Shown here one piece after another: positions 1 to 64,000 of a stretch of 64,000 nucleotides of DNA. Positions within the stretch are counted from its first letter, which is position 1. Every line of letters begins with the position of its first letter. Origin of the DNA: an uncultured Nitrososphaerota archaeon (lineage in GTDB: Archaea > Thermoproteota > Nitrososphaeria > Nitrososphaerales > CADDZS01); contig CAWCYI010000006.1 of NCBI GenBank assembly GCA_963799845.1, positions 1,536,001 through 1,600,000 of the forward strand, in the 5' to 3' direction. Under the pieces are notes generated by a model that saw only the letters and a list, made by a program, of their open reading frames with translations, did no database searches and was not told the origin of the DNA. The position numbers and the translations under genes were made by a program.

Positions 1-291
1 CTCCTTTTGCTGATCCCAGTCTTAACCGGACTGGCATTCACATTCCCGGTCTTTCTAGTTCCTCTAGTGGAATTCAAAGTTATCAGCGCGAAGCAGCTCT
101 CAAAGGCTAGAAAATGGGTCTACATAATTGTCGCGCTTGGTGTAAGCATCGCGAACCCCGATCCGACCGATATTTCGAGCCTGCCGATAATAATTCCAAT
201 TTTCGTCTTGTACGAGATTACGATACTGATAGCGAAGAGAGTCGAGAAAAATCGTCTAAAAACTTCGGCCGAGGCTACGGTACCAGCTTAA
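1..291 (+). CDS. tatC: Twin-arginine translocase TatC, C-terminal part (5' end outside window)
   Basis: Hydrophobic ORF with TatC C-terminal signatures: GLAFTFPV, 'LSKARKWVYII', 'NPDPTDISSL...LYEITI'. Confidence 0.85.
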   Translation, partial: LLLLIPVLTGLAFTFPVFLVPLVEFKVISAKQLSKARKWVYIIVALGVSIANPDPTDISSLPIIIPIFVLYEITILIAKRVEKNRLKTSAEATVPA

Positions 292-349
292 GATTTCAAG
301 CTTGGCTGTAGTCGCCCTAACTTTCCAGGCTAATTGAGGCAGCGGCAAC

Positions 350-1291
350 ATGCTGGATTCCCCTGAAATTTCTGTCGGAGTTGGAGGCTGGGCGTACTTT
401 CCGGTCAGGCAGAACAAACTTGCGCTGTGCTCCAAGATATTTGATTTCGTGGAGGTGAACTCGACTTTTTACAAACTGCCCGCCGTCAAATTAGCGCTAA
501 AGTGGCGAGCAACCGTGCCGGAAGAGTTCGAATTCAGCATGCGCGCTAACGGAAAGCTCACGCACGAGAACCACCTCGAACCTTCGGAAGAGAATTTTCG
601 GGAGTATGAGAAGAATATCGTGATATGCAGATCTCTGCAAGCTTTTGTTCTTCATTTTCAGTTCCCGCCATCCTTCGAGGTGAGTCGCCAGGTGGTAGAT
701 AAATGGAAAGACTTCTTTTCATCAGCGAAGAAGGAGCGGGGTCTAAGTATTGCGATAGAAGTCCGAAATCCGAGTACCGCAAGCGCGAATTACCTCCAAT
801 CATTCTTCAAGGACTACGATATTGTGACCACCTCTGACGCATCCAAGAACGAGGTTAGATCATCCAGCCGCTCTAAAATATTGTATTCGCGGGTTTTCGG
901 TCTCGGCGACCACACAAAATGGAGTTTTTCCACCAGCGAGTTAGAGGCGCTGAAGGAACGGGTAGAGAAAGTTTCTGCCACAAAGAGGTACATAACATTT
1001 CACAACATCACCATGTACGAAGACGGCGCGAGGCTGAAAAATTTGATCAGGGAGGGCGTCGACCTGGCTCCCGAAAGACCCTTTGGTCGTGATTCTCTCA
1101 AGCAGACGATCGTCTCCGCGAGAGTAACTTTTCCCATTTCGAAGGAGGAGTTACTTTCTGATCTTTCGTGGCGGGTAATCACGGCGGAGAATGGGCTCAG
1201 AATACGCGCCAATCAGGCCTTAGGACAAGTACCCGAAGGGTTCAAGTTCAACTCAATTGATGAGATTGTGAAGGCTTACCTGGGTCCTTGA
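350..1291 (+). CDS. DUF72 (YecE-like TIM barrel) protein with C-terminal helical extension
   Basis: VGVGGWAY, FDFVEVNSTFY, QFPPSF and AIEVR motifs typical of DUF72. Confidence 0.85.
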   Translation: MLDSPEISVGVGGWAYFPVRQNKLALCSKIFDFVEVNSTFYKLPAVKLALKWRATVPEEFEFSMRANGKLTHENHLEPSEENFREYEKNIVICRSLQAFVLHFQFPPSFEVSRQVVDKWKDFFSSAKKERGLSIAIEVRNPSTASANYLQSFFKDYDIVTTSDASKNEVRSSSRSKILYSRVFGLGDHTKWSFSTSELEALKERVEKVSATKRYITFHNITMYEDGARLKNLIREGVDLAPERPFGRDSLKQTIVSARVTFPISKEELLSDLSWRVITAENGLRIRANQALGQVPEGFKFNSIDEIVKAYLGP

Positions 1292-1524
1292 TCTGGAAAT
1301 ATTGTTATCATCCAGCATAACCTTTTCTGAAAGGAGTTCTAGCGCTGAACCATCTCCTTCTATTATTAGGAATCAGGAGGTAACGGTTTTTTCTATGATT
1401 CCATCCGTCTAGAATGAGTTGATCCTGACCTTCGAGTTTTGATATCTCTATGACCGACTGGAATCGTTTACTTTATCGCTGTCCTAATATAGCTCGATCA
1501 ATACCGCAACATGTTGATGATTAA

Positions 1525-1980
1525 TTGGGCAAACGCATTGCGCACTTTGAAATCCCAGTAACTGACCTAGAGAGGATGAGCAAGTTCTACGGCGACCTGT
1601 TCGGATGGAAGTTCAATAGGGATGCCATGCCTGGCATGGACTATTGGATGATCGAAACAACGGGTTCGGGTGTAAATGATCTTGGAGGCGGGATGTATCG
1701 AAAGCAGGGAGTCCCTGCTGAGATGCCGAGATTTTACATCAATGTCGACGACATTGACCAACACACCGAGATGTTCAGGCAAGCCGGAGGAACGGTGCTA
1801 GTCGAAAAGATGGAGGTTCCCGGTTTCGGTTGGAGCGTACTGGGTACTGATCCTGAAGGAAATGTCTTGGGTCTGTTCCAGCCGACGCGACCGCCGCCCG
1901 CTCCGAGAAAAGCGAGCACTCCCAAGAGAGCAAGCAAAGCGAAAAAGTCTTCGAAATCAGCGAAGAAGCGAAAGAAGTAA
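1525..1980 (+). CDS. VOC/glyoxalase family protein with Lys-rich tail
   Basis: IAHFEIPVTD..FYGDLFGW, YINVDDID, DPEGNVLGL. Confidence 0.9.
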   Translation: MGKRIAHFEIPVTDLERMSKFYGDLFGWKFNRDAMPGMDYWMIETTGSGVNDLGGGMYRKQGVPAEMPRFYINVDDIDQHTEMFRQAGGTVLVEKMEVPGFGWSVLGTDPEGNVLGLFQPTRPPPAPRKASTPKRASKAKKSSKSAKKRKK

Positions 1981-2020
1981 GCTGTTGCAGCTTACTTTCC
2001 TTTTTTACGGACGGGTAAAC

Positions 2021-2260
2021 TCACATCGAGTTGTTCATTAATTCCTGAACTTTCTCGACCCGGATCGATACAAAAACTAGGACGTATGTGAAAACTATCG
2101 AAGTGATCAGCCCGATGATGTTCAATTCGTGGTTTGGAGGATCGGAACATCGGCAGAGACTGATAATCGGACAACTGCATGGAGTAGAAGTAGAACCGAA
2201 AAGCGCGATAGCCGTGCCAAGGATTATCAGTGGTAGGGGCCACAACTTTCTTAATCGCAA
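2021..2260 (-). CDS. Small two-TM membrane protein with Cys-rich loop
   Basis: Two hydrophobic stretches flanking PCSCP...CRC. Confidence 0.5.
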   Translation of the reverse strand: MRLRKLWPLPLIILGTAIALFGSTSTPCSCPIISLCRCSDPPNHELNIIGLITSIVFTYVLVFVSIRVEKVQELMNNSM

Positions 2261-2977
2261 ATCATAATTCGGCCATTTACTCGTTACTCAACGTGTTTGC
2301 TTTAGTTCTAGTCATTAGAACAGGGATCTTCAGAGAAAAAAGTGTACACACGCCGAATGAGATTCTGACCAATTCAAATGAAATAAACTAGTACAGCGTA
2401 TCCAGCTGATTTTTGAGCGCGGTTTGAGTCGGTCATTATGAAGGAAAGTAACCAATTCGACAATTGCAGAAGGAGCGCTCTCGGCAATCTTTGATGGTTA
2501 TATATCCGCAATGGAAGGGTGCGTAGAATCAGGCCAATGCCAAACATCAGAGAAAGAATCCAGAGAGTGCGAATTCGACAAAAAAGAATTCGTAAAGTCT
2601 ACAATGGTTTTGATCCCGAATTTTACGGCTTTTAGCAAATCCAGAGATTTCATTCAGGGATGGTGAAGCCAGCTCGCCTCTCTTAGGAAGTTTGGCATCC
2701 ATTTGATTTTAGATCGCAATAGCCTTCCTTTCTAGCTGTGTTTCCGACAATCTAGCTCTGAAGCTGATTTCCGCTCTTGACCCGAAATGTACTGCGGAAA
2801 TCTTGCCGCGCAAGACCATCCGGAGAAAGAGACCTGTCAAAACACGGTTATTTGCATCGTATACATATCAATGTTCTACATGAGAGATCCATTCGATCGA
2901 CAAATCGATACGAATAAAGGGAGTGAATTACAATTGCTTTCGAGACTCAATCTAGTTTCAATGGTGTCACAGCAACT

Positions 2978-3436
2978 TTGTCCAATGAACGCGACGCCGG
3001 CGCGGAGAAAAAAACAATCGCGGAGTCCCAGCTGAAGGGGAATACCCTTCGCACCTACATTTACGTGGTCACCCACAAAAAGAGCGGCGTCCGGGAAGTT
3101 CAAAGAGAACTCCATCTCTCCAGCTCCTCTCTCGCTCAGTACCACCTGAGCAAGCTCGTTGATCTCGGTCTCCTGACCGAGAACGGGGGAGAATACTTTG
3201 TGGCTGACCAGATCAAGGTTGATGTCCTCAAGGACTTTTTGAAATTCGGGACGCTGATTGTCCCGAGATTCATATTCTACGCAGTTTTCTTTACGATTAT
3301 CTCAGGTTTTTTCGGGGTTATAGTGCTTCAGCGTTCCTTCAGCGAGCTTGACATCTTCTTCGTGCTGATGTTGATACTTGCGAGCGTCTTGTTCTGGTAT
3401 GAGGCGCTGAGAGCGTGGATTCGAGGGCCTGTTTGA
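2978..3436 (+). CDS. Winged-HTH regulator with C-terminal transmembrane helices
   Basis: 'GVREVQRELHLSSSSLAQYHLSKLVDLGL' HTH followed by two TM segments. Confidence 0.8.
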   Translation: MSNERDAGAEKKTIAESQLKGNTLRTYIYVVTHKKSGVREVQRELHLSSSSLAQYHLSKLVDLGLLTENGGEYFVADQIKVDVLKDFLKFGTLIVPRFIFYAVFFTIISGFFGVIVLQRSFSELDIFFVLMLILASVLFWYEALRAWIRGPV

Positions 3437-3492
3437 TCGCTTGAGAAATCAGATATAGATCGCTACCTACTATTCACTATCATATTCGGCTA

Positions 3493-4188
3493 ATGTCAAA
3501 GAAACGGAAACTAGCCATAACATTAGTAACGATCCTCATCCTTGGTGTCTTCCTTTTCTTAATCTTCCCCCCATGTTTCTCTGGCAAACAATCTTCTGAG
3601 CCGATCATCCTCTACTACGACTACGAAAATCTGCCATTTTCTCCCTCGCAATTCCCGCAGATCGTGAACGTGACTCTGCAACACCACTTCAACACCCTGA
3701 TGCTGCTCGTTTACGTTGACCACAAACCAATTTTCAATTCCTCGACCATCCAGTACTTTCTTTCATACTCGTATTCGAGAAACCTAACTTTCGTACCGAG
3801 CTACTATATCGAATCTCTCAGCGATAATATCAATGTCTCAGGTCTCCGCTGGATAAACCTGGACATGGAGCGAATCTCTCCGGACCTCCAACGCTTTTTC
3901 TATGCACGTACTTTAGCGCAAGGGGTCGGAAAAATTTCCGTAACATCTCCCTACGGACAACCTGCCGAGTTTAGCCCTTCGATTAACATAGCAGAGACGT
4001 ACGCCGGGTCTCCCTGGTTTTGGTTGTTGCAGCTAACCTATCTCCATTACAATCATATCTGCTCGGTCGGCATTTGGCTACTGCACAGTCAACAGGAATA
4101 TGATTCCGAAAAGGGATACTGCTTGAAGTATTCAGACGGCGTGATGGTCTTCGATTACTACAATCTAATCAAATCCGGTTTTGACTAG
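3493..4188 (+). CDS. Membrane-anchored hypothetical protein
   Basis: N-terminal basic + hydrophobic anchor; 231-aa ORF. Confidence 0.6.
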   Translation: MSKKRKLAITLVTILILGVFLFLIFPPCFSGKQSSEPIILYYDYENLPFSPSQFPQIVNVTLQHHFNTLMLLVYVDHKPIFNSSTIQYFLSYSYSRNLTFVPSYYIESLSDNINVSGLRWINLDMERISPDLQRFFYARTLAQGVGKISVTSPYGQPAEFSPSINIAETYAGSPWFWLLQLTYLHYNHICSVGIWLLHSQQEYDSEKGYCLKYSDGVMVFDYYNLIKSGFD

Positions 4189-5635
4189 ACCTCCGCGCCC
4201 AAGGCAAAACCATCTAATACGGGCCGGAGAGGTCGTGTTAGATCGACGCCGGTTTTCACACTTGTCCGACCCCGCAGCGACCGCCCCTCCAAAGATATCA
4301 GATAGGACTGTCGGGTCATCGCCCGCTTCCGAAAAGGGTGCGAAGAGCAGTAAGAAGCCCAGCTGGTTTTACAGCGCTCTGCCGTTCAACGTGGCATCGG
4401 GGCCACTGAGCACATTCATACAGCTGGCTCTGCTTCATTACTACGGCCTATCGACCGGTACCGTCTACATAGGCTTGATCGTGACGCTTTACAACGGCGT
4501 TACGATTCCGGCCGCGATGCTATGGGGATTTGCAACCGACAGGTTTCACCGGAGGAAGCCGATCATCGCCATTAGCTTCGTCATAGTCGCAATCGACCTA
4601 GCTGCTCTATTGTTCACAAAATCCGTAATTGGCGTTGGACTGCTTTACAGCCTGTTCGGTCTCTTTGCGACTGCCTCGGCAACCCCCTACAACCTGCTCA
4701 TCATGGAGACGCAGCCGAAGCACAGTTGGGCCGCGGCATTTGCAAAATTCTCGATGATCGGAACGTTGGGTAACGTTTTCGGACTGTTTCTCAGCCTGGT
4801 GTGGGTGGCGTTCTTGCCGTTCGAGTTGCTTGTGATCCCGCTATCAGCGCTTTGTCTTGTTTCAGCAGCACTGGCGGTCTGGCTGATCGACGAGCCCAGC
4901 TTTGTTTTCGAGCGACAGATGATAGTCATGCAAAAGCCCAGCTTTTCTCACAGGTTGCAAGCGGTTCCGATGATGTTTCTGCACGTTCCCAGACCGCATG
5001 ATTTCAAAGGAGTTTTCAACGGGCTTCGCCACGAGTTGACCAGTCAGGTCCCGGTACTCTATCTTTCAATCGTTTTTTTCAATGTCGCGGGCGGCATCTT
5101 CAACACTTCACTGATTCCGTCGATGTCCCGGAACGACCTGAGCCAGAGTGATATCTACTTGGTCTATCTGGTGGCGATGGTGATCCAGGTGATAGCGTTC
5201 CGTTACGCGGCCCCCTACATCGCAAGGCGGACTCTAGTCAAGACCGCGGTGGGAGGACTCGTAATCAGATCCATTTGCTACGCATCGATGGGAGTTTCCG
5301 TTTATCTGGTATCGGGGATCTGGTACATTGTCCCGTCGATCATATTCTACCCGATTGCGGCGGGGATAGCATACGCGATCTACTATACTTCATCGAGTAC
5401 GATGGTGTTCAACTCCCTCGGCTCCAGGAGCCACGGATCTTCGCTGGGTGTCTACAGCGCTCTTGTCGGGATCGCATCTATGGCCGGGTCGCTGATCTCC
5501 GGTTTTACTTCTGTCTATCTGGGCTACTATGTTACTTTCGTACTCGCGGCCTTTTTCCTCGTGTCAGCAGCCGCGCTGACTGCCAGCCTCTCAAGATTCG
5601 AGCAGAGCACGAAAATTGCACGGGCCAGCGCTTAG
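4181..5635 (+). CDS. MFS transporter (true start may be downstream)
   Basis: About 12 TM segments; 'WGFATDRFHRRKP' motif A-like loop. Confidence 0.9.
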   Translation: MTRPPRPRQNHLIRAGEVVLDRRRFSHLSDPAATAPPKISDRTVGSSPASEKGAKSSKKPSWFYSALPFNVASGPLSTFIQLALLHYYGLSTGTVYIGLIVTLYNGVTIPAAMLWGFATDRFHRRKPIIAISFVIVAIDLAALLFTKSVIGVGLLYSLFGLFATASATPYNLLIMETQPKHSWAAAFAKFSMIGTLGNVFGLFLSLVWVAFLPFELLVIPLSALCLVSAALAVWLIDEPSFVFERQMIVMQKPSFSHRLQAVPMMFLHVPRPHDFKGVFNGLRHELTSQVPVLYLSIVFFNVAGGIFNTSLIPSMSRNDLSQSDIYLVYLVAMVIQVIAFRYAAPYIARRTLVKTAVGGLVIRSICYASMGVSVYLVSGIWYIVPSIIFYPIAAGIAYAIYYTSSSTMVFNSLGSRSHGSSLGVYSALVGIASMAGSLISGFTSVYLGYYVTFVLAAFFLVSAAALTASLSRFEQSTKIARASA

Positions 5636-5752
5636 GCGATCTTATTTCCGGAGATGCAATCCAAAAACTGCCCATCTTTCTATAGGCCAACCCCATCAAC
5701 TTTAATTCATGCGCCGCAATACCATTGAGGCACGCAAAGAGAACTATCAAAA

Positions 5753-6280
5753 ATGTCTCTAATAGGCCAACTCCCGCTTGCCGCCGTCGAGCTATCATGC
5801 AAGGATATCGATGGTAGCAAGCGCTTCTACAAAGATATTGTCGGGTTAAAACCGATTGAAGAAGAGTATGGCGGTTCTGGAAGACATAAAGAAGAATCTC
5901 CGAAGAATGTTCATTTTGATCTGGGAAACATCAGGCTCACCCTTTCGCAGATGGCGGTGTCGAAAGTGGGAGACGGCGGTAAGAGCACGGCGCCCGTTTC
6001 TAGCAGACATTTTGTGTTTGTTGTGGAGAACGCGATCGACGCGGTATATGCCGACCTGACAAAACGCGGCGTCAAATTCAAGTCGAGAAAGATCTACGAG
6101 GACTCTTCCGGGAAGGCCATCTGGTTTTCCGATCCCGACGGAAACCTGATTTACGTCTGGCAGCCTCCGCACAGAGAGTCCAAGAATTTCAAAGACGTCG
6201 AGGCCATCGTCAAGCACTACGAACTTGTTTCTAGGGCGCTTGCAGATCTTCGAGAGTCTGAAGAAGTTCAGGGAGAATAG
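5753..6280 (+). CDS. VOC/glyoxalase family protein
   Basis: 'KRFYKDIVGL', 'HFVFVV', 'FSDPDGNLI'. Confidence 0.85.
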   Translation: MSLIGQLPLAAVELSCKDIDGSKRFYKDIVGLKPIEEEYGGSGRHKEESPKNVHFDLGNIRLTLSQMAVSKVGDGGKSTAPVSSRHFVFVVENAIDAVYADLTKRGVKFKSRKIYEDSSGKAIWFSDPDGNLIYVWQPPHRESKNFKDVEAIVKHYELVSRALADLRESEEVQGE

Positions 6281-6283
6281 TCC

Positions 6284-7378
6284 CTAGTCTTCTCGCCATT
6301 TGAAGAACCTGACCGCCAGAGCGAAAACGATCGCCGATAAAACGACCAGCACTGCGATATCGATCAATGCCCGCGAGTAGTTGTTGTACACCATTACGTT
6401 GTTCAGTCCTTCAATCAGGTAAAATAGCGGCAGGATGTGGGCAATCTCCTGAAGGTAAGTCGGCATCAGGCTGATCGGGAAAAATGTTCCCGACAGGAAC
6501 ATCATTGGAAAAGTTACAATATTCCCGACCACTCCCGCAGATTCGACACTTTTCGTCACTGATCCAACAAGCATTCCCAACGAAACAAAGAATAACGGTC
6601 CAACTAAGAGAAATGGAATCACCGCAGCATTGATTGAAATTTGCGCATTGAATAACAATCTCCCAAATGTGGTCATCAGGAAGAATGAGATGATCGATAG
6701 GATTGTATACCATATGACCTTTGAGGTTAGCCACTCGCCCTTTGTCAGAGGAGTGAGCGAGAGTTGCTTGAAAAACTTGGACTTTTTGTACTCAGAGGAA
6801 ATGTTGACCATCGAAAACATGGGGCTTGTAAGAATGGAAAAACCGATCAGACCTGGAATCAAGAAATCGATATAGGTGTACGACTTTGAGACGACGTTCT
6901 GCGTCTGAAGGCTGATTACTGAGCTTCCATTGACTCTTTTCAGATTGAACGCGTTAACAACTCCGTTCGCGACTCCCAGGACTATCTGCCCCGAAGTATC
7001 GGAGGGATTGCTGTAGACAGTGACGTTCACCGGGGTACCTAAAATGAAGTCGGAAGTGAAATTCGCGGGTATGTAAAGACCTATGTCGCCGGAGTTGGAT
7101 TGGAGGTACTGGGTCAGGCTCTCGTTGTTTGGCAGGATCGTTATTTGAGTCACGTTGGTAGAATTCATGACGCGCATGAACTGCGCTCCAACCGGACCGG
7201 TGTCGTGATTTTGGGCAACGACGGATATAGGCCCGCTGCTGCCGCCCGAAAATATTGCACCGAAAATCAAAATCAGGATAACCGGAAACACAAGTGCAAA
7301 GAAGAAACCCGTCCTGTTTCGCAGGTACTCCCGACGGTATATCGAGAGATCAGAAAAAATTCTCTTAAAGCTGACCAA
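6284..7378 (-). CDS. ABC-2 type transporter permease
   Basis: 'FFALVFPVILILIFG', 'YIDFLIPGL', 'MFLSGTFFP'. Confidence 0.9.
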   Translation of the reverse strand: MVSFKRIFSDLSIYRREYLRNRTGFFFALVFPVILILIFGAIFSGGSSGPISVVAQNHDTGPVGAQFMRVMNSTNVTQITILPNNESLTQYLQSNSGDIGLYIPANFTSDFILGTPVNVTVYSNPSDTSGQIVLGVANGVVNAFNLKRVNGSSVISLQTQNVVSKSYTYIDFLIPGLIGFSILTSPMFSMVNISSEYKKSKFFKQLSLTPLTKGEWLTSKVIWYTILSIISFFLMTTFGRLLFNAQISINAAVIPFLLVGPLFFVSLGMLVGSVTKSVESAGVVGNIVTFPMMFLSGTFFPISLMPTYLQEIAHILPLFYLIEGLNNVMVYNNYSRALIDIAVLVVLSAIVFALAVRFFKWRED

Positions 7379-7389
7379 ATATCTTCGAC

Positions 7390-8160
7390 CTACGAACTTG
7401 TCTTAACCACGTTTCCTTCTTCCTCGATCGGAGCTCCAACAAGCTTCACGAACACATCTTCGAGGGTGTCGCTGACCATGACCTGCCTCTTACCCGAACC
7501 GTACCTGTTGATCAGTTCTTCTGGACTCCCCATGGCAATAATCTTTCCCTTGTTCATAATGGCGACTTTGTCCGCGAGCAGCTGAGCTTCCTCGAGATAG
7601 TGGGTGGTCAAAAGAATCGTTCTGCCCTGCCGCTTCAAAGATCTCATCACGTCCCACATCGTTCTCCTCGCCTGAGGATCCAGTCCAGTAGTGGGTTCGT
7701 CCAAGAAAAGTAGTTCCGGGTTGTTAACCAGCGCCAGCGCTAGGCCGACTTTTTGCTTCTGACCTCCAGACAGGCTCTCAAAAATAACGTTCTTCGCGTC
7801 ATCCAAGACTACCTCCTTTACGATCTGATCGGGGTCAACCTTGACGTCGAACAGGTCAGCGTAGTACTTTACGGCTTCCATTGGCGTGGACTTGTCGAAG
7901 AATCGAAAGCCCTGTGGAATAACCCCGATTTTTCTATGCAGGGCATAGCCATCCTTCCAGGGATCAAATTCCAGCACTTTGACATCTCCTGAATTACGCT
8001 CCCTCAAGCCCTCTAGTATCTCGACCGTAGTCGTCTTTCCTGCTCCGTTCGGGCCCAGAAGGGAAAAAATTTCGCCCTGATCGACGGTAAACGAAATATC
8101 GTCCACTGCTTTCAGCTGACCGTAATATTTCTTGAGCGAAGTGACTTCGATTGCAGGCAT
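7390..8160 (-). CDS. ABC transporter ATP-binding protein
   Basis: Walker A GPNGAGKT, LSGGQ, LLFLDEPTTGLD. Confidence 0.95.
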   Translation of the reverse strand: MPAIEVTSLKKYYGQLKAVDDISFTVDQGEIFSLLGPNGAGKTTTVEILEGLRERNSGDVKVLEFDPWKDGYALHRKIGVIPQGFRFFDKSTPMEAVKYYADLFDVKVDPDQIVKEVVLDDAKNVIFESLSGGQKQKVGLALALVNNPELLFLDEPTTGLDPQARRTMWDVMRSLKRQGRTILLTTHYLEEAQLLADKVAIMNKGKIIAMGSPEELINRYGSGKRQVMVSDTLEDVFVKLVGAPIEEEGNVVKTSS

Positions 8161-8350
8161 GCGTGCTCGCGTCTGTTATTTGGCTGGAATTCTGCCTTGA
8201 TTGCGCACGGTTATTCAAGGTTTCGTGCCTGAAAGAAATAGGTTGATACCTCTTCTATCAGATGGCGCGCGAAAAATTCGAGTAGATTCGTCCGTGAATG
8301 AACCCCAGCCTAATTCATAAAAGAAACGACCTTTTGATTTTTCAAATCAT

Positions 8351-8920
8351 ATGTCTGGACAAGAACCTCCGAAGGCAAAGAAGAAGACGTCTTCCTCGAA
8401 GAAATCTAAAGCTGTAGATCCGATTCCGAAGGGCTTTCACATGGTCACCCCTTACCTTGTGGTGAACAATGGGTCGTCGGCGATCGAGTTTTACAAAAAT
8501 GCATTTGGGGCTAAAGAGATGCTCAGGCACGAGACCCCGGATGGAAAGATTTTGAACGCTCAATTGAAAATTGGTGATTCGATGGTTTTGCTATCGGACG
8601 AATTCCCGGGTGCGGACACAAAGTCTCCAATATCTCTGGGTACATCGACAGTGACTCTGCATGTATACACAAAGGATGTCAACAAACTTTGGGAACAGGC
8701 GGTATCTGCGGGCGCGCGGATCGTCATGCCACTGAACAATCAGTTTTGGGGCGAACGATACGGACAGCTTGTGGATCCGTTTGGTCACCGCTGGTCGCTG
8801 TCCCAGCAAGTGAAGATGAGCGAGGAGGAGATGGAAGCACTTGAGAAAGCTTCCATGGAAATGATGGCCCAGGGGCAACATCCGGGAAAATCGGAAGAGC
8901 CGCCGATCGGCGTGGGCTGA
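8351..8920 (+). CDS. VOC family (PhnB-like) protein
   Basis: 'VTPYLVV...AIEFYKNAFGA', 'FWGERYGQLVDPFGHRW'. Confidence 0.9.
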   Translation: MSGQEPPKAKKKTSSSKKSKAVDPIPKGFHMVTPYLVVNNGSSAIEFYKNAFGAKEMLRHETPDGKILNAQLKIGDSMVLLSDEFPGADTKSPISLGTSTVTLHVYTKDVNKLWEQAVSAGARIVMPLNNQFWGERYGQLVDPFGHRWSLSQQVKMSEEEMEALEKASMEMMAQGQHPGKSEEPPIGVG

Positions 8921-8939
8921 GGTGCTAACTAGGTCTCTT

Positions 8940-9314
8940 TCAGCAGGGGCCTGATTTTTTCACGATCTGATCGATATCAGTCGTTTTCTTAGTGAGCAAC
9001 GTAGCCATAAATTTTCTCGACGGAAATGGAATGAGTATTAGTTTCACATCGGCATAAATGCGTACGACCGCCTTGGTTTCTCCGAATATCTTTTCAGGCT
9101 CGGTGGCGATGCCGAAAATTAGGGCCGAGAAAAGTCCAGCTCTGTTTCGGATTTCTTTTGCAAGCTCCAGGTATTTCTTTTCGTATGCCGGACCGTAAGC
9201 CCTGCCCACGACCTCACCCCTGTCGTCATTTATCGTGAGGGAAAGTATTGATTTTTCTGACTTTAGTATTTTCATGCCCAGAGTGTCAAACCGGTTTGCA
9301 GAATCTTTCATCAA
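8940..9314 (-). CDS. Roadblock/profilin-like small protein
   Basis: Pattern 'ILSLTINDDRGEVV...FGETKAVVRIYADVKLILIP' resembles thaumarchaeal roadblock-type proteins. Confidence 0.55.
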   Translation of the reverse strand: MMKDSANRFDTLGMKILKSEKSILSLTINDDRGEVVGRAYGPAYEKKYLELAKEIRNRAGLFSALIFGIATEPEKIFGETKAVVRIYADVKLILIPFPSRKFMATLLTKKTTDIDQIVKKSGPC

Positions 9315-9436
9315 TTCTTTCTATCGAGAAACTCCCTTTGTTGCGCGGCCAAACCCAATAATCGCCGCATATTAAGAGTTTAACCTTAATACCGATCGGT
9401 CAGGTAATTGGTACAGAGGTCGTGCCGGAAGGATAA

Positions 9437-10285
9437 ATGTCCGAGGCAGACAAATTCCGTGTCGGGACAAGCGGTTGGTCCTACGAGGACTGGGTTGGTC
9501 CCTTCTATCCAAAGCAGGCAAAACCGAAGGACTTCCTGCGGATCTACTCTTCAGTTTTCGACGCCGTTGAGATTGATTCCTCTTTTTACCGCATTCCGAA
9601 TCAATCCATGATCTCGCAGTGGGACAAGAACACCCCATCGAATTTTGTTTTTTGCCCGAAATTCCCAAAGAAGATAACTCACGATTTCAAGCTGGAGAAT
9701 GTCGAAACGACACTCAACTTCTTTTACAAGACCGTTGCGGGCCTGGGGGACAAGCTGGGTCCGCTGGTAGTTCAGCTCCCGCCTTCGTTCAAGTATGAAA
9801 AGGGGTTTCCGGTCCTTGAGAATTTCATTGCGACAGAAATGAAGACTTCCGCCTTCAGACACGCGATAGAATTTAGGCATAAGTCCTGGTTTAGGGATGA
9901 TGTTTACAAACTTCTCGAGAGCAATAACGTCTCTTTTTGCTGGTCGATTACCCAGTATGTCACGACGCCCACGAAACTCACTTCGGACTTTATCTACACC
10001 CGGATGGTCGGAGAAAGGGACATTACAAAATTCAATGAGACGCAGAAAGATCGAAGCAAGCTCATGGGTGAGATGTCGCAGGCCGTCAAGAGCTCCATCG
10101 GATCGGTCGACGATGCGTTCATCTTTTTCAACAATCACTTCGCGGGGTTTGGACCGGAGTCTGTAAACGAATTCAGGAGACTGCTTGGTCTAATGGAAAT
10201 GGATCTGGGCAAGACCCAGTTGCCCAGCGAGAATTTGCCACCGGATACATCCTCGGCACAACAGAAAAGTCTCATGGACTTTTGA
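9437..10285 (+). CDS. DUF72 family protein
   Basis: VGTSGWSYEDWVGPFYP, AVEIDSSFY, QLPPSF, FFNNHFAG. Confidence 0.92.
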   Translation: MSEADKFRVGTSGWSYEDWVGPFYPKQAKPKDFLRIYSSVFDAVEIDSSFYRIPNQSMISQWDKNTPSNFVFCPKFPKKITHDFKLENVETTLNFFYKTVAGLGDKLGPLVVQLPPSFKYEKGFPVLENFIATEMKTSAFRHAIEFRHKSWFRDDVYKLLESNNVSFCWSITQYVTTPTKLTSDFIYTRMVGERDITKFNETQKDRSKLMGEMSQAVKSSIGSVDDAFIFFNNHFAGFGPESVNEFRRLLGLMEMDLGKTQLPSENLPPDTSSAQQKSLMDF

Positions 10286-10343
10286 TCATGGTCCATTTGA
10301 GAGATAAGCGGCGGAATCTCTTACGCAAAACAAGAACGATTCA

Positions 10344-11462
10344 GTGCAAAGTCGCGTAATTTTTCACGTCGATGTGAATTCGTTCTATCCCTCGGTTGAG
10401 ATAAGACAGAACCCCGACCTTAGGGGCAAGCCTGTCATCGTCGGCGCAGATCCGAAGGAAGGCAAAGGACGCGGTGTTGTGGTTTCATGCTCGTACGAAG
10501 CGCGGAAGTCAGGAATACGTTCTGGGATGCCGATCTCTAGGGCCTATGCAATATTGCCGGATGCCGTCTACCTGCGGCCGAACTTCCCACTTTACTCGAA
10601 AGTATCCAAAAGGATAATGGATCTCCTTCGGTCATACGGAGACAAGTTCGAGCAGGTGAGCATCGATGAGGCTTTCCTTGACACAAGCGAGAGAGTCGGA
10701 GGGGATTACGGCCGGGCAAGAGAGCTCGCGGTTGCTATCAAGGCTGATCTTGAAGGCAAGGAGGGGCTTACAAGCTCCATCGGGGTTGCGCCGAACAAGT
10801 CCAGCGCGAAGATAGCTTCCGAGTTTCAAAAACCGGACGGGTTAACGGTAATTCGGCCCGATGAGCTTCGCAGTTTTCTTGCCCCGCTTAAAGTTTCAGC
10901 GATCAGTGGTGTAGGGAAAAAGACTGAGGAGTTTCTAGGTTCGATCGGAGTCAAGACGATAGGAGACCTGCAGAAAGTTCCCGGGAAAGAACTGGTCAAG
11001 TACTTTGGGAAGACGGGGGTATGGCTCTGGGGAGTTGCAAACGGTCTGGAGAGAATCGAGGTCAAGGAGAGACCTATGAGGTCTCTCAGCGCGGAGCATA
11101 CTTTCGAGAAAGATCTTTCAGATAAGGGGGAGGTTGTATCGAAATTGGAAGAACTCGGACAGCGACTCCACGGCCGGGTGCTGTCTGCAAACGTGGAATT
11201 CAGGGTCGTCGGAATCAAGGTCAGGTTTTCGCACTTTCAGACTTTTACGCGGGAAAACACACTCCAGTTTTACACGAACAAGCTTGAAGTAATCCGTCAA
11301 GAAGCGACGAATCTGTTCCGGGAGTTCGAAAATAACCCGCGAAAGGTCCGGCTGATCGGAGTTTTCGTCGCCGATTTCAACAAGGACCACGGAGAGCAGG
11401 AAGACGATCGCAGCTCACTCGAATCGTGGGTTCCGTCGGAAGAACTCAGGTCGTCTCAATGA
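10344..11462 (+). CDS. dinB: Y-family DNA polymerase IV (DinB/Dbh)
   Basis: HVDVNSFY, SYEAR, SIDEAFLD, KPDG, GVGKKT. Confidence 0.95.
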   Translation: MQSRVIFHVDVNSFYPSVEIRQNPDLRGKPVIVGADPKEGKGRGVVVSCSYEARKSGIRSGMPISRAYAILPDAVYLRPNFPLYSKVSKRIMDLLRSYGDKFEQVSIDEAFLDTSERVGGDYGRARELAVAIKADLEGKEGLTSSIGVAPNKSSAKIASEFQKPDGLTVIRPDELRSFLAPLKVSAISGVGKKTEEFLGSIGVKTIGDLQKVPGKELVKYFGKTGVWLWGVANGLERIEVKERPMRSLSAEHTFEKDLSDKGEVVSKLEELGQRLHGRVLSANVEFRVVGIKVRFSHFQTFTRENTLQFYTNKLEVIRQEATNLFREFENNPRKVRLIGVFVADFNKDHGEQEDDRSSLESWVPSEELRSSQ

Positions 11463-11499
11463 TGATGGTCGCGCTGGGAGTTACAGTTTATGATAGAGG

Positions 11500-11874
11500 C
11501 TAGTCTGCGTTTTCCAATAGGGAAATTTTATGCATCGCCGCTTTGATTATCGCAACGAGACTTCCGGATTCGAGGATGTCGAGCTCGAACCGCTTCTTGA
11601 TCTCCTGGGTGATTGCCCGCTCGATGGCCCATGCTCCAATGCCGAAGGTGGCTTCGATCGATTTGAGAAAGCCTTCCGGATCCCTCAAAATTCCCTTGTC
11701 GCTCGTTCCGTTTTCCTTCATCTTGCTGATCAGCAGCATCCTCCAGTAGATCTTCCTCTCACCGTCCCGTCCCAAAACTCCCAACCCCTCATCAATACAC
11801 TCGATGAGAGCCATCTCGTCCAGACTGTTCACTATGGAACGAGGTTTCGGTTTGATTTTGGAATCTGGACTCAA
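11500..11874 (-). CDS. Small helical hypothetical protein, paralogous in pattern to 47444-47818
   Basis: 'IDEGLGVLG...PEGFLKSIEATFG' vs 'SIEAVLG...PELLVKALENLLG'. Confidence 0.6.
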   Translation of the reverse strand: MSPDSKIKPKPRSIVNSLDEMALIECIDEGLGVLGRDGERKIYWRMLLISKMKENGTSDKGILRDPEGFLKSIEATFGIGAWAIERAITQEIKKRFELDILESGSLVAIIKAAMHKISLLENAD

Positions 11875-11954
11875 GTAATTGCAAACGCTCGTTTAGGGTA
11901 ACGGCTAATGGTTTGAAATATCCCGCTCATGCCGTTTATTGCCTTAGGGAGTGA

Positions 11955-12150
11955 TAATCTATGTTAGGAATCCGGGTTCTGTCCAGTCTTCGTCGTGTGG
12001 ATAAGAAGCTGCGCCAATGACTTATCCCCGCGATTACGACATAACTTGGAAGCATCAACTTTCAGGAGTACTCCGTCTTTACAAGGTTCCTGTACCATCG
12101 CTTCACCTGCTTCCCCTTTCTTAGACTGGAGGAACCTCAGCCAGCCTCTG
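11955..12150 (-). ncRNA. Predicted omegaRNA (reRNA) scaffold plus guide, overlapping the tnpB 3' end
   Basis: TnpB guide RNAs are known to overlap the gene 3' end/right end; hairpins GGATAAG..CTTATCC; segment conserved in a second copy at 17271-17461. Boundaries approximate. Confidence 0.6.
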
Positions 12151-13232
12151 TGAGAAATGTTCATGACAGCGGCGACATCTCTATCCCACCATCTCCCACA
12201 CCTTACACACCAGAGCTTACTTCTGTGTACTCTACTGAATCTGTCCTCTTGGAGTCTCTCCCCGCATATTGGACAGAGTTTAGAAGTACCTCTGGTCTCT
12301 GCTTTAGTTAACTGAATTACTGGAACTCCTTCCCATGCAGCCATGTATTCTATTTGTCTTTTGATCTCGTTCCATGGTACCGAATTCATCCTCGCGCGAA
12401 AGTTCTTACCTTGATAATTCCCTTTTCTGTACAGGTTACGCAGTCCATCAATTTGTTCAAATACGATCGCTCCTCGGCCTTCCTTGGCTAGATCTACGAC
12501 ATTCTTCGAAACTTTGTGAAGAATCTGATTTACTCTTTCAGATCTCCGCCTTCCGTATTTTATTGTCAAGATTCTTCGTATTCTGTCATCGTTTCGCTTG
12601 AACGACCTCAACACATCTCTTGTCGATTTTGCAATTTCCTCGACTTTCTTCATGTCGAATAGTACCACTTTATCTGCATTCCCGCAGGTAACATTCGATG
12701 CGTTTCTGTCAATGCCGAAGAAACATTCAGGTTTGAAAGACGCAACAACCTTTCTGAGGGAAAACGAAAGACTGGTGGGAGTCAATGTGAACGACCTCAC
12801 TTCAATTCTTTCCTTTTCGATTGTCTGGATTGTGTGGTTCGTGAGTGGAATTCTTACGATCTTATCTTTCTTGGATATTCGAAAACAAAGGGATTGATCT
12901 TTGATCTTGAACTGAGAGCACGACACCAAAAGCGGTTTCTTGAGACGTGGGTCCTTTGACGTTATTCCCCTCCGTTCTGACTTCTTTCTCGACGAGAGAA
13001 TACCTGCAGCTTTTGAAATTGCGGTCAACCGGTAATAGGATAGAACGTGGAAATACTTCTGCTTCATGTTGGAGTAAGCAAGCAAAGATAGTCTCTTTAA
13101 CGAGGAAACATTTGTTTCGAGTCCAATCCTGATACAATCATTTACCATAGACCTGAATTCATTCATCAGTTCCAGTAACTGCGGAGATGGACTGGCAAGT
13201 GACTGTCTTACTGACTTCAGGGCGAAGACCAT
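11964..13232 (-). CDS. tnpB: TnpB/Cas12f-like RNA-guided endonuclease
   Basis: RuvC-I GIDRN, RuvC-II IVFEQI, zinc finger CPICG...CVRCG, RuvC-III DRDVAAVMNI; catalytic D/E/D intact. Confidence 0.95.
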   Translation of the reverse strand: MVFALKSVRQSLASPSPQLLELMNEFRSMVNDCIRIGLETNVSSLKRLSLLAYSNMKQKYFHVLSYYRLTAISKAAGILSSRKKSERRGITSKDPRLKKPLLVSCSQFKIKDQSLCFRISKKDKIVRIPLTNHTIQTIEKERIEVRSFTLTPTSLSFSLRKVVASFKPECFFGIDRNASNVTCGNADKVVLFDMKKVEEIAKSTRDVLRSFKRNDDRIRRILTIKYGRRRSERVNQILHKVSKNVVDLAKEGRGAIVFEQIDGLRNLYRKGNYQGKNFRARMNSVPWNEIKRQIEYMAAWEGVPVIQLTKAETRGTSKLCPICGERLQEDRFSRVHRSKLWCVRCGRWWDRDVAAVMNISHRGWLRFLQSKKGEAGEAMVQEPCKDGVLLKVDASKLCRNRGDKSLAQLLIHTTKTGQNPDS

Positions 13233-13399
13233 CTTCTTGAGACTTCCGCTAGAGAGATCGACGAACAGCTAGGGGTGCAATAAAATTCGAGCGTTTGATG
13301 AAACTACACCATGGGTAAAGAATAAGCCATGATCCCCTTGGAAATTGGTAAGAAGCTTCAATTCGTTACTCATCTCAAAACCGACAAAGACTGGACAGA
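11975..13399 (-). mobile_element. Non-autonomous tnpB element bounded by TIRs and an 8-9 bp direct repeat
   Basis: TCTGTCCAGTCTTCGTCG (11978-11995) is inverted at 13382-13399 (17/18 match); GGAATCCG flanks both ends (11967-11974, 13400-13407). Confidence 0.75.
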
Positions 13400-13584
13400 G
13401 GAATCCGCAAGAATCTCTCGATACTTTCGTAGACAAGCAAAACTGAATTTTTCAAAATGAGTAAAAGAAATCTGCGTATATGAAACGAAAGAAATTTCGG
13501 AAAGTTTGACGATAAACAGAAGAATGTTCTATTGAATTCAGACAGGAACTGTCTCTTTCGAAGGATGATTTTTAGATCAAAGGC

Positions 13585-13845
13585 TTACGGGTAGAGGGAG
13601 TAGCTCTTTATTTCTTCTCTAACATTTTCCAACTCTTTCTCAGTGAAAGGATTGTATTTCCTTCGGGCGGGCTGTCCATTTTCCAGTTGAGAAACGAATT
13701 CGTCGAGCATGTATGAGATGTAGGAATCCATCGAATCCTTCTGGCCGTAAGGAGCGATATTTCGAATTCTAGCCGCCAGCGTCTTCGGAATCCTTACTTC
13801 CTGCAAGTTTTCGATGACTTTTTGAGACGACAACGTTTCTCGCAA
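13585..13845 (-). CDS. CopG/RHH-like small regulator
   Basis: 'VRIPKTLAARI...SMDSYISYML...FTEKELENVRE'; resembles 16905-17141. Confidence 0.65.
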   Translation of the reverse strand: MRETLSSQKVIENLQEVRIPKTLAARIRNIAPYGQKDSMDSYISYMLDEFVSQLENGQPARRKYNPFTEKELENVREEIKSYSLYP

Positions 13846-14000
13846 GAAGGCAGTATGTCAAATTCTGATTTAACCCCTAGGTAGATGCAGTACGGAGCAC
13901 GGATCCATGTTTTCTCGAGTCATTTGGTATAAGTGAATTCGATCGAAACTCGATCGTAATCCACACCTATACGCGACAGTGAGAAAAAGGCTTTGAGGAC

Positions 14001-15671
14001 CTATATCCTCATCTTGCCAGATCGGAGAACTCTTTGGGTAATCTCGCGGATGCTGGTTGCCTTGCTCTCGTCGTAGAACTGAACCTTCCGAGCTGAAAAC
14101 TCGCTTGCTGGGTCGAATACCTCTGCCAATACTTTGCCATCCATGTCGGTTGGCACGTTCAACCCCAGCATGTGGAGGATCGTCGGAGCGAGGTCGATCA
14201 GATTCATGTTCATGTAGATTTTGTGAGTAATGTCCGGCCCGGCTCCCATGAACACTCCCTCCATCCTGTGCGCACCGGTGTAGATCGGATTTGGGGCGAT
14301 CAGCTTTCTGCTTCCGAATTCAAAGACACGTAGCGGATAATTCAGCCAGGTGCTGTCGAAGTAAATGATGTCAGGCGCAGTGTCGTAGAATTGTCCTGAG
14401 TAGATACGATCCTTCGTGTAAATGAGGTCGAATAGAGAGCGGCCTGTCTTTGGATCGTGGACCTGCTTTAGTTTGACGATGAGCTCCGCGATCAAAGATT
14501 CATAGTCATCGCCCCTCTCGACCCTGCCGTTCGGCTCGCGTCCCTTGAGGTTCGCGTAGATTGGACCGTAATTTCCCGAGGCGTAAGCGAGAGTTTCGTC
14601 CCAGTCGATGTCGTCGGTTGAGAGGGTCAATTTCTTCGCAAAAGCTACCTTCTTTGAATCCTTGGAATAGGTGTTGGTCTTGGTATCGACGATGTGCAAT
14701 TTCTTGACCGTGTTGAAGAGGAACTCGCTCGTCACACCCATGTCGAAAAGTCCCTTCCTGAATCTTGTGCCAGTGGTGCGCTTCAGCTTGAGATAATTGT
14801 TGTCGATCAACCAGTTGTTCATGTAGACTGCATAGTAGACTGGACCGAATCCGTGATCTGAGATGACGAAAATGTTGTCCTTTGGATCGAGAACCTTGAG
14901 CAGTTCTCCTACATTTTGGTCGAGTTGCTCGTAGACTCCGTACAGGAGGGGGCCGTAAATTTTCGCCTTCTCCGCGTCATACTTCGGGTGGTTCGGATCG
15001 ATGTGATGCCAGAAAAAGTGGCTCACGACATCAGTCGCGTCGAAAACTGAAATAACGAGATTCCATGCTTCTTCTTTTTTCTTCAGATAGTATTTCAGAA
15101 TCTCAGTTTGATTTTTCGAAATCTCGTTGACCTCGGCTGCGATCCTTTTCTCGTCGCCCTCCTTCAAAAACTGTGGATTTGGTTTGAGGATCGTCGAAAT
15201 ACCTAATTCATTCTTGATCTCGTCTATAACTTCTCTGGGCCACGCAAAATCCCTTCTCGACTCTGGATATGGAAAACCCGAGATCATAACACCATTGACT
15301 TTTTCCGGTGGATAGGTAAGAGGCACGTTTACGATCAGGCATCTCTTCCCCGCTTCTGAAGCGTATTCCCAGATCGCCTTCGCTCCCCTGTCAAGAGATG
15401 TAACCGGGGCATAGTTGTACGTGCCATCTACTCGCTTCGAGAAATCATACATCCCATGCTTTGCCGGATTGCGACCGCAAGCAAACGAGCTCCAAGCAAC
15501 GGAAGACAGAGGAAGTATTGTCGAAATCAGATTACCGGAGCTGCCGCGATCAACCAATCGCGAGAAATTTTTAAGCCGACCCTCGGCAATCATTGGTCTA
15601 ATAATATCAAATGTTGCGCCGTCGAGACCAAGTACGACGACTTTCTTATCAGGATCACTGGTACTAATCAT
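14001..15671 (-). CDS. Alkaline phosphatase superfamily, type I phosphodiesterase/nucleotide pyrophosphatase (COG3379-like)
   Basis: VVVLGLDGAT, 'STILPLSSVAWSSF', SDHGF, 'GAHRMEG', DLAPTIL, MDG. Confidence 0.9.
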   Translation of the reverse strand: MISTSDPDKKVVVLGLDGATFDIIRPMIAEGRLKNFSRLVDRGSSGNLISTILPLSSVAWSSFACGRNPAKHGMYDFSKRVDGTYNYAPVTSLDRGAKAIWEYASEAGKRCLIVNVPLTYPPEKVNGVMISGFPYPESRRDFAWPREVIDEIKNELGISTILKPNPQFLKEGDEKRIAAEVNEISKNQTEILKYYLKKKEEAWNLVISVFDATDVVSHFFWHHIDPNHPKYDAEKAKIYGPLLYGVYEQLDQNVGELLKVLDPKDNIFVISDHGFGPVYYAVYMNNWLIDNNYLKLKRTTGTRFRKGLFDMGVTSEFLFNTVKKLHIVDTKTNTYSKDSKKVAFAKKLTLSTDDIDWDETLAYASGNYGPIYANLKGREPNGRVERGDDYESLIAELIVKLKQVHDPKTGRSLFDLIYTKDRIYSGQFYDTAPDIIYFDSTWLNYPLRVFEFGSRKLIAPNPIYTGAHRMEGVFMGAGPDITHKIYMNMNLIDLAPTILHMLGLNVPTDMDGKVLAEVFDPASEFSARKVQFYDESKATSIREITQRVLRSGKMRI

Positions 15672-15993
15672 TGGTGTAGATTAGAGATCCGTCAATCTAT
15701 ATAAAAAAACCTTCCGTGGATTTACGAAAAGATTAGTATCGAAAATCGATACATCATTCGTGAATAAGCTTTGATAAATGTGTTTAGGGCGCTCAACGTG
15801 ATCAATTGATTTTGACCTAGAAAATGAATTTCCTTGTCTCTTTTGAACAAGTCATTCGTTTTGCAGAATATTCTTCGAGAACATGTTTTACGGAAGCGAA
15901 CCAAATTCATAAATCCCTTATATTGATCAAGTCGTCTGAATCCCTATTAATGGGGTTATCCGATCTTCCAGCGATTTTTGGCGAAATAAAATA

Positions 15994-16887
15994 ATGTTTG
16001 TTATTCCGTACTTGGTAGTTGTCTTGGGGATATTCATCCTGGGAGTGATCACTGGTGGTTTATCTAACGTGACCAGCGGTGGCGCAGGTGTCCTCACAAT
16101 CTACGTCCTCGTAAATTTCGCCAGCATTGAGCTGCAGAGCGCGACCGGCACGGTTCTTGCGGCGTCTGCAGTCTTCGTATTAATCGGCGTTGTCACTTTT
16201 TTCAGAAGAGGTCAGGTAGATACCCGGCTCGGCATCACTGTAGGACTGTCCGGCGTAGTGGGCGCCTTTTTTGCGGCAAGATGGGCATCGACAATAGATT
16301 CAGCTTCACTTGAACACATTTTTGGAGCGTTTACTCTCGCGCTGGCGTTTTTCACCTCTTACCTCTTCTTATCAGACTGGAAGAAAAGCAAGGCTATCAA
16401 AGTTGGCAACTCGGCCCCGAAAATCGCCCAAACTGCGGATGTGAAACTGCCAGTTCAGCTCCAGATGCAACAACCGGTCTCACGGTTCTCGGGAACCAGC
16501 CCGATGGCTCTGAGCGTCCAGATCGTAAAGGGAGTCCTGATAGGGATCGCCACCGGCCTCTTCGGCGTCGGACTGGCCAGCCTCAGCGTAGTCCTCTTCC
16601 TGCTGTTGTTCAAGCTGGATACGAAGATGGTTTTGGGAACTAGTCTTTTTGCGTCATTTTTCAGGTACGCTGGAGGTTCGCTCGGGTACCTCTCCACGGG
16701 ACAGATTGATACTTTTTACTTCCTGATACTCGTGGTGGGAGGTGGAATTGGGAGTGTTATCGGCGCGAGGATGGTACTTGGAACTGGAATCGCGTCAAAA
16801 GACATTCTGATAAAGATGGTTCAGGTCGCTATCCTGATTTTCATCAGCTACGAATTTCTGCTAAAATACCTTATCTTCGGACATTAA
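15994..16887 (+). CDS. Sulfite exporter TauE/SafE family membrane protein
   Basis: Two repeated TM halves with 'GGAGV', 'ATGT', 'GLFGVG', 'LGTSL' motifs. Confidence 0.85.
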   Translation: MFVIPYLVVVLGIFILGVITGGLSNVTSGGAGVLTIYVLVNFASIELQSATGTVLAASAVFVLIGVVTFFRRGQVDTRLGITVGLSGVVGAFFAARWASTIDSASLEHIFGAFTLALAFFTSYLFLSDWKKSKAIKVGNSAPKIAQTADVKLPVQLQMQQPVSRFSGTSPMALSVQIVKGVLIGIATGLFGVGLASLSVVLFLLLFKLDTKMVLGTSLFASFFRYAGGSLGYLSTGQIDTFYFLILVVGGGIGSVIGARMVLGTGIASKDILIKMVQVAILIFISYEFLLKYLIFGH

Positions 16888-16904
16888 ATTTAGAGCGCTT
16901 CTGA

Positions 16905-17141
16905 TCACATGTAGCCCAGAGACCTCAGGTGTTCCTCGACGTCTCCCTGCTCCTTCGCAGAAAAGACTTCCTCGGTCTTGGGTTTCGTACCTTCGATTTC
17001 GTCAAGCATTTCAGTCAAAACGTACACCACGTAATCGTCCATACTCTTGAAATCGCTTTTCTGTAGACGGCGACGAATCCTCTCCGCGAGCTCTTTCGGA
17101 AGATGTACCGTTGTTGTGTCGATTTCGGAATTGTTATCCAA
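16905..17141 (-). CDS. CopG/RHH regulator with C-terminal LRSLGY motif (probable TTG start)
   Basis: 'TVHLPKELAERI...FKSMDDYVVYVL...VEEHLRSLGYM'. Confidence 0.8.
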   Translation of the reverse strand: MDNNSEIDTTTVHLPKELAERIRRRLQKSDFKSMDDYVVYVLTEMLDEIEGTKPKTEEVFSAKEQGDVEEHLRSLGYM

Positions 17142-17268
17142 TACTAGACTACAGCCCGAAGCAAGGATGTATTTTTGTCGATTAGATATATGAATCTGCC
17201 GTGGTCGGTTTTTGTAATCGAGATTCAATTTATTCTTGAATGCGATACTGGATATTCGAAAGTCGATA

Positions 17269-17461
17269 TATTCCGTCGAGTATTCGTCGGTTGGATAAGA
17301 AGTCGTGTCAGCTACTTATTCCCCTGATGGCTAGTGAACTTGGAAGCATCGACTTCCAAGATGAGAGGTGGATCATCTGTATGTCGTCGTTCCAGGATCA
17401 TCGTTTCACCTGTGCCCCTCTTAGACTGGTCGAAGCTCGGCCAGCCTTTGTGAACACGTTT
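17269..17461 (-). mobile_element. Remnant of a second tnpB-element 3' end (orphan omegaRNA-like locus)
   Basis: Colinear similarity to 11977-12160: TGGATAAGAAG, AACTTGGAAGCATC, TTCACCTG, CTTAGACTGG, GCCAGCCT; degenerate TIR TTCCGTCGAGTATTCGTCG. Confidence 0.8.
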
Positions 17462-17629
17462 CGGCTATCAATCTAGGAATATGGAAAGTAAAGGCCTGTG
17501 GCTGTCCTGTAAGTTCGAAGAAGAAAAATTTCCGACTATAGAAATTCAGGCCATCGTAGATGAAACACGCACGTTTTCCATTGTTGACAAAAAAATGGTT
17601 AAATAATTCAGATTCTCGGTTCTCCTGAC

Positions 17630-19008
17630 GTGCAAAGGATTGGGCACACCACTAGATTAGTGGTGATAGTTACTTTGATTTTGATGTTCGTCGTTCCATC
17701 GCTAATGGCGTTCTCGATAACACCTGTAGCCAGCTTCGCGTATTCGCCAGCTACGGCTTCGCAGTCTGAATCAGTTACCAATGGTACCAGTTCTTCAGGG
17801 CACGGCGCGCACCCACAATCGCATCCGATGATCCGTGTATCGCAATCAACCGGAGAATCATCAAACTGGGCTGGATACGTCGTAGCTACAAGTCTATCTT
17901 CGCCCCAGCCGGGCGTGACAGCCGTGTACGGTACCTGGGTTGTTCAAACCGTTACAAAAAGCAATCCGACAACTTACTCTTCGCAGTGGATCGGAATCGG
18001 GGGAGCCTTTGACAGCACTCTGGTTCAAACCGGCACGGAATCTGATGCGACTTCAACTACTACTTCTTACAATGCTTGGTACGAGATCCTTCCTAATTCG
18101 GAGACTTCGCTGTTCACGGTTTCATCCGGCGATGTTATGACGGCAAGCGTAGTCTGTACCAGTTCTCCCTGTAGCACATCCTCATCTCATCATCAATCAA
18201 AACAATCATGGACGATAACGATAACAGACCTTACCTCCGCCAAGTCCTCCGTCATCAAACTGAGCTACGCTTCGAGTCTAAAATCGGCGGAGTGGATTGA
18301 GGAAAGACCGACGGTGGGAGGCCGAGCTGAGCACGCTCGCGAACTTTGGAACTGCGGACTATGGTTTGTTCTATGCCCCGAGTGCAAGAACCAGTGATCT
18401 TGCGAGAATCGCCGGGTCGACCGGACCAATCGGCTCTTTTCAATGGGATGCAATCACGATGGTTGGAAGCAGCGGGACGCTAGCGTCTCCTCAGCCGCTT
18501 TACACTGACAAAGCAAGTTTTCAAGTACCTGTACGAAGGCCCGAGCACCACACCGGTTACACCATCGTACTACTTCTCACCGACTAGCGCAGACACAACT
18601 TGGATCTCGGGCTGTGCGTCCTCCCCATCAAGTACGTATGGAGTGTTTAACCCATGCACTGATGCAGGCTCGGGAGATAACCAGGTCGTGGGTCAACTGC
18701 TCACTGCTCCGAGCTACAGCAGTTCCACTATAGTCATCTCCGGCTCGACATCCTCTGATCCCTATACGCGCGATCTGTACGTCTCGGTGCAGAGTCCAAC
18801 GGGATGGGTCTCTCTTACACCATCGGCAATAGTGGTTAGCGGAAGCTTCAGCGAAGACCTCACTGTGCCCGCAGGAGCTCTTCCGACGACGACTTGCGCG
18901 GTTGGTTCAACCAGCTGTTCGTACGTCGTGGAGTTCGAGTTGACAACCTTCGTTACGTCGACATTGCACGATTCGTGGAGCGTCGTTCTCGGAATTGCCG
19001 GATCCTAG
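17630..19008 (+). CDS. Secreted glutamic peptidase (family G1/eqolisin) with C-terminal extension; split by frameshifts
   Basis: Signal peptide, SSNWAGY, QWIGIGG, LVQTGT, AWYE, SAEWIEERP; continues in ORFs 18297-18587 and 18643-19008. Confidence 0.8.
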
Positions 19009-19014
19009 TTTGGA

Positions 19015-19350
19015 TTAAGAGACTGGCGGGCTAGCATTCGGACGTATCAAATTTTTTTGATGCGAATAAAGCTCACCTAGATCAAGAATTTCAATGGCGA
19101 CTATGCCGCTATTATCACGATGTACTACTACGAGACCATCATCGGTGAGCTCCCCTTCGGTGTGGAACGCCTCCTTGAAGCGAATGTAGAGGTCTCCTTC
19201 TTTGACATCATAATCTGCCATGACAACCTTCGATGGAATAGAAAGATGATACTTTCGGGCAACCTTTCTTATTATTTCTCTCAGATCTACGTCTAAGAGA
19301 GTTCTAGCCTTTTGAATCTCCGATACCTCCTTATGTGACTTATCAGCCAA
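19015..19350 (-). CDS. DUF2283-like small protein
   Basis: 'DYDVKEGDLYIRF...DDGLVV...IVAIEILD'; TTG start overlapping upstream stop. Confidence 0.6.
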   Translation of the reverse strand: MADKSHKEVSEIQKARTLLDVDLREIIRKVARKYHLSIPSKVVMADYDVKEGDLYIRFKEAFHTEGELTDDGLVVVHRDNSGIVAIEILDLGELYSHQKNLIRPNASPPVS

Positions 19351-20078
19351 GACTCGCACCGCAATTAGGGCAGAACTTGGTCGCAGGGTCGTCAATCCTG
19401 ATCCCACACTGCGGACAGTATCGAGCGGTCGCCTGGGTTGTTGACGAAGGAGGATTTACAGGAACAGCTGAAGCTGGAGGAGTACTCTTGGACCAGCCAA
19501 CAAATTGGTGCCCGCTGCGATGTCTCTTTTCAAAGCCGTCCTGAGTCCAGAAACCTAACACTCCCATCAGGATGGAAATAACTAGAGCAACCAAGATGGG
19601 AAAATGGAAGAATGCGAGCGCGCGGAAAAGGAGCAAACTCCCGAATACCACGGTTGCAAGAGATAGCAACTTCATCGAGAGGACAACTCCGAGGATGAAG
19701 AATACAACACCAACGATTACAGAGACAGTGTAAACGTGGACAAATGTTTGAGCTGAGATCGTATGCTACGAGACCGCTGGCCACCCCGATTGCGAGCGGG
19801 AGAAGAACGAAGCTCAGGAAACCGCCGACGAGAAAACCGATTGCCCCGCCGATAACGAAGCCGACGATTCCCAGAATTGCGGCGCCGACAGAAGCTGCAG
19901 CCGCGGCAAACACTACCCCGACTCCGAAAAATGCGACCACCCTGATCACAAAGCGCCCGGCAAAAATCAGAGCCAGGGCCACCACGAGCACGACCAAGGC
20001 AGAACTGACCGAGGCTATCCTTGGGATAATAGTGATGATCGCTAAAGCTGCGATTTCTTCCAAATTCTGCGGAATCAA
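19343..20078 (-). CDS. Multi-TM membrane protein with C-terminal zinc ribbon (frameshifted near 19750)
   Basis: Gly-rich TM ORF 19530-20078 joined to ORF 19343-19675 ending YCPQCG...FCPNCG. Confidence 0.7.
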
Positions 20079-20333
20079 TTACCCTCAGAATTAACGTTAG
20101 CGATCCGAAGTATTTTTCATTTTATCCCAATCGGGCATCGAATTGGATTCTGTTAAGTTAGAGTACATACTAAAGGGAATATGACCCCTTCTAAAGGCAT
20201 GAAAATTCGAGATAAACAATGGAGCGTTCCTCTTCGTTTCCATGTTCAAAGTGTACAGACGAATCACTCTTGACGAAGTAAGAGCCATACGAGACGAGAT
20301 CGAAAAGAGAGTTATTGAGCCTTCCAAACAGAA

Positions 20334-20996
20334 CTAAATTTTCTTGACGGCTTTGATATGCGAGCTATAGTACGGGAAGGGGTACTCCCCGATATTTGTC
20401 GTTGAGACATGATCGATAGAGACATTTTGAAACCCGGCCGCTTCAAGCAAACTAGCATATTCAGAGTCTGTTAATGCTCCAGCAATGCAAGCTGACCACG
20501 AATCCATATCCTTTAGAGCTTCTTCGGGAATCTCTTTCGGCAGAGTTACATCTGCTACCGCAAATGTACCGTTTTTCTTCAGTACTCGATATGATTCTCT
20601 AAAAACTTGAAGTTTATCCGGGGATAGGTTGATCACGCAATTTGAAATTACATAATCAATAGAGCTTGAGGCAACTGGTAGATGTTCGATTTCTCCTAAT
20701 CTGAACTCTGCATTTCGGTACTTATCTCCGTACTTTCTAGCAGTATCTCTAGCTCTCCAAATCATTTCCGCGGTTGCATCAATCCCGATAGCCTTTCCGC
20801 TTTCGCCTATGATTTGTGAAGCTCGGAAAACATCGATACCGCCGCCGCTTCCGAGATCAATAACCGAATCGCCTTCCTTCAAAGTCACAAGCTGAAGAGG
20901 AGAACCACAACCGGCATTAATGGAGCTAGCCTCAACCGGGATTTCTTCTCCGATCTGGAGTTCGTGAAGTTCATCAGATGGCGTATTCAGAGCCAC
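20334..20996 (-). CDS. arsM: Arsenite S-adenosylmethionine methyltransferase
   Basis: GCGSP, DLGSGGGID, ISNCVINL, WSACIAGAL. Confidence 0.85.
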   Translation of the reverse strand: MALNTPSDELHELQIGEEIPVEASSINAGCGSPLQLVTLKEGDSVIDLGSGGGIDVFRASQIIGESGKAIGIDATAEMIWRARDTARKYGDKYRNAEFRLGEIEHLPVASSSIDYVISNCVINLSPDKLQVFRESYRVLKKNGTFAVADVTLPKEIPEEALKDMDSWSACIAGALTDSEYASLLEAAGFQNVSIDHVSTTNIGEYPFPYYSSHIKAVKKI

Positions 20997-21015
20997 GTGG
21001 TTTATCGCCGAAATA

Positions 21016-21417
21016 ATGTCCTCTCCCAGAATATCCGAGCGATAGGCTCACAAGGGGCATATCAAATACAGGGCAAGCGACTTTTTCGGGGTTCGAAATC
21101 TAGTCTATTTTTATGATCCGGAACGCAAGGAATTAATCGAAAAGCGTCTGGGGAGCCGGTTCCTCTCAAGAAATCCTATTCCTTCAAGAGCGAAAAGAAT
21201 AGCTTTTACAAAACTCTTACACAATCATTCTCTTCATTGGAAAGAGTGCGGGCATGCTAACGCACGCGAAGGCAATGTAAGACCAAGAAAGCAATGTCCA
21301 ATCTGCAAAGGTTTTGTCCATTCTAACGATTGTCCTAAGAAACAAAAACGTAGGCAGAAACTCCTAACTCCAGAAATTCTAGAAAGGTTCCGGCAACTTA
21401 CAGATGCCAGATCCTAA
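21016..21417 (+). CDS. Putative basic zinc-finger protein missed by the ORF track (in-frame TAG at codon 10)
   Basis: Open frame 21046-21417 with HWKECGH and CPICKGFVHSNDCP; upstream ATG 21016 separated by TAG 21043-21045. Confidence 0.35.
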
Positions 21418-21731
21418 TTTTTGACGGGATCAGTAACCCCAATTTGAAACTTTCAGAGATTGTGATCCGATAGGCTATTGTTTTGGCTTTGTTCATCGTC
21501 TGTTTTTCCCCGTATTAACTGGGAGACCGAAAGAAAGTTAAGATATCATTTCAGGAAGAAAGACAGTCCAATTCTCAAAGGACTTCTGATTCAAAGGGAC
21601 AGAGAAATATTTGTCGAGTTTTTTTTCTAGAGATGAAGAAGTCGTAAAACGGGAGATAAAGGAAAAACTTCTGAGTGGCTGGCTAATCGTTAGTGGTAAC
21701 GATGAGCTGAATTGAGCTGTTTGAAAAAACT

Positions 21732-22037
21732 GTGTATCCTCCGGACACGCCCAAGAACAGTGATTTTGTTCTATATTTAGGAGAGACTTTTTCGAAGAAA
21801 AAACCTAGAATCGGTTACCTCTACCTTGAAAGGAAGAACGAAGATCTTTTTTCCTTTCTGAAACGATTAGATGTGACTTTAACTGATGAACAGGAGCGAG
21901 TTATTGAAATTCACCTAATACCTGCAGAACTTGAGTTTGCAGACATGGCGGTCGTAATTGATTACATCCAGGAGCCTACGACCACACAGTGTGATGTTGA
22001 GGCCGTGATGGATAGATTCCTCAGTAGCGGAAATTAA
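21732..22037 (+). CDS. Hypothetical protein
   Basis: 101-aa ORF with protein-like composition. Confidence 0.45.
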   Translation: MYPPDTPKNSDFVLYLGETFSKKKPRIGYLYLERKNEDLFSFLKRLDVTLTDEQERVIEIHLIPAELEFADMAVVIDYIQEPTTTQCDVEAVMDRFLSSGN

Positions 22038-22062
22038 GCTAAATTGAATTATTTCTGATTCT

Positions 22063-22575
22063 TCAAATCTTGTGGTGAATCCATCTGCTTGTGTGAAACG
22101 TTGAGTCGTTGACCCAGTCAGGCCAGCCGCCCCCAAGCGTCGGTGAGAAGGCTTCTCTGTGTTGATCTACAATCAGATGGAAAAGTTGGCGGATATTTGG
22201 GGTAAAACCCGGCCAGGTCTTCTTTAGACTCCCACTCTGCGAGATAACGTTGCTAATTCCGAACAACTGGACGAGAGCTATCTGACTAGGCATCTCGGAA
22301 TCGCGAGTTTCCAGATTATGATTTAGACGCAGATAGGCGCTCACAGCATAAGTTACAGCAGCTTTAATCGTAGCTTTGTTCTTACTTGCGAACATAATTG
22401 GATCAGAAAGGTATAACCGAGCCAGGACTTTCAGAATTGATTTTGCATTGCTTTCGCTGAAACCAAATCGTATGAGCTCTGAGAAAAATATCTCGGGCTC
22501 AATCCGCCAGCACAAGAGAATTTCTTCTTTGGTGAGCCCCAACGGTTCCGACGGTATGTCCGCCAAAAGAATCAC
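22063..22575 (-). CDS. Hypothetical protein with TFB/cyclin-repeat-like segment
   Basis: 'IKAAVTYAVSAYL...PSQIALVQLFGISNV' resembles the second TFIIB cyclin repeat. Confidence 0.45.
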   Translation of the reverse strand: MILLADIPSEPLGLTKEEILLCWRIEPEIFFSELIRFGFSESNAKSILKVLARLYLSDPIMFASKNKATIKAAVTYAVSAYLRLNHNLETRDSEMPSQIALVQLFGISNVISQSGSLKKTWPGFTPNIRQLFHLIVDQHREAFSPTLGGGWPDWVNDSTFHTSRWIHHKI

Positions 22576-22712
22576 CTATGAGATGATGACTACGCGAAAA
22601 GATTGTGCAATCCCAATTCCTAAACCGAAATTCACTTGATTTTCTGCATTCGATAATGTGGGCCCTTTGGGAGACTTCAATAATTCACAATGAGAGGAAC
22701 GATTCTCTCGTC

Positions 22713-23348
22713 TTATTTTCTTGGACTTCTTTCGCCTGTTACAATGTAGACCACAGATTCGCCTATGTATGCACAATGATCTGATATTCTTTCGAGATAT
22801 CTCATAATTAAAATGGTGGAAACCGCGCACTTGATATCTGGATTTGATTGTTTTATCGCACTCGAGACACTCGCTCGATACTTCTCATCTACGTAATCAT
22901 CCATCTTCGCAATACTTTTCGCAAGATCGACGTCCTTCTTTGTAAAGGCATCAATGCTCATACGAATCATCTCCTCTGTCGTCTTTGATGTCAATTCTAC
23001 AATTGTGTGATCACAGTTTGGAACATTTCCAACAGTCTCGAGCACCTCAGCAATATCGAGGGCGTAACGCCCTAATCGCGAAAAACCGTACGAGATCTCC
23101 AAGCAGGATTGGATGAATCGAAGATCCGACGCGACCGGTTGATAGCGTGCGATTATTTCTGTTCCAAGTTCGTCCACGTCATCTTCGCGAGCTCTGAGCT
23201 CGTCTGACCACGCGCGAATCTCCGGTAGGACGCTCCTTCCATTTTCGTACGCCTCAATGGATGTCGAGACTGATTTTTCAGAGAGCTCGGCCATGCTGAG
23301 CAAGGTATCGTTAAGTCGCTCTAGCCCTACATCCATCAGCCTTGGCAA
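22713..23348 (-). CDS. phoU: Phosphate signalling/uptake regulator PhoU
   Basis: 'ARYQPVASDLR', 'DDYVD', 'RYLERISDHC'; follows pstB. Confidence 0.92.
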   Translation of the reverse strand: MPRLMDVGLERLNDTLLSMAELSEKSVSTSIEAYENGRSVLPEIRAWSDELRAREDDVDELGTEIIARYQPVASDLRFIQSCLEISYGFSRLGRYALDIAEVLETVGNVPNCDHTIVELTSKTTEEMIRMSIDAFTKKDVDLAKSIAKMDDYVDEKYRASVSSAIKQSNPDIKCAVSTILIMRYLERISDHCAYIGESVVYIVTGERSPRK

Positions 23349-23403
23349 ATCGGCTATCTATGACTCCTTTGTCTAGTCGAAGTCGGATTATATCGCGATG
23401 TCC

Positions 23404-24237
23404 TTATCCGAATTTACCGGTAATGTACCGCTCAGTCAATTCATTCTTGGGATTTTCGAACATTACGTGAGTATCATCGAATTCGATAAGATCTCCGAGG
23501 TACATGAAGGCTGTATAGTCAGCGACCCTCGCCGCTTGCTGCATGTTGTGAGTCACGATAACAATCGTGTATTCGTTTTCGAGCTGGACCATCATTTCTT
23601 CTATCTTCTGGGTTGCGTTCGGATCAAGCGCGGAGCATGGCTCGTCCATCAATATGATTTCGGGTTCTACTGCGAGTGCTCTGGCGATGCACAATCTCTG
23701 TTGCTGACCTCCGGAGAGCCGGGCACCCGACTCTTTCATCCTGTCCTTCACTTCTTCCCATAGAAATGAGAGTTTGAGGGACCTTTCAACCGCTTCGTTG
23801 AGACGCTTTCGATCTCGAACTCCATTTAGTTTGAGTCCTGCCGCCACATTGTCGTAGATCGACATCGTTGGAAATGGATTTGCCTTTTGAAAAACCATGC
23901 CGATTCTCTGCCTAACTCTGACGGCATCCATATATGACGCGTAGATGTTCTCGCCGTCCAGAAGAATCTCGCCTTCGACCCGAGCTGTGGGTGTAAGTTC
24001 ATGCATCCTGTTCATGCACCGCAAAAGTGTAGATTTTCCGCAGCCGGAGGGACCGATGATTGCAGTGATTTTTCTTTCTGGGATCTTGACGTTGATGCCT
24101 TTCAAGGCTTCTGTTTTGCTAAAGAATGCCTTGAGACTTCTGACTTCCAATTTGGGCTGTCCGCTTGCCGGAGGCATTTCTCTCTTGATTTCCTCGGCAC
24201 CTTGCATTTGGCCCAACTCCGTCACGATCATCGACAT
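23404..24237 (-). CDS. pstB: Phosphate ABC transporter ATPase
   Basis: [42 protein letters not shown]. Confidence 0.97.
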
Positions 24238-24240
24238 ATC

Positions 24241-25104
24241 TTACTCAACTACTGTAATGAATTTACCTCTTGTTAGGGCCTTTACTGAAAGATTCAAGGC
24301 CAGCACTACCAAGATTAGAACTAGAGATGCACCCCAGGCCTTGTCCTGCCAATCTCTGAACGGGGATATCCCGTAAGTGTAAATCAGAAGAGGGAGCGCG
24401 GCAGTGGGTTGCAATAGACCAGTCAGCGCAAGCGTGCTTCCGAGAGCTGTAAGCAATAGTGGAGCAGTTTCCCCCGCAGCTCTTGCAACGGACAACAAAA
24501 CTCCCGTAATTAGGCCACCGCGGCCTGTGCTCAATACAACCCGTGTAATGGTCCTCCAACGCGAAACTCCCAAAGCCATGGAAGCCTCCCGCAGTGATCT
24601 TGGGACAAGCTTCAACGACTCCTCGGTCGTCCTGGCAATAATTGGAATCATGATGATTGCGAGAGCAAAACCGCCCGCAAGAGCCGAAAAAGTATGAGTA
24701 GTGAGAACGATTATCACGTATACGAATATTCCGATTACGATCGATGGGAATTCGGCCAAAACGTCGTTCGTGAAACTTGCAAATACTGCGAATCTCATTT
24801 CTGCCCATTCAGAAAGAAAAATGCCTGCTCCTATTCCAATGGGAAGCGAGATCAAAGAAGCGAAAGCAACCATCACGAAGCTGCCTTCGATCGCGTTTAC
24901 TACTCCCCCTCCTGCAACGTTGACGGGAGTCGGTAGCTTGGTAAGAAATGTCAGATTTATTTCTGGCGCGCCCTTGATTATGACATCAGCCAGAATAAAG
25001 AAGAGAGGGATTATTGCGACAACTACAGCTGCAAAGATAGCGCCGATTGCTATGCGGTTTATGATCTTTCTCACCGCTACGTTTGATTTTTGTTTTGTTT
25101 CCAT
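24241..25104 (-). CDS. pstA: Phosphate ABC transporter permease PstA
   Basis: PSIVIG, REASMALG, ARAAGETAPLL. Confidence 0.95.
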   Translation of the reverse strand: METKQKSNVAVRKIINRIAIGAIFAAVVVAIIPLFFILADVIIKGAPEINLTFLTKLPTPVNVAGGGVVNAIEGSFVMVAFASLISLPIGIGAGIFLSEWAEMRFAVFASFTNDVLAEFPSIVIGIFVYVIIVLTTHTFSALAGGFALAIIMIPIIARTTEESLKLVPRSLREASMALGVSRWRTITRVVLSTGRGGLITGVLLSVARAAGETAPLLLTALGSTLALTGLLQPTAALPLLIYTYGISPFRDWQDKAWGASLVLILVVLALNLSVKALTRGKFITVVE

Positions 25105-25115
25105 TTTCTCCCCGT

Positions 25116-26085
25116 CTAAGTCCTAACCTTGCTGAATCTGGTGATACGCCAGACCAGAAACCTTGCAAAAACATTGATGACGAGCGCGAGAAGGAATAGA
25201 GTCAAGCCGATTTCAATCAGAGATGAAATGTAAATCGGAGAAGCAGACTTCTGTAAACTCGTTCGCAATTACACTAGCCAAAGTATATCCAGGATGTAAA
25301 AGAGAGGCCGTAATGCTTGGGATATTTCCGATCACCATCGTGACGGCCATTGTTTCACCTACGGCGCGGCCAAGTCCGAGGATTATCGCGCCAAATAGAC
25401 CAGATCTGGCGTATGGAAGAACGCTATGCCTTACTGTTTCCCACCTCGTCGCTCCGAGTCCGATCATCACTTCTCTCTGACTACTGGGCACTGCCCTCAA
25501 CACTTCTCTGGAGATAGCAGAGACGGTCGGAATTATCATGATCGAGAGAATAATTCCTGCAGTCAAGAAATCCAATCCGAATGGAGTTCCCTTGAAGACT
25601 GGAAGGAAACCGAGGTATTGGTGGAGTGGCTTTTCGATGTAATCCCGTACAATCGGGCTTAGGATGAAAAGTGCCCACAAACCGTAAACGACGCTCGGAA
25701 CTGCGGCTAGCAACTCGACGATTGAACCCAAGAAATCAGCGGCCCTCCTTCTCTCCCTCATGATCTCTGACAGGAAAAGCGCGACACCCAAGCTAATTGG
25801 AACGCCAATAATTAGGGCAATTACCGATGTTAAGATAGTCCCGTAGACGAAGGGGAGCGCCCCGAACACACTTGTGACTGGATTCCAGACGGTACTAGTG
25901 AAAAAACCGAGTCCAAATTTCGAAAGGGATTGGCTCGATCCCTGTATGAGTTCTACTGCAAGAGCCGCCAAGAGGACTACGATGGCAATAGCTGCCGCCA
26001 TTACGAGGCCCTTGAAGATGCCGTCGCCGAGTTTTAAGCGAGTCCGGGGTTGTTTCTCCTTTACGGCTTCAGGCAGCTGTGCCAT
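25116..26085 (-). CDS. pstC: Phosphate ABC transporter permease PstC (frameshift near 25230-25250)
   Basis: ELLAAVPSVVYGLW, GRAVGETMAV; last TM 'LIEIGLTLFLLALVINVFARFLVWR...' lies in another frame ending at 25116. Confidence 0.92.
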
Positions 26086-26127
26086 AAAGAATCATATTCG
26101 CTCCAAGATTACAATAAAAGAAAAGAG

Positions 26128-26146
26128 TGGAGGTAAAGCTCCTCCA
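26128..26146 (-). terminator. Hairpin followed by T-tract between pstS and pstC
   Basis: TGGAGG-N7-CCTCCA, then CTCTTTTCTTTT on the minus strand. Confidence 0.5.
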
Positions 26147-26167
26147 GATTTCTATTCTGTCGAGTCT

Positions 26168-27418
26168 CTACATCGGTGGAGTGGTGAATGCCTGTCCGTT
26201 GTAGTTCATTGAACTGATTGTTGCATCGTCGATAGTAACAACCGAGGCTGGCAAGGGGATATAGCCGAGACCGCCGGCAGCGACATTGTTAGTATTGACT
26301 ATCCACCACAGAAAGTTGACGAGCGCCTGTCCTGTTACTTGATTTGTCTGTCCGCGGTAGACCATGATGTATGTGAATGTGGTAATTGGATACGCATTTG
26401 TTGCAGTCGTGTTGCTGAAAATTGTATCAACTATTGAGACGTTCGTCCAGCTCTGATTCCCGGCTGGGAGTTTCTCTGATGCTGCTGCTGCAACCGCGGC
26501 TGCTGCTGTCGTCGAATTCGCAAGTATGAAATTGCCCGCCGCATTTTGGACTTCACCATAGGTAAGCTTGTCAGAAGTAGCGTACGCAGATTCCATGTAT
26601 CCTAGAGAGTATTTGTTACCCTGGATAACCCCACTGACTCCTTCGCTTCCCTTCGCACCAATACTAGATGCTACAGGCGGCCAACTGACTGAGGTGGCCT
26701 TACCAACTGTCGTGTTCCATACTGAACTGGCGTGGGACAGATAATCGGTCCAGACAAAAGTCGTTCCGCTGCCATCAGATCTGTGGACAACAAAGATCGT
26801 GTTGTTTGGCAGATTGACTCCCGGGTTCAATTGTACAAGCGCAGGATCATTCCAGGTTGTGATCTTTCCAAGATAAATGTCAGCGAGAACCGTTCCGTTG
26901 AATTTCAGTCCGGTTGCTATTCCGGGTAGATTGTAAGCAGGGACCACGGCTCCGGCAATCTCTGGTATCTGCAGTATGCCTTGTGAAGAGAGATTGCCAT
27001 ATTGAGCTGCACTCAGTGGCGCGTCGCTTGCACCAAAGTTCACTGTTTTTGCCGTGATCTGGGCAATTCCCGCTCCGCTGCCAACGCTTGCGTAATTAAT
27101 GCGAACATTTGGATTCAGAATCGTGTAGTTATACGTCCAACTAGACATTAGCGGAAATACCAAGGTCGAGCCTGCCCCGTTGAGAGTAACGGAAGGCCCA
27201 GCCGACGAAGCGACGGTGGCTGTGGATGTCGTACCGGTGGTAACTACAGATGTAACATTGGTTGAAAAAGTCGAAGTAACTGTCTTAGTTCCGCCTGACA
27301 CTGCAACATAGGCACCTACTATAATGATTAGGATCACGATAACGACTACTGCAACTAGTACCGTGGTTGCAAGAGCGCTACGTTTACCGAATTTTTTCCC
27401 TGAAAGAGATCTAGTCAT
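26168..27418 (-). CDS. pstS: Phosphate ABC transporter substrate-binding protein
   Basis: GAGST, GSGAG, FGASDAPL, HRSDGSGTT, AYPI; N-terminal anchor and S/T-rich linker. Confidence 0.97.
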   Translation of the reverse strand: MTRSLSGKKFGKRSALATTVLVAVVVIVILIIIVGAYVAVSGGTKTVTSTFSTNVTSVVTTGTTSTATVASSAGPSVTLNGAGSTLVFPLMSSWTYNYTILNPNVRINYASVGSGAGIAQITAKTVNFGASDAPLSAAQYGNLSSQGILQIPEIAGAVVPAYNLPGIATGLKFNGTVLADIYLGKITTWNDPALVQLNPGVNLPNNTIFVVHRSDGSGTTFVWTDYLSHASSVWNTTVGKATSVSWPPVASSIGAKGSEGVSGVIQGNKYSLGYMESAYATSDKLTYGEVQNAAGNFILANSTTAAAAVAAAASEKLPAGNQSWTNVSIVDTIFSNTTATNAYPITTFTYIMVYRGQTNQVTGQALVNFLWWIVNTNNVAAGGLGYIPLPASVVTIDDATISSMNYNGQAFTTPPM

Positions 27419-27498
27419 TTATGACACAGGAAAACGGGATTTTATTCGGGAAATATGTATGATGAAAATAGAATAATTGGACTATATTGGTTAACGTA

Positions 27499-27510
27499 TA
27501 CTATATAGTA
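27499..27510. promoter_or_regulatory. 12-bp palindrome upstream of pstS (candidate operator)
   Basis: TACTATATAGTA about 80 bp upstream of the pstS start, with half-site ACTATAT at 27481. Confidence 0.4.
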
Positions 27511-27728
27511 GGCACGACCCTCGCTTGATCAGGACATGAAAATCTTGTTGGCCTGACGAACATTTCAGAGATCAAAGAAACTATTATTCCTGAACATTCC
27601 TGAACATTCATCCACGACGTTTCAGATAAACGACCTCTTATTGTCACGTACAGATCCAATCAACATAAACGTCATTAGCGACGGCCGTATACACGTTCAA
27701 GCTTACAAAGGTTGGGAACTCATTCCGC

Positions 27729-27983
27729 GTGACCATACCAAGACCTGCGTGTGACGGGCTTGGATGGAAACTGGGCAACAAGTTACTTCTTACTGTGGGA
27801 GAACATTCTATCACAATTACAAAAGCACCTACCCGCCATGCGAAGCCGATTTCCAAATCTCTCAGTGGTCCATACATCATTTCCAGTGATCGACAAACTG
27901 AAGAACGACTTCGGACTTGGAAGTTTGAATCAGTCAATAGTAAGAGGAAGGGCGCCGCCCCAAAATTACAAAGGATAATTTAA
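27729..27983 (+). CDS. AbrB/MazE/SpoVT family DNA-binding protein (frame extends upstream to about 27675)
   Basis: In-frame upstream 'FKLTKVGNSFRVTIPRPACDGLGWKLGNKL'. Confidence 0.7.
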   Translation: MTIPRPACDGLGWKLGNKLLLTVGEHSITITKAPTRHAKPISKSLSGPYIISSDRQTEERLRTWKFESVNSKRKGAAPKLQRII

Positions 27984-28143
27984 TCTTCCCCAACTGACTT
28001 TCGTTCTCTGGATCGTGCAAATACAATATAAAAGTAGTCAGATCCTATAGGAGAATCTATTGAAATTCTCATCATATTGCACTTCTCGATCTAAAGAAAA
28101 CGGATTGTTGATGGAACCAAATCGCTCACAATTCAAATGAAAA

Positions 28144-28578
28144 TTACCACCTGATGAAGAGGCCGCGGTGACGAAGTTCGCTGTCGATTTCGTCTTTCCT
28201 AGATTTCAAGTGTTTGGCAAAATCAAGCAAATTATTATCGGGCCACTGTCGAAGCTCCTTTGGGGTCAACAACCGATTATAAATTGGATCTGAGGAAATT
28301 GAATTGTTTAGGAAATCGTCAATCTTTCGAATCCCAAATGTTTCGATCTTTCCAGTGACATAAACTTTTAGGGCATCCCTTATCACCGCCGTCAGATTAC
28401 TACCCTCATTCTTGGCGATCAAAATAGCTGCATCAAGAGTACCTTTATCAGATTCCCTGAAAGTTTGAGGATGAACGTATCTTGGTTTTAGAGTCATGAC
28501 TTCCCACCTAATGCAGTCACGTACGACGTGCATGCAGTACATACAATTCACTGACATGAATGGTAATTTTTTTTTCAA
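28144..28578 (-). CDS. RHH-like hypothetical protein
   Basis: 'IAKNEGSNLTAVIRDALKVYV' ribbon-helix-helix pattern. Confidence 0.55.
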   Translation of the reverse strand: MKKKLPFMSVNCMYCMHVVRDCIRWEVMTLKPRYVHPQTFRESDKGTLDAAILIAKNEGSNLTAVIRDALKVYVTGKIETFGIRKIDDFLNNSISSDPIYNRLLTPKELRQWPDNNLLDFAKHLKSRKDEIDSELRHRGLFIRW

Positions 28579-28600
28579 TCCAATGCACCTTTCTTTAGGT

Positions 28601-28828
28601 TCATCGATTATCGAGCTCGATAATCACGGCATCATGCATCGAGTAACGCGGTCTCCAATTTTCTTTCTCCCTCAGGGCTCTTGCCAAACCTAATGGGGTG
28701 CTTGTCGGAGCCTTGGATGTTATTCTTCGTACGGTTTTCTTCCCCTTACGCGATTTATCGTCCATGCGGGTTGTCACCCCATTCATGTTTGCCCCTCTTT
28801 GGATCTCGGTTTTCAAAAGTTCTTTCAT
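28601..28828 (-). CDS. Small basic hypothetical protein
   Basis: K/R-rich ORF directly upstream of and co-oriented with the RHH-like gene. Confidence 0.35.
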   Translation of the reverse strand: MKELLKTEIQRGANMNGVTTRMDDKSRKGKKTVRRITSKAPTSTPLGLARALREKENWRPRYSMHDAVIIELDNR

Positions 28829-29059
28829 TTTCAGATTTCAGGGGACTCGCCAGGCTCTTACCGAGCCATTAGCCTTGTCGTCTGATCAATCAGACCTAGC
28901 CTGCAAAATTGTTGTCCTGGGAGTTATTCCAGAGGTACTATCAAAATTAAGTCAATAACTGCGCTCCTCTATTCCCTAACGAAAGACGCGACAGTTGCAC
29001 CAACCAACTCGAAAGCCTGCAATAGGCTCCGAAAAGAGGGCGGGGTGAGATCGATGCCG

Positions 29060-29442
29060 GCGATCCATTTTTCAAGATAAAGCCAGCCGGTGGGCCTCGT
29101 GATCTGTCGGCAAACCATGATAAATACCTCTATCCAGCAGGACTGCGTCGCCGGTCACCGAGAAGATCTAGATGAGACTTTTTGTGGATACGTCAGACTC
29201 TTCTTGCCCTGGTCAATTCCAAGGACGACAATCACGCGTCAGCAACGGAGTTTAGGGAACGTTTGAGAGCGGGGAGGACTCAATTCAACCTGCTTATTAT
29301 TTCGAACTACATCTTTGACGAAACCATCACTTTACTTGGGAGAAGAATCACCTGCATGTCATTAAGTGTCTGGTCTCCGTGGCTTCGTATTATCAATTCT
29401 GATAATCGTGTCTCCGTTATTTATGGTCGATTTTTGCGCTAA
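29060..29442 (+). pseudogene. Decayed VapBC toxin-antitoxin pair
   Basis: Antitoxin tail 'DPFFKIKP...DLSANHDKYLY'; PIN start 'MRLFVDTS' at 29172 frameshifting into 'LLALVNSKDDNHASA...NYIFDETITLL', then truncated. Confidence 0.7.
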
Positions 29443-29517
29443 TCTTCTAGCGATTATGGAATCTTTTCGGAAAGAGGATAATATTCGCAGGATTATTCAA
29501 AGGTCTGATGTTAGAGG

Positions 29518-29847
29518 ATGCAAAAGCTAGTAGAATCTGAAATTCGCACTCCGCTAGAAGCAAGTGAAACGCGGACTCGGGACAAATTGGTGGAAGTCCC
29601 GGTTTGTCCTAGCTGTGGACTGGAACTTCGCAAAAATTACAAAGGGCAGTGGTTCTGCCTAGAGTGCAATGTCTCTTTCGCCGACTCGAAACTGTCGTTG
29701 CGTATAGCCGAAGAAAAAGCAGAGTTTCTGGTCTTCTCTGGGCTCCGTGATCAACTGAAGGCAGATGACCTAGTCGATCCAAGATTCGCAACCACCAATG
29801 AAGTCTGGCAGGTCGATGATAATGAAGGAGCAAACGTAGGAGACTAA
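29518..29847 (+). CDS. Zinc-ribbon protein
   Basis: CPSCG...WFCLEC. Confidence 0.6.
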   Translation: MQKLVESEIRTPLEASETRTRDKLVEVPVCPSCGLELRKNYKGQWFCLECNVSFADSKLSLRIAEEKAEFLVFSGLRDQLKADDLVDPRFATTNEVWQVDDNEGANVGD

Positions 29848-30078
29848 ATGCCTATAGCATTCGTTCTAGTCAACGTCGAAGCAGGTTTGGAGGATGAAAC
29901 CATCCGGGAGTTAAAAGGCACGGAGAACATCAGGGAAGTCTATTTGGTTTATGGAGTGTATGATTTTGTGGTAAAGGTGGAAGATGAAACACTGCAGAAA
30001 GTCAAAGAAACAATTACATCGAAGATAAGAAAGACAGACATGATCAGATCCGCTCAGACTCTCATGATTTCTAACTAA
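29848..30078 (+). CDS. Stand-alone Lrp/AsnC ligand-binding domain protein
   Basis: AFVLVNVEAG...VYGVYDFVVKVE...KIRK...TL. Confidence 0.9.
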   Translation: MPIAFVLVNVEAGLEDETIRELKGTENIREVYLVYGVYDFVVKVEDETLQKVKETITSKIRKTDMIRSAQTLMISN

Positions 30079-30283
30079 TTTTAACAAAATAGAAACAGGA
30101 GGAATAGCTTCGAACAGTACACCGATCCTGACGGCTTGAAACCCATAGAGACGCACTTTTAGCCAAAGCCGACTACCCCAAGGAATAAATTTACACATCG
30201 GATTTGCAGCTGAGCTCGCAACAAAACTTGGGTTGTTTGACAAAATAGTACTTGTTTCTGAAATAATCTTGGGCCCGTAATTT

Positions 30284-31168
30284 TTGCCAATTTCTGGACG
30301 ACAGGTCTGCCGGAGATATTGTATCAAGGATTTCTACATGTGTACTACAATGAATAAATTAGATTCAAGGCTGAAAGGACATTTGGCAATGCACCCGGCG
30401 CTCGATCGCAGAATCTTGGAGAACAGGTGGATTTTCGCTTTCGCTTTATCTGCTTTGGCGTTGTGCGTTTTTGAAATTCTGGACTGGTACGAACTACCTT
30501 TTGAGACTTTCAGAGGAACCATCTCTACGTTTCCCCTGTTTGGGAGTCTTATTGCGGTTCTTCTGGCTTCAGGATACATCGGGCTCTTTATTGCGATGTT
30601 CCTGGAAAATATGGCGCTCCCTATTCCGAGCGAATTATTCCTCCCTCTTGCTGGCTATTTTATATTTCTGGGAAGGATGACCTTTCCGATTGCGATCGCA
30701 ATTAGCACTGCAGCTGGCCTGCTTGGGAGCCTTGCGATATATTTTGTTGCCCTAAAACTCGGGCCGCCAGTCGTTTATTCTGTTGCACGTAGATTGGGAA
30801 TAAGTCAAGGCACCCTGGCAAGGTCTGAAGTCTGGCTCAGTGGAAGATACGGTTCAGCAATTATCCTTGCAGCACGATTTGTGCCGGGGTTGAGATCTTC
30901 AATTTCAATTCCCGCAGGAGTTCTAAGAATGAATCCGGTCAGATTTGCTACAACGACTTTGATAGGTTCATTTGGCTGGTCTGCGTTGTTAATGTATCTT
31001 GGTTACTCGGCGGGGCCATTGTGGGTCGCGAGCGAAAATATCATAACGAATGCTTTCATTCAGGCACTGCCTTACGCGGTGGCCATTGTTTCGTCTGGTT
31101 TCATCATCAATTATATGGTTCAGAAAACCCTAGTACTTCGCGCTGACCGAACATTATCAAATCTTTGA
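30284..31168 (+). CDS. DedA family membrane protein (start probably near 30389)
   Basis: 'FLENMALPIPSE', 'ARFVPGLRS..SIPAG'. Confidence 0.9.
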   Translation: MPISGRQVCRRYCIKDFYMCTTMNKLDSRLKGHLAMHPALDRRILENRWIFAFALSALALCVFEILDWYELPFETFRGTISTFPLFGSLIAVLLASGYIGLFIAMFLENMALPIPSELFLPLAGYFIFLGRMTFPIAIAISTAAGLLGSLAIYFVALKLGPPVVYSVARRLGISQGTLARSEVWLSGRYGSAIILAARFVPGLRSSISIPAGVLRMNPVRFATTTLIGSFGWSALLMYLGYSAGPLWVASENIITNAFIQALPYAVAIVSSGFIINYMVQKTLVLRADRTLSNL

Positions 31169-31208
31169 AGATCACTTTTCTCAGGATGAAGGAAGCAACT
31201 GATCAGTA

Positions 31209-32226
31209 GTGAGTAACAAGAATTACAAATCTCAAAAGACTCAGGATCAGGTACCAAGCAAACTAACAGTCTCAAGGTCTGAAGCGGGAAGACGCCTCGA
31301 CAGGTTTCAAGCTTTCATCGGATTCTCCCTTATCTTCTCTGCAGCTTTCGGGAGTTACCTGCTCGCGACCGATAAATCTCTCTGGATCCTCGCGATCTCA
31401 CACGCATACGGACTGCTGGCGATCTGTGCAATCGACTTGGTACTTGCGGCCTTAAATTTTCTCTCGGTCAGAAAGGTGCTTTTTCCCACACTTGGGTGGG
31501 CAATCCTTACCATATTGCTACAGGTCGGTGATATCGCGACTGCGCCGCAATTTGGAATGAAGATCCCGTATTTTGCGAGATACTTGTTCGGCCTCTGGGC
31601 ATTCGACGGAATACTATTGATGCAGGGAATAATAATCGTGATAGGACTGTCTGGAAGATCGTACCAGAGACTCCTAGCAAAGAGAAGAAGGCAGCAGTCT
31701 TACTTCGACATGGGCCTCAAGTCTTCTAGAAGAGATTTCTTGCAGATCGGAGGCACAATCGGGGCATTTTTTGTACTTGCTGCTGCTCTCGGAATATGGA
31801 CCACTCTGACCCCTCCAGAGAATCTTCCCACAACGTCTACTCCTTCAACCGGAGGCAATTCGGCGACAACCCAGACGTCTAACCTTCCGTCCGGTGCAAT
31901 AGCGAACATCAATGGCTTGCAGGTCGGCGTCCCGCAATACTTTGACTATCCTTCGTCTGGGTACACGAACATGCTGATGAAGAAAGCCGACGGTACCGTA
32001 ACTGCCATAAGCATCTTGTGCACGCATGTCTGTTGCCAATGCCAGTACCGACAGTACGACGACCTACTTGTACTGTCCCTGTCACGGCTCCGAGTTTGAT
32101 CAAAACGGAAATGTCTTGAGAGGGCCGGCCGCAACTAAATTACCTTCGATTCAACTGAATGTCGATAGCAAAGGAAACATCTTTCCGATAAAAGTCGTCG
32201 GCTCCGGACCTTGTGTTTCTGGCTAG
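31209..32226 (+). CDS. Polytopic membrane protein with internal twin-arginine motif and C-terminal Rieske [2Fe-2S] domain (frameshift near 32045)
   Basis: Four TMs, 'SSRRDFLQ' + TM, CTHVCC box 1; CPCHGS box 2 and GPA..LP in ORF 32026-32226. Confidence 0.85.
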
Positions 32227-32257
32227 TTTGAACTAAAACATCAAAAATTTGTTTTTT

Positions 32258-32653
32258 TTAAAGATCCGATCTCTCTTCTCGCGACTCCCGATTATGGGAT
32301 GGCTCAGTTGACTTTACATTTCTCTTTGGTCGCACAACAAGAGCAACGAAAAATATAGTCAAAGTTAGAAAGTCCATCACCGAGTTAAAGAGCTCGCCGC
32401 TCAAGTTAGAGAATGGTAGTGTTTCTGCAACTTGTTTTACAAAAAACGTCAGGAATCCGAAAGAAACTATCAGCAGCGTTGGCTGCCTCCCTCTTTTAGC
32501 CCAGGCATATAGTGTGATCGCGAACAATAGAAAAGAAAATACGCCAGTTGCTAAATCCAAGCCGAATTCTATCGGTCCCTCGTTTCCAAACAAGTCTCCA
32601 AATTGGAGTACTGAGGCCACCCCTTGGATACTAATAACCGATTCTGGGATCAT
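32258..32653 (-). CDS. Small three-TM membrane protein
   Basis: Hydrophobic helices; downstream of the wHTH gene. Confidence 0.7.
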   Translation of the reverse strand: MIPESVISIQGVASVLQFGDLFGNEGPIEFGLDLATGVFSFLLFAITLYAWAKRGRQPTLLIVSFGFLTFFVKQVAETLPFSNLSGELFNSVMDFLTLTIFFVALVVRPKRNVKSTEPSHNRESREERSDL

Positions 32654-32695
32654 TTTTTCTCACTCTTTATTCTATCCGTTTTCTTGAATTTTCCC

Positions 32696-33286
32696 TTACT
32701 TGTCGTCTTCTTTTCCCTCACGCTCAACTTCGTCAGGGTCCAAATCTCTTTCTTCGTCTCCTAGGGACGATGCTGAGACCTCGTTTATCGCATTCGCGAA
32801 CCTGTCGACCCATTTCTGCCATGAACTCGGATGATACCTTCTAACTAGGTTGATTATTTCAGTTGGATCGCCTATCACTTCGTACTTCACGAATTGAGCT
32901 TCATGCCTGACCAGTACGAGCTTGGAACCAACTAGTCGCTTCATGTGCCAGTTTACCGTTCCCGGGGACATTCGGGCGAATTCTGAAAGCTCCTTCTGAC
33001 CGGAACCGGGATTTTGAATAAGATAGAGAAGCAAATCTCTTTCCGTCTCTTGTGAGAGCACGTCCAGAATTTCTTGTTGGTGTTCGCCGAAGACAAGCGA
33101 GAGATAAAATCGCTTGTATAGCCCACCTCTTCGCGAAATAATTTTTCTTTCCCTTTCAAGAGTATAGAGATGATACTGGGTCACTCCCATAGATATGTTG
33201 AGGTCTCGCTTGATCTGGCGAAGATGTGCGCCGGGATGTGCCTTGATGTATTGAAGAACCTGTTCTCTTGTCTCGACCGCGGTCGA
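32696..33286 (-). CDS. Double winged-HTH transcriptional regulator (start codon damaged)
   Basis: In-frame upstream 'REQVLQYIKAHPGAHLRQIKRDLNISMGVTQYHL'; second HTH 'NPGSGQKELS...TVNWHMKRL'. Confidence 0.8.
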   Translation of the reverse strand, partial: STAVETREQVLQYIKAHPGAHLRQIKRDLNISMGVTQYHLYTLERERKIISRRGGLYKRFYLSLVFGEHQQEILDVLSQETERDLLLYLIQNPGSGQKELSEFARMSPGTVNWHMKRLVGSKLVLVRHEAQFVKYEVIGDPTEIINLVRRYHPSSWQKWVDRFANAINEVSASSLGDEERDLDPDEVEREGKEDDK

Positions 33287-33618
33287 CTAAATTCCGCTCC
33301 GGGCAATATGCGTCTTGTATTTTTGCGGAGATAACGCTTTCCCATTTCATCTTGAATTGATCACAACATATTTCAAAATTAACTGCTAATGGAAACAAAG
33401 CTGCGGCTATTCATCGATTTTGGTACATTTGTGAAAATGGGAAAATTAGATTCCCGGGTAAAATCGTGCGCAGCTCTTTTCGCAATATTCATCGATTTTA
33501 CGTCCTCAATCCGCGGAAGCATACCGAGAATTCCGATTCGGTTTTGACAACTGTACTAGAATGGATAAATCATTCGGGACCTTTCTGTGATAAAATATCT
33601 TAAAATTTAGGTGAAAAA

Positions 33619-34920
33619 ATGAATTCAAAAACGAGAGTAACAATAATCTTTGGTACGTCGTTGTCAGCGATATTTCTCTTGTCTTCAGGAATATTCGTAG
33701 TTGCAGGTGCAACGAGCCTTCCGACTTTTGCTCCAGCTTTCAATCTGAGTAATGATGGTTTTAGGGCGACAGATCCGAATGTTCAAAACAGTGGATCTAA
33801 TGTTTATGTGGTTTGGACAGAAGGCCCTCACGGAATATACTTCAGGGCAAGCTCTGATGACGGAACAACATGGAATCCACCCACATCTTCTTCCGCCTTG
33901 AAGATAAGCAGTTCTAGAGGAAACACTAATGCTCCATTAATGACGGATTCCGGAAACTATGTTTACATAGTCTGGCCGCAAAGTTCTCAAATCTATTTTG
34001 CGGTGAGCACGAATAATGGAGCATCATTTTCTGCACCATTAGTAGTCAGCACTTCTGGCGTCACTTCTCTTACTCCAGTAATTGCGGCGTACGGTAGTGA
34101 TGTGTACGTTGCGTATGATGGGGGCGGACATTCTTACGTAACAGCCAGTTCTAACAATGGAGCAACTTGGACAAAACCATTCCTGTATGGCTCGGGGCCA
34201 GAACCACAGGTTGCCGCGTGGAGTACGAATGCATATGCAATCGCAGACAGTTCGAGCAGAGCCACTACTGCAATAGCTGTAACCCATAACAATGGGGTTA
34301 GCTGGACTAAGACAGGATCAAGCGGAGGTTCAGAACCGTGGATCGCGGCTCAAGGGACAAACGTGATCGCTGCCTGGGAAACAAAAGGTAGCACAAGCAA
34401 AGTGTACGTCATCACAAGTACAAACTCTGGCACCACATTCACAAAGCCGTTCTTGTTATCCTCGACTGTACCTGATTCTTGGGCACCAATGGTAAACGTC
34501 ACAGGAAATACGGAATACGTCGCCTGGAGATCTCATCCCGGAGGTTCACTTTCACAGGAATATGTTTCAACTTCACCCAATGCCGGAGTAGCGTGGTCTT
34601 CTCCGACCGCTATCGGCATCTCTGGTCATGACAATGAATGGCCATTCACCATCGCGGCTTCTGGAAGCAATGCGTTCATCATGTGGAGTGAAAAGACAAA
34701 CACGCTATCGTCGTCCGGTGATTGGCAGACGCAGGTATCTTACAGCGGTGACAGTGGTTCGACATGGACACTGCTGCCATCATTGACCACAAGTCCATCT
34801 TCTGGTGCATCTCCCGAACAAGATATTGCTACAGGTGCGATCAGCGCCTCCTCGACGAGTGCATTCGCGGTCTGGGAGAATAACGCAACAACTCCTCAGA
34901 TCTATTTCAGTTTGTCGTAG
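33619..34920 (+). CDS. Secreted BNR/Asp-box repeat (sialidase-like propeller) protein
   Basis: Signal peptide; repeated SxDxGxTW-like motifs (SDDGTTW, TNNGASF, SNNGATW, GDSGSTW) and 'VYVVW'. Confidence 0.85.
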   Translation: MNSKTRVTIIFGTSLSAIFLLSSGIFVVAGATSLPTFAPAFNLSNDGFRATDPNVQNSGSNVYVVWTEGPHGIYFRASSDDGTTWNPPTSSSALKISSSRGNTNAPLMTDSGNYVYIVWPQSSQIYFAVSTNNGASFSAPLVVSTSGVTSLTPVIAAYGSDVYVAYDGGGHSYVTASSNNGATWTKPFLYGSGPEPQVAAWSTNAYAIADSSSRATTAIAVTHNNGVSWTKTGSSGGSEPWIAAQGTNVIAAWETKGSTSKVYVITSTNSGTTFTKPFLLSSTVPDSWAPMVNVTGNTEYVAWRSHPGGSLSQEYVSTSPNAGVAWSSPTAIGISGHDNEWPFTIAASGSNAFIMWSEKTNTLSSSGDWQTQVSYSGDSGSTWTLLPSLTTSPSSGASPEQDIATGAISASSTSAFAVWENNATTPQIYFSLS

Positions 34921-35040
34921 CTTGAATAGCAGAGAAATTTAAGTCGGAAGCGAGTATATCGGGTCTATTTCGAATGTCTGCGAAATTCCAGTTTGAAGAT
35001 CTACCTTAATAATTAGGCGTACTCCACAGATTGCTTTCAA

Positions 35041-35094
35041 TCAGCTCGTTTCGAGCCCTGTAGCTCAGGAGAGCTCGTTTCATGCCTGTTTACT
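35041..35094. repeat. Direct repeat copy 1 (about 55-75 bp)
   Basis: TCAGCTCGTTTCGAGCCCTGTAGCTCAGGAGAGCTCGTTTCATGCCTGTTTACT; near-identical to 36646-36701. Confidence 0.85.
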
Positions 35095-35517
35095 ACGACC
35101 ATCTTTCTTTAAACTGATATTGTGATATTACAGTGGCTTACAGCAACTTTGAAAATGAAAGCTTCCTATGGCCGACCGAAAATTTCGGCTTCCTCTTTGT
35201 CGCTCATGAAAGACCACCCCCAAGCAAAATGCGATGGAGAGTATCTGTTCTTGCAATTTTTCACCATGAAATCAAATGGCCTCATTCAATGAAACGGGAC
35301 TACGAAATTGCAAGCGTAGCCTTTCCCCAAGCCTGTTCAGTTCTTCGTGCGTTTTCTTTACTCATTCTAATGGCGGCCATTACATAACCTCGCTGCATAG
35401 GGTTCACTTTTTAGCTTGCGCTTTCCAACTGTCCAGAAAGTATCCGTTCATCTTCGTGCTCCGAAAGGTTGTCGAAATTCTAAACGTTTATTTGTTTGTT
35501 TACATTCATGTGGACAT

Positions 35518-35748
35518 ATGAGTAGTGCGGTTGTGTCTACGCGGATAAGCAAGAAGGATAGAGATACTTTGAGAGACGCGGGAATCGATGTTTCTGCTGA
35601 GTCGAGAAAGCACTTGGAACAAGTTGCGGCGAATATCAGACGGAGAAAGGGGATTGAACGGCTTCACAAAACGATCGATAAGTTGATGCCTCCAGCCGCA
35701 CAGGGTTACGCCAGCAGGAGTGTAAGGGAAGACCGTGAGAGTAATTGA
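35518..35748 (+). CDS. vapB: VapB-type antitoxin
   Basis: 'SAVVSTRISK...GIDVSAESRKHLE...SVREDRES'; overlaps the PIN gene. Confidence 0.8.
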   Translation: MSSAVVSTRISKKDRDTLRDAGIDVSAESRKHLEQVAANIRRRKGIERLHKTIDKLMPPAAQGYASRSVREDRESN

Positions 35749-36157
35749 TTCTTCCAGCCTGGGTAAGTATGTGAACAAGGAACAGAGGTGGGAAGAAGTT
35801 GAAGCAAAGCTTGCTGCCAAGGAGACTTCCACGCTGGATTTTGCCATGCACGAAGTGGGAAATAGCGTCTGGAAGAGAGTTTTGAAGAAAGAGGTGTCGA
35901 ACCAAGATGCGCTGGCTACGTACAAAGATTTTGTACGCGCAGTATTCGAAGATGGTCTAGTTATACTAGTGCAAGCGAATTCAGATTTGCTCAACGCTTC
36001 ACTAGAACTGGCCATTCAAGAAAAAACCGCGACATACGACAGCGCTTTCATTGAATTGGCTCACAAGAACAAATGTGAGCTGATTACATCGGATGAGAGA
36101 CAGCATTTCATTTCAAAGAAACATTATCCTACGATGCATGTCACATACATAAGATAG
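35735..36157 (+). CDS. vapC: VapC PIN-domain toxin
   Basis: VIDSS, EVGN, TYDSAFIELA, LITSD. Confidence 0.9.
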   Translation: MRVIDSSSLGKYVNKEQRWEEVEAKLAAKETSTLDFAMHEVGNSVWKRVLKKEVSNQDALATYKDFVRAVFEDGLVILVQANSDLLNASLELAIQEKTATYDSAFIELAHKNKCELITSDERQHFISKKHYPTMHVTYIR

Positions 36158-36645
36158 ACATATTCGCGAGAGATCGATTTACTTAACTTTTGAGGGGAGG
36201 CTCCATTCGTCGAAGCCATCGCACAGGATCGTGAAAAAGCGTGATCAATTGCATCGAGGTTTTAATGGTAGCTGATCTAACCAATTCTCCGAGGATTGGA
36301 ACCTGTTCTGACCTAGTCCGAGTTACGATTCTTGGAATCCCAAAATCTCACTACATCGAGGTTCCGCTACTAATCAACTCTACTTCGTAAATGGTCGAAA
36401 ATAAGAGAACATTCCAATTGATTTTTCCAGAGAAAATCAATGAGCAAGATGAGATCACTGAATAAACTGACACGTTGGATCTAAATTTTGCTGGTCTGTC
36501 CGTGAACTCCAGAAGCTTCCGAATAGCCTCTTTTTCCGTTCGTATACTAGTTACCATTGATTCGTTAAGAAAAAAATTTTCTGCGTTTCTACACACGTGA
36601 GCACTTTTTGGCCGAATAGCTACGTTCGAGCTCTGTTCAATGCGT

Positions 36646-36701
36646 TCAGCTCGTTTCGAGCTCTGTAAGCTCAGGACAGCTCGTTTCATGCCCTGTTTAC
36701 T
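36646..36701. repeat. Direct repeat copy 2
   Basis: TCAGCTCGTTTCGAGCTCTGTAAGCTCAGGACAGCTCGTTTCATGCCCTGTTTACT. Confidence 0.85.
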
Positions 36702-36756
36702 GCGGATATCTTTTTCTTGACTGTTACTCTAATAGTATAATGTAACTGTAACTGAA

Positions 36757-37068
36757 CTAGGTATCTTCATTTCTTAATTTATCAAGCAATTTTTTCATGT
36801 CTGCAACCGACCGTTCTTTGGCGGCCGACCCTGCTGCATTATAGAGCGAGAGCTTTGGCATTTGGATTCTCGATGTCATTCTAGCTCCTATCCTTACTTT
36901 TTTTGGAAGTGGTGGTACCGACTCTATCATAATATCTCGAAGATCAATACGAAGTTTAGCCAGCGTAGTGGACAACGAATCGAGACTGTCTGCTTCGGCA
37001 ATCTTCTTACCATCCTTGATGGCTAGATACAATCTCTTAGGACTGGCCCGGCGAGTTTTAGAATCCAC
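36757..37068 (-). CDS. Small hypothetical, DUF5678-like antitoxin pattern
   Basis: 'YLAIKDGKKIAEADSLDSL'. Confidence 0.45.
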   Translation of the reverse strand: MDSKTRRASPKRLYLAIKDGKKIAEADSLDSLSTTLAKLRIDLRDIMIESVPPLPKKVRIGARMTSRIQMPKLSLYNAAGSAAKERSVADMKKLLDKLRNEDT

Positions 37069-37128
37069 TATTCAACTCAGCTCTCACCCCTCTTCAACGC
37101 TACCCGATAAAGATTTCAAAAATTGGCT

Positions 37129-37440
37129 TCATACATCAGTGAAGAATCTCTTCAGGAACGAAGTAATCACATCATTCTCTTTGGGATTCAGAGAAACCTG
37201 CAATCCATAAGACGTCTGTTTTGGAATAATCCAGCCGTGCTTAATCAGATCCTTGGCTAGTTTTTCCACACGCTTTGCACCATGCTTGCCGAGGTCTGTC
37301 TCCTTGAACCCCTTTTGGAGATTATCGAAAGCGGTATGGCTAGCTCCCCAGTTTCCTCTCCTGTGCAACTTGAGAATAATTAGCGCTTTGATTTCATCGT
37401 CAGAAAGCATGAGTTCACTTTTGATACTTTTGAAGTGCAT
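37129..37440 (-). CDS. Small basic winged-helix-like hypothetical protein
   Basis: 'KLHRRGNWGASHT...LIKHGWIIPKQTSYGLQVSLNP'. Confidence 0.6.
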   Translation of the reverse strand: MHFKSIKSELMLSDDEIKALIILKLHRRGNWGASHTAFDNLQKGFKETDLGKHGAKRVEKLAKDLIKHGWIIPKQTSYGLQVSLNPKENDVITSFLKRFFTDV

Positions 37441-37474
37441 ATTTAAATACTTGTAAATCCTTACAGAGGATTCG

Positions 37475-37825
37475 ATGAGCTACAAATCCGACGAGACACT
37501 ATTGCTCAAGTACCTCGGCGCAAGCCCGACTTTGCGGATAGTGGACTTTTTTCTGGACAACCCACTCTCAGACTATTCAAAGAACGAGATTGTGAATAAC
37601 CTTGCGATGAGCAGGATGACGTTCTTCAAGTACTGGAGGGAACTGGAAAAATCCAGCGCCGTAAAGCCCACAAGGCAGATCGGAAGGGCCACGATGTACC
37701 AACTCGACAGGACTAACGATGTCGTGAAACAATTGATCAAGCTGGATATGACTCTCGCAAGCAAGACCATGCGGAAAGCTGTCGAAAAATATGAGAAACC
37801 GATTGAAGTGAAGTCTAGAAGCTAA
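37475..37825 (+). CDS. Winged-HTH protein
   Basis: 'RIVDFFL...DYSKNEI...SRMTFFKYWRELE...TRQIGRATMYQL'. Confidence 0.8.
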   Translation: MSYKSDETLLLKYLGASPTLRIVDFFLDNPLSDYSKNEIVNNLAMSRMTFFKYWRELEKSSAVKPTRQIGRATMYQLDRTNDVVKQLIKLDMTLASKTMRKAVEKYEKPIEVKSRS

Positions 37826-37900
37826 TACATAACAAGGGACATTCGGGGACTTCGCTAATCTAATTAATTCTCCTCGGAAGAGACACCTCGTTTACAAAAA

Positions 37901-38791
37901 ATGAAATTTGGCGTTTGCGTTCCAAACTACGGAGAATCCCTCTCGGTCGAGGGAATGCGCGCTGTCGGCTTGGAAGCGGAAAAGTTGGGTTACGATTCTA
38001 TCTGGACTACGGATCACATCCTGATGCCGAAAAACAGCGGCACTCCCTACGAGCAGATTTTCGATTCCATCGCGAGCCTTGCATACCTCGCTCCGCAGAC
38101 AAATAGAGTCAAACTGGGAATCTCCTCTTTGATAATCGGAATGCGAAATCCTGTCGTGGCAGCAAAGCAGCTCGCTTCAATAGACACTTTCTCGGGCGGT
38201 CGAGTCCTTGTCGCGATGGCGTCCGGATGGAATGAGACAGAGTTTTCATTCTTGGGGGCTGATTATCACAGACGCGGAAAAAAACTCGATGAATCGATTA
38301 AGCTCTTCAGAGAACTGTGGGAGGGCGAAACAAAATTTCACGGGAGCGCGCTCTCAGTAAATTTTGAGAACGCCGTTTTCGAGCCGAGACCTTCGAGGCC
38401 GCATCTTTCGATTCTCATAGGTGGCCAGAGCGGGGCTGCAATGAAGCGAGCCGTAGCTTTGGGGGACGGTTGGCACCCGAACGTCTTCCCGCTTGATACA
38501 TTCAGAAAACTCGTCGATCAATTCAGGAAGATTTCGCCGATGGCAAAAGACAAAGAGATCTGTGTCCGAATAGGGCTGAATACCATGGCGAAGGAGTCGG
38601 AATACATCGGAGCTACCGGAGAAAAGAGGATACTATTTTCCGGCGACATGTCGAAAAATCACCAGCTCCTCTCCGAGCTCGAGAGTCTAGGGGTCTCGTC
38701 GGCGGTTCTCGTTCCAAACACGGATGGAAAGATCTCGACTGAAAACCAGCTGCAGAGCATAAGGGATTTTGCCAAAGAATTCTTGAAGTAA
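37901..38791 (+). CDS. LLM class (probably F420-dependent) oxidoreductase
   Basis: GYDSIWTTDH, RNPVVAAKQLASID..SGGR, GDGW. Confidence 0.92.
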   Translation: MKFGVCVPNYGESLSVEGMRAVGLEAEKLGYDSIWTTDHILMPKNSGTPYEQIFDSIASLAYLAPQTNRVKLGISSLIIGMRNPVVAAKQLASIDTFSGGRVLVAMASGWNETEFSFLGADYHRRGKKLDESIKLFRELWEGETKFHGSALSVNFENAVFEPRPSRPHLSILIGGQSGAAMKRAVALGDGWHPNVFPLDTFRKLVDQFRKISPMAKDKEICVRIGLNTMAKESEYIGATGEKRILFSGDMSKNHQLLSELESLGVSSAVLVPNTDGKISTENQLQSIRDFAKEFLK

Positions 38792-38846
38792 AAATCAAGA
38801 AATTATCGTTCCGGATTTTTCTCTAACAGATCGCAACCGCTAAAAT

Positions 38847-39161
38847 TCAGTTCTTGCCCTGCGGGGGAATGTTTTGGGGCCCGACAGGTTCCTCCGTCTT
38901 TGCGATTCCGGGAGGCGGAGCCATTTTAGGCTCGTCTTTTCTGATCTTGATATTCTTAACGAGAATGTTGCCGTTGAAGTTTACTCCAAAGGCAATGATC
39001 GTGGCAATTATCTCGGCTGATTCGTACCAGATCTTGAAATCTTGAACGAAAAAGTAAAGCAGCCCCCAGTTTACCACCGCTCCGACCGCACCAACAAGCA
39101 CGAACTTGAAGGCCTTCCTGCCGTAATCCCCAAGGTCAAGCATGATCGAGTCTATACTCAA
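38847..39161 (-). CDS. GtrA-like membrane protein
   Basis: 'FKFVLVGAVGAVVNWGLL...NF'. Confidence 0.75.
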   Translation of the reverse strand: MSIDSIMLDLGDYGRKAFKFVLVGAVGAVVNWGLLYFFVQDFKIWYESAEIIATIIAFGVNFNGNILVKNIKIRKDEPKMAPPPGIAKTEEPVGPQNIPPQGKN

Positions 39162-39604
39162 AAGGCCTATTTCAAACTACCCAGTATTTCCATTCGCAGG
39201 AACCGTTCCAAACGGCAGAACGCGCGCAAGGATATTCGCTTCTGTCAGGTTTACGGCACTCTTGAACTCATTTCAAAGAGTCGGCACACTTGATTGACTG
39301 CCAGCTGGGAAGATTACCATGCTTCAGTACCCTTCAAGTCAGCGACCTAAGACAAATCAATTCTACTACTTAGGAAACTTTCAACCCGTCATCAAATGTT
39401 ACCGTTGACGCTTTTCCGGGGGAGATAACACTTGAAGCTCGTCAAACGAAAATCGAGGGCGCGGTAGTACTTTTTTCGTTTTGATGTAGCTGAATTTTTC
39501 ATTTTAGAATCTCCGCAAATAACTTAAACCCGCAATGGATCTTCGGTGCAAGACCTGGCAATTTAGTTAGGTCATGCTAGATTTTACGAAATTTTTTTGG
39601 GTGA

Positions 39605-40574
39605 ATGATTTTTCTTGTTCGGACCTGGGAGCTCGGATGCAGATTGAGCAATCGCACCAACCTGTACGGGTATCTTGCGGTAGTTGTGACCAGTTTCCTC
39701 CTGGGTCTGTTCCCGACCGTATCCAAGCCGGTCATCGCAACTACGAACCCGCTATTCTTTACCTCAATCTGCGCTCTCGCCCCGTTTTTCGTTTTCACTC
39801 CTCTGTCGATCACCTCCTCCCGAAGAAACAAGGGGAAGATTCAGACTCCCGTGAAGGGGAGGAGGATCTATGGCATCGTAATGATCAGCGCATTTGTGGG
39901 GGGCATAGTAGGGCCTGTGGTTTATTTCTTTGGTCTGCAGACGACTGCCGCGTCAGACGCTTCTCTGCTGGCGAACGCCGAGATGGTGTTCACGATCGTC
40001 ATCGCTTCAATTGCTTTCCGAGAAAAATTAAGTCGGACAGGTCTCTTGGCGGTGATCCTGGTTTCAATCGGAGTTGTCGTCGTTACCACCAACCTGCAAT
40101 TTTCAAATTCCCTCTTCGATTTTGTGAGCCCAGGTCACCTGTTGATCCTCATGTCCGGCTTGTGCTGGGGGCTGGACAATAATATCATCACATACGCCTC
40201 GGAGAGAATCGACGTCGTGAAGTTTATCCAGTTAAGATCCAGCCTTACCGGGCAGGTACCTGCTGTTGCTGTCCTATCTCTCCTCCGTCTTCCCGCCAAA
40301 CGCTTCAGGACTCGGAAAGATATTCCTGATCGGCCTGCTCGTATTCGGAGGATCTCTTTACTTCAACTTCCTGGCGCTGAAGTGGCTGGGCGCGATCAGA
40401 TCGACCCTGATTTTCCCGATATCCTCGGTATTCGGGCTGATTGCCGCGTACATTATCCTAGATGAAACGATTGGAATCTATCAGATAGTCTCGGTGGGCG
40501 TGATCTTTGTCGGGATCTATCTCATGACGAGAACCGAAAGCGTGAGACGGGAGGCTAGCTACGATCTGCCGTAA
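39605..40574 (+). CDS. EamA/DMT family transporter (frameshift near 40250)
   Basis: 'GLQTTAASDASLL..EMVFT...FREK', 'WGLDNN'; C-terminus in ORF 40266-40574. Confidence 0.85.
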
Positions 40575-40587
40575 AGTCGCAGGTTAT

Positions 40588-41682
40588 TTACTGTACGTCG
40601 CGTTTTGAGATCTTCGAAAGGGCACCTGAAAGTGCATCGAGTCCCTGTCGCGTCTGTGCAGGAGACCTAGTGAGGCACAATCGAAAATGCCCGGGATAAT
40701 CGAAAAACTCGCCCGGGCTGACCAACACCCCGAATTCGTCGATGAGAATCTTGCCCAGTTCAATCGAGGAAATATGCAACTTTACCTTCGGAAACCCGAA
40801 AGGAGCTCCGTCGGGCTCTACCCATTCCACGAACTCCGAGTTGTTTTTGATGAACTCCCGTCCGAGCGACATGCTTTGCCTAGTCATCGTCTTTGTTCTC
40901 TCATCGAACAATTTTTTCTTTTCCAGAACTTCGATCGCAATCATGCAGCTAAAGCGCGCGATCTCTATGCTTACCCACTTGTTCAGGGCCCTTACCCTTT
41001 CCATGACTTTCTTTTCCGCAATCAGCCAGCCTACTCTGATGTCTCCCAGCCCGTAGTACTTTGTCATGCTGCTGGCAACGATGACATTGTCCCCAAAGGA
41101 CCTCGCCATCGGTGAAGGATCATCGGCAAACTCCCTGAAAGTCTCGTCAACAAAAACAGGCAAATCCCTCTTCGCAGCGAAGCGCGCGATCTCCTCCAGA
41201 TCTTTTCCGGAAATCTTCAAGCCGGATGGATTGTTCGAGTTTGTGAGAATGACGAGTCTGGTATTCCTGGAAATAGCATTCAGGACGGATTCGACATTCA
41301 ATCGAAAACCATTCTCGTAGCTGGTACTCACTTCATGCACGCTCGCCCCGAGAATGCGGGGAACTTTGTATTCCGGGGGATAGTTCGGCATTGGTATTAC
41401 GACTTCGTCGCCAGATTTTACGATTGAGGAGATTGCCAGGAATATCGACATCGTGCTCCCGCTGCACGCCATGATTTCATTAGCGGGAACGCCATACACG
41501 CGCCCTAACGATTCCTCCAGCTTCACAGTTCGCAGAGCGGAAAGAGAAATTGGGTCTGTCTCGATTCCGAACTCGTCCAGATTCGGAGCTTCGACCCCGC
41601 TGGAGGCGAGGTTATACTTGGCCCTCTCAACATTCTCATTCAGCCAGTCCAATAGTTCAAAATCTTCGTGCCTGAAAGACAA
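40588..41682 (-). CDS. PLP-dependent aminotransferase class I/II
   Basis: NSNNPSG, VDETF, SMTKYYGLGDIRVGW. Confidence 0.92.
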   Translation of the reverse strand: MSFRHEDFELLDWLNENVERAKYNLASSGVEAPNLDEFGIETDPISLSALRTVKLEESLGRVYGVPANEIMACSGSTMSIFLAISSIVKSGDEVVIPMPNYPPEYKVPRILGASVHEVSTSYENGFRLNVESVLNAISRNTRLVILTNSNNPSGLKISGKDLEEIARFAAKRDLPVFVDETFREFADDPSPMARSFGDNVIVASSMTKYYGLGDIRVGWLIAEKKVMERVRALNKWVSIEIARFSCMIAIEVLEKKKLFDERTKTMTRQSMSLGREFIKNNSEFVEWVEPDGAPFGFPKVKLHISSIELGKILIDEFGVLVSPGEFFDYPGHFRLCLTRSPAQTRQGLDALSGALSKISKRDVQ

Positions 41683-41889
41683 ATGGATCTGCTCTCTTAC
41701 TGGAGGATAAAAGGTGATTTTCGTTGTTCGATGCTGTCATGTTTCCAGCCCCGTCGGAAGGTTGTAGATGAACTGCCGTTGCTTCACTGTGTATTCGGCG
41801 AATGAGTCAAGATCTGCCTTATGCAGAACGCGTCAATTGGATTTCAGTCAAAATGCTATATAGGTTACTGTAATATTACAGAACATACG

Positions 41890-42153
41890 ATGCCTGATTT
41901 ATTCGGAAGATCGAAGCTCAAAGAAGAACTAGATGCCTGGCAAAAATATTCCGACTCACTGCTCCCTGACGACAGGGCGGCTTTAGAGAGGACAATCCAG
42001 AACGCGATGCAGTACGGGGAGTTCGTCGAGGATGCTCCCAGGGGGCACGAGACTGAAGCGTTTCTCCTTAGCATCCTTCTCTCCCAGCAAAAGAAGATTG
42101 AGGAGCTAAAGCGAGCGTTTGCAAACCAGAAAAAAGATTGGGCGAATCGATAG
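41890..42153 (+). CDS. Small helical conserved archaeal protein
   Basis: 'ELDAWQKYSDSL..DDRAAL...EAFLLSILLSQQKKI' resembles a small family often found near archaeal PolB2 loci (recall, not searched). Confidence 0.55.
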   Translation: MPDLFGRSKLKEELDAWQKYSDSLLPDDRAALERTIQNAMQYGEFVEDAPRGHETEAFLLSILLSQQKKIEELKRAFANQKKDWANR

Positions 42154-42568
42154 ACGGGTCTGCAGGTCTATCTGTCCGCAGCACCTCTCACCGTGTGAGA
42201 ATAGTCACAATAAGAACGATGAATTACATGAGCACATAACGCTCAACGGAAATCTGTGCATGTGGGGGTAGTTCCAACTTCGGGTCGTTTTCCAATTCTC
42301 ATGCAACGGCTTGATTTGCGATTCGAGTTGCGATGAGGGTACTCTCATGTTGTGAAAATTAGAGCATTCATTCACATTCGTTTTTCCTAATCCTCGGAAC
42401 CAATTGTTGAGTAATGTGTCAGTTTCCTTGGCCAGGCCAGCTTGTTAGATTGAGACGCCCGAATATCTCGCTTTGCGATTTAAGCATGGATTGGTCACAC
42501 GCCCTCTGGGCCAACACTCCGGAGGCCGAAACCGTCTACCTTAGATACTACTACCCAGGAAGCGAAGA

Positions 42569-42760
42569 TTGAAATTGAACATCGGAATCAATTACATGCT
42601 TCTTCTGGTCATTTCCGGCGCGATTTCGAGCGGCCTTCTGAGCTCGGGCCATTTTGTCCCATCGCTGATCTTGATGGGACTCACGGCGGCGGCACTTTTT
42701 TACTTCGAGCGAAAAGAAAAGAAATCGCAGCAGATCTTGCGAGACAAACCAGTTTATTAG
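42569..42760 (+). CDS. Small two-TM protein
   Basis: Two hydrophobic helices and a basic tail. Confidence 0.5.
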   Translation: MKLNIGINYMLLLVISGAISSGLLSSGHFVPSLILMGLTAAALFYFERKEKKSQQILRDKPVY

Positions 42761-42766
42761 CGACTG

Positions 42767-43636
42767 TTAGGGCAGCACGTTAAAGTGCAACAGCACTAGA
42801 TCGCCCCACTCGTCTCCGCCCGCGACCGTGTACGTCCCGGTCTCAAACGGGATAGATCCGAACGTGAAACACGTGCAGTTATCAGGCCCCGGAAGATCCC
42901 GGCAGCAGTATCCGCTCAACGGTATTGCTCTTTCCGCGTCTCCGAGCGGGTTATTATCGCGGGTGGTTTCTGTCACCGTCAGGGTCGCGGTCGAGCTCGT
43001 AAGAAATGATACAGAAGATTGAGGGACAGAGATCATCCTGACGTAGGTACTCTTCGGATCAAAAACAAAGTAAGCCGGCGAAACATAAACCGGGCAAGAT
43101 GTCGGGGCAAACAGAGACAGCGGCACTCCACTCGTTATGTTAGACCTCGTGTAATATCCCTTCAACACTGCTATTCCGAATGGTTCGTTAAACGCAGAAC
43201 ATGCTCCCGGCGAAAGACCAGGCAGCGGCCAGTCCTGGGGCGCTGTAAGATTGTTGTTTATCTGCAGAGTGTTGAAAAGAGAAACCACGATCAGGATTGC
43301 TCCCGACTCGTTCGACATGTTAGGATGCGAGAATATCTCGCTCGCATTGGTCGCGAGCTCAAGCTCGAGGCCCGTGGAGTAGTTGAGCGAATCAACTTCA
43401 ATCGGAGCGAGCAAGATACTGCTCGTACTCGTTATAGTCTGAACCAAAATCTCGGTCGTCGTTGTGGGCGCGATTGCGGTGACGGTCTCCTGAGTCATCT
43501 GCGTTATCGTCGTAGGAGGTAGAGTCGTGATGCTCTTTGGCACAAAAAGGTAGTAAGTACTTGCGGCCGAGCCCAGTATGGAAACGAAGACGATCATAGC
43601 GATCGCCGCCAGGATCACCCCGCGAGAAATTCGCAA
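42767..43636 (-). CDS. Membrane-anchored extracellular Thr-rich protein
   Basis: N-terminal TM, T-rich linker, C-terminal 'GTYTVAGGDEWG..VLLHF'. Confidence 0.75.
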   Translation of the reverse strand: MRISRGVILAAIAMIVFVSILGSAASTYYLFVPKSITTLPPTTITQMTQETVTAIAPTTTTEILVQTITSTSSILLAPIEVDSLNYSTGLELELATNASEIFSHPNMSNESGAILIVVSLFNTLQINNNLTAPQDWPLPGLSPGACSAFNEPFGIAVLKGYYTRSNITSGVPLSLFAPTSCPVYVSPAYFVFDPKSTYVRMISVPQSSVSFLTSSTATLTVTETTRDNNPLGDAERAIPLSGYCCRDLPGPDNCTCFTFGSIPFETGTYTVAGGDEWGDLVLLHFNVLP

Positions 43637-44003
43637 ACCCCAAAGCCTATTCAGAATAGAAGAACTCCAGTTATTTTTAGGTTATGCAGGATTAGATAGC
43701 ATGATCGTGAGAGAAATGTGAATGGGAAGCGCCGTCATAAGACAACGGGGTTTTGTTGCAGTGACTCGGAGGGAAACAGCTCATCGTAACGGTCGCAGTC
43801 ATCTGTCTTCTCAGTTGTTTATGTCCTATCGCAAATTAAAGTCGCGAGACTTCATCCGAGAAATGTTTAAACCAAATTCTATGCATACCCAACATATCGA
43901 AATGAGTCTCGAGAAACCTCTATCACGTAAAGAGATAGAAGAGTTGGACCAGCTGCTGAATTCTAAAGAAAAATTCGAGAAACGCAGCCGTGGAGCTACC
44001 GAT

Positions 44004-44429
44004 TTAACTCCCCAACGAGAATGATCGCCACGATACGCTTTCGGGCTCGACTTCAATTATCACCTCCATTGGCATTGCCCGGACAGTTGCGGCCATCTTT
44101 CTCAGTGTCTCGGGGTCAAGGTACTTCAGAGCTATCTTGCGCATATAGTCCTCAAATTTCCGATCTTTGCTGATCTTGGCTTTCCCCCTGATTCTGACGT
44201 AGGTTCCAAGCAGGTTGTCCTCGAAGGCGACGATTGTTACACGCCCATCCCTCTTGACGTTTTTGGCCTTGACAGAGTTCACATTGGTTGAAACGAAAAG
44301 TTTCCCATCCTCAAGAATAAACGACACGGGAGAAACGTTCGCCGTACCATCTTTGTTTATGCTCGCGAAAGCGGCAAGATGCGGTTGATTCAGAAAATCA
44401 ATTTCCTTTTGGGTTAGAGTGACATTCAT
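44004..44429 (-). CDS. Pyridoxamine 5'-phosphate oxidase-like (PPOX, F420-binding) protein
   Basis: 'AAFASINKDGTANVSPV', 'KAKNVKRDGRV', 'VRIRGKA'. Confidence 0.85.
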   Translation of the reverse strand: MNVTLTQKEIDFLNQPHLAAFASINKDGTANVSPVSFILEDGKLFVSTNVNSVKAKNVKRDGRVTIVAFEDNLLGTYVRIRGKAKISKDRKFEDYMRKIALKYLDPETLRKMAATVRAMPMEVIIEVEPESVSWRSFSLGS

Positions 44430-44896
44430 TCCTATTTTTTCCTCTCCCCACTGAGAATCGAGAGCCTCACTGAAATGGTTGTCGACGTCGTTGCTGCAGC
44501 CGTCTGAGATCACAAGACCATAATTGTCGAGAACGTCAAAGTTGCCAAGCCACTCTGCGTTGAAATCGAGCCGTTGTTGACAGTGCCATAATTTGCAAAA
44601 CCGAGAGAGTTATTGCTAAGCAAAAGAGTAACGCGGGAAAATCACGCGTGCGGTATAAGGTCTCACATGCTCAGCGGTTTGAATGGGATTGGGCCTGCGG
44701 ATGTTACCTGGATGGCTCGAAGAAAATGGAGTTCTAGGCAATTAACTACGGAGAGAGGGAAATTCAATCAAGGTCGTTCGATACCTCATGCCCTAAACCG
44801 GACTGACGACGGAAAGTCCCCAAATTGTTCTATCGAATGATTTGGGGTTCTGCCTTTAACAGCTTCTTTCCGTGAATAGTAAACCTCATGTTTAAA

Positions 44897-46074
44897 CAGT
44901 AGATGCGAATGAATTCAAGCGTTTTCGGCCGTAATTATTATGGCCAGCGTGCCTTAGGGCTTCTTTCCGACATTCATTGAAGGTCAATTCAAGAAGCTGC
45001 ATGAATTCGTGAAGAAAAGTATCTCAGGATTGCTAACATACGACCTCAAGGAGAGAGCCATTTACTCAAAAGCCGATCACCTAAAACTGCTTATTTCTGC
45101 AAGCTTGGTGAATGGGTTTGCAGAAGGTGTTTCAAAGTCTCTAGACGAATCACCGACAGCAGAAACTCTTCTTTCGTACATCAAATCACAAAGAGAAGAG
45201 AGGCTCAAACGAATCTTCGATGATTTGGTAGACATGAATGTAAAGAAGCTCCGAAAACGACGGAAATTACGACTTCCAGTCCCCGTAGCGGTGGATCTGC
45301 ACGATGTCATGTATTACGGCGATCATGAAGAAACACCGATGGTCATCGGAACCATGCACCGAGATGGAAGCAATTATGCGTTCAAGTATCTTACAGCTTC
45401 TGTTCTGGTAGATGGGGAAAGACTGATCGTAGCTGTTACAGGGTTAGAATCAGCTGCGGAACTTGCTTCATCTGCCGAACAAATTGTGCGAAAACTGCGA
45501 GAAGAGCTGGAAATCAGAATTCGATACTTGGTGTTTGACGGTGGATTCCTTAGCACAGGCTTCCTGAGATTTCTTGAGGAATCTGGACTCAAGTACATCG
45601 TCCGAATGGCTCCGACCTACAGCACAAAGAAAATGAGGCTCTGGAATGGCAGGAGATTCACATACACGACTAGTGGACACAGGAGAAGAAAGTCCGAACA
45701 AACGTCATTTGATGTGGTCGTGGTCTACGACAAATCAAAGGATTACAAGTACCTGTTTGCAACCAATCTTCCCTACAAAGCTGAGACAGTATTGAGATTG
45801 TTCAAGAATCGTTGGGGCATAGAGACGAGCTACCGGATGTCAAATCAGTTCCTGGTAAAAACAACATCAAGGAACTATGTTGTAAGGTTATTTTACTATC
45901 TCTTTGCATGTCTTGTATACAACGCGTGGGTCATGTACAATGCCGATCGAGAGATACTCCATCCGAATGACTATGTATCGATCAAAGTAATCCAAATGAA
46001 ACTCTATCTCATCGGTCTAATAATGAACGGGTCATTTGACATGAGAGGAAAGCATACTTGATTCGCATCTACTG
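44897..46074 (+). mobile_element. Insertion sequence, ISH3/IS4-like, 1178 bp
   Basis: Perfect 14-bp TIR CAGTAGATGCGAAT at both ends; 4-bp TSD TAAA (44893-44896, 46075-46078). Confidence 0.92.
45009..46061 (+). CDS. DDE transposase (ISH3/IS4 superfamily)
   Basis: AVDLHDVMYYG, VFDGGF, 'FKNRWGIETSYR' (YREK-like). Confidence 0.92.
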   Translation: MKKSISGLLTYDLKERAIYSKADHLKLLISASLVNGFAEGVSKSLDESPTAETLLSYIKSQREERLKRIFDDLVDMNVKKLRKRRKLRLPVPVAVDLHDVMYYGDHEETPMVIGTMHRDGSNYAFKYLTASVLVDGERLIVAVTGLESAAELASSAEQIVRKLREELEIRIRYLVFDGGFLSTGFLRFLEESGLKYIVRMAPTYSTKKMRLWNGRRFTYTTSGHRRRKSEQTSFDVVVVYDKSKDYKYLFATNLPYKAETVLRLFKNRWGIETSYRMSNQFLVKTTSRNYVVRLFYYLFACLVYNAWVMYNADREILHPNDYVSIKVIQMKLYLIGLIMNGSFDMRGKHT

Positions 46075-46671
46075 TAAAGCGCCGGGAACAATCCTGCATT
46101 CTGTCATGCTCATACCGTAGGCCGCGCATAATCCTTTCCAGTATTCGGTAATGAATGCCAAGAACTCTTCGGAGTATGGACTTATCATATGAAGCGAAAC
46201 GGATTGATGATCCCCCTCGAGAGTCTTTGCCGTAGTAATGTCGTTCTCGATGAAATGTAGCTTGCCACTTGTGAACGATTTCTCAAGTTGGTTAGCCAGT
46301 TGCCACAGATTTTCAATGGTTGGAAAGCACATCTGCAGATAAACTCCAAAATTAAAGCCAGCTTTATACCACATTTTCGCAAACCTCTCCCTATCAAAAT
46401 TCGCAAAATCCCGCGCGAACTCTTCAAGGAGATCCCTTCCCATGAACTGAAACACTCCTATATCCTTTCCAATGCGGTTCATAATCCAAGCACCGTAAAT
46501 TTCGTCAGGTCGGCCACCTTTTTCGCAAATTCTCAGAGCTTCACGGAGACATTCGTTGGCCATGGCGTAGGATGTCTTATCCTCTTTTTCCGCAATCTTC
46601 GACAGTTGCGAGGCTATTTCATCACTAACTGCTATGCTGGATCTTCCCATTTGACCGTCGAACATTGCCAA
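46069..46671 (-). CDS. RHH plus V4R-like protein, C-terminus cut by the IS (native end at 44830)
   Basis: N-terminal 'SSIAVSDEIASQLSKIAE'; removing the IS and one TSD restores ...PGAL-NMRFTIHGKKLLKAEPQIIR*. Confidence 0.75.
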   Translation of the reverse strand: MAMFDGQMGRSSIAVSDEIASQLSKIAEKEDKTSYAMANECLREALRICEKGGRPDEIYGAWIMNRIGKDIGVFQFMGRDLLEEFARDFANFDRERFAKMWYKAGFNFGVYLQMCFPTIENLWQLANQLEKSFTSGKLHFIENDITTAKTLEGDHQSVSLHMISPYSEEFLAFITEYWKGLCAAYGMSMTECRIVPGALQ

Positions 46672-46716
46672 GCCGGACTCTGATTTAGGTTTTCAGATGA
46701 TTCTAGGATTCTGGTA

Positions 46717-47359
46717 AGTTCTGTCCATTCTCCGTCGGATTTCCAGAATTTTCTCCGTGTCTAAAATCGTCGGATCTGCAAATTAGTTGGTTAGAGTTTA
46801 TTAGAGAATGACTTGACCATTGTCAAGAACCTGCGAGAGATTATGAAACGGGAATCCAATGTGCATGAAGGATTTCTTTCAGGGGCAGGGTTCTTTGGAG
46901 CAGTCTCAATAACGGCTCTAGTTCTAGTTCTTTCGTTTCCATCTACATTCCAAGTTAATGGCTGGTACTTTAGCAGTCTTCTCTCTTTGTTAGCAATAGC
47001 AAGCTCAACTCTGTAATTGCTACATTTTCTTCTATCGTAGTCTGGGGTAGGGAGTCTTATGGCGAAGAATTTAGGGAAGGCATAAGGAAATTTACAGCTG
47101 TAACTCTGGCAATTTCCATGTGTGCCTTGTTGATAGTCATACCGATGATCCTAGCTCCGGTTTCGTCTTTCGCCATGATCGTCGCTGCCCTCTTTGAGGG
47201 CATATCCCTTCTTGTGTATCTTTGGACAGCCCTGAAGTTTCGTCCCCATAAGTGATCGGCCTCAAGCATCTGGAGGCTTTCGTTAATTTTTGGACTTCCA
47301 ACCGTCGAATTTAGACGGCCGCAAGTTTCATACCTGACCGCCAAAGATTAGACAGAACT
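46717..47359. mobile_element. Candidate TIR-bounded derivative of the tnpB element family carrying a passenger gene
   Basis: AGTTCTGTCCATTCTCCGTCGG and inverted CCGCCAAAGATTAGACAGAACT match the tnpB-element ends at 18-19/22. Confidence 0.6.
46843..47255 (+). CDS. Four-TM membrane protein (frameshift near 47010)
   Basis: ORF 46813-47016 continues in another frame 'SVIATFSSIVVWG...LLVYLWTALKFRPHK*'. Confidence 0.6.
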
Positions 47360-47443
47360 GATCGGCGATAAGTTCATGTTCTTTTGCTTAGCAGAATCGA
47401 TTCTAGACGTTTGTAGACAACTATCTATGCTTGAACACTCCAG

Positions 47444-47818
47444 ATGAAATATTTGATCGCACGGAACATACCGAAATGGGAAGTTTTCCGATTGAATAAG
47501 ATTGATGAGGCGTTCAAGAAAGCGGTCTCGGAATCAATCGAGGCGGTCCTGGGTACTTCAGGCGAGAAGATCCTGTATTCGATTCTCAAAAGAGACTATG
47601 GAGTGAGCAAAGATGACGTTGCTGAAAATCCAGAATTGCTGGTTAAGGCGCTCGAGAATTTGTTGGGGCCAGCGGGGAAAGATTTGTTGGTAAGGCTGGT
47701 CTCGGACCAACTCACTAAGGATTTGCGCCTGAAAGAAGGCTTTGGAAGCAAATCTATACCGGAAATCTTGAACCAAGCACGCCAGAAGTTTTTCAACGAG
47801 AGCCAAGCTGTAGAATGA
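47444..47818 (+). CDS. Small helical hypothetical protein (paralog of 11500-11874)
   Basis: 'SIEAVLGTSGEKILYSILKRDYG...NPELLVKALENLLG'. Confidence 0.7.
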   Translation: MKYLIARNIPKWEVFRLNKIDEAFKKAVSESIEAVLGTSGEKILYSILKRDYGVSKDDVAENPELLVKALENLLGPAGKDLLVRLVSDQLTKDLRLKEGFGSKSIPEILNQARQKFFNESQAVE

Positions 47819-48620
47819 GCAATGAATACTTTACAAGATATTTGTCGATAACTAAGCCAAGGGGGGCCACATTTTCGAGTTCTTGGTTTACGGAATCTAT
47901 AAGCCTGGAACTTTCATAAAAATTGCAGAGGTGTATTCGAGGCACGGCATTGATATCAGGTCAATATTCGCATAGCCGGATCAAGGAGACGAGAGTTTCT
48001 TTGTGTCCACTGCTTTTTGTGATATGTCGAAGGCAGACTGCACGACGGATATCATTGTCTCCGAGCTCCGAAGTTTGTCTTTTGTAAGGAAAGTCCTCTT
48101 TGCTGACATGAAGGGAAGGCTCTTTGACAGATTCCTGTTCCCGACCATGATCATGAACAAGAATCGCGTAATTCTGATGCGCGTAGAAGCGCTTCTCAAG
48201 ATAGAAAAATTCTTGATGGATGAGATTGGCTCCGGCGGTGCCGGAATGATGTTTAACGAAGGAAAAATCTATGGTGGAGAGGTGGTGAAGCAGTATCGAC
48301 TAGCTCTCCCTAATTCCACCACCGAGGTTCTTGTAGAGAATATCCTAGATGGGCTCAGGGCAACTGGCTGGGGACTATTCCAGTTCAGAAAGGTGGAAGA
48401 TGGGTTTGAGGTGACGGTTAATGACGCACCCATCCTTGACGCTGATAGCAACTACAGGGAAAATCGCTTTTACTACGGCGCCGGAGCAAAAATACTTGAA
48501 GACCTGTACGGTAAGCAGCTTGTTCTGGAAAAGTCCAGCTTTGATCTAAAAAACAAAAAACTGACGTTCAAGCTCAGGCAGGCAGGTCTCGGTCCTGGTA
48601 ATATTATTGGTGGATCGTAG
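47815..48620 (+). CDS. ACT plus V4R-like domain protein; N-terminus interrupted by a G-run frameshift and an in-frame TAG
   Basis: Upstream frame 'FLVYGIYKPGTFIKIAEVYSRHGIDIRSIFA*PDQG' (ACT) joins ORF 48003-48620 with 'ATGWG'. Confidence 0.7.
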
Positions 48621-48664
48621 AAAGTTGTAAATGCAGAATTCCCTTTCCATCAGAATACGTACTC

Positions 48665-49195
48665 ATGAGCAAAAAGCCCGATAGGTCTACTACGAGGTCG
48701 TTCCGAGTCAATGACGCGGCCCTAAAAGTTATCGAGAAAGAAGCAGAAAGCCAGGGAGTTTCCGTAAACACGTTCGTGAATCAGTTATTCACGAAATATG
48801 CGAAAGTTCAGAGGTTCCTTGCCAAAGAAAGATGGTTCCAGCTTCCTGAACCAGTTTTGAAAGACGTTTTCGCTCTACTTACGGAAGACGAGATTGCGGA
48901 AGTAGGAAAGAAACACGGTAAGACGACTGGATTCCAAAACCTTCTTCGCGCAATGACAGGAGGAACCTCACCTGCAAACTTTATTCTTTTCTTGAAAATG
49001 ATCTGCGACACTAACTCGATAAATTACACCGATGTCGAAGATGGCCGAACAAGACGTTTTGCAGTTATGCATGAAGTGAATAAGCAATTTTCAATTTACC
49101 TTGCAAACCAGGCTTCAACGACCCTTGAAAATTACGGCATTTTCCCAAAGATCATTTTAGACGATAGAGTAGTAGTCATCGAATTCGAAACTTGA
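48665..49195 (+). CDS. RHH DNA-binding domain plus V4R-like domain protein
   Basis: 'TRSFRV...IEKEAESQGVSVNTFVNQLF'. Confidence 0.75.
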   Translation: MSKKPDRSTTRSFRVNDAALKVIEKEAESQGVSVNTFVNQLFTKYAKVQRFLAKERWFQLPEPVLKDVFALLTEDEIAEVGKKHGKTTGFQNLLRAMTGGTSPANFILFLKMICDTNSINYTDVEDGRTRRFAVMHEVNKQFSIYLANQASTTLENYGIFPKIILDDRVVVIEFET

Positions 49196-49308
49196 TCTGC
49201 AATCTTAGATCGTCTCAGCGGTTGTAAAAGGTTGCACTTGGTTGCAACAAATACGTGTCGAAAATATAGTTCCACTGCGTTCCAAGACTCTTGAGGTAAT
49301 AACTCAAA

Positions 49309-49824
49309 ATGACAGAAATGGTATTATTAGCTTTCGACGGAGTAGAGACAGCAGACAAGGCAAAGAACAGATTGGTTGGCCTAGACAGTCAATACCTGAT
49401 TGACTTGGACCAGGTGATCGAAGTAGTCAGGAAACCCGATGGTCAGGTCAAGATCAAAGAAGAGCCAAGACTGACCAGCGTAGGGGCTCTGGGAGGTGGC
49501 TTCTGGGGATTCCTGGTTGGCTTGATCTTCTTGGTTCCTGCGGCAGGATTCCTAATTGGTACGGCGACCGGCGCAATAGCAGGACACTTTGCAAAATACG
49601 GAATCACAAAAGAGTACATGCAACAAATCAACGAAGCGATTCAGCCCGGACAGTCGGCCCTCTTTGCCCTCGCCGAAGATGTAAAGGTCGACAAAGTGGT
49701 TCCGATGCTCACAGAGTTTCACCCCCGAGTTCTCAGGACGTCGCTAACGACTGAGCAGGAAACGAAACTGAAAGAGGCATTCGGTACTTCCACTGCAACA
49801 GTCAGCGTACCTGCGAGCGTGTAA
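49309..49824 (+). CDS. DUF1269 (COG4803) glycine-zipper membrane protein, copy A1
   Basis: 'GALGGGFWGFLVGLIFLVP...GAIAG', 'IQPGQSALF', 'VLRTSL..EQE.KL'. Confidence 0.85.
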   Translation: MTEMVLLAFDGVETADKAKNRLVGLDSQYLIDLDQVIEVVRKPDGQVKIKEEPRLTSVGALGGGFWGFLVGLIFLVPAAGFLIGTATGAIAGHFAKYGITKEYMQQINEAIQPGQSALFALAEDVKVDKVVPMLTEFHPRVLRTSLTTEQETKLKEAFGTSTATVSVPASV

Positions 49825-49835
49825 AAAAAGAGGAG

Positions 49836-50132
49836 ATGTCTAGGAATATGCAGACAAACGACTATCCCACGGAAGAAGAGCTGGTGAGCGACGAGAAGAC
49901 TCTCGAAGGAGCTCTCCCATTCGACGAGTATGGGAAGGATCAAGAAAAGCTTCGGGGGCAGATTGATCGACTGGAGAAAGAGTACGACGGAAGGGAGAAA
50001 GTCATAGGGAGGATCATGGAATACGGCACCGGGATCGAGACGGAAAAGGCTCTTCGCATGTATCCGACGCCAGTCCTGGAAAAGTGGGAAGAGAGTCTCG
50101 AAACCTACAGGGCTTCCCAGCTGAAGAAGTAA
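49836..50132 (+). CDS. Small acidic hypothetical protein, copy X1
   Basis: Highly similar paralog at 51568-51861. Confidence 0.8.
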   Translation: MSRNMQTNDYPTEEELVSDEKTLEGALPFDEYGKDQEKLRGQIDRLEKEYDGREKVIGRIMEYGTGIETEKALRMYPTPVLEKWEESLETYRASQLKK

Positions 50133-50180
50133 GCAAACTCCCCGCGCTGTAACCAGGTCCCCAAACAAAAAGAGCAAGAG

Positions 50181-50678
50181 GTGAGAGCCGAAATGTCGCA
50201 ATATGCCTTTGATGTAAGAGAGGGTATCATCACCAACAAGAAGCTTGGGCTGCGGAGTTTCGTTTTAGGCGCACGACAGTGGAACTCTCTAGTGGAGAAG
50301 ATGTATGACAATTTCGGCTCTGCGGCAGAAGTCATATTGTTTGATGCGGGCAAGCCATACGGCCGCTCGGTCCTGGAAACAGAACGAGAAAGAGATTCAA
50401 GCGCAAAGGCAGCAATATATCTTCTTTCACACGAAGCACAAGCAGCGGGTTGGGGGCAGATTACCGTCTCTAGGGACTCTCCAAGAGAAATTAATGTGAG
50501 GGTGCGGAAATGCGTATTCTGCGCTGATGCGCGCAACCCCGATCAAAGAAAGGTCGGGTGCTATTTTTTGAGAGGCGTCATCTCAGACTACGCAAGCATC
50601 CTATTCAATCAACAAAACCATGTCGATGAAACCCATTGTGGAAACGACTATTGCGAATTTAGGGTGAAACTATCCTGA
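50181..50678 (+). CDS. V4R domain protein
   Basis: 'AAGWGQI', CVFC, 'CYFLRGVI', 'ETHC...YCEF'. Confidence 0.85.
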   Translation: MRAEMSQYAFDVREGIITNKKLGLRSFVLGARQWNSLVEKMYDNFGSAAEVILFDAGKPYGRSVLETERERDSSAKAAIYLLSHEAQAAGWGQITVSRDSPREINVRVRKCVFCADARNPDQRKVGCYFLRGVISDYASILFNQQNHVDETHCGNDYCEFRVKLS

Positions 50679-50793
50679 AAACTCGTCTGCTCTAAGCGGA
50701 TTTGGAATTATCTTCAAAGAACCAGCCTTCGTACTCAAAATCATGCCGAGCGCCGTCTGACTAATAAACAAAGGAAGATAGCGATCCGACAAC

Positions 50794-50994
50794 CTACGAC
50801 CATTGCCCATCTGACCGGCGACTGGTTAGCAGGGCTAAAAGGCAGAGATTCTTGTCACAATCCGGAAATTTGGCACGGAGTTGGTGGACGGAGTTGTCTG
50901 GCAGATCTGGACGATTGTCCTTTATCCAAGCTGCGAATTCCCAACTTTGAGAATTGTCTGCATAGCTTATATGGTCCTCTATAGGCCTTCTCAT
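50794..50994 (-). CDS. Small hypothetical protein
   Basis: 66-aa ORF filling the gap between repeat units. Confidence 0.35.
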   Translation of the reverse strand: MRRPIEDHISYADNSQSWEFAAWIKDNRPDLPDNSVHQLRAKFPDCDKNLCLLALLTSRRSDGQWS

Positions 50995-51008
50995 TGAAGG
51001 GAATCATA

Positions 51009-51527
51009 ATGACAGACATGGTAGTACTAGCGTTCGACGGAATAGATACAGCAGACACAGTAAGGAACAAGCTGATTGACCTAAACAATCAGTACCTGCT
51101 CAATCTGGGGCAGGTCGTAGAAGTCGTCCGAAAGGAGGACGGCCAGGTGAAAATCAAAGATGAGCATAGACTGACGAGTATAGGAGCGCTCGGTGGAGCC
51201 TTCTGGGGTCTCTTGGTCGGCCTGATCTTTCTGGTACCGGCAGCGGGCTTTGTTGTCGGCACGGTATCGGGAGCAATCGCGGGTCACTTTACCAAATACG
51301 GAATCAGCAAAGAGTACATGAACCAAATTAACGCAGCTATCCAGCCAGGACAGTCAGCGCTGTTCATCCTTGCAGATAACGTCAAAATGGACCGAGTCAT
51401 TCCGATGCTTACGGAATTCCACCCGAAAGTGCTCAGGACATCGCTGACGACGGACCAGGAAGCGAAATTGAGAGAGGCGTTTGGAGGAGCGGGTAGCGCA
51501 CCAATGAGTGTGCCTGCCACCGCCTAA
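51009..51527 (+). CDS. DUF1269 glycine-zipper membrane protein, copy A2
   Basis: Close paralog of 49309-49824. Confidence 0.85.
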   Translation: MTDMVVLAFDGIDTADTVRNKLIDLNNQYLLNLGQVVEVVRKEDGQVKIKDEHRLTSIGALGGAFWGLLVGLIFLVPAAGFVVGTVSGAIAGHFTKYGISKEYMNQINAAIQPGQSALFILADNVKMDRVIPMLTEFHPKVLRTSLTTDQEAKLREAFGGAGSAPMSVPATA

Positions 51528-51567
51528 ACTTGTTGCCTGGAAGAAAAAGAGAAGGGGAAAATCAAGC

Positions 51568-51861
51568 ATGGAATCTCCACAGAACGACGATCATCCACCA
51601 GAAGAACAAATGGTCACTGAGGAGGAAACGCTCGAAGGAGCGCTTCCCTTCGATGATTATGGAAAAGATACCGAACAGCTGAGAGGGCAGATCGAACGAC
51701 TCGAGAAGGAGTACGACGAAAGGGAAAAGGTGATCGATCGTATAATGGAGTACGGAACCGGTATCGAGAACGAGAAAGCTCTCAGAATGTACTCTACTCC
51801 CGCTTTGAAAAAATGGGAAGAGAGTCTAGAAAGTTATCGCGCGAGCAAGCTGAAGAAGTAA
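51568..51861 (+). CDS. Small acidic hypothetical protein, copy X2
   Basis: 'TLEGALPFDDYGKD..LRGQIERLEKEYD...IMEYGTGIE.EKALRMY...WEESLESYRAS.LKK'. Confidence 0.8.
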   Translation: MESPQNDDHPPEEQMVTEEETLEGALPFDDYGKDTEQLRGQIERLEKEYDEREKVIDRIMEYGTGIENEKALRMYSTPALKKWEESLESYRASKLKK

Positions 51862-51894
51862 ACTCAATCTTCTCTCAAACACAGTGAATGCAAA

Positions 51895-52665
51895 ATGGAA
51901 AGAATGTTAGTGGCCGTCTTCGACGACGAATCAAAGGCAGACGCGGCCGCACAGGCGCTAACTGACCTCGATGCCTCTGGCGATATTTCTGTCTACGCAG
52001 AGGCTGTTGTAAGTAAGAGAGCCGATGGCTCAGTTTCCATAGAACAATCAAGTAACGTATTTCCCGTCGGTACTGTTGGCGGGACTGCGATCGGCGCTCT
52101 CGTGGGTCTGCTCGGAGACGTTCCTGTCGTGGGCGCTGCTGGCGGGGCAATCGCCGGTAGCATGATCGACATGGATCGGGCTGGAGTGAACGCGGAATTT
52201 CTTAGCGAAGTTTCCGGAAAGTTAACTCCGGGAAAGTGGGCTCTGGTCTCGGATCTCAGTGAGGAAGTCACTACTCCGGTGGATAGCCAGATGAAAGCTC
52301 TCGGTGGCCACGTGTTCCGCGAAGACTGGCAAAACGTGGAGGATGAACAGGACGCGAAGGAAGAAGCGGCTCTTCAAGCCGACATCAAGCTACTCAACAA
52401 AGAAGAGAAGGAAGAGTCGCGGGCAGAGAAAAAGGCCGAGCTTCACGCGAAAGCCGAAGCATTGCATGACAAGCTCCACAACAAATTAGAGCAATCGAAG
52501 ATAAGGTCCGAAGAACGGAAGAAGGAAGTGGAAGCTGAAAATCAAGTACCTGCAACAGAAACTTGCAAATGCACGGGGTAACGCAAAGACCGCGATCGAA
52601 TCCAGGGTTAAAGATCTTCGAAAGAAGCTGAGCCGGCGCAAAAAGTCGAGGTCCAGACCGCTTGA
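51895..52665 (+). CDS. DUF1269-like protein with C-terminal coiled coil, copy B1 (frameshifted near 52545)
   Basis: 'MLVAVFDDE', glycine zipper 'GTAIGALVGLLG', E/K-rich tail. Confidence 0.75.
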
Positions 52666-52679
52666 GGGGAGAGAAAGGT

Positions 52680-53024
52680 TTGCCCCAACTTGTGGCGTTG
52701 GCTTTTCCGGTCCTCTCCGGAAACGAGGGAAAGGCACGGGACTTTGTGAGTGCGGTCAAAGACAGGCGGAAAGAATTCGAGAAGAGCTCCAGAAACCGGA
52801 AAGTGAAAAGGGAAGCGTGGTTCATCCAGCAGCTCCCCGGGAGCAGCACGCTGATTTCGTTCATCGAAGCAGACGACGTGGAAAAAGCGATCTCCGACTT
52901 TGCCCGCTCGACCGACCCCTTCGATGTCTGGCTGAAAGTCCAGGCAAAAGCGATCACAGGAATGGACCTTGGTCAGCCGCCGAAGGATCCAATTCCAGAG
53001 ACTCTGCTCTCGTACGGATTTTAG
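52680..53024 (+). CDS. Small alpha/beta (dimeric barrel-like) hypothetical protein
   Basis: 'REAWFIQ...ISFIEADD...STDPFDVW...ITGMD'. Confidence 0.7.
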   Translation: MPQLVALAFPVLSGNEGKARDFVSAVKDRRKEFEKSSRNRKVKREAWFIQQLPGSSTLISFIEADDVEKAISDFARSTDPFDVWLKVQAKAITGMDLGQPPKDPIPETLLSYGF

Positions 53025-53045
53025 AAAGTAAGTACAATTCAATTC

Positions 53046-53098
53046 AGTGGGAAGATAGTCTGGAAAGTTACCGGAAAGCGCAGCTCGCAAAGAAGTAG
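53046..53098 (+). pseudogene. 3' remnant of a third X-protein copy
   Basis: 'QWEDSLESYRKAQLAKK*' matches the X1/X2 C-termini. Confidence 0.75.
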
Positions 53099-53129
53099 GT
53101 ATCGACAACACAGGAGTTGAAAAAGAAAG

Positions 53130-53921
53130 ATGCAAAAAATGTTAGTTGTAGTCTTCGATGATGAGACAAAAGCCTACCAAGGATCTAGTGCACTAAAAGA
53201 CCTTGATAGCGACGGTAGCATATCCGTGCACGCGCTCGCGGTCGCAAAGAAAAATCCTGATGGGTCGCTCACGACAAAAGATATCGACGACGATTATCCA
53301 ATTACAACCCTGGAAGGAACTGCCATAGGCGCTCTGATTGGTGTGTTAGGAGGACCTGTAGGGCTCGCACTCGGAGCATCGAGCGGCTTATTGGCTGGGT
53401 CAATTCTCGATCTCGACAGAGCAGATGTAAACGCGGACTATGTCGACCAGGTGACAACAAAGCTCGACTCCCGGCAGGTGGGCTGTGGTTGCAGACATCA
53501 GCGAAGAGTGGGAAACTCTAGTCGATACAAAGATGTCGGCGCTTGGTGGAACCGTCTTTAGAGCAAATCGCGTTTCCGTTGAGGATGAAAAGGATGCAAG
53601 GGAGCAAGCCGCTACGAAAGCTGAAATTGCTCATCTGAAGGAAGAGCAGTCCACAGCTGAGGCAAGAAGACAAGGCAAAGATCCAAAAGAAAATCGACAC
53701 GTTGAACGCAAAGCTGCAATCAAAGCAGCAGCAAGCTGAAGCAACGATCAGATCAGCGAAAGATAGAGGCGGAAGCAAAACTCCACGCCTTGGAAGAGAA
53801 GTCAAAGAAATCTTCAGGCGAAAACAAGGCGAAAATCGAGGCTAGAATAGCCTCCTTGTGCGAGTGGCTCAATCAACCTGTGGGGGGCCACGCGCAGACG
53901 CAACAAGTTCAATCCGCGTGA
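53130..53921 (+). CDS. DUF1269-like protein with coiled coil, copy B2 (several frameshifts)
   Basis: 'MLVVVFDDE', 'GTAIGALIGVLGGPVG', continuing in 53485-53739 and on to TGA 53919-53921. Confidence 0.75.
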
Positions 53922-54092
53922 GAAAAAAAGGAAATAAGTACGGACACAGCAGTCTTCAAAAGAGGGAGAAATGGGGACATGCTCAGTAACGTGAGCGACA
54001 CGTAGTCCCCTTTACAACTGTTCTTGGATTGCTGTTGTTGTTCGTCTTCTTTTTTTTACATTTCTTCCAGAATGAAAGCTAGTTGATCAATA

Positions 54093-54797
54093 TTGTCAGA
54101 TAACTTTCCAGTCTACCGCCAGCACGGTACCATTCTGTTTGTCATAATGTCAGCAATCCTCGCTCTCGTGCTGGTTTACCTATTTCTCGGAGTCACTGAA
54201 TCCGCCTTTGAGGCAATCGGATTCACTAGGGCCGAATTCGCTCTGATACTGATTGCGACTTTCCTCGGGAGTGCCGTCAACATCCCTATCACACGGGTAT
54301 CGGGCAATGAACCGGTGATAGGATATCGTGAAGTCAAGTACTATGGTCTGACCTACCGAGTACCGGTCGTAGCGCGACAGAGAGTCTCAACATTGGTTTG
54401 CATAAATGTTGGTGGCGCAATTGTTCCGATATGCGTCTCGATTTATCTCTTGATCACTCATGCTTCTATTGTACTTGATTGTTTCGTAGGCGTAATTGTT
54501 ACCTCTGTTTTTGTCCACCTCATGGCGAAAAAAGTTCCAGGAGAAGGAATAGAAACTCCTGCCTTACTACCACCGTTGGTAGCTGCCATAATTTCGATCT
54601 TGATACAGCCTGGCGCAGGAGTAGCGATGATCGCATACGTTTCAGGTTCAATGGGTGCGCTCATTGGAGCTGATCTGACCAACCTGAAAGGGATTACGGA
54701 TCTCGGGGCGCCGGTAGCGAGCATCGGCGGGGCGGGCACTATGGATGGTGTCTTTCTGACAGGAATACTTGCAGTCATTCTGGTTTCGATCTTCTGA
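54093..54797 (+). CDS. DUF1614 family membrane protein
   Basis: 'GSAVNIP', 'INVGGAIVP', 'GALIGADL', 'SIGGAGTMDGVFLTG'. Confidence 0.9.
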   Translation: MSDNFPVYRQHGTILFVIMSAILALVLVYLFLGVTESAFEAIGFTRAEFALILIATFLGSAVNIPITRVSGNEPVIGYREVKYYGLTYRVPVVARQRVSTLVCINVGGAIVPICVSIYLLITHASIVLDCFVGVIVTSVFVHLMAKKVPGEGIETPALLPPLVAAIISILIQPGAGVAMIAYVSGSMGALIGADLTNLKGITDLGAPVASIGGAGTMDGVFLTGILAVILVSIF

Positions 54798-55372
54798 TCA
54801 GTAACATCGAACTATCGGGACGATGCTTGCTTGGGCCCTGTTTCAATTTCACATTCCAAATTCACAACCAGAGTGGACTCCCAAGAGAAATGAGTCGAGT
54901 GCAGATCAAATTGTATTAGAGCACGGTCGAAGAAAATTTTGCCCTGCGAAATGGTGGAAGATTATGCATTGTACTGCCCAGCGATGATGAAAGCGGTGTT
55001 AGTGGTATGATGATCTTCCCGATGGACGCAGGCGAGACACGAAAAATTATGATGAGGATCCGTCAGTGAAGGCGGGAATCTATGCGTGTGATATTCATTT
55101 GTGCTTGGTTTCCCCGGAGATAGTCTTGCCAAATGATCAATCCTATGAACATGAATGCTGAATTCGATTTGAAACTCGTTCATATGTGAAATCATTCATG
55201 TTCAAAAATAACCCAACTCTTCTTCGATTTCTAACAAGCCGATCCGAACACTTTTGACTTCAAACTCAACTTGGATCTGTTATTAGATTAGATTACTTCT
55301 ATCAAAAAGTGTAGGATGCCTTGTTAGATTCGAACCCACTTGGAGACTCGATTGTTTTTACTAGTAAATTGG

Positions 55373-55404
55373 TGCGAGGGTCCCACATTTCGCACTCGGG
55401 ATTT
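55373..55404. repeat. 32-bp inverted repeat, left copy
   Basis: TGCGAGGGTCCCACATTTCGCACTCGGGATTT; reverse complement matches 57476-57507 at 31/32. Confidence 0.9.
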
Positions 55405-55693
55405 ACTAGTAAAATCATCTCCAAATTTCTGGAATGCTTCCAAGTGAAAAATTTCAAATGAATGAATTGATCAAGCGTGGATATTTGTGAGTCCATACTT
55501 CTCGTTTACGAGATGGGGATAGCTGAAATATATTGCCTCTGGTTTGAGCGTGAGTATCTACTTATTTGAGATATCTCGTTACAAAGGAAAGGATTCCTTG
55601 TCGGAAGGATATTCACAGAAATGAAAAAATACTTGATTTCTATAGAATAGACGCGGTAAGATTGTAATAGATCTTGATGAACCTGAGCGAAGT

Positions 55694-56047
55694 ATGACCG
55701 TAGAATTGACGCTTAGCGAGAAAAGACTTGAACTGAAAGTCGAGTCTGAATTTCTATGTCCGCTTTGCAAGTCTCTTCTATATTTTGGAATTCAGAATCA
55801 ATTAGAAATCTGTCCGAACAGTACCTGTAGCAACAACCCAAAGGACTATCGATTCGCCGACAAATCGAAAGGAGATCTACGGCAATTCGAGAACGAATCA
55901 GAAGGTCAATTTCAGAATCTCCTTCGGAGAATTGAAGCCCTTGACAGGCATATCTTAACGGAATATGTCTATGACAAACGAAAGGCATTGATTAATGCAT
56001 ACTTTGATCCCAGAGAGGACTCTACGATCTGGAACTCTTTTTCTTAG
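55694..56047 (+). CDS. Zinc-finger hypothetical protein, possibly truncated
   Basis: CPLC...CPNSTC; collides with convergent ORF 56022-56540. Confidence 0.5.
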   Translation: MTVELTLSEKRLELKVESEFLCPLCKSLLYFGIQNQLEICPNSTCSNNPKDYRFADKSKGDLRQFENESEGQFQNLLRRIEALDRHILTEYVYDKRKALINAYFDPREDSTIWNSFS

Positions 56048-56540
56048 TGGACCTTAATTCTTGTTGGTTCTTTCTTGGAATAGTACTGGAAGTTCCGCTC
56101 CACCTATCGTACATGTAGCCAATAACTATTCCAAGAGCGAGGAACCTTGGCACGTTTATTCCTGCGCCGATCAAAAGGTAGACAGAGGAATTTCTGAGAT
56201 TAAGAAGAGCCGTAAAGGTTTCGATGATGAGTAAGGCAACAAAGCTGAGGATCACGGATTTTAGAATTGGATTCTTTGTTGGGATCTTTTCAAAAAAACG
56301 AAGCAAGAAATAGCCGACGCAAAATCCGATAACCAGACCACCGAGCAAAGATTCAGCGAGAACCATTGGAAGATAGGAAATTGAAAGAGCAGCTCTATAC
56401 TTGGCGGCGATGGGAGTCAGGGAAATTAGAAAGTTAGTCACCCAGAATGCTACTCCTCCGGCGACAGCCAGTCCTAGCGCCCTCTTGTAGAATGGAGTTC
56501 GGCTTTCTTGCTTAGTGGCAGTCATTTCATTTCCGGTCAT
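56022..56540 (-). CDS. Four-TM membrane protein
   Basis: Hydrophobic helices; coupled to the upstream DUF4386 gene. Confidence 0.75.
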   Translation of the reverse strand: MTGNEMTATKQESRTPFYKRALGLAVAGGVAFWVTNFLISLTPIAAKYRAALSISYLPMVLAESLLGGLVIGFCVGYFLLRFFEKIPTKNPILKSVILSFVALLIIETFTALLNLRNSSVYLLIGAGINVPRFLALGIVIGYMYDRWSGTSSTIPRKNQQELRSTKKKSSRS

Positions 56541-57280
56541 CGGCTATCACCAACCAAAAGTGGTTTCTGATCCTTTACAGCCATAATCAAGAGCCACAAA
56601 CTGAGTGATACTTCCGCGATGAAGCTAGCCGCGAGACCCGGATAACTCAGAATTCCGTAGCTGGGCAAAAAGAAGAACTGGAAAAACCAGCTAAGAATGC
56701 CAAAAAAGTCAATGATCAGGAGTATGCCCAAAATTCTAGGGACCAAGCGCGACTTGTATAGCAAATAACCAAGAGGAAGTACCCAAGTGCCATAAAATAT
56801 CTGGGCGATCATAATCCCATTTGAGTATGAATTGAGGAATGACATTGCCAGGGCTTGCAGTTGGTCTGGCTGGAATACTTTCAAGTAATCAGCGCCAGTC
56901 AAAAGTGTCAGTGGAGCAAATAGATTTAGCATATTGACACTCTCTATGATGACACCGCCCAAGTTCAGTAACAGGAAGAGTAGAGCGAAGTTTCTGTTAA
57001 CCGGTCTTAACAACACGTACAAAGCCCAAGCTGCTAGAAAGAAGAACACGGCAGAGATCAGCTCGCTCATAAAACCGATCCGGAATAGCGCCTGAGAGGA
57101 CACAATATTATTGGCTGTGGCTGCGGCATCTCCGGATATAATTATTGTTGAGCGAATATAGGATGCAAAGGCAAATGTCAATATGAAAATGAGATAAAAA
57201 AGCCCTGCCATTCTTGCGATCCTCCGTGGCGATGGATCTGCAATCTCACCCGGAGTTTTAGCTTGAGAGAGCGATGTCAT
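56537..57280 (-). CDS. DUF4386 family membrane protein
   Basis: 'ARMAGLFYL', 'GDAAATANNI', 'ALYVLLRPVN', 'LGYLLYKS...PRILG', 'EVSLSLWLL'. Confidence 0.88.
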   Translation of the reverse strand: MTSLSQAKTPGEIADPSPRRIARMAGLFYLIFILTFAFASYIRSTIIISGDAAATANNIVSSQALFRIGFMSELISAVFFFLAAWALYVLLRPVNRNFALLFLLLNLGGVIIESVNMLNLFAPLTLLTGADYLKVFQPDQLQALAMSFLNSYSNGIMIAQIFYGTWVLPLGYLLYKSRLVPRILGILLIIDFFGILSWFFQFFFLPSYGILSYPGLAASFIAEVSLSLWLLIMAVKDQKPLLVGDSR

Positions 57281-57475
57281 TCCTTATTTTACGTCCTACG
57301 TGGAGAAAAGACATGCGTCAGCCCGTTATAAGATTGGATTACGATTACCAGTATTGATAATCTTCTACCCCGTTGAATCGCTACTTCCTCATTTTTCGGA
57401 AAGGCAGATTCAATTGATTCTCAATTTCAAGTCATTCTGCCTTTCTTACTGATTTGTTAAGTCTCGGCCTCGCTG

Positions 57476-57507
57476 AAATCCCGAGTGCGAAATGTGGGAC
57501 CCCCGCA
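57476..57507. repeat. 32-bp inverted repeat, right copy
   Basis: AAATCCCGAGTGCGAAATGTGGGACCCCCGCA. Confidence 0.9.
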
Positions 57508-57771
57508 AACAGAGACATGGCCCTAACCAGCAGAGTTAGTCTAAAACACGGAATCTCCAAATTCAGGCAATTTTCCGACAGCAAACAGCCCTAAGCCGAT
57601 TTAGGTTGTAATTTTTCCATTATTTCATCGCTGGGAGAGATAAATTTGTCCATCCTACCAGGCTCCGCGGACTTAAAGCGGATGTGGATTTGAGCACGAA
57701 TTTACTATGTGGTGTGTGCTCCTTGGACCGATCGACTGTCTGCGGCTGAATCGAACTGACTGCATCATAGC

Positions 57772-58545
57772 TTAGCTTACTACTTTCCTGAACTGGTAGA
57801 GGGTTACGACAAACGTAGCGACGGCTATGATCGCCGTCAAAACATAGCCCTCGACCAGCGTGTTGAAATTTAGTCCACCAGAGACGAGCTCTCGTATTAC
57901 ATTCGAGATGTAGGTGACCGGGTTGTAATTGGAAAAGGTCTGTGCCCATCCGGGGAGAAATGAAACTGGAAACATTGCTGTGCTGAGGAAGATTAATGGC
58001 AGGTATAGAAAACCAGAAATTGCTGAGAGCGTCTCCGTCTTCTTGGTGGCAATGCCTATCGCTAGGAAGAGACCAGAAAAGGCCATCTCGAAAAATGCAA
58101 CGGTCAACAAAATCAACATCACTCCGGGTAAGCCGGATGAAATGGTCACGCCCATCACGATTGCGGCAACGATCGTGATGATGGTCTCCGCCACCACAAG
58201 CGAAATATCGGTCAACAACCTGCCCAACAGGATTGCTGATCTTGACGACTGGGTCAGTAAGGTCTTCGAGAGAAATCCAGAGTTTATGTCGTTCACAATC
58301 GAGACACCGCTCTGGGGGGAAGTTATTAGAGCACAAAAGACCAGAATTCCAGGTGTAAGATAAGCGATATAGCCCCCCGTGTGACTGGGTAAGAAAAGAG
58401 CCAGCTTTGTGAACATCTGAGAAAAGAGCACTAGGAAGGCAATAGGCTCTACTAGGTACGTAACGAGTAGAGTTGGATTCCTGCCCATTTTTATCAGGCC
58501 TCTCTGGAATAGAGATTCTGTGTCGTAGAGTAGTGTCAAACCCAA
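57772..58545 (-). CDS. ABC-2 permease (DrrB-like)
   Basis: 'YIAYLTPGI', 'FLSTAMFP...LPGW...NPVTY'. Confidence 0.9.
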   Translation of the reverse strand: MGLTLLYDTESLFQRGLIKMGRNPTLLVTYLVEPIAFLVLFSQMFTKLALFLPSHTGGYIAYLTPGILVFCALITSPQSGVSIVNDINSGFLSKTLLTQSSRSAILLGRLLTDISLVVAETIITIVAAIVMGVTISSGLPGVMLILLTVAFFEMAFSGLFLAIGIATKKTETLSAISGFLYLPLIFLSTAMFPVSFLPGWAQTFSNYNPVTYISNVIRELVSGGLNFNTLVEGYVLTAIIAVATFVVTLYQFRKVVS

Positions 58546-58549
58546 CTCC

Positions 58550-59542
58550 TCACATCAGGAACGGTTCGGTCTCCTTTCTTTTCAGCTCCTCTGACCTTAT
58601 TCGTCGACCGGTGTGCTTCAAGAACACGTCGTCCAAGGTTGGCGAAGAAATGCTGAGAAACGAAGGGTGGATACCGTTCCTGTCAAGCGTCGTGACGACA
58701 TCGATGACCTTCTCACCCCCGTTTTCGGCGCAAACCATGACTCCGTCATTCGAGTCGAGGACGTCCGAGATTCCCTTGACTGTCTTGAGGATCTCCTTTG
58801 TCTTCGCTCTGACGGAAGGGTCGAGCGTCAATGCGATTGTATCACCACCCATGGCCTCTTTGAGTTCTAAAGGGCTGCCGTTTGCAATCAATTTACCATG
58901 ATCTATAATCGAGAGCTGGCGGCAGAGCCGATCGGCCTCCTCGAGGTATTGGGTCGTAAGGAAAATCGTTTTCCCCTCTTTTCTGTTCAAATCTTCGAGA
59001 TATTCCCAGATTGCCGTCCGAGATTGAGCGTCGAGCCCCGTGGTCGGCTCGTCAAGGAAGAGAAGCCTTGGATTGTGAATCAGAGCGGACGCGAGGTCAA
59101 GCCTCTTCCTCATTCCACCCGAATAGCGGCCCGCCGGCTTGTTTGCAACCTCTTGCAGCTGCACCAGCTTCAGTAATTCTTCGATTCTGTCTGTAAGAGC
59201 TTGGCCGTGAAGCTGCTGCAAACGGCCTTGGAGGCGAAGGTTCTCCCAACCTGTCAGGTCGACGTCGGCGCTTGTCTCTTGTGTAAGGACTCCTATGGAC
59301 TTTCGGATCTCCTTGGGCGACTTGTCAATGTCGAAGCCCGCGACCATGACGCGCCCTGAAGTCTTTCTAAGCAGTGTAGTGAGAGTCTTGATGGTCGTGC
59401 TTTTTCCGGCTCCATTTGGACCCAAGAATCCGAAGAACTCGCCCCCCTTAACTGAGAACGAAATGTCCTCGACCGCGCGCGTCCCGTCTTCGTAGACAAC
59501 CACGAGGTGATCTACGGAGATGATCTCTTGCATATTTTTCAT
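58550..59542 (-). CDS. ABC ATP-binding protein (DrrA-like)
   Basis: GPNGAGKST, YSGGMRKRLDLA, LFLDEPTTGLD, PTLDDVFLKHTGR. Confidence 0.95.
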   Translation of the reverse strand: MKNMQEIISVDHLVVVYEDGTRAVEDISFSVKGGEFFGFLGPNGAGKSTTIKTLTTLLRKTSGRVMVAGFDIDKSPKEIRKSIGVLTQETSADVDLTGWENLRLQGRLQQLHGQALTDRIEELLKLVQLQEVANKPAGRYSGGMRKRLDLASALIHNPRLLFLDEPTTGLDAQSRTAIWEYLEDLNRKEGKTIFLTTQYLEEADRLCRQLSIIDHGKLIANGSPLELKEAMGGDTIALTLDPSVRAKTKEILKTVKGISDVLDSNDGVMVCAENGGEKVIDVVTTLDRNGIHPSFLSISSPTLDDVFLKHTGRRIRSEELKRKETEPFLM

Positions 59543-59752
59543 TCCCTAAGTTCGGGTGAGATTCATCATTGCAGGGCGCTATGCTCACTTCATCTAAAGG
59601 CGTATAAAAAACGGCCACACATTTCTCAATCCTGAGAATTGAGAAATAAAGAGAAAATTCCTCATCTGGCAACGAATGAATGTTAGGAGAAAGAGTTTAG
59701 CCTGACTGACTTGGAAATAAACCCCTATTCTTGGATTCGATTTGCTTTGAGA

Positions 59753-59872
59753 ATGATGCTTGCCACTTGCGAAAGATGCAATAAGCCAATTTTTGACGAT
59801 GAACATTACACAAGTCTTCCCGGGCATCCGCCTAGAGGCATTCATAAAGAATGCCCGAAAACCGCTTTCTAA
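59753..59872 (+). CDS. Putative 39-aa zinc-binding microprotein
   Basis: MMLATCERCNKPI...GIHKECPKTAF (CxxC...HxxC). Confidence 0.45.
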   Translation: MMLATCERCNKPIFDDEHYTSLPGHPPRGIHKECPKTAF

Positions 59873-60182
59873 CCAAGTTAATCCCTGACTGGAAATAATA
59901 ATTGACGGAAAAAAACAGGGAGAAGTAACTGGCGATATCGACACAGAACCGCGTAGGATTCGAATCTAAGCTACTGACATGTAGAATTTTGATAACTCAG
60001 ATGATTAGTGCAGGGAGAAATTTACTGGAGGAAGAATTTCTGATATCAAAATTGATAGATGTGTGGATATGGAGATGACTCTTAACCCCCAAAGTGCAGT
60101 GAATCCCATCCCCTCCACACCGTTCTCCGGTTCTGAAGGGGAGCGCTTAAATGAGTGCTGAGCCTTCCATTTGATGTAATCT

Positions 60183-61586
60183 TTGAGTTTCAAGTCATAC
60201 AGGAAGAAGGAGTACGAGCGGCTGCTCGACGATCCTGTCGTCAAACGGTGGTTCGACAATTCTGCCAAATCGAGTCGAGCCCACGCCGACATTAACCTCA
60301 GGATCCTCGGAAGGTTCTGCGACAAGATAAAAATGACCCCGTCGAAGTACGCGATGCTACCTCTTTCAAAGATGCAAGACCTGGCAGAGGATTATATTAC
60401 TCATCTGGAGAATGCCAAGAAGCCTGACGGGACACCGTACTCTCCAAGTTATGTGGAAAACTGCCTGACGGCCATCAAGGGCTGGGCTAGACGTAACGAC
60501 AAACCATTCAACAGAAAAATAGCCATCAAGAACGCTAACGCCACTCCAACGCTGGAACAAGAAAGGATTCCCACCAGGGAAGAATTGAAGCGGGTTCTGT
60601 ATCTGGGAACGACCCCGCTGAGGACGCGGGCGGGCATTGCAATAATGGCATTCAGCGGTTGCAGGCCCGAAGTCCAAGGCGACGATCTGGGGTTGGATGG
60701 TCTGAAGATCAAAGACTTGCCCGAACTTAAGGTGAGCGAAACAGAGGTTGTTTTCACAAAGATCCCTGCTCTCGTGATCGTCCGGGATAACCTGTCAAAA
60801 ACTGGATTTTGGTACCCCACATTTTTGGCGGAAGAAGGCTGTCAAATAATCGTTGAGCTGCTAAACAAACGAATCAGGGATGGGGAGAAGCTTGGTCTAT
60901 CCTCGGGAATCATCGTTACCAGCCGCGAACAAGCAAGACGGAGCAAAAGTTTCGAGAAGATCGGAATCAAGGACGAGTCTCCCTTTTTGCGCACGACAAA
61001 AATCTCGGACAACGTGAGACAGGCTATGCGAACAGCCGGTCTGCCGTGGAGACCCTACGTTTTCCGCAGTTATTTCGACACCCTCATGCTACTGGCGGAG
61101 AACGAGGGCAAAATTTCCCACGCGTACATGCAATGCTGGGCCGGCCATGCTGGCGACATCGAGGTCGTCTACACGACGAGGAAACACGTTCTTCCTCCCG
61201 AGCTTCTGGAAAATATGAGAGAGGCATACAAGAGATCGAGCGGCCTGCTTCAAACCATCGAATACAAACCCACTGCATCTGAAGATCTGGAAAAGTTCAA
61301 GCAATGGCTGCTGCTCACGGCGGGATACCCGCGCGATCAGGTTAACTCAATGAACGTCGGAGAAATGAGCGATGATGAAGTCGCAGAAAAGCTGGACAAA
61401 AAAAAGGCAAACAACGGAGGCAAGAAGCAGAAGCTCATTCCACTCGAGAACCTGGATGATTACCTATCCCGCGGTTGCGAGTGCGACAAAATAATAGAAA
61501 GCCGCGGTCAAGCTATAGTAAAGTTGCCCTTTGATTGGAACCCCCAGGATTCGAAAAATATCATAGACGACTCGATTCCGGCCTAG
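60183..61586 (+). CDS. Tyrosine recombinase/site-specific integrase
   Basis: SGCRPE (R), LSK (K), PYVFRSYF (x-x-R), AGH, VYT (Tyr nucleophile). Confidence 0.9.
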   Translation: MSFKSYRKKEYERLLDDPVVKRWFDNSAKSSRAHADINLRILGRFCDKIKMTPSKYAMLPLSKMQDLAEDYITHLENAKKPDGTPYSPSYVENCLTAIKGWARRNDKPFNRKIAIKNANATPTLEQERIPTREELKRVLYLGTTPLRTRAGIAIMAFSGCRPEVQGDDLGLDGLKIKDLPELKVSETEVVFTKIPALVIVRDNLSKTGFWYPTFLAEEGCQIIVELLNKRIRDGEKLGLSSGIIVTSREQARRSKSFEKIGIKDESPFLRTTKISDNVRQAMRTAGLPWRPYVFRSYFDTLMLLAENEGKISHAYMQCWAGHAGDIEVVYTTRKHVLPPELLENMREAYKRSSGLLQTIEYKPTASEDLEKFKQWLLLTAGYPRDQVNSMNVGEMSDDEVAEKLDKKKANNGGKKQKLIPLENLDDYLSRGCECDKIIESRGQAIVKLPFDWNPQDSKNIIDDSIPA

Positions 61587-61943
61587 TTATGCGGCCTCAG
61601 AGGCATGTTAAGTCGCGCAACTTTTTCGGTTGTGTTCGCACAGTACTTCTCGTTGACTTCTACAAGATTCTTCGTAGAAGTGCCATGCTAAGATATCCCA
61701 CGCCGTATGAAACATTGCCGTAGCTCTCGCCTTCTATGGGTTCTGAATCCTCTTTTGCTGACTGGAATACGCGTTGTCTCGAAGCTGATTTTCGTCCTAA
61801 ATTCCGCGAGATTGATTAGATAAAATCAACTAGCACGATTCCAAGTCGTACCAACTGATAAAATAAATAAGAAAAAGTGAAGAAAAGATTGATGCCAAGG
61901 GATTCTGTTGACTCTTTTCCGGTTTTAAACGTGGATATTTCTT

Positions 61944-63089
61944 TTATCTCGATTTCTTCTTTTTCTTCGGCTGGAAAAGAGGTTCAGGAACTCCCATGTA
62001 AGCAGCAAGGGTGGGATTTTGCTGATTTTTGGCTCGATAATAATCTTGTAGCGTGTTTCTGGCCTGTAAGAAGTCTGCTGTCTTTATGTCGTCAATTCTA
62101 GATTCAACCCAACATTTTCGAAGCTCCGAACCAAGATTCTCTTCCTGTCTTGATTTTGCCTTAATTTTGAAGGCTCCATTTAGTTTCTCGTCTGGCTCGA
62201 TAAATTTGATTTTTAGACCTTCATCGATAATAGCTTGAATAAGGTCTTTTTTTTCTTTGGAATCCAAGGTTGGAAGGTAACTATCGACTCGTTGACGGAG
62301 TATCTGGGTCAAAACCAGATATGGATTCTTAACCAAATTCCTAGAACGTATCAGGAGATTCACTTTAGAAAACATGTGGCTTTGTGGAAAAACGCCGTAC
62401 ACGTTGACAGCCGATGCTAATCCATCCTCGCCCAACACGCGATTAAGTTCTTTATCACGATGAACCCTTCCTTCGAACTTTTCATCTGAGGGCCGAAAAA
62501 GTGACAGCCTAAATTTATCAATATCAGCTTGCCAAAGTATGATCTTCCTATTGGTTTGTTTGATATGGTGATTCACTTCACCCGCTACATAGGGAGTAAC
62601 AGCAAGAACATATTCTAGGATAGGATTAGTTTTTAGTCCGAGTAAGTCCTTCACTTGATCTAAGTTTTTCTCTACGTATTCGATTTTCTTATCAATATCT
62701 GCAAGTTCACTAGGGATATTTGACATAGCAATTCGCGATTTACCTTCACCGAAAATTGCAATTGGATTGTCGCTTTGTCGCTTCGCAATCAAGAAGTCAA
62801 AGATTGGAGGCTTATTGTCCGTATTTTTGTAGAAAGGGTCTGCGACTTGGAAGGCGTAGCCAAGTTGCCTAGTAGGCATGCTAGTTTCTTCGAAAATATG
62901 AATGCAGAGATCAATCATATCATCATGATTTTGAGCAGTCTCAATCTCTTGAGATAAATTATCTCGAAGATTGCCTGCTTCCTTTCTGTAATATTTGGTT
63001 TTTTCTTTTTTGAGATTCTTTAGATCTCCTTTGTAAAGGGCCTGAAGTTGAGGTTGGATAGTCTGTTCAAATCCATCATCATCCACCAA
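61944..63089 (-). CDS. Hypothetical protein with PD-(D/E)XK nuclease-like motif
   Basis: 'PIFDFLIAK...IAIFGEGKS'; AT-rich coding. Confidence 0.6.
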   Translation of the reverse strand: MVDDDGFEQTIQPQLQALYKGDLKNLKKEKTKYYRKEAGNLRDNLSQEIETAQNHDDMIDLCIHIFEETSMPTRQLGYAFQVADPFYKNTDNKPPIFDFLIAKRQSDNPIAIFGEGKSRIAMSNIPSELADIDKKIEYVEKNLDQVKDLLGLKTNPILEYVLAVTPYVAGEVNHHIKQTNRKIILWQADIDKFRLSLFRPSDEKFEGRVHRDKELNRVLGEDGLASAVNVYGVFPQSHMFSKVNLLIRSRNLVKNPYLVLTQILRQRVDSYLPTLDSKEKKDLIQAIIDEGLKIKFIEPDEKLNGAFKIKAKSRQEENLGSELRKCWVESRIDDIKTADFLQARNTLQDYYRAKNQQNPTLAAYMGVPEPLFQPKKKKKSR

Positions 63090-63094
63090 AAAAA

Positions 63095-63955
63095 CTAGGC
63101 ACCGAAAGTATTCAATGTCGCTGTATCGTCAACTTCTTCGAGAATCTGACGATAGAAATCTAGAAAGCTTTCAAAAGTACATTCTTTTGTGTGTGGTATT
63201 AGAGCAATTTCGCTCTCATTCGAAGAGATACCAAAGATACTTTCTTTTTCACGATCCATGGCGGTCGCAATCCAATGAAATGAACCTTTATCTTGCTTCT
63301 TATCAAGAAATTCGAATCTCCTGCTGTCAGCAAATTCGAACCTCCTATGGATCGACATGAATTCTTTGACAGTATTATCATCTAATTTTTTGGCGTTTAG
63401 CCTAATTTTTCCAGATGTTAGAGCTGGAATCTTCATCTTACCAGTTTCAGAAACAATGGTTTCAAAATCTCTTTTCAAAAGTTGAGATGTGGCAGTCAAT
63501 TTTGCTTCCTTATCTTTGATGTAACTTAATGCGTAATCAAATGCATTGAACATTTCTTTGGTTTGGCTACGAACTGTGAATAGACCATCGTTGGTGAATT
63601 GTATCTCCCCACCTTTCATTCGAAGAGCCACAGAAGTTGGTCTTATTCCGTAAGTCGCTCTTAATTCCAAAAGTGTCTCATAACTATCTCTGGCTCTCCA
63701 AAACACTTTGCGACTCACATCACGTTTTGTTTTTTCTGGAAAAGTGTCATCTTCTGCACGATTCGCTCTGAACCACCTCATTGTCGGATGAAATTTGTCC
63801 ATAACGTGAAAGAGCAAATCCTCAAAAAGCCTAGGCCCTATCCACATCTTTCCGAAACCAGATGTTGTTTTGACAAAATAATCCAAAGTATTGGAATATT
63901 CCTTTCCTGTTGAAGAGCTGTAAAAAAGTAAAAGCTTTGGACTAAATCTAGTCAC
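63095..63955 (-). CDS. Hypothetical protein, operonic with the nuclease-like gene
   Basis: 286-aa AT-rich ORF ending 5 bp before the next start. Confidence 0.7.
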   Translation of the reverse strand: MTRFSPKLLLFYSSSTGKEYSNTLDYFVKTTSGFGKMWIGPRLFEDLLFHVMDKFHPTMRWFRANRAEDDTFPEKTKRDVSRKVFWRARDSYETLLELRATYGIRPTSVALRMKGGEIQFTNDGLFTVRSQTKEMFNAFDYALSYIKDKEAKLTATSQLLKRDFETIVSETGKMKIPALTSGKIRLNAKKLDDNTVKEFMSIHRRFEFADSRRFEFLDKKQDKGSFHWIATAMDREKESIFGISSNESEIALIPHTKECTFESFLDFYRQILEEVDDTATLNTFGA

Positions 63956-64000
63956 AAAGAAGTCAGTTCGTGAATTTTCGTTAGAAAAATCTGGAATTCT

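Follow-up and report, generated by a model that had tools for sequence, protein, structure and literature searches.

How does a tnpB gene with no tnpA beside it come to lie between two arms of a short inverted repeat, with an 8-bp direct repeat just outside both ends, and does its product take part in the spread of the element? The usual view is that TnpB benefits IS605 and IS607 elements by cleaving the donor site, which is empty and scarless once the element has left. Its rarity with DDE transposons, and how it might work there, were posed as a question in a 2026 review of OMEGA systems (PMC13565253). The case described here comes from a soil archaeon, in a stretch of 64,000 nucleotides of its DNA (hereafter the window). 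We conclude that window positions 11975-13399 are very probably a non-autonomous member of an archaeal IS6-like inverted-repeat family, with an OMEGA module (tnpB plus omegaRNA) as its only cargo. The features of the locus, in window coordinates, are the following.

11975-13399, minus strand: the whole non-autonomous element, with the right end (RE, tnpB 3' end) at 11975 and the left end (LE, tnpB 5' end) at 13399
11964-13232, minus strand: tnpB ORF, 422 aa, with intact RuvC triad and zinc finger; stop codon in the flank
11975-11995, plus strand: terminal inverted repeat of RE, GGTTCTGTCCAGTCTTCGTCG, which falls within the last part of the tnpB ORF and forms the 3' terminus of the scaffold predicted for the omegaRNA
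13382-13399, minus strand: LE terminal inverted repeat TCTGTCCAGTCTTTGTCG, a 17/18 match to RE, without the outer GGT
13233-13381, minus strand: leader that runs from the LE repeat to the start codon of tnpB and holds an A/T-rich box (TTTTATT) kept in all three of the closest copies; a putative promoter
11975-12113, minus strand: predicted omegaRNA scaffold, 139 nt, which opens with the 5' arm of a helix that covaries and finishes with the RE repeat
11951-11974, minus strand: predicted guide region, comprising the target-site duplication (TSD) copy and 16 nt of flank, as spanned by an RNA-library contig
11967-11974, no strand: TSD copy beside RE, GGAATCCG on the plus strand and CGGATTCC on the tnpB strand; expected to supply guide positions 1-8
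13400-13407, no strand: TSD copy beside LE, recognised from the direct repeat and a single-copy empty site
13408-13411, minus strand: TAM-like motif CTTG (tnpB strand; CAAG on the plus strand), directly 5' of the LE-side duplication, with T at -2 and G at -1

The element is 1,425 bp long and tnpB is the only gene aboard. Homology to a second copy in the same genome (G000:C4:1514997-1516432) ceases exactly at its boundaries, and in an alignment with a copy in genome G003 homology likewise ends at 11975 and 13399. The second copy is frameshifted, and a third consists of a 3' stump only, at window positions 17270-17464. The arms of the inverted repeat (11978-11995 and 13382-13399) are 18 nt long and complementary at 17 of 18 positions; allowing up to three mismatches, the 18-mer occurs five times in the window where 0.15 occurrences are expected. 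At the tnpB-3' end a GGT tip (11975-11977) precedes the repeat, and this right end (GGTTCTGTCC) fits the IS6 pattern of a GG tip and a cTGTt motif. The GGT is absent from the tnpB-5' end of the window copy.

The tnpB ORF runs through the terminal repeat and the adjacent 8-mer and terminates at TAA (11964-11966), the flank triplet that comes immediately after the 8-mer. The predicted protein carries a D...E...D triad and a CxxC...CxxC zinc finger located between RuvC-II and RuvC-III. In an alignment of 20 sequences, D175 and D352 are invariant, and E259, C320, C323, C342 and C345 are conserved in at least 90%. The protein matches the Pfam family Cas12f1-like_TNB with 54.2 bits (cut-off 26.3), and structures of ISDra2 TnpB match residues 196-362 with E = 1.4e-7. 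The best whole-protein match, NCBIfam guided_TnpB (NF040570), scores 84.8 bits, which is under its 100-bit cut-off. A preliminary description of this locus had reported an intact-RuvC tnpB, an 18-bp inverted repeat with 17 matches, an ORF that passes the element end and takes its stop codon from the flank, and a duplicated GGAATCCG just outside both ends that reaches 9 bp with one extra base. All of these are borne out at the positions given here.

The direct repeat is AGGAATCCG, at 11966-11974 and 13399-13407. As a duplication it is 8 bp long (GGAATCCG at 11967-11974 and 13400-13407), the ninth base, an A, being part of the left-end repeat on one side. In a congeneric genome, the orthologous site (G003:C92) carries GGAATCTG once and holds no element, with flanks that are 84% identical to the window over 181 nt and 81% over 142 nt; G004:C156 is also without the element at the orthologous locus. 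The element entered an intergenic site with an 8-bp target duplication, and the site is still vacant in a congener. In four public sequencing runs no contig skips the element, hence none represents an empty allele, and their DNA contigs confirm occupied junctions only.

Relatives are encoded in at least 490 of at least 585 candidate stretches and are common among Nitrososphaeria and Bathyarchaeia of soil and freshwater. From a public archaeal set of 80 loci, 8 were excluded because the match was truncated or an end motif was missing, which left 72 evaluable loci. Flank repeats are perfect at 18 of these and match at seven of eight positions at 9 more, compared with 3 perfect and 23 at 7/8 or better among 5,112 mismatched-pair controls. 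The 27 elements verified in this way are 1,232-1,358 bp long, and 26 distinct 8-mers occur among the 27. In kin genomes, where two left-end anchors were placed by eye, the flank repeats are perfect at 8 of 21 loci, 7/8 at two and 6/8 at one, with no perfect repeat among 420 mismatched-pair controls. The preliminary description had proposed that other copies might carry 8-bp duplications of different sequence and that an empty allele might hold the repeat once, and the data agree with it on both points. Among public loci with inverted repeats of at least 14/22 (n = 34), 23 have a duplication of 7/8 or better; the remaining 11 have no clear duplication, and these count against the explanation that we favor.

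The window element itself contains no IS6-type DDE transposase gene. Elements that encode an IS6-like DDE protein and share its ends, as the preliminary description had suggested might exist, were found elsewhere. One locus (L093, G011:C18:16057-19142) and 10 of 47 further loci have inverted repeats of at least 17/22 and perfect 8-bp duplications, and the ends of these 11 elements start with GGTTCTG or GGCTCTG. They are 1,970-3,867 bp long, encode a zinc-finger DDE protein of 370-420 aa, and carry one to three extra ORFs. The best NCBIfam family for the L093 transposase is IS6 (NF033587), at 74.9 bits against a cut-off of 125; it also matches Pfam DDE_Tnp_IS240 (27.0 bits, cut-off 27) and rve_3 (29 bits, cut-off 26.5), and has an IS1/IS1595-type zinc domain. 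The ends of the window element (GGTTCTGT...) are the ends of these 2-3.9 kb zinc-finger DDE elements nearest IS6. None of the 11 transposase-bearing elements holds a tnpB, which argues for mobilisation in trans, and an IS6-like fragment lies within 2.5 kb of only one of the 80 tnpB loci, where it is positioned outside the element. We infer that a transposase encoded elsewhere mobilised the tnpB element, in keeping with the preliminary description in all but the name. That description spoke of an IS6-type enzyme; since the transposase falls under the curated IS6 threshold and the autonomous elements span 2-3.9 kb with cargo, we prefer the term IS6-like.

The genome that hosts the element (86.7% complete) yielded no intact IS6-like transposase, no match at E<=1e-30 and five fragments only, and this copy may be immobile today. 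Its matches to the Pfam IS240 family are a single degenerate copy, a 355-aa rve-type ORF present three times and a pair of 221-aa ORFs; the elements with 221-aa ORFs were rejected as partners by their ends, which read GGCCGAGAGC... instead of GGTTCTG. A 378-aa ORF in G000:C6:336646-339016 was likewise rejected, being a nested IS110-type gene. Comparison of the genome with itself by BLAST yielded about 30 repeat families, and the GGTTCTG end occurs in none of the 30 representatives checked. When GGTTCTG-type repeat pairs with duplications were sought genome-wide (G000), the search returned tnpB-less cargo elements and no transposase-bearing one.

The 3' coding region of tnpB contains a helix of seven pairs, six of which show compensatory changes among 21 sequences. 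A 163-nt contig is identical (0 differences) to 11951-12113, that is, to the last 139 nt of the element and 24 nt of flank; it is one contig from one metatranscriptome, and such contigs give neither strand nor RNA ends and may reflect DNA carry-over. No RNA contigs cover the remainder of the tnpB ORF, and ORF stretches uncovered in every run carry no weight. Single-sequence folding of the 3' region is no better than that of shuffled sequences (z = 0.07 for 220 nt and 0.32 for 139 nt), and a search of 11800-13500 against Rfam gave no match. The right-end tip at the tnpB 3' side is exact at 49 of the 72 evaluable public loci and has one mismatch at the other 23, although within the 380-nt search window a one-mismatch tip is expected by chance at about four of ten loci by our estimate, and only the exact matches are firm. 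The right-end tip is far better conserved than that of the left end. The earlier suggestion that the terminal repeat doubles as the 3' scaffold of an omegaRNA thus finds partial support, both in this conservation and in the contig that crosses the right-end repeat into the flank. The omegaRNA would derive from the terminal ~140 nt of the element, with a scaffold that closes with the right-end repeat, and its guide would open with the duplicated 8 nt and extend into the flank.

The position of the TAM-like motif bears on what such a guide might recognise. On the tnpB-5' side, outside the duplication, all 27 verified relatives have T at -2 (background frequency of T 0.35, binomial p = 5e-13) and 23 have R at -1, giving the motif TTR; the right side of the tnpB elements has no such T signal. 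At the TAM-like position of the empty G003 site the tnpB strand reads CATG. From these alignments, TTR is the candidate TAM of the window TnpB. Because it lies directly 5' of the other copy of the duplication, an unoccupied site reads TAM, 8-mer and flank in succession. Such a site would be a full target of TnpB, and neither the occupied site nor an excision footprint would be one. TnpB may then cut naive alleles, whether on sister chromosomes or on DNA entering the cell, and through recombination with the occupied copy the insertion would spread or become fixed. Drive of this kind would leave only TAM-adjacent tnpB insertions to be seen. Taken jointly, the identity of the element, its mobilisation in trans, the omegaRNA with its guide and homing on empty sites make up an account that we consider likely; for the homing step by itself, the arguments seem to us about evenly balanced.

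Homing on naive alleles also differs in rationale from what is proposed for classical TnpB elements. IS6 elements are thought to transpose replicatively via cointegrates (PMC7986276). In the window family, three cases of two element ends exactly 8 bp apart, together with the 11 of 34 copies without duplications, are hints only of this mode. Replicative cointegrate transposition leaves no empty donor site, and the rationale of 'restorative homing' is thus not directly applicable.

Whether the window copy can still move is a separate matter. It may be a stranded relic that was inserted once by an IS6-like transposase and is now immobile, with tnpB and the omegaRNA kept by their own drive or by host use, and we hold this to be a serious possibility, if somewhat short of even. 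The genome retains fragments of the transposase only, its two further copies are a frameshifted one and a stump, and most TnpB clusters are described as immobile in published surveys (PMC10691335). On the other hand, the ORF, its catalytic residues and both copies of the duplication are intact, and an assembly of this completeness covers less than the whole genome. The preliminary description had taken the missing GGT as a sign of possible immobilisation. The GGT is truly absent from the left end; however, in verified relatives with intact duplications the left tip is exactly GGTTCTG in 4 of 27 and different in 23, so that the missing GGT alone is no proof of immobilisation and a variant tip may be tolerated.

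A second alternative concerns the TAM-like motif. The T at -2 could be the target preference of the transposase, with which the TAM of TnpB has co-evolved, as in IS605 and IS607, where the TAM corresponds to the transposase target preference (PMC13565253); no TnpB-dependent filtering would then be needed. The autonomous elements have T at -2 on 7 of 11 transposase-3' sides, above the 0.35 background, and a weaker preference of the transposase may contribute to the signal. However, counting both sides of the transposase-bearing elements, T is at -2 on 10 of 22 (Fisher p = 7e-6 versus the tnpB elements); it is missing on 12 of 22 sides of these elements with perfect duplications, and on both sides in 4 of 11, versus 0 of 27 tnpB elements. 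The motif of the tnpB elements is, moreover, one-sided despite their inverted-repeat ends. We therefore find it doubtful that transposase preference accounts for the pattern without filtering by drive. That TnpB, not the transposase, imposes TTR, such that the nuclease decides which insertions succeed, either because cleavage of the vacant site carries TAM-adjacent insertions to fixation, with the duplicated 8 nt as guide seed, or by steering, is a tentative proposal that we rate as somewhat unlikely.

Steering would mean that TnpB, attached either to the transposase or to an end of the element, joins in the choice of target and directs DDE insertion 3' of TTR, so that each new flank is a valid guide target. 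Cas12k-Tn7 systems, in which a relative of TnpB can steer a DDE transposase, provide a precedent, the motif is strict, occurs on one side and is confined to tnpB elements, and the left and right ends are unequal. Yet the transposase is encoded on other, tnpB-less elements, and post-insertion filtering by drive gives the same pattern by known activities; we consider steering very unlikely.

The weakest alternative, an ordinary IS1341-type (IS200/IS605) tnpB-only element served in trans by a Y1 TnpA and flanked by coincidental repeats, can draw on the protein being a TnpB and on two Y1 tnpA genes that the genome carries elsewhere, within canonical IS605-type elements, but it is already contradicted, to the point of being hardly credible, by the perfect and differing 8-bp flank repeats of 18 of 72 relatives (3 of 5,112 controls), by the empty site with one copy of the 8-mer, by ends common to DDE-encoding elements, by the absence of inverted repeats and duplications, with the same method, from the genome's own IS605-type elements, which are unrelated to the tnpB element, and by the lack of a Y1 tnpA within 2.5 kb of any of the 80 related loci. 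The earlier statement that there is no tnpA therefore holds locally and for those loci, but not for the genome as a whole. Its companion, that the element is unlike canonical IS200/IS605 members, stands: such members have no terminal inverted repeat, no duplication and a Y1 TnpA in the element or in close relatives, and the window element has an 18-bp repeat, an 8-bp duplication and relatives without neighboring Y1 genes.

The favored account, an IS6-like element mobilised in trans whose TnpB may home on empty sites, provides a concrete prokaryotic case with many independent insertions, in which the 8-bp duplication differs in sequence between insertions, the TAM-like motif stands outside it and the guide is predicted to start with the duplicated bases. 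Its right-end repeat is shared by the transposase site and the predicted RNA scaffold. Three questions become testable: whether TnpB acts as a gene drive on naive alleles for a possibly replicative DDE transposon, whether TAM adjacency is selected or targeted, and by what means a single 20-bp sequence can meet the demands of transposase and RNA scaffold alike. The family may also be a source of compact archaeal nucleases with a short T-R candidate TAM. If TnpB does impose TTR, the family would parallel Fanzor-bearing transposons in a prokaryotic, trans-mobilised form and mark a natural step from OMEGA homing towards nuclease-guided transposition. A literature search on TnpB with IS6, in Nitrososphaeria, or with inverted repeats or duplications in prokaryotes, which covered the main texts of openly readable papers, returned no account of this arrangement.

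Among known systems, the IS1341 group resembles the window element in size (~1.3-1.4 kb), in its single tnpB gene and in an omegaRNA that overlaps the 3' end of the gene, as predicted here. IS200/IS605 elements, according to the OMEGA review, lack terminal inverted repeats, do not duplicate their target and integrate immediately 3' of the TAM (PMC13565253). In contrast, the window element has both repeat and duplication, and 8 bp separate its TAM-like motif from the left end.

IS6 family traits, according to Varani et al. 2021 (PMC7986276), include 8-bp repeats, GG tips, a cTGTt motif and inverted repeats of 15-20 bp; copies without duplications are common, and clades h and i have a zinc-finger N-terminal extension. 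The window family shares the 8-bp duplications, short repeats whose right end fits the GG tip and cTGTt motif, and a DDE transposase that best matches IS6. However, typical IS6 members are ~800 bp long (about 700-900) with one gene, and the review lists only one passenger-carrying member and two MITEs (PMC7986276), whereas here the partner transposase scores under the NCBI IS6 cut-off, the autonomous elements span 2-3.9 kb and the cargo is an RNA-guided nuclease.

Links between TnpB and DDE transposases have been published, with the IS630, ISL2 and IS1031 families named in the review (PMC13565253) and the branches described by Altae-Tran et al. 2023 in PNAS (PMC10691335). As in the window element, these are prokaryotic TnpBs within symmetrical (inverted-repeat) ends, not IS605/IS607 ends, and some branches are reported to be mobile (PMC10691335, PMC13565253). 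In the passages of both papers on this association, IS6 is not among the families named and no duplication or TAM geometry is given. The transposase is described there together with TnpB, whereas none of our 11 transposase-bearing elements holds one. The window tnpB clade could equal one of the published branches DDE-1 to DDE-5.

A further parallel is with the Fanzor1 and Fanzor2* transposons, whose inverted repeats and target-site duplications were described by Bao & Jurka 2013 (PMC3627910) and Yoon et al. 2023 (PMC10711439). In the descriptions of those elements the DDE-type transposons, many of them non-autonomous, carry a nuclease of the TnpB family (PMC3627910, PMC10711439), and a terminal repeat forms part of the guide-RNA scaffold (PMC10711439), as is predicted here. 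Their hosts, however, are eukaryotes or viruses, and their duplications are mostly fixed short motifs, of which, in the review's treatment of Fanzor, the 3' copy serves as scaffold and the 5' copy belongs to the TAM (PMC13565253). In the window family, by contrast, the sequence of the 8-bp duplication varies, the TAM-like motif is located beyond it, and its 3' copy would supply the first 8 nt of the guide.

The preliminary description placed a 17/18 inverted repeat and the direct repeat AGGAATCCG at the ends of this tnpB element and had the ORF run through the right end, and all three were found. The element spans 11975–13399 (minus strand, 1,425 bp), carries no transposase gene, and has its right end on the tnpB-3' side and its left end on the tnpB-5' side. 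Its features are as follows.

11964–13232, minus strand: tnpB ORF, 422 aa
11978–11995 and 13382–13399: inverted repeat, 18 nt, 17/18 matching
11966–11974 and 13399–13407: direct repeat AGGAATCCG
11967–11974 and 13400–13407: target-site duplication (the 8-mer)

The ORF reads across the right-end repeat and the 8-mer, and its stop codon is the first flank triplet past the 8-mer. Boundaries were set by homology with a second, frameshifted copy in the same genome (G000:C4:1514997-1516432, 82% amino-acid identity to the window copy) and with a copy in the congener G003 (78% identity). In both copies, homology with the window breaks off precisely at TCTGTCC... (tnpB-5' side) and at ...ACAGAACC (tnpB-3' side). 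With these boundaries the window copy has CGGATTCC at both flanks (tnpB strand), and its left end, which is without GGT, is 3 nt shorter than its right end. The empty allele that the preliminary description sought is present in G003, a related species rather than the same population, where the orthologous locus on contig C92 has no element and one GGAATCTG between flanks 84% (181 nt) and 81% (142 nt) identical to those of the window. G004 (contig C156) is also without the element.

The encoded protein matches the Pfam Cas12f1-like TNB family (54 bits, cut-off 26.3) and, below the cut-off of 100, NCBIfam guided_TnpB (84.8 bits). Residues 196–362 are alignable with the solved ISDra2 TnpB. In an alignment of 20 sequences of the clade, D175 and D352 are invariant, and conservation reaches 90% or more at E259 and at each of the four zinc-finger cysteines; judged from these catalytic and zinc-finger residues, the nuclease therefore looks intact.

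The duplication is a family-wide property. Relatives occur in 12 of 61 kin genomes, where 21 loci have a recognisable right end; the 8-bp flank repeat is perfect in eight of these, 7/8 in two and 6/8 in one, compared with no perfect repeat in 420 mismatched left/right pairs (for two loci, L051 and L031, the left-end anchor was chosen by visual inspection while the repeat could be seen). Among public species-representative genomes, relatives are encoded in at least 490 of 585 candidate stretches. The best 80 of these come from Nitrososphaerales, Nitrosotalea, Nitrosotenuis, Nitrosopumilaceae, 'Thaumarchaeota' and Bathyarchaeia, together with one Conexivisphaerales MAG and one Methanomethylicota MAG (two loci). 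Eight were excluded for an incomplete protein match or no right-end motif, and in the remaining 72 the 8-bp repeat is perfect in 18 and 7/8 in nine (controls: perfect in 3/5,112, at least 7/8 in 23/5,112). The kin and public sets share genomes and are not independent. Distinct 8-mers number 26 in the 27 public elements with a duplication of at least 7/8. Where public inverted repeats match at 14/22 or better (34 loci), a duplication of at least 7/8 is seen in 23 and none is clear in 11.

The two ends of the 27 verified elements (from loci L109–L188) are not equally conserved. An exact GGTTCTG forms the right tip in 24/27, right tips having been chosen at no more than one mismatch, and the left tip in only 4/27, and several left ends are displaced by 1–4 nt; the 8-bp duplications adjoining the left tips are intact. 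This inequality is consistent with a right end constrained twice, as transposase site and as RNA scaffold, a reading that leaves the acceptance of such left tips by the DDE enzyme unexplained.

A canonical IS605-type origin of the window element is contradicted, since the two Y1 tnpA genes of its genome each lie within a 2.8-kb IS605-type element that also carries tnpB (G000:C4:749685-752504 and C6:728085-730901) and has, on comparison of the two copies, no inverted repeat or duplication, and since no Y1 gene lies within 2.5 kb of any of the best 80 public tnpB loci. Two TnpB lifestyles are therefore found in one genome. An IS6-like fragment lies within 2.5 kb of one of the same 80 loci, outside the element.

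The preliminary description attributed movement of the element to an IS6-type DDE transposase acting in trans, and this is supported by the 8-bp duplications and by ends held in common with IS6-like DDE elements. The genome of the window has no intact partner transposase, only five fragments of that protein, and GGTTCTG ends are absent from its approximately 30 repeat families. In the family-level relative G011, a 3,086-bp element (L093, G011:C18:16057-19142) has repeats GGTTCTGTTCATTCTTCGG..., a perfect duplication TGCGGAAA, and a gene for a 387-aa protein in whose translation SWIM-like and zinc-ribbon motifs were recognised by eye. The top NCBIfam family of this protein is IS6 (74.9 bits, E = 7e-21, cut-off 125), its Pfam matches are DDE_Tnp_IS240 (27.0 bits, cut-off 27) and rve_3 (29 bits, cut-off 26.5), and it also has an IS1/IS1595-type zinc-binding domain. 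Relatives of the transposase (E ≤ 1e-30) occur in 111/301 genomes of the class, or 108/298 leaving out three unpublished ones. Perfect 8-bp duplications with repeats of at least 17/22 were found at 10 of 47 further published transposase loci, with tips GGTTCTG, GGCTCTG, GGCTTTG or GATTTTG. The transposase-bearing elements are 1,970–3,867 bp long with one to three extra ORFs, and neither these ten nor L093 contain tnpB. They agree with the IS6 family in the traits given in a review, namely 8-bp repeats, GG tips and a cTGTt motif (PMC7986276), where just one passenger-carrying member and two MITEs are listed.

Several tnpB-less elements were also observed. At G000:C6:57916-58459, a 544-bp cargo element with GGTTCTGTAACG... 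repeats, a perfect duplication TGACGCGA and one ORF of ~150 aa is followed directly past the duplication by a new GGTTCTG end (region to 58475). Beside each of the autonomous elements L193 and L206, from other genomes, lies another family end at a distance of exactly 8 bp, and such spacing recalls, by analogy, IS26-type insertion beside an existing copy. A 2,371-bp family member (G000:C6:336646-339016; repeats 20/22, duplication AAAAAATC) contains a nested IS110-type transposase gene and a 209-aa ORF without Pfam match. In the window, two AGTTCTGTC... inverted repeats (17/22) belonging to the GGTTCTG family bound a 643-bp stretch (46717–47359); it contains small hydrophobic ORFs, has no flank duplication (2/8), and may be an old tnpB-less member or a chance repeat pair. 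Two near-identical units of ~720 bp (G000:C6:1357199-1357861 and C6:1636052-1636714), whose 221-aa ORF has a weak likeness to DDE_Tnp_IS240 (about 21–22 bits, under the cut-off), end differently (GGCCGAGAGC...) and are a second small IS6-like family, unrelated to the GGTTCTG one.

The final 220 nt of 21 elements align in conserved blocks with an invariant terminal AGAACC, and RNAalifold gives one long-range helix of seven pairs, six with compensatory changes. Folding of the element's 3' region as a single sequence is no better than shuffles, and Rfam has no match for the element. A 163-nt metatranscriptome contig, from a study other than the source of the matching DNA contigs, is identical to window 11951–12113; it crosses the right-end repeat and 24 nt of flank (the 8-mer and 16 nt), and its end inside the element falls on the 5' strand of the covarying helix. 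No RNA contigs cover the remainder of the tnpB ORF in the metatranscriptome, and a second contig corresponds to a sister tnpB copy. Such contigs, which reveal neither strand nor true ends and may include DNA, hint at an omegaRNA. A stump of a further tnpB of the same clade (window 17270–17464) retains the last ~50 codons, a stretch resembling the omegaRNA and a right-end repeat that has decayed (TCCGTCGAGTATTCGTCG), with no tip and no upstream gene.

A TAM-like motif adjoins the duplication. In all 27 public elements with a duplication of at least 7/8, T lies 2 nt upstream of the left duplication copy (background T 0.35, binomial p = 5e-13), with G or A at –1 and T or A at –3 in 23/27 each. 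The 12 nt past the right copy show no comparable base signal in these elements. By contrast, T at –2 occurs on 10/22 sides of the 11 transposase-bearing elements (3/11 upstream and 7/11 downstream of the transposase gene; Fisher test against 27/27, p = 7e-6). The motif (13408–13411) reads CTTG in the window copy and CATG at the empty G003 site, and of seven more distant members of the clade whose duplications are verified, five keep it; the exceptions, read from the flanks, are L041 and L050. A tnpB element reduced by deletion to 261 bp (L094:9602-9862, G011:C18:29602-29862; repeats 20/22, duplication 7/8) still has ATG, with T at –2, outside its duplication.

Because the TTR motif adjoins the left duplication copy, the unoccupied site consists of TTR, the 8-mer and flank, and since the guide is predicted to comprise the 8-mer and flank, this site has the geometry of a TnpB target. 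By the same geometry, pairing with the guide would be limited to 8 nt at the occupied left junction and would be no longer at an excision footprint of two 8-mers. We propose that an IS6-like transposase mobilises the tnpB element in trans; that the omegaRNA scaffold would terminate in the right-end repeat, as the preliminary description suggested, and the guide begin with the duplicated bases; that TnpB would cut naive empty alleles; and that recombination with the occupied copy would then spread or fix TAM-adjacent insertions. The motif may owe its origin to such drive selection, to a preference of the particular transposase for such targets, or to steering by TnpB.

According to Altae-Tran et al. 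(2023, PMC10691335), Y1 or serine TnpA is sometimes exchanged for DDE transposases, branches DDE-2, -3, -5 and -6 are mobile, and IS630-linked TnpBs have symmetrical ends. A 2026 review names ISL2, IS630 and IS1031 as TnpB-associated and describes such associations as rare and without explanation (PMC13565253). IS6-like TnpB elements are not named in the article texts searched, nor do these mention a variable 8-bp duplication that serves as guide seed or a TAM lying beyond the duplication; the clade may be listed in supplements. In Fanzor elements, according to Yoon et al. (2023, PMC10711439), terminal repeat and duplication form part of the RNA scaffold. The window element is thus a DDE-type transposon with a TnpB as cargo, a kind already known, and what sets it apart is that an abundant archaeal IS6-like family apparently mobilises it in trans, together with its strict TAM-like adjacency and a right end of probable dual use.
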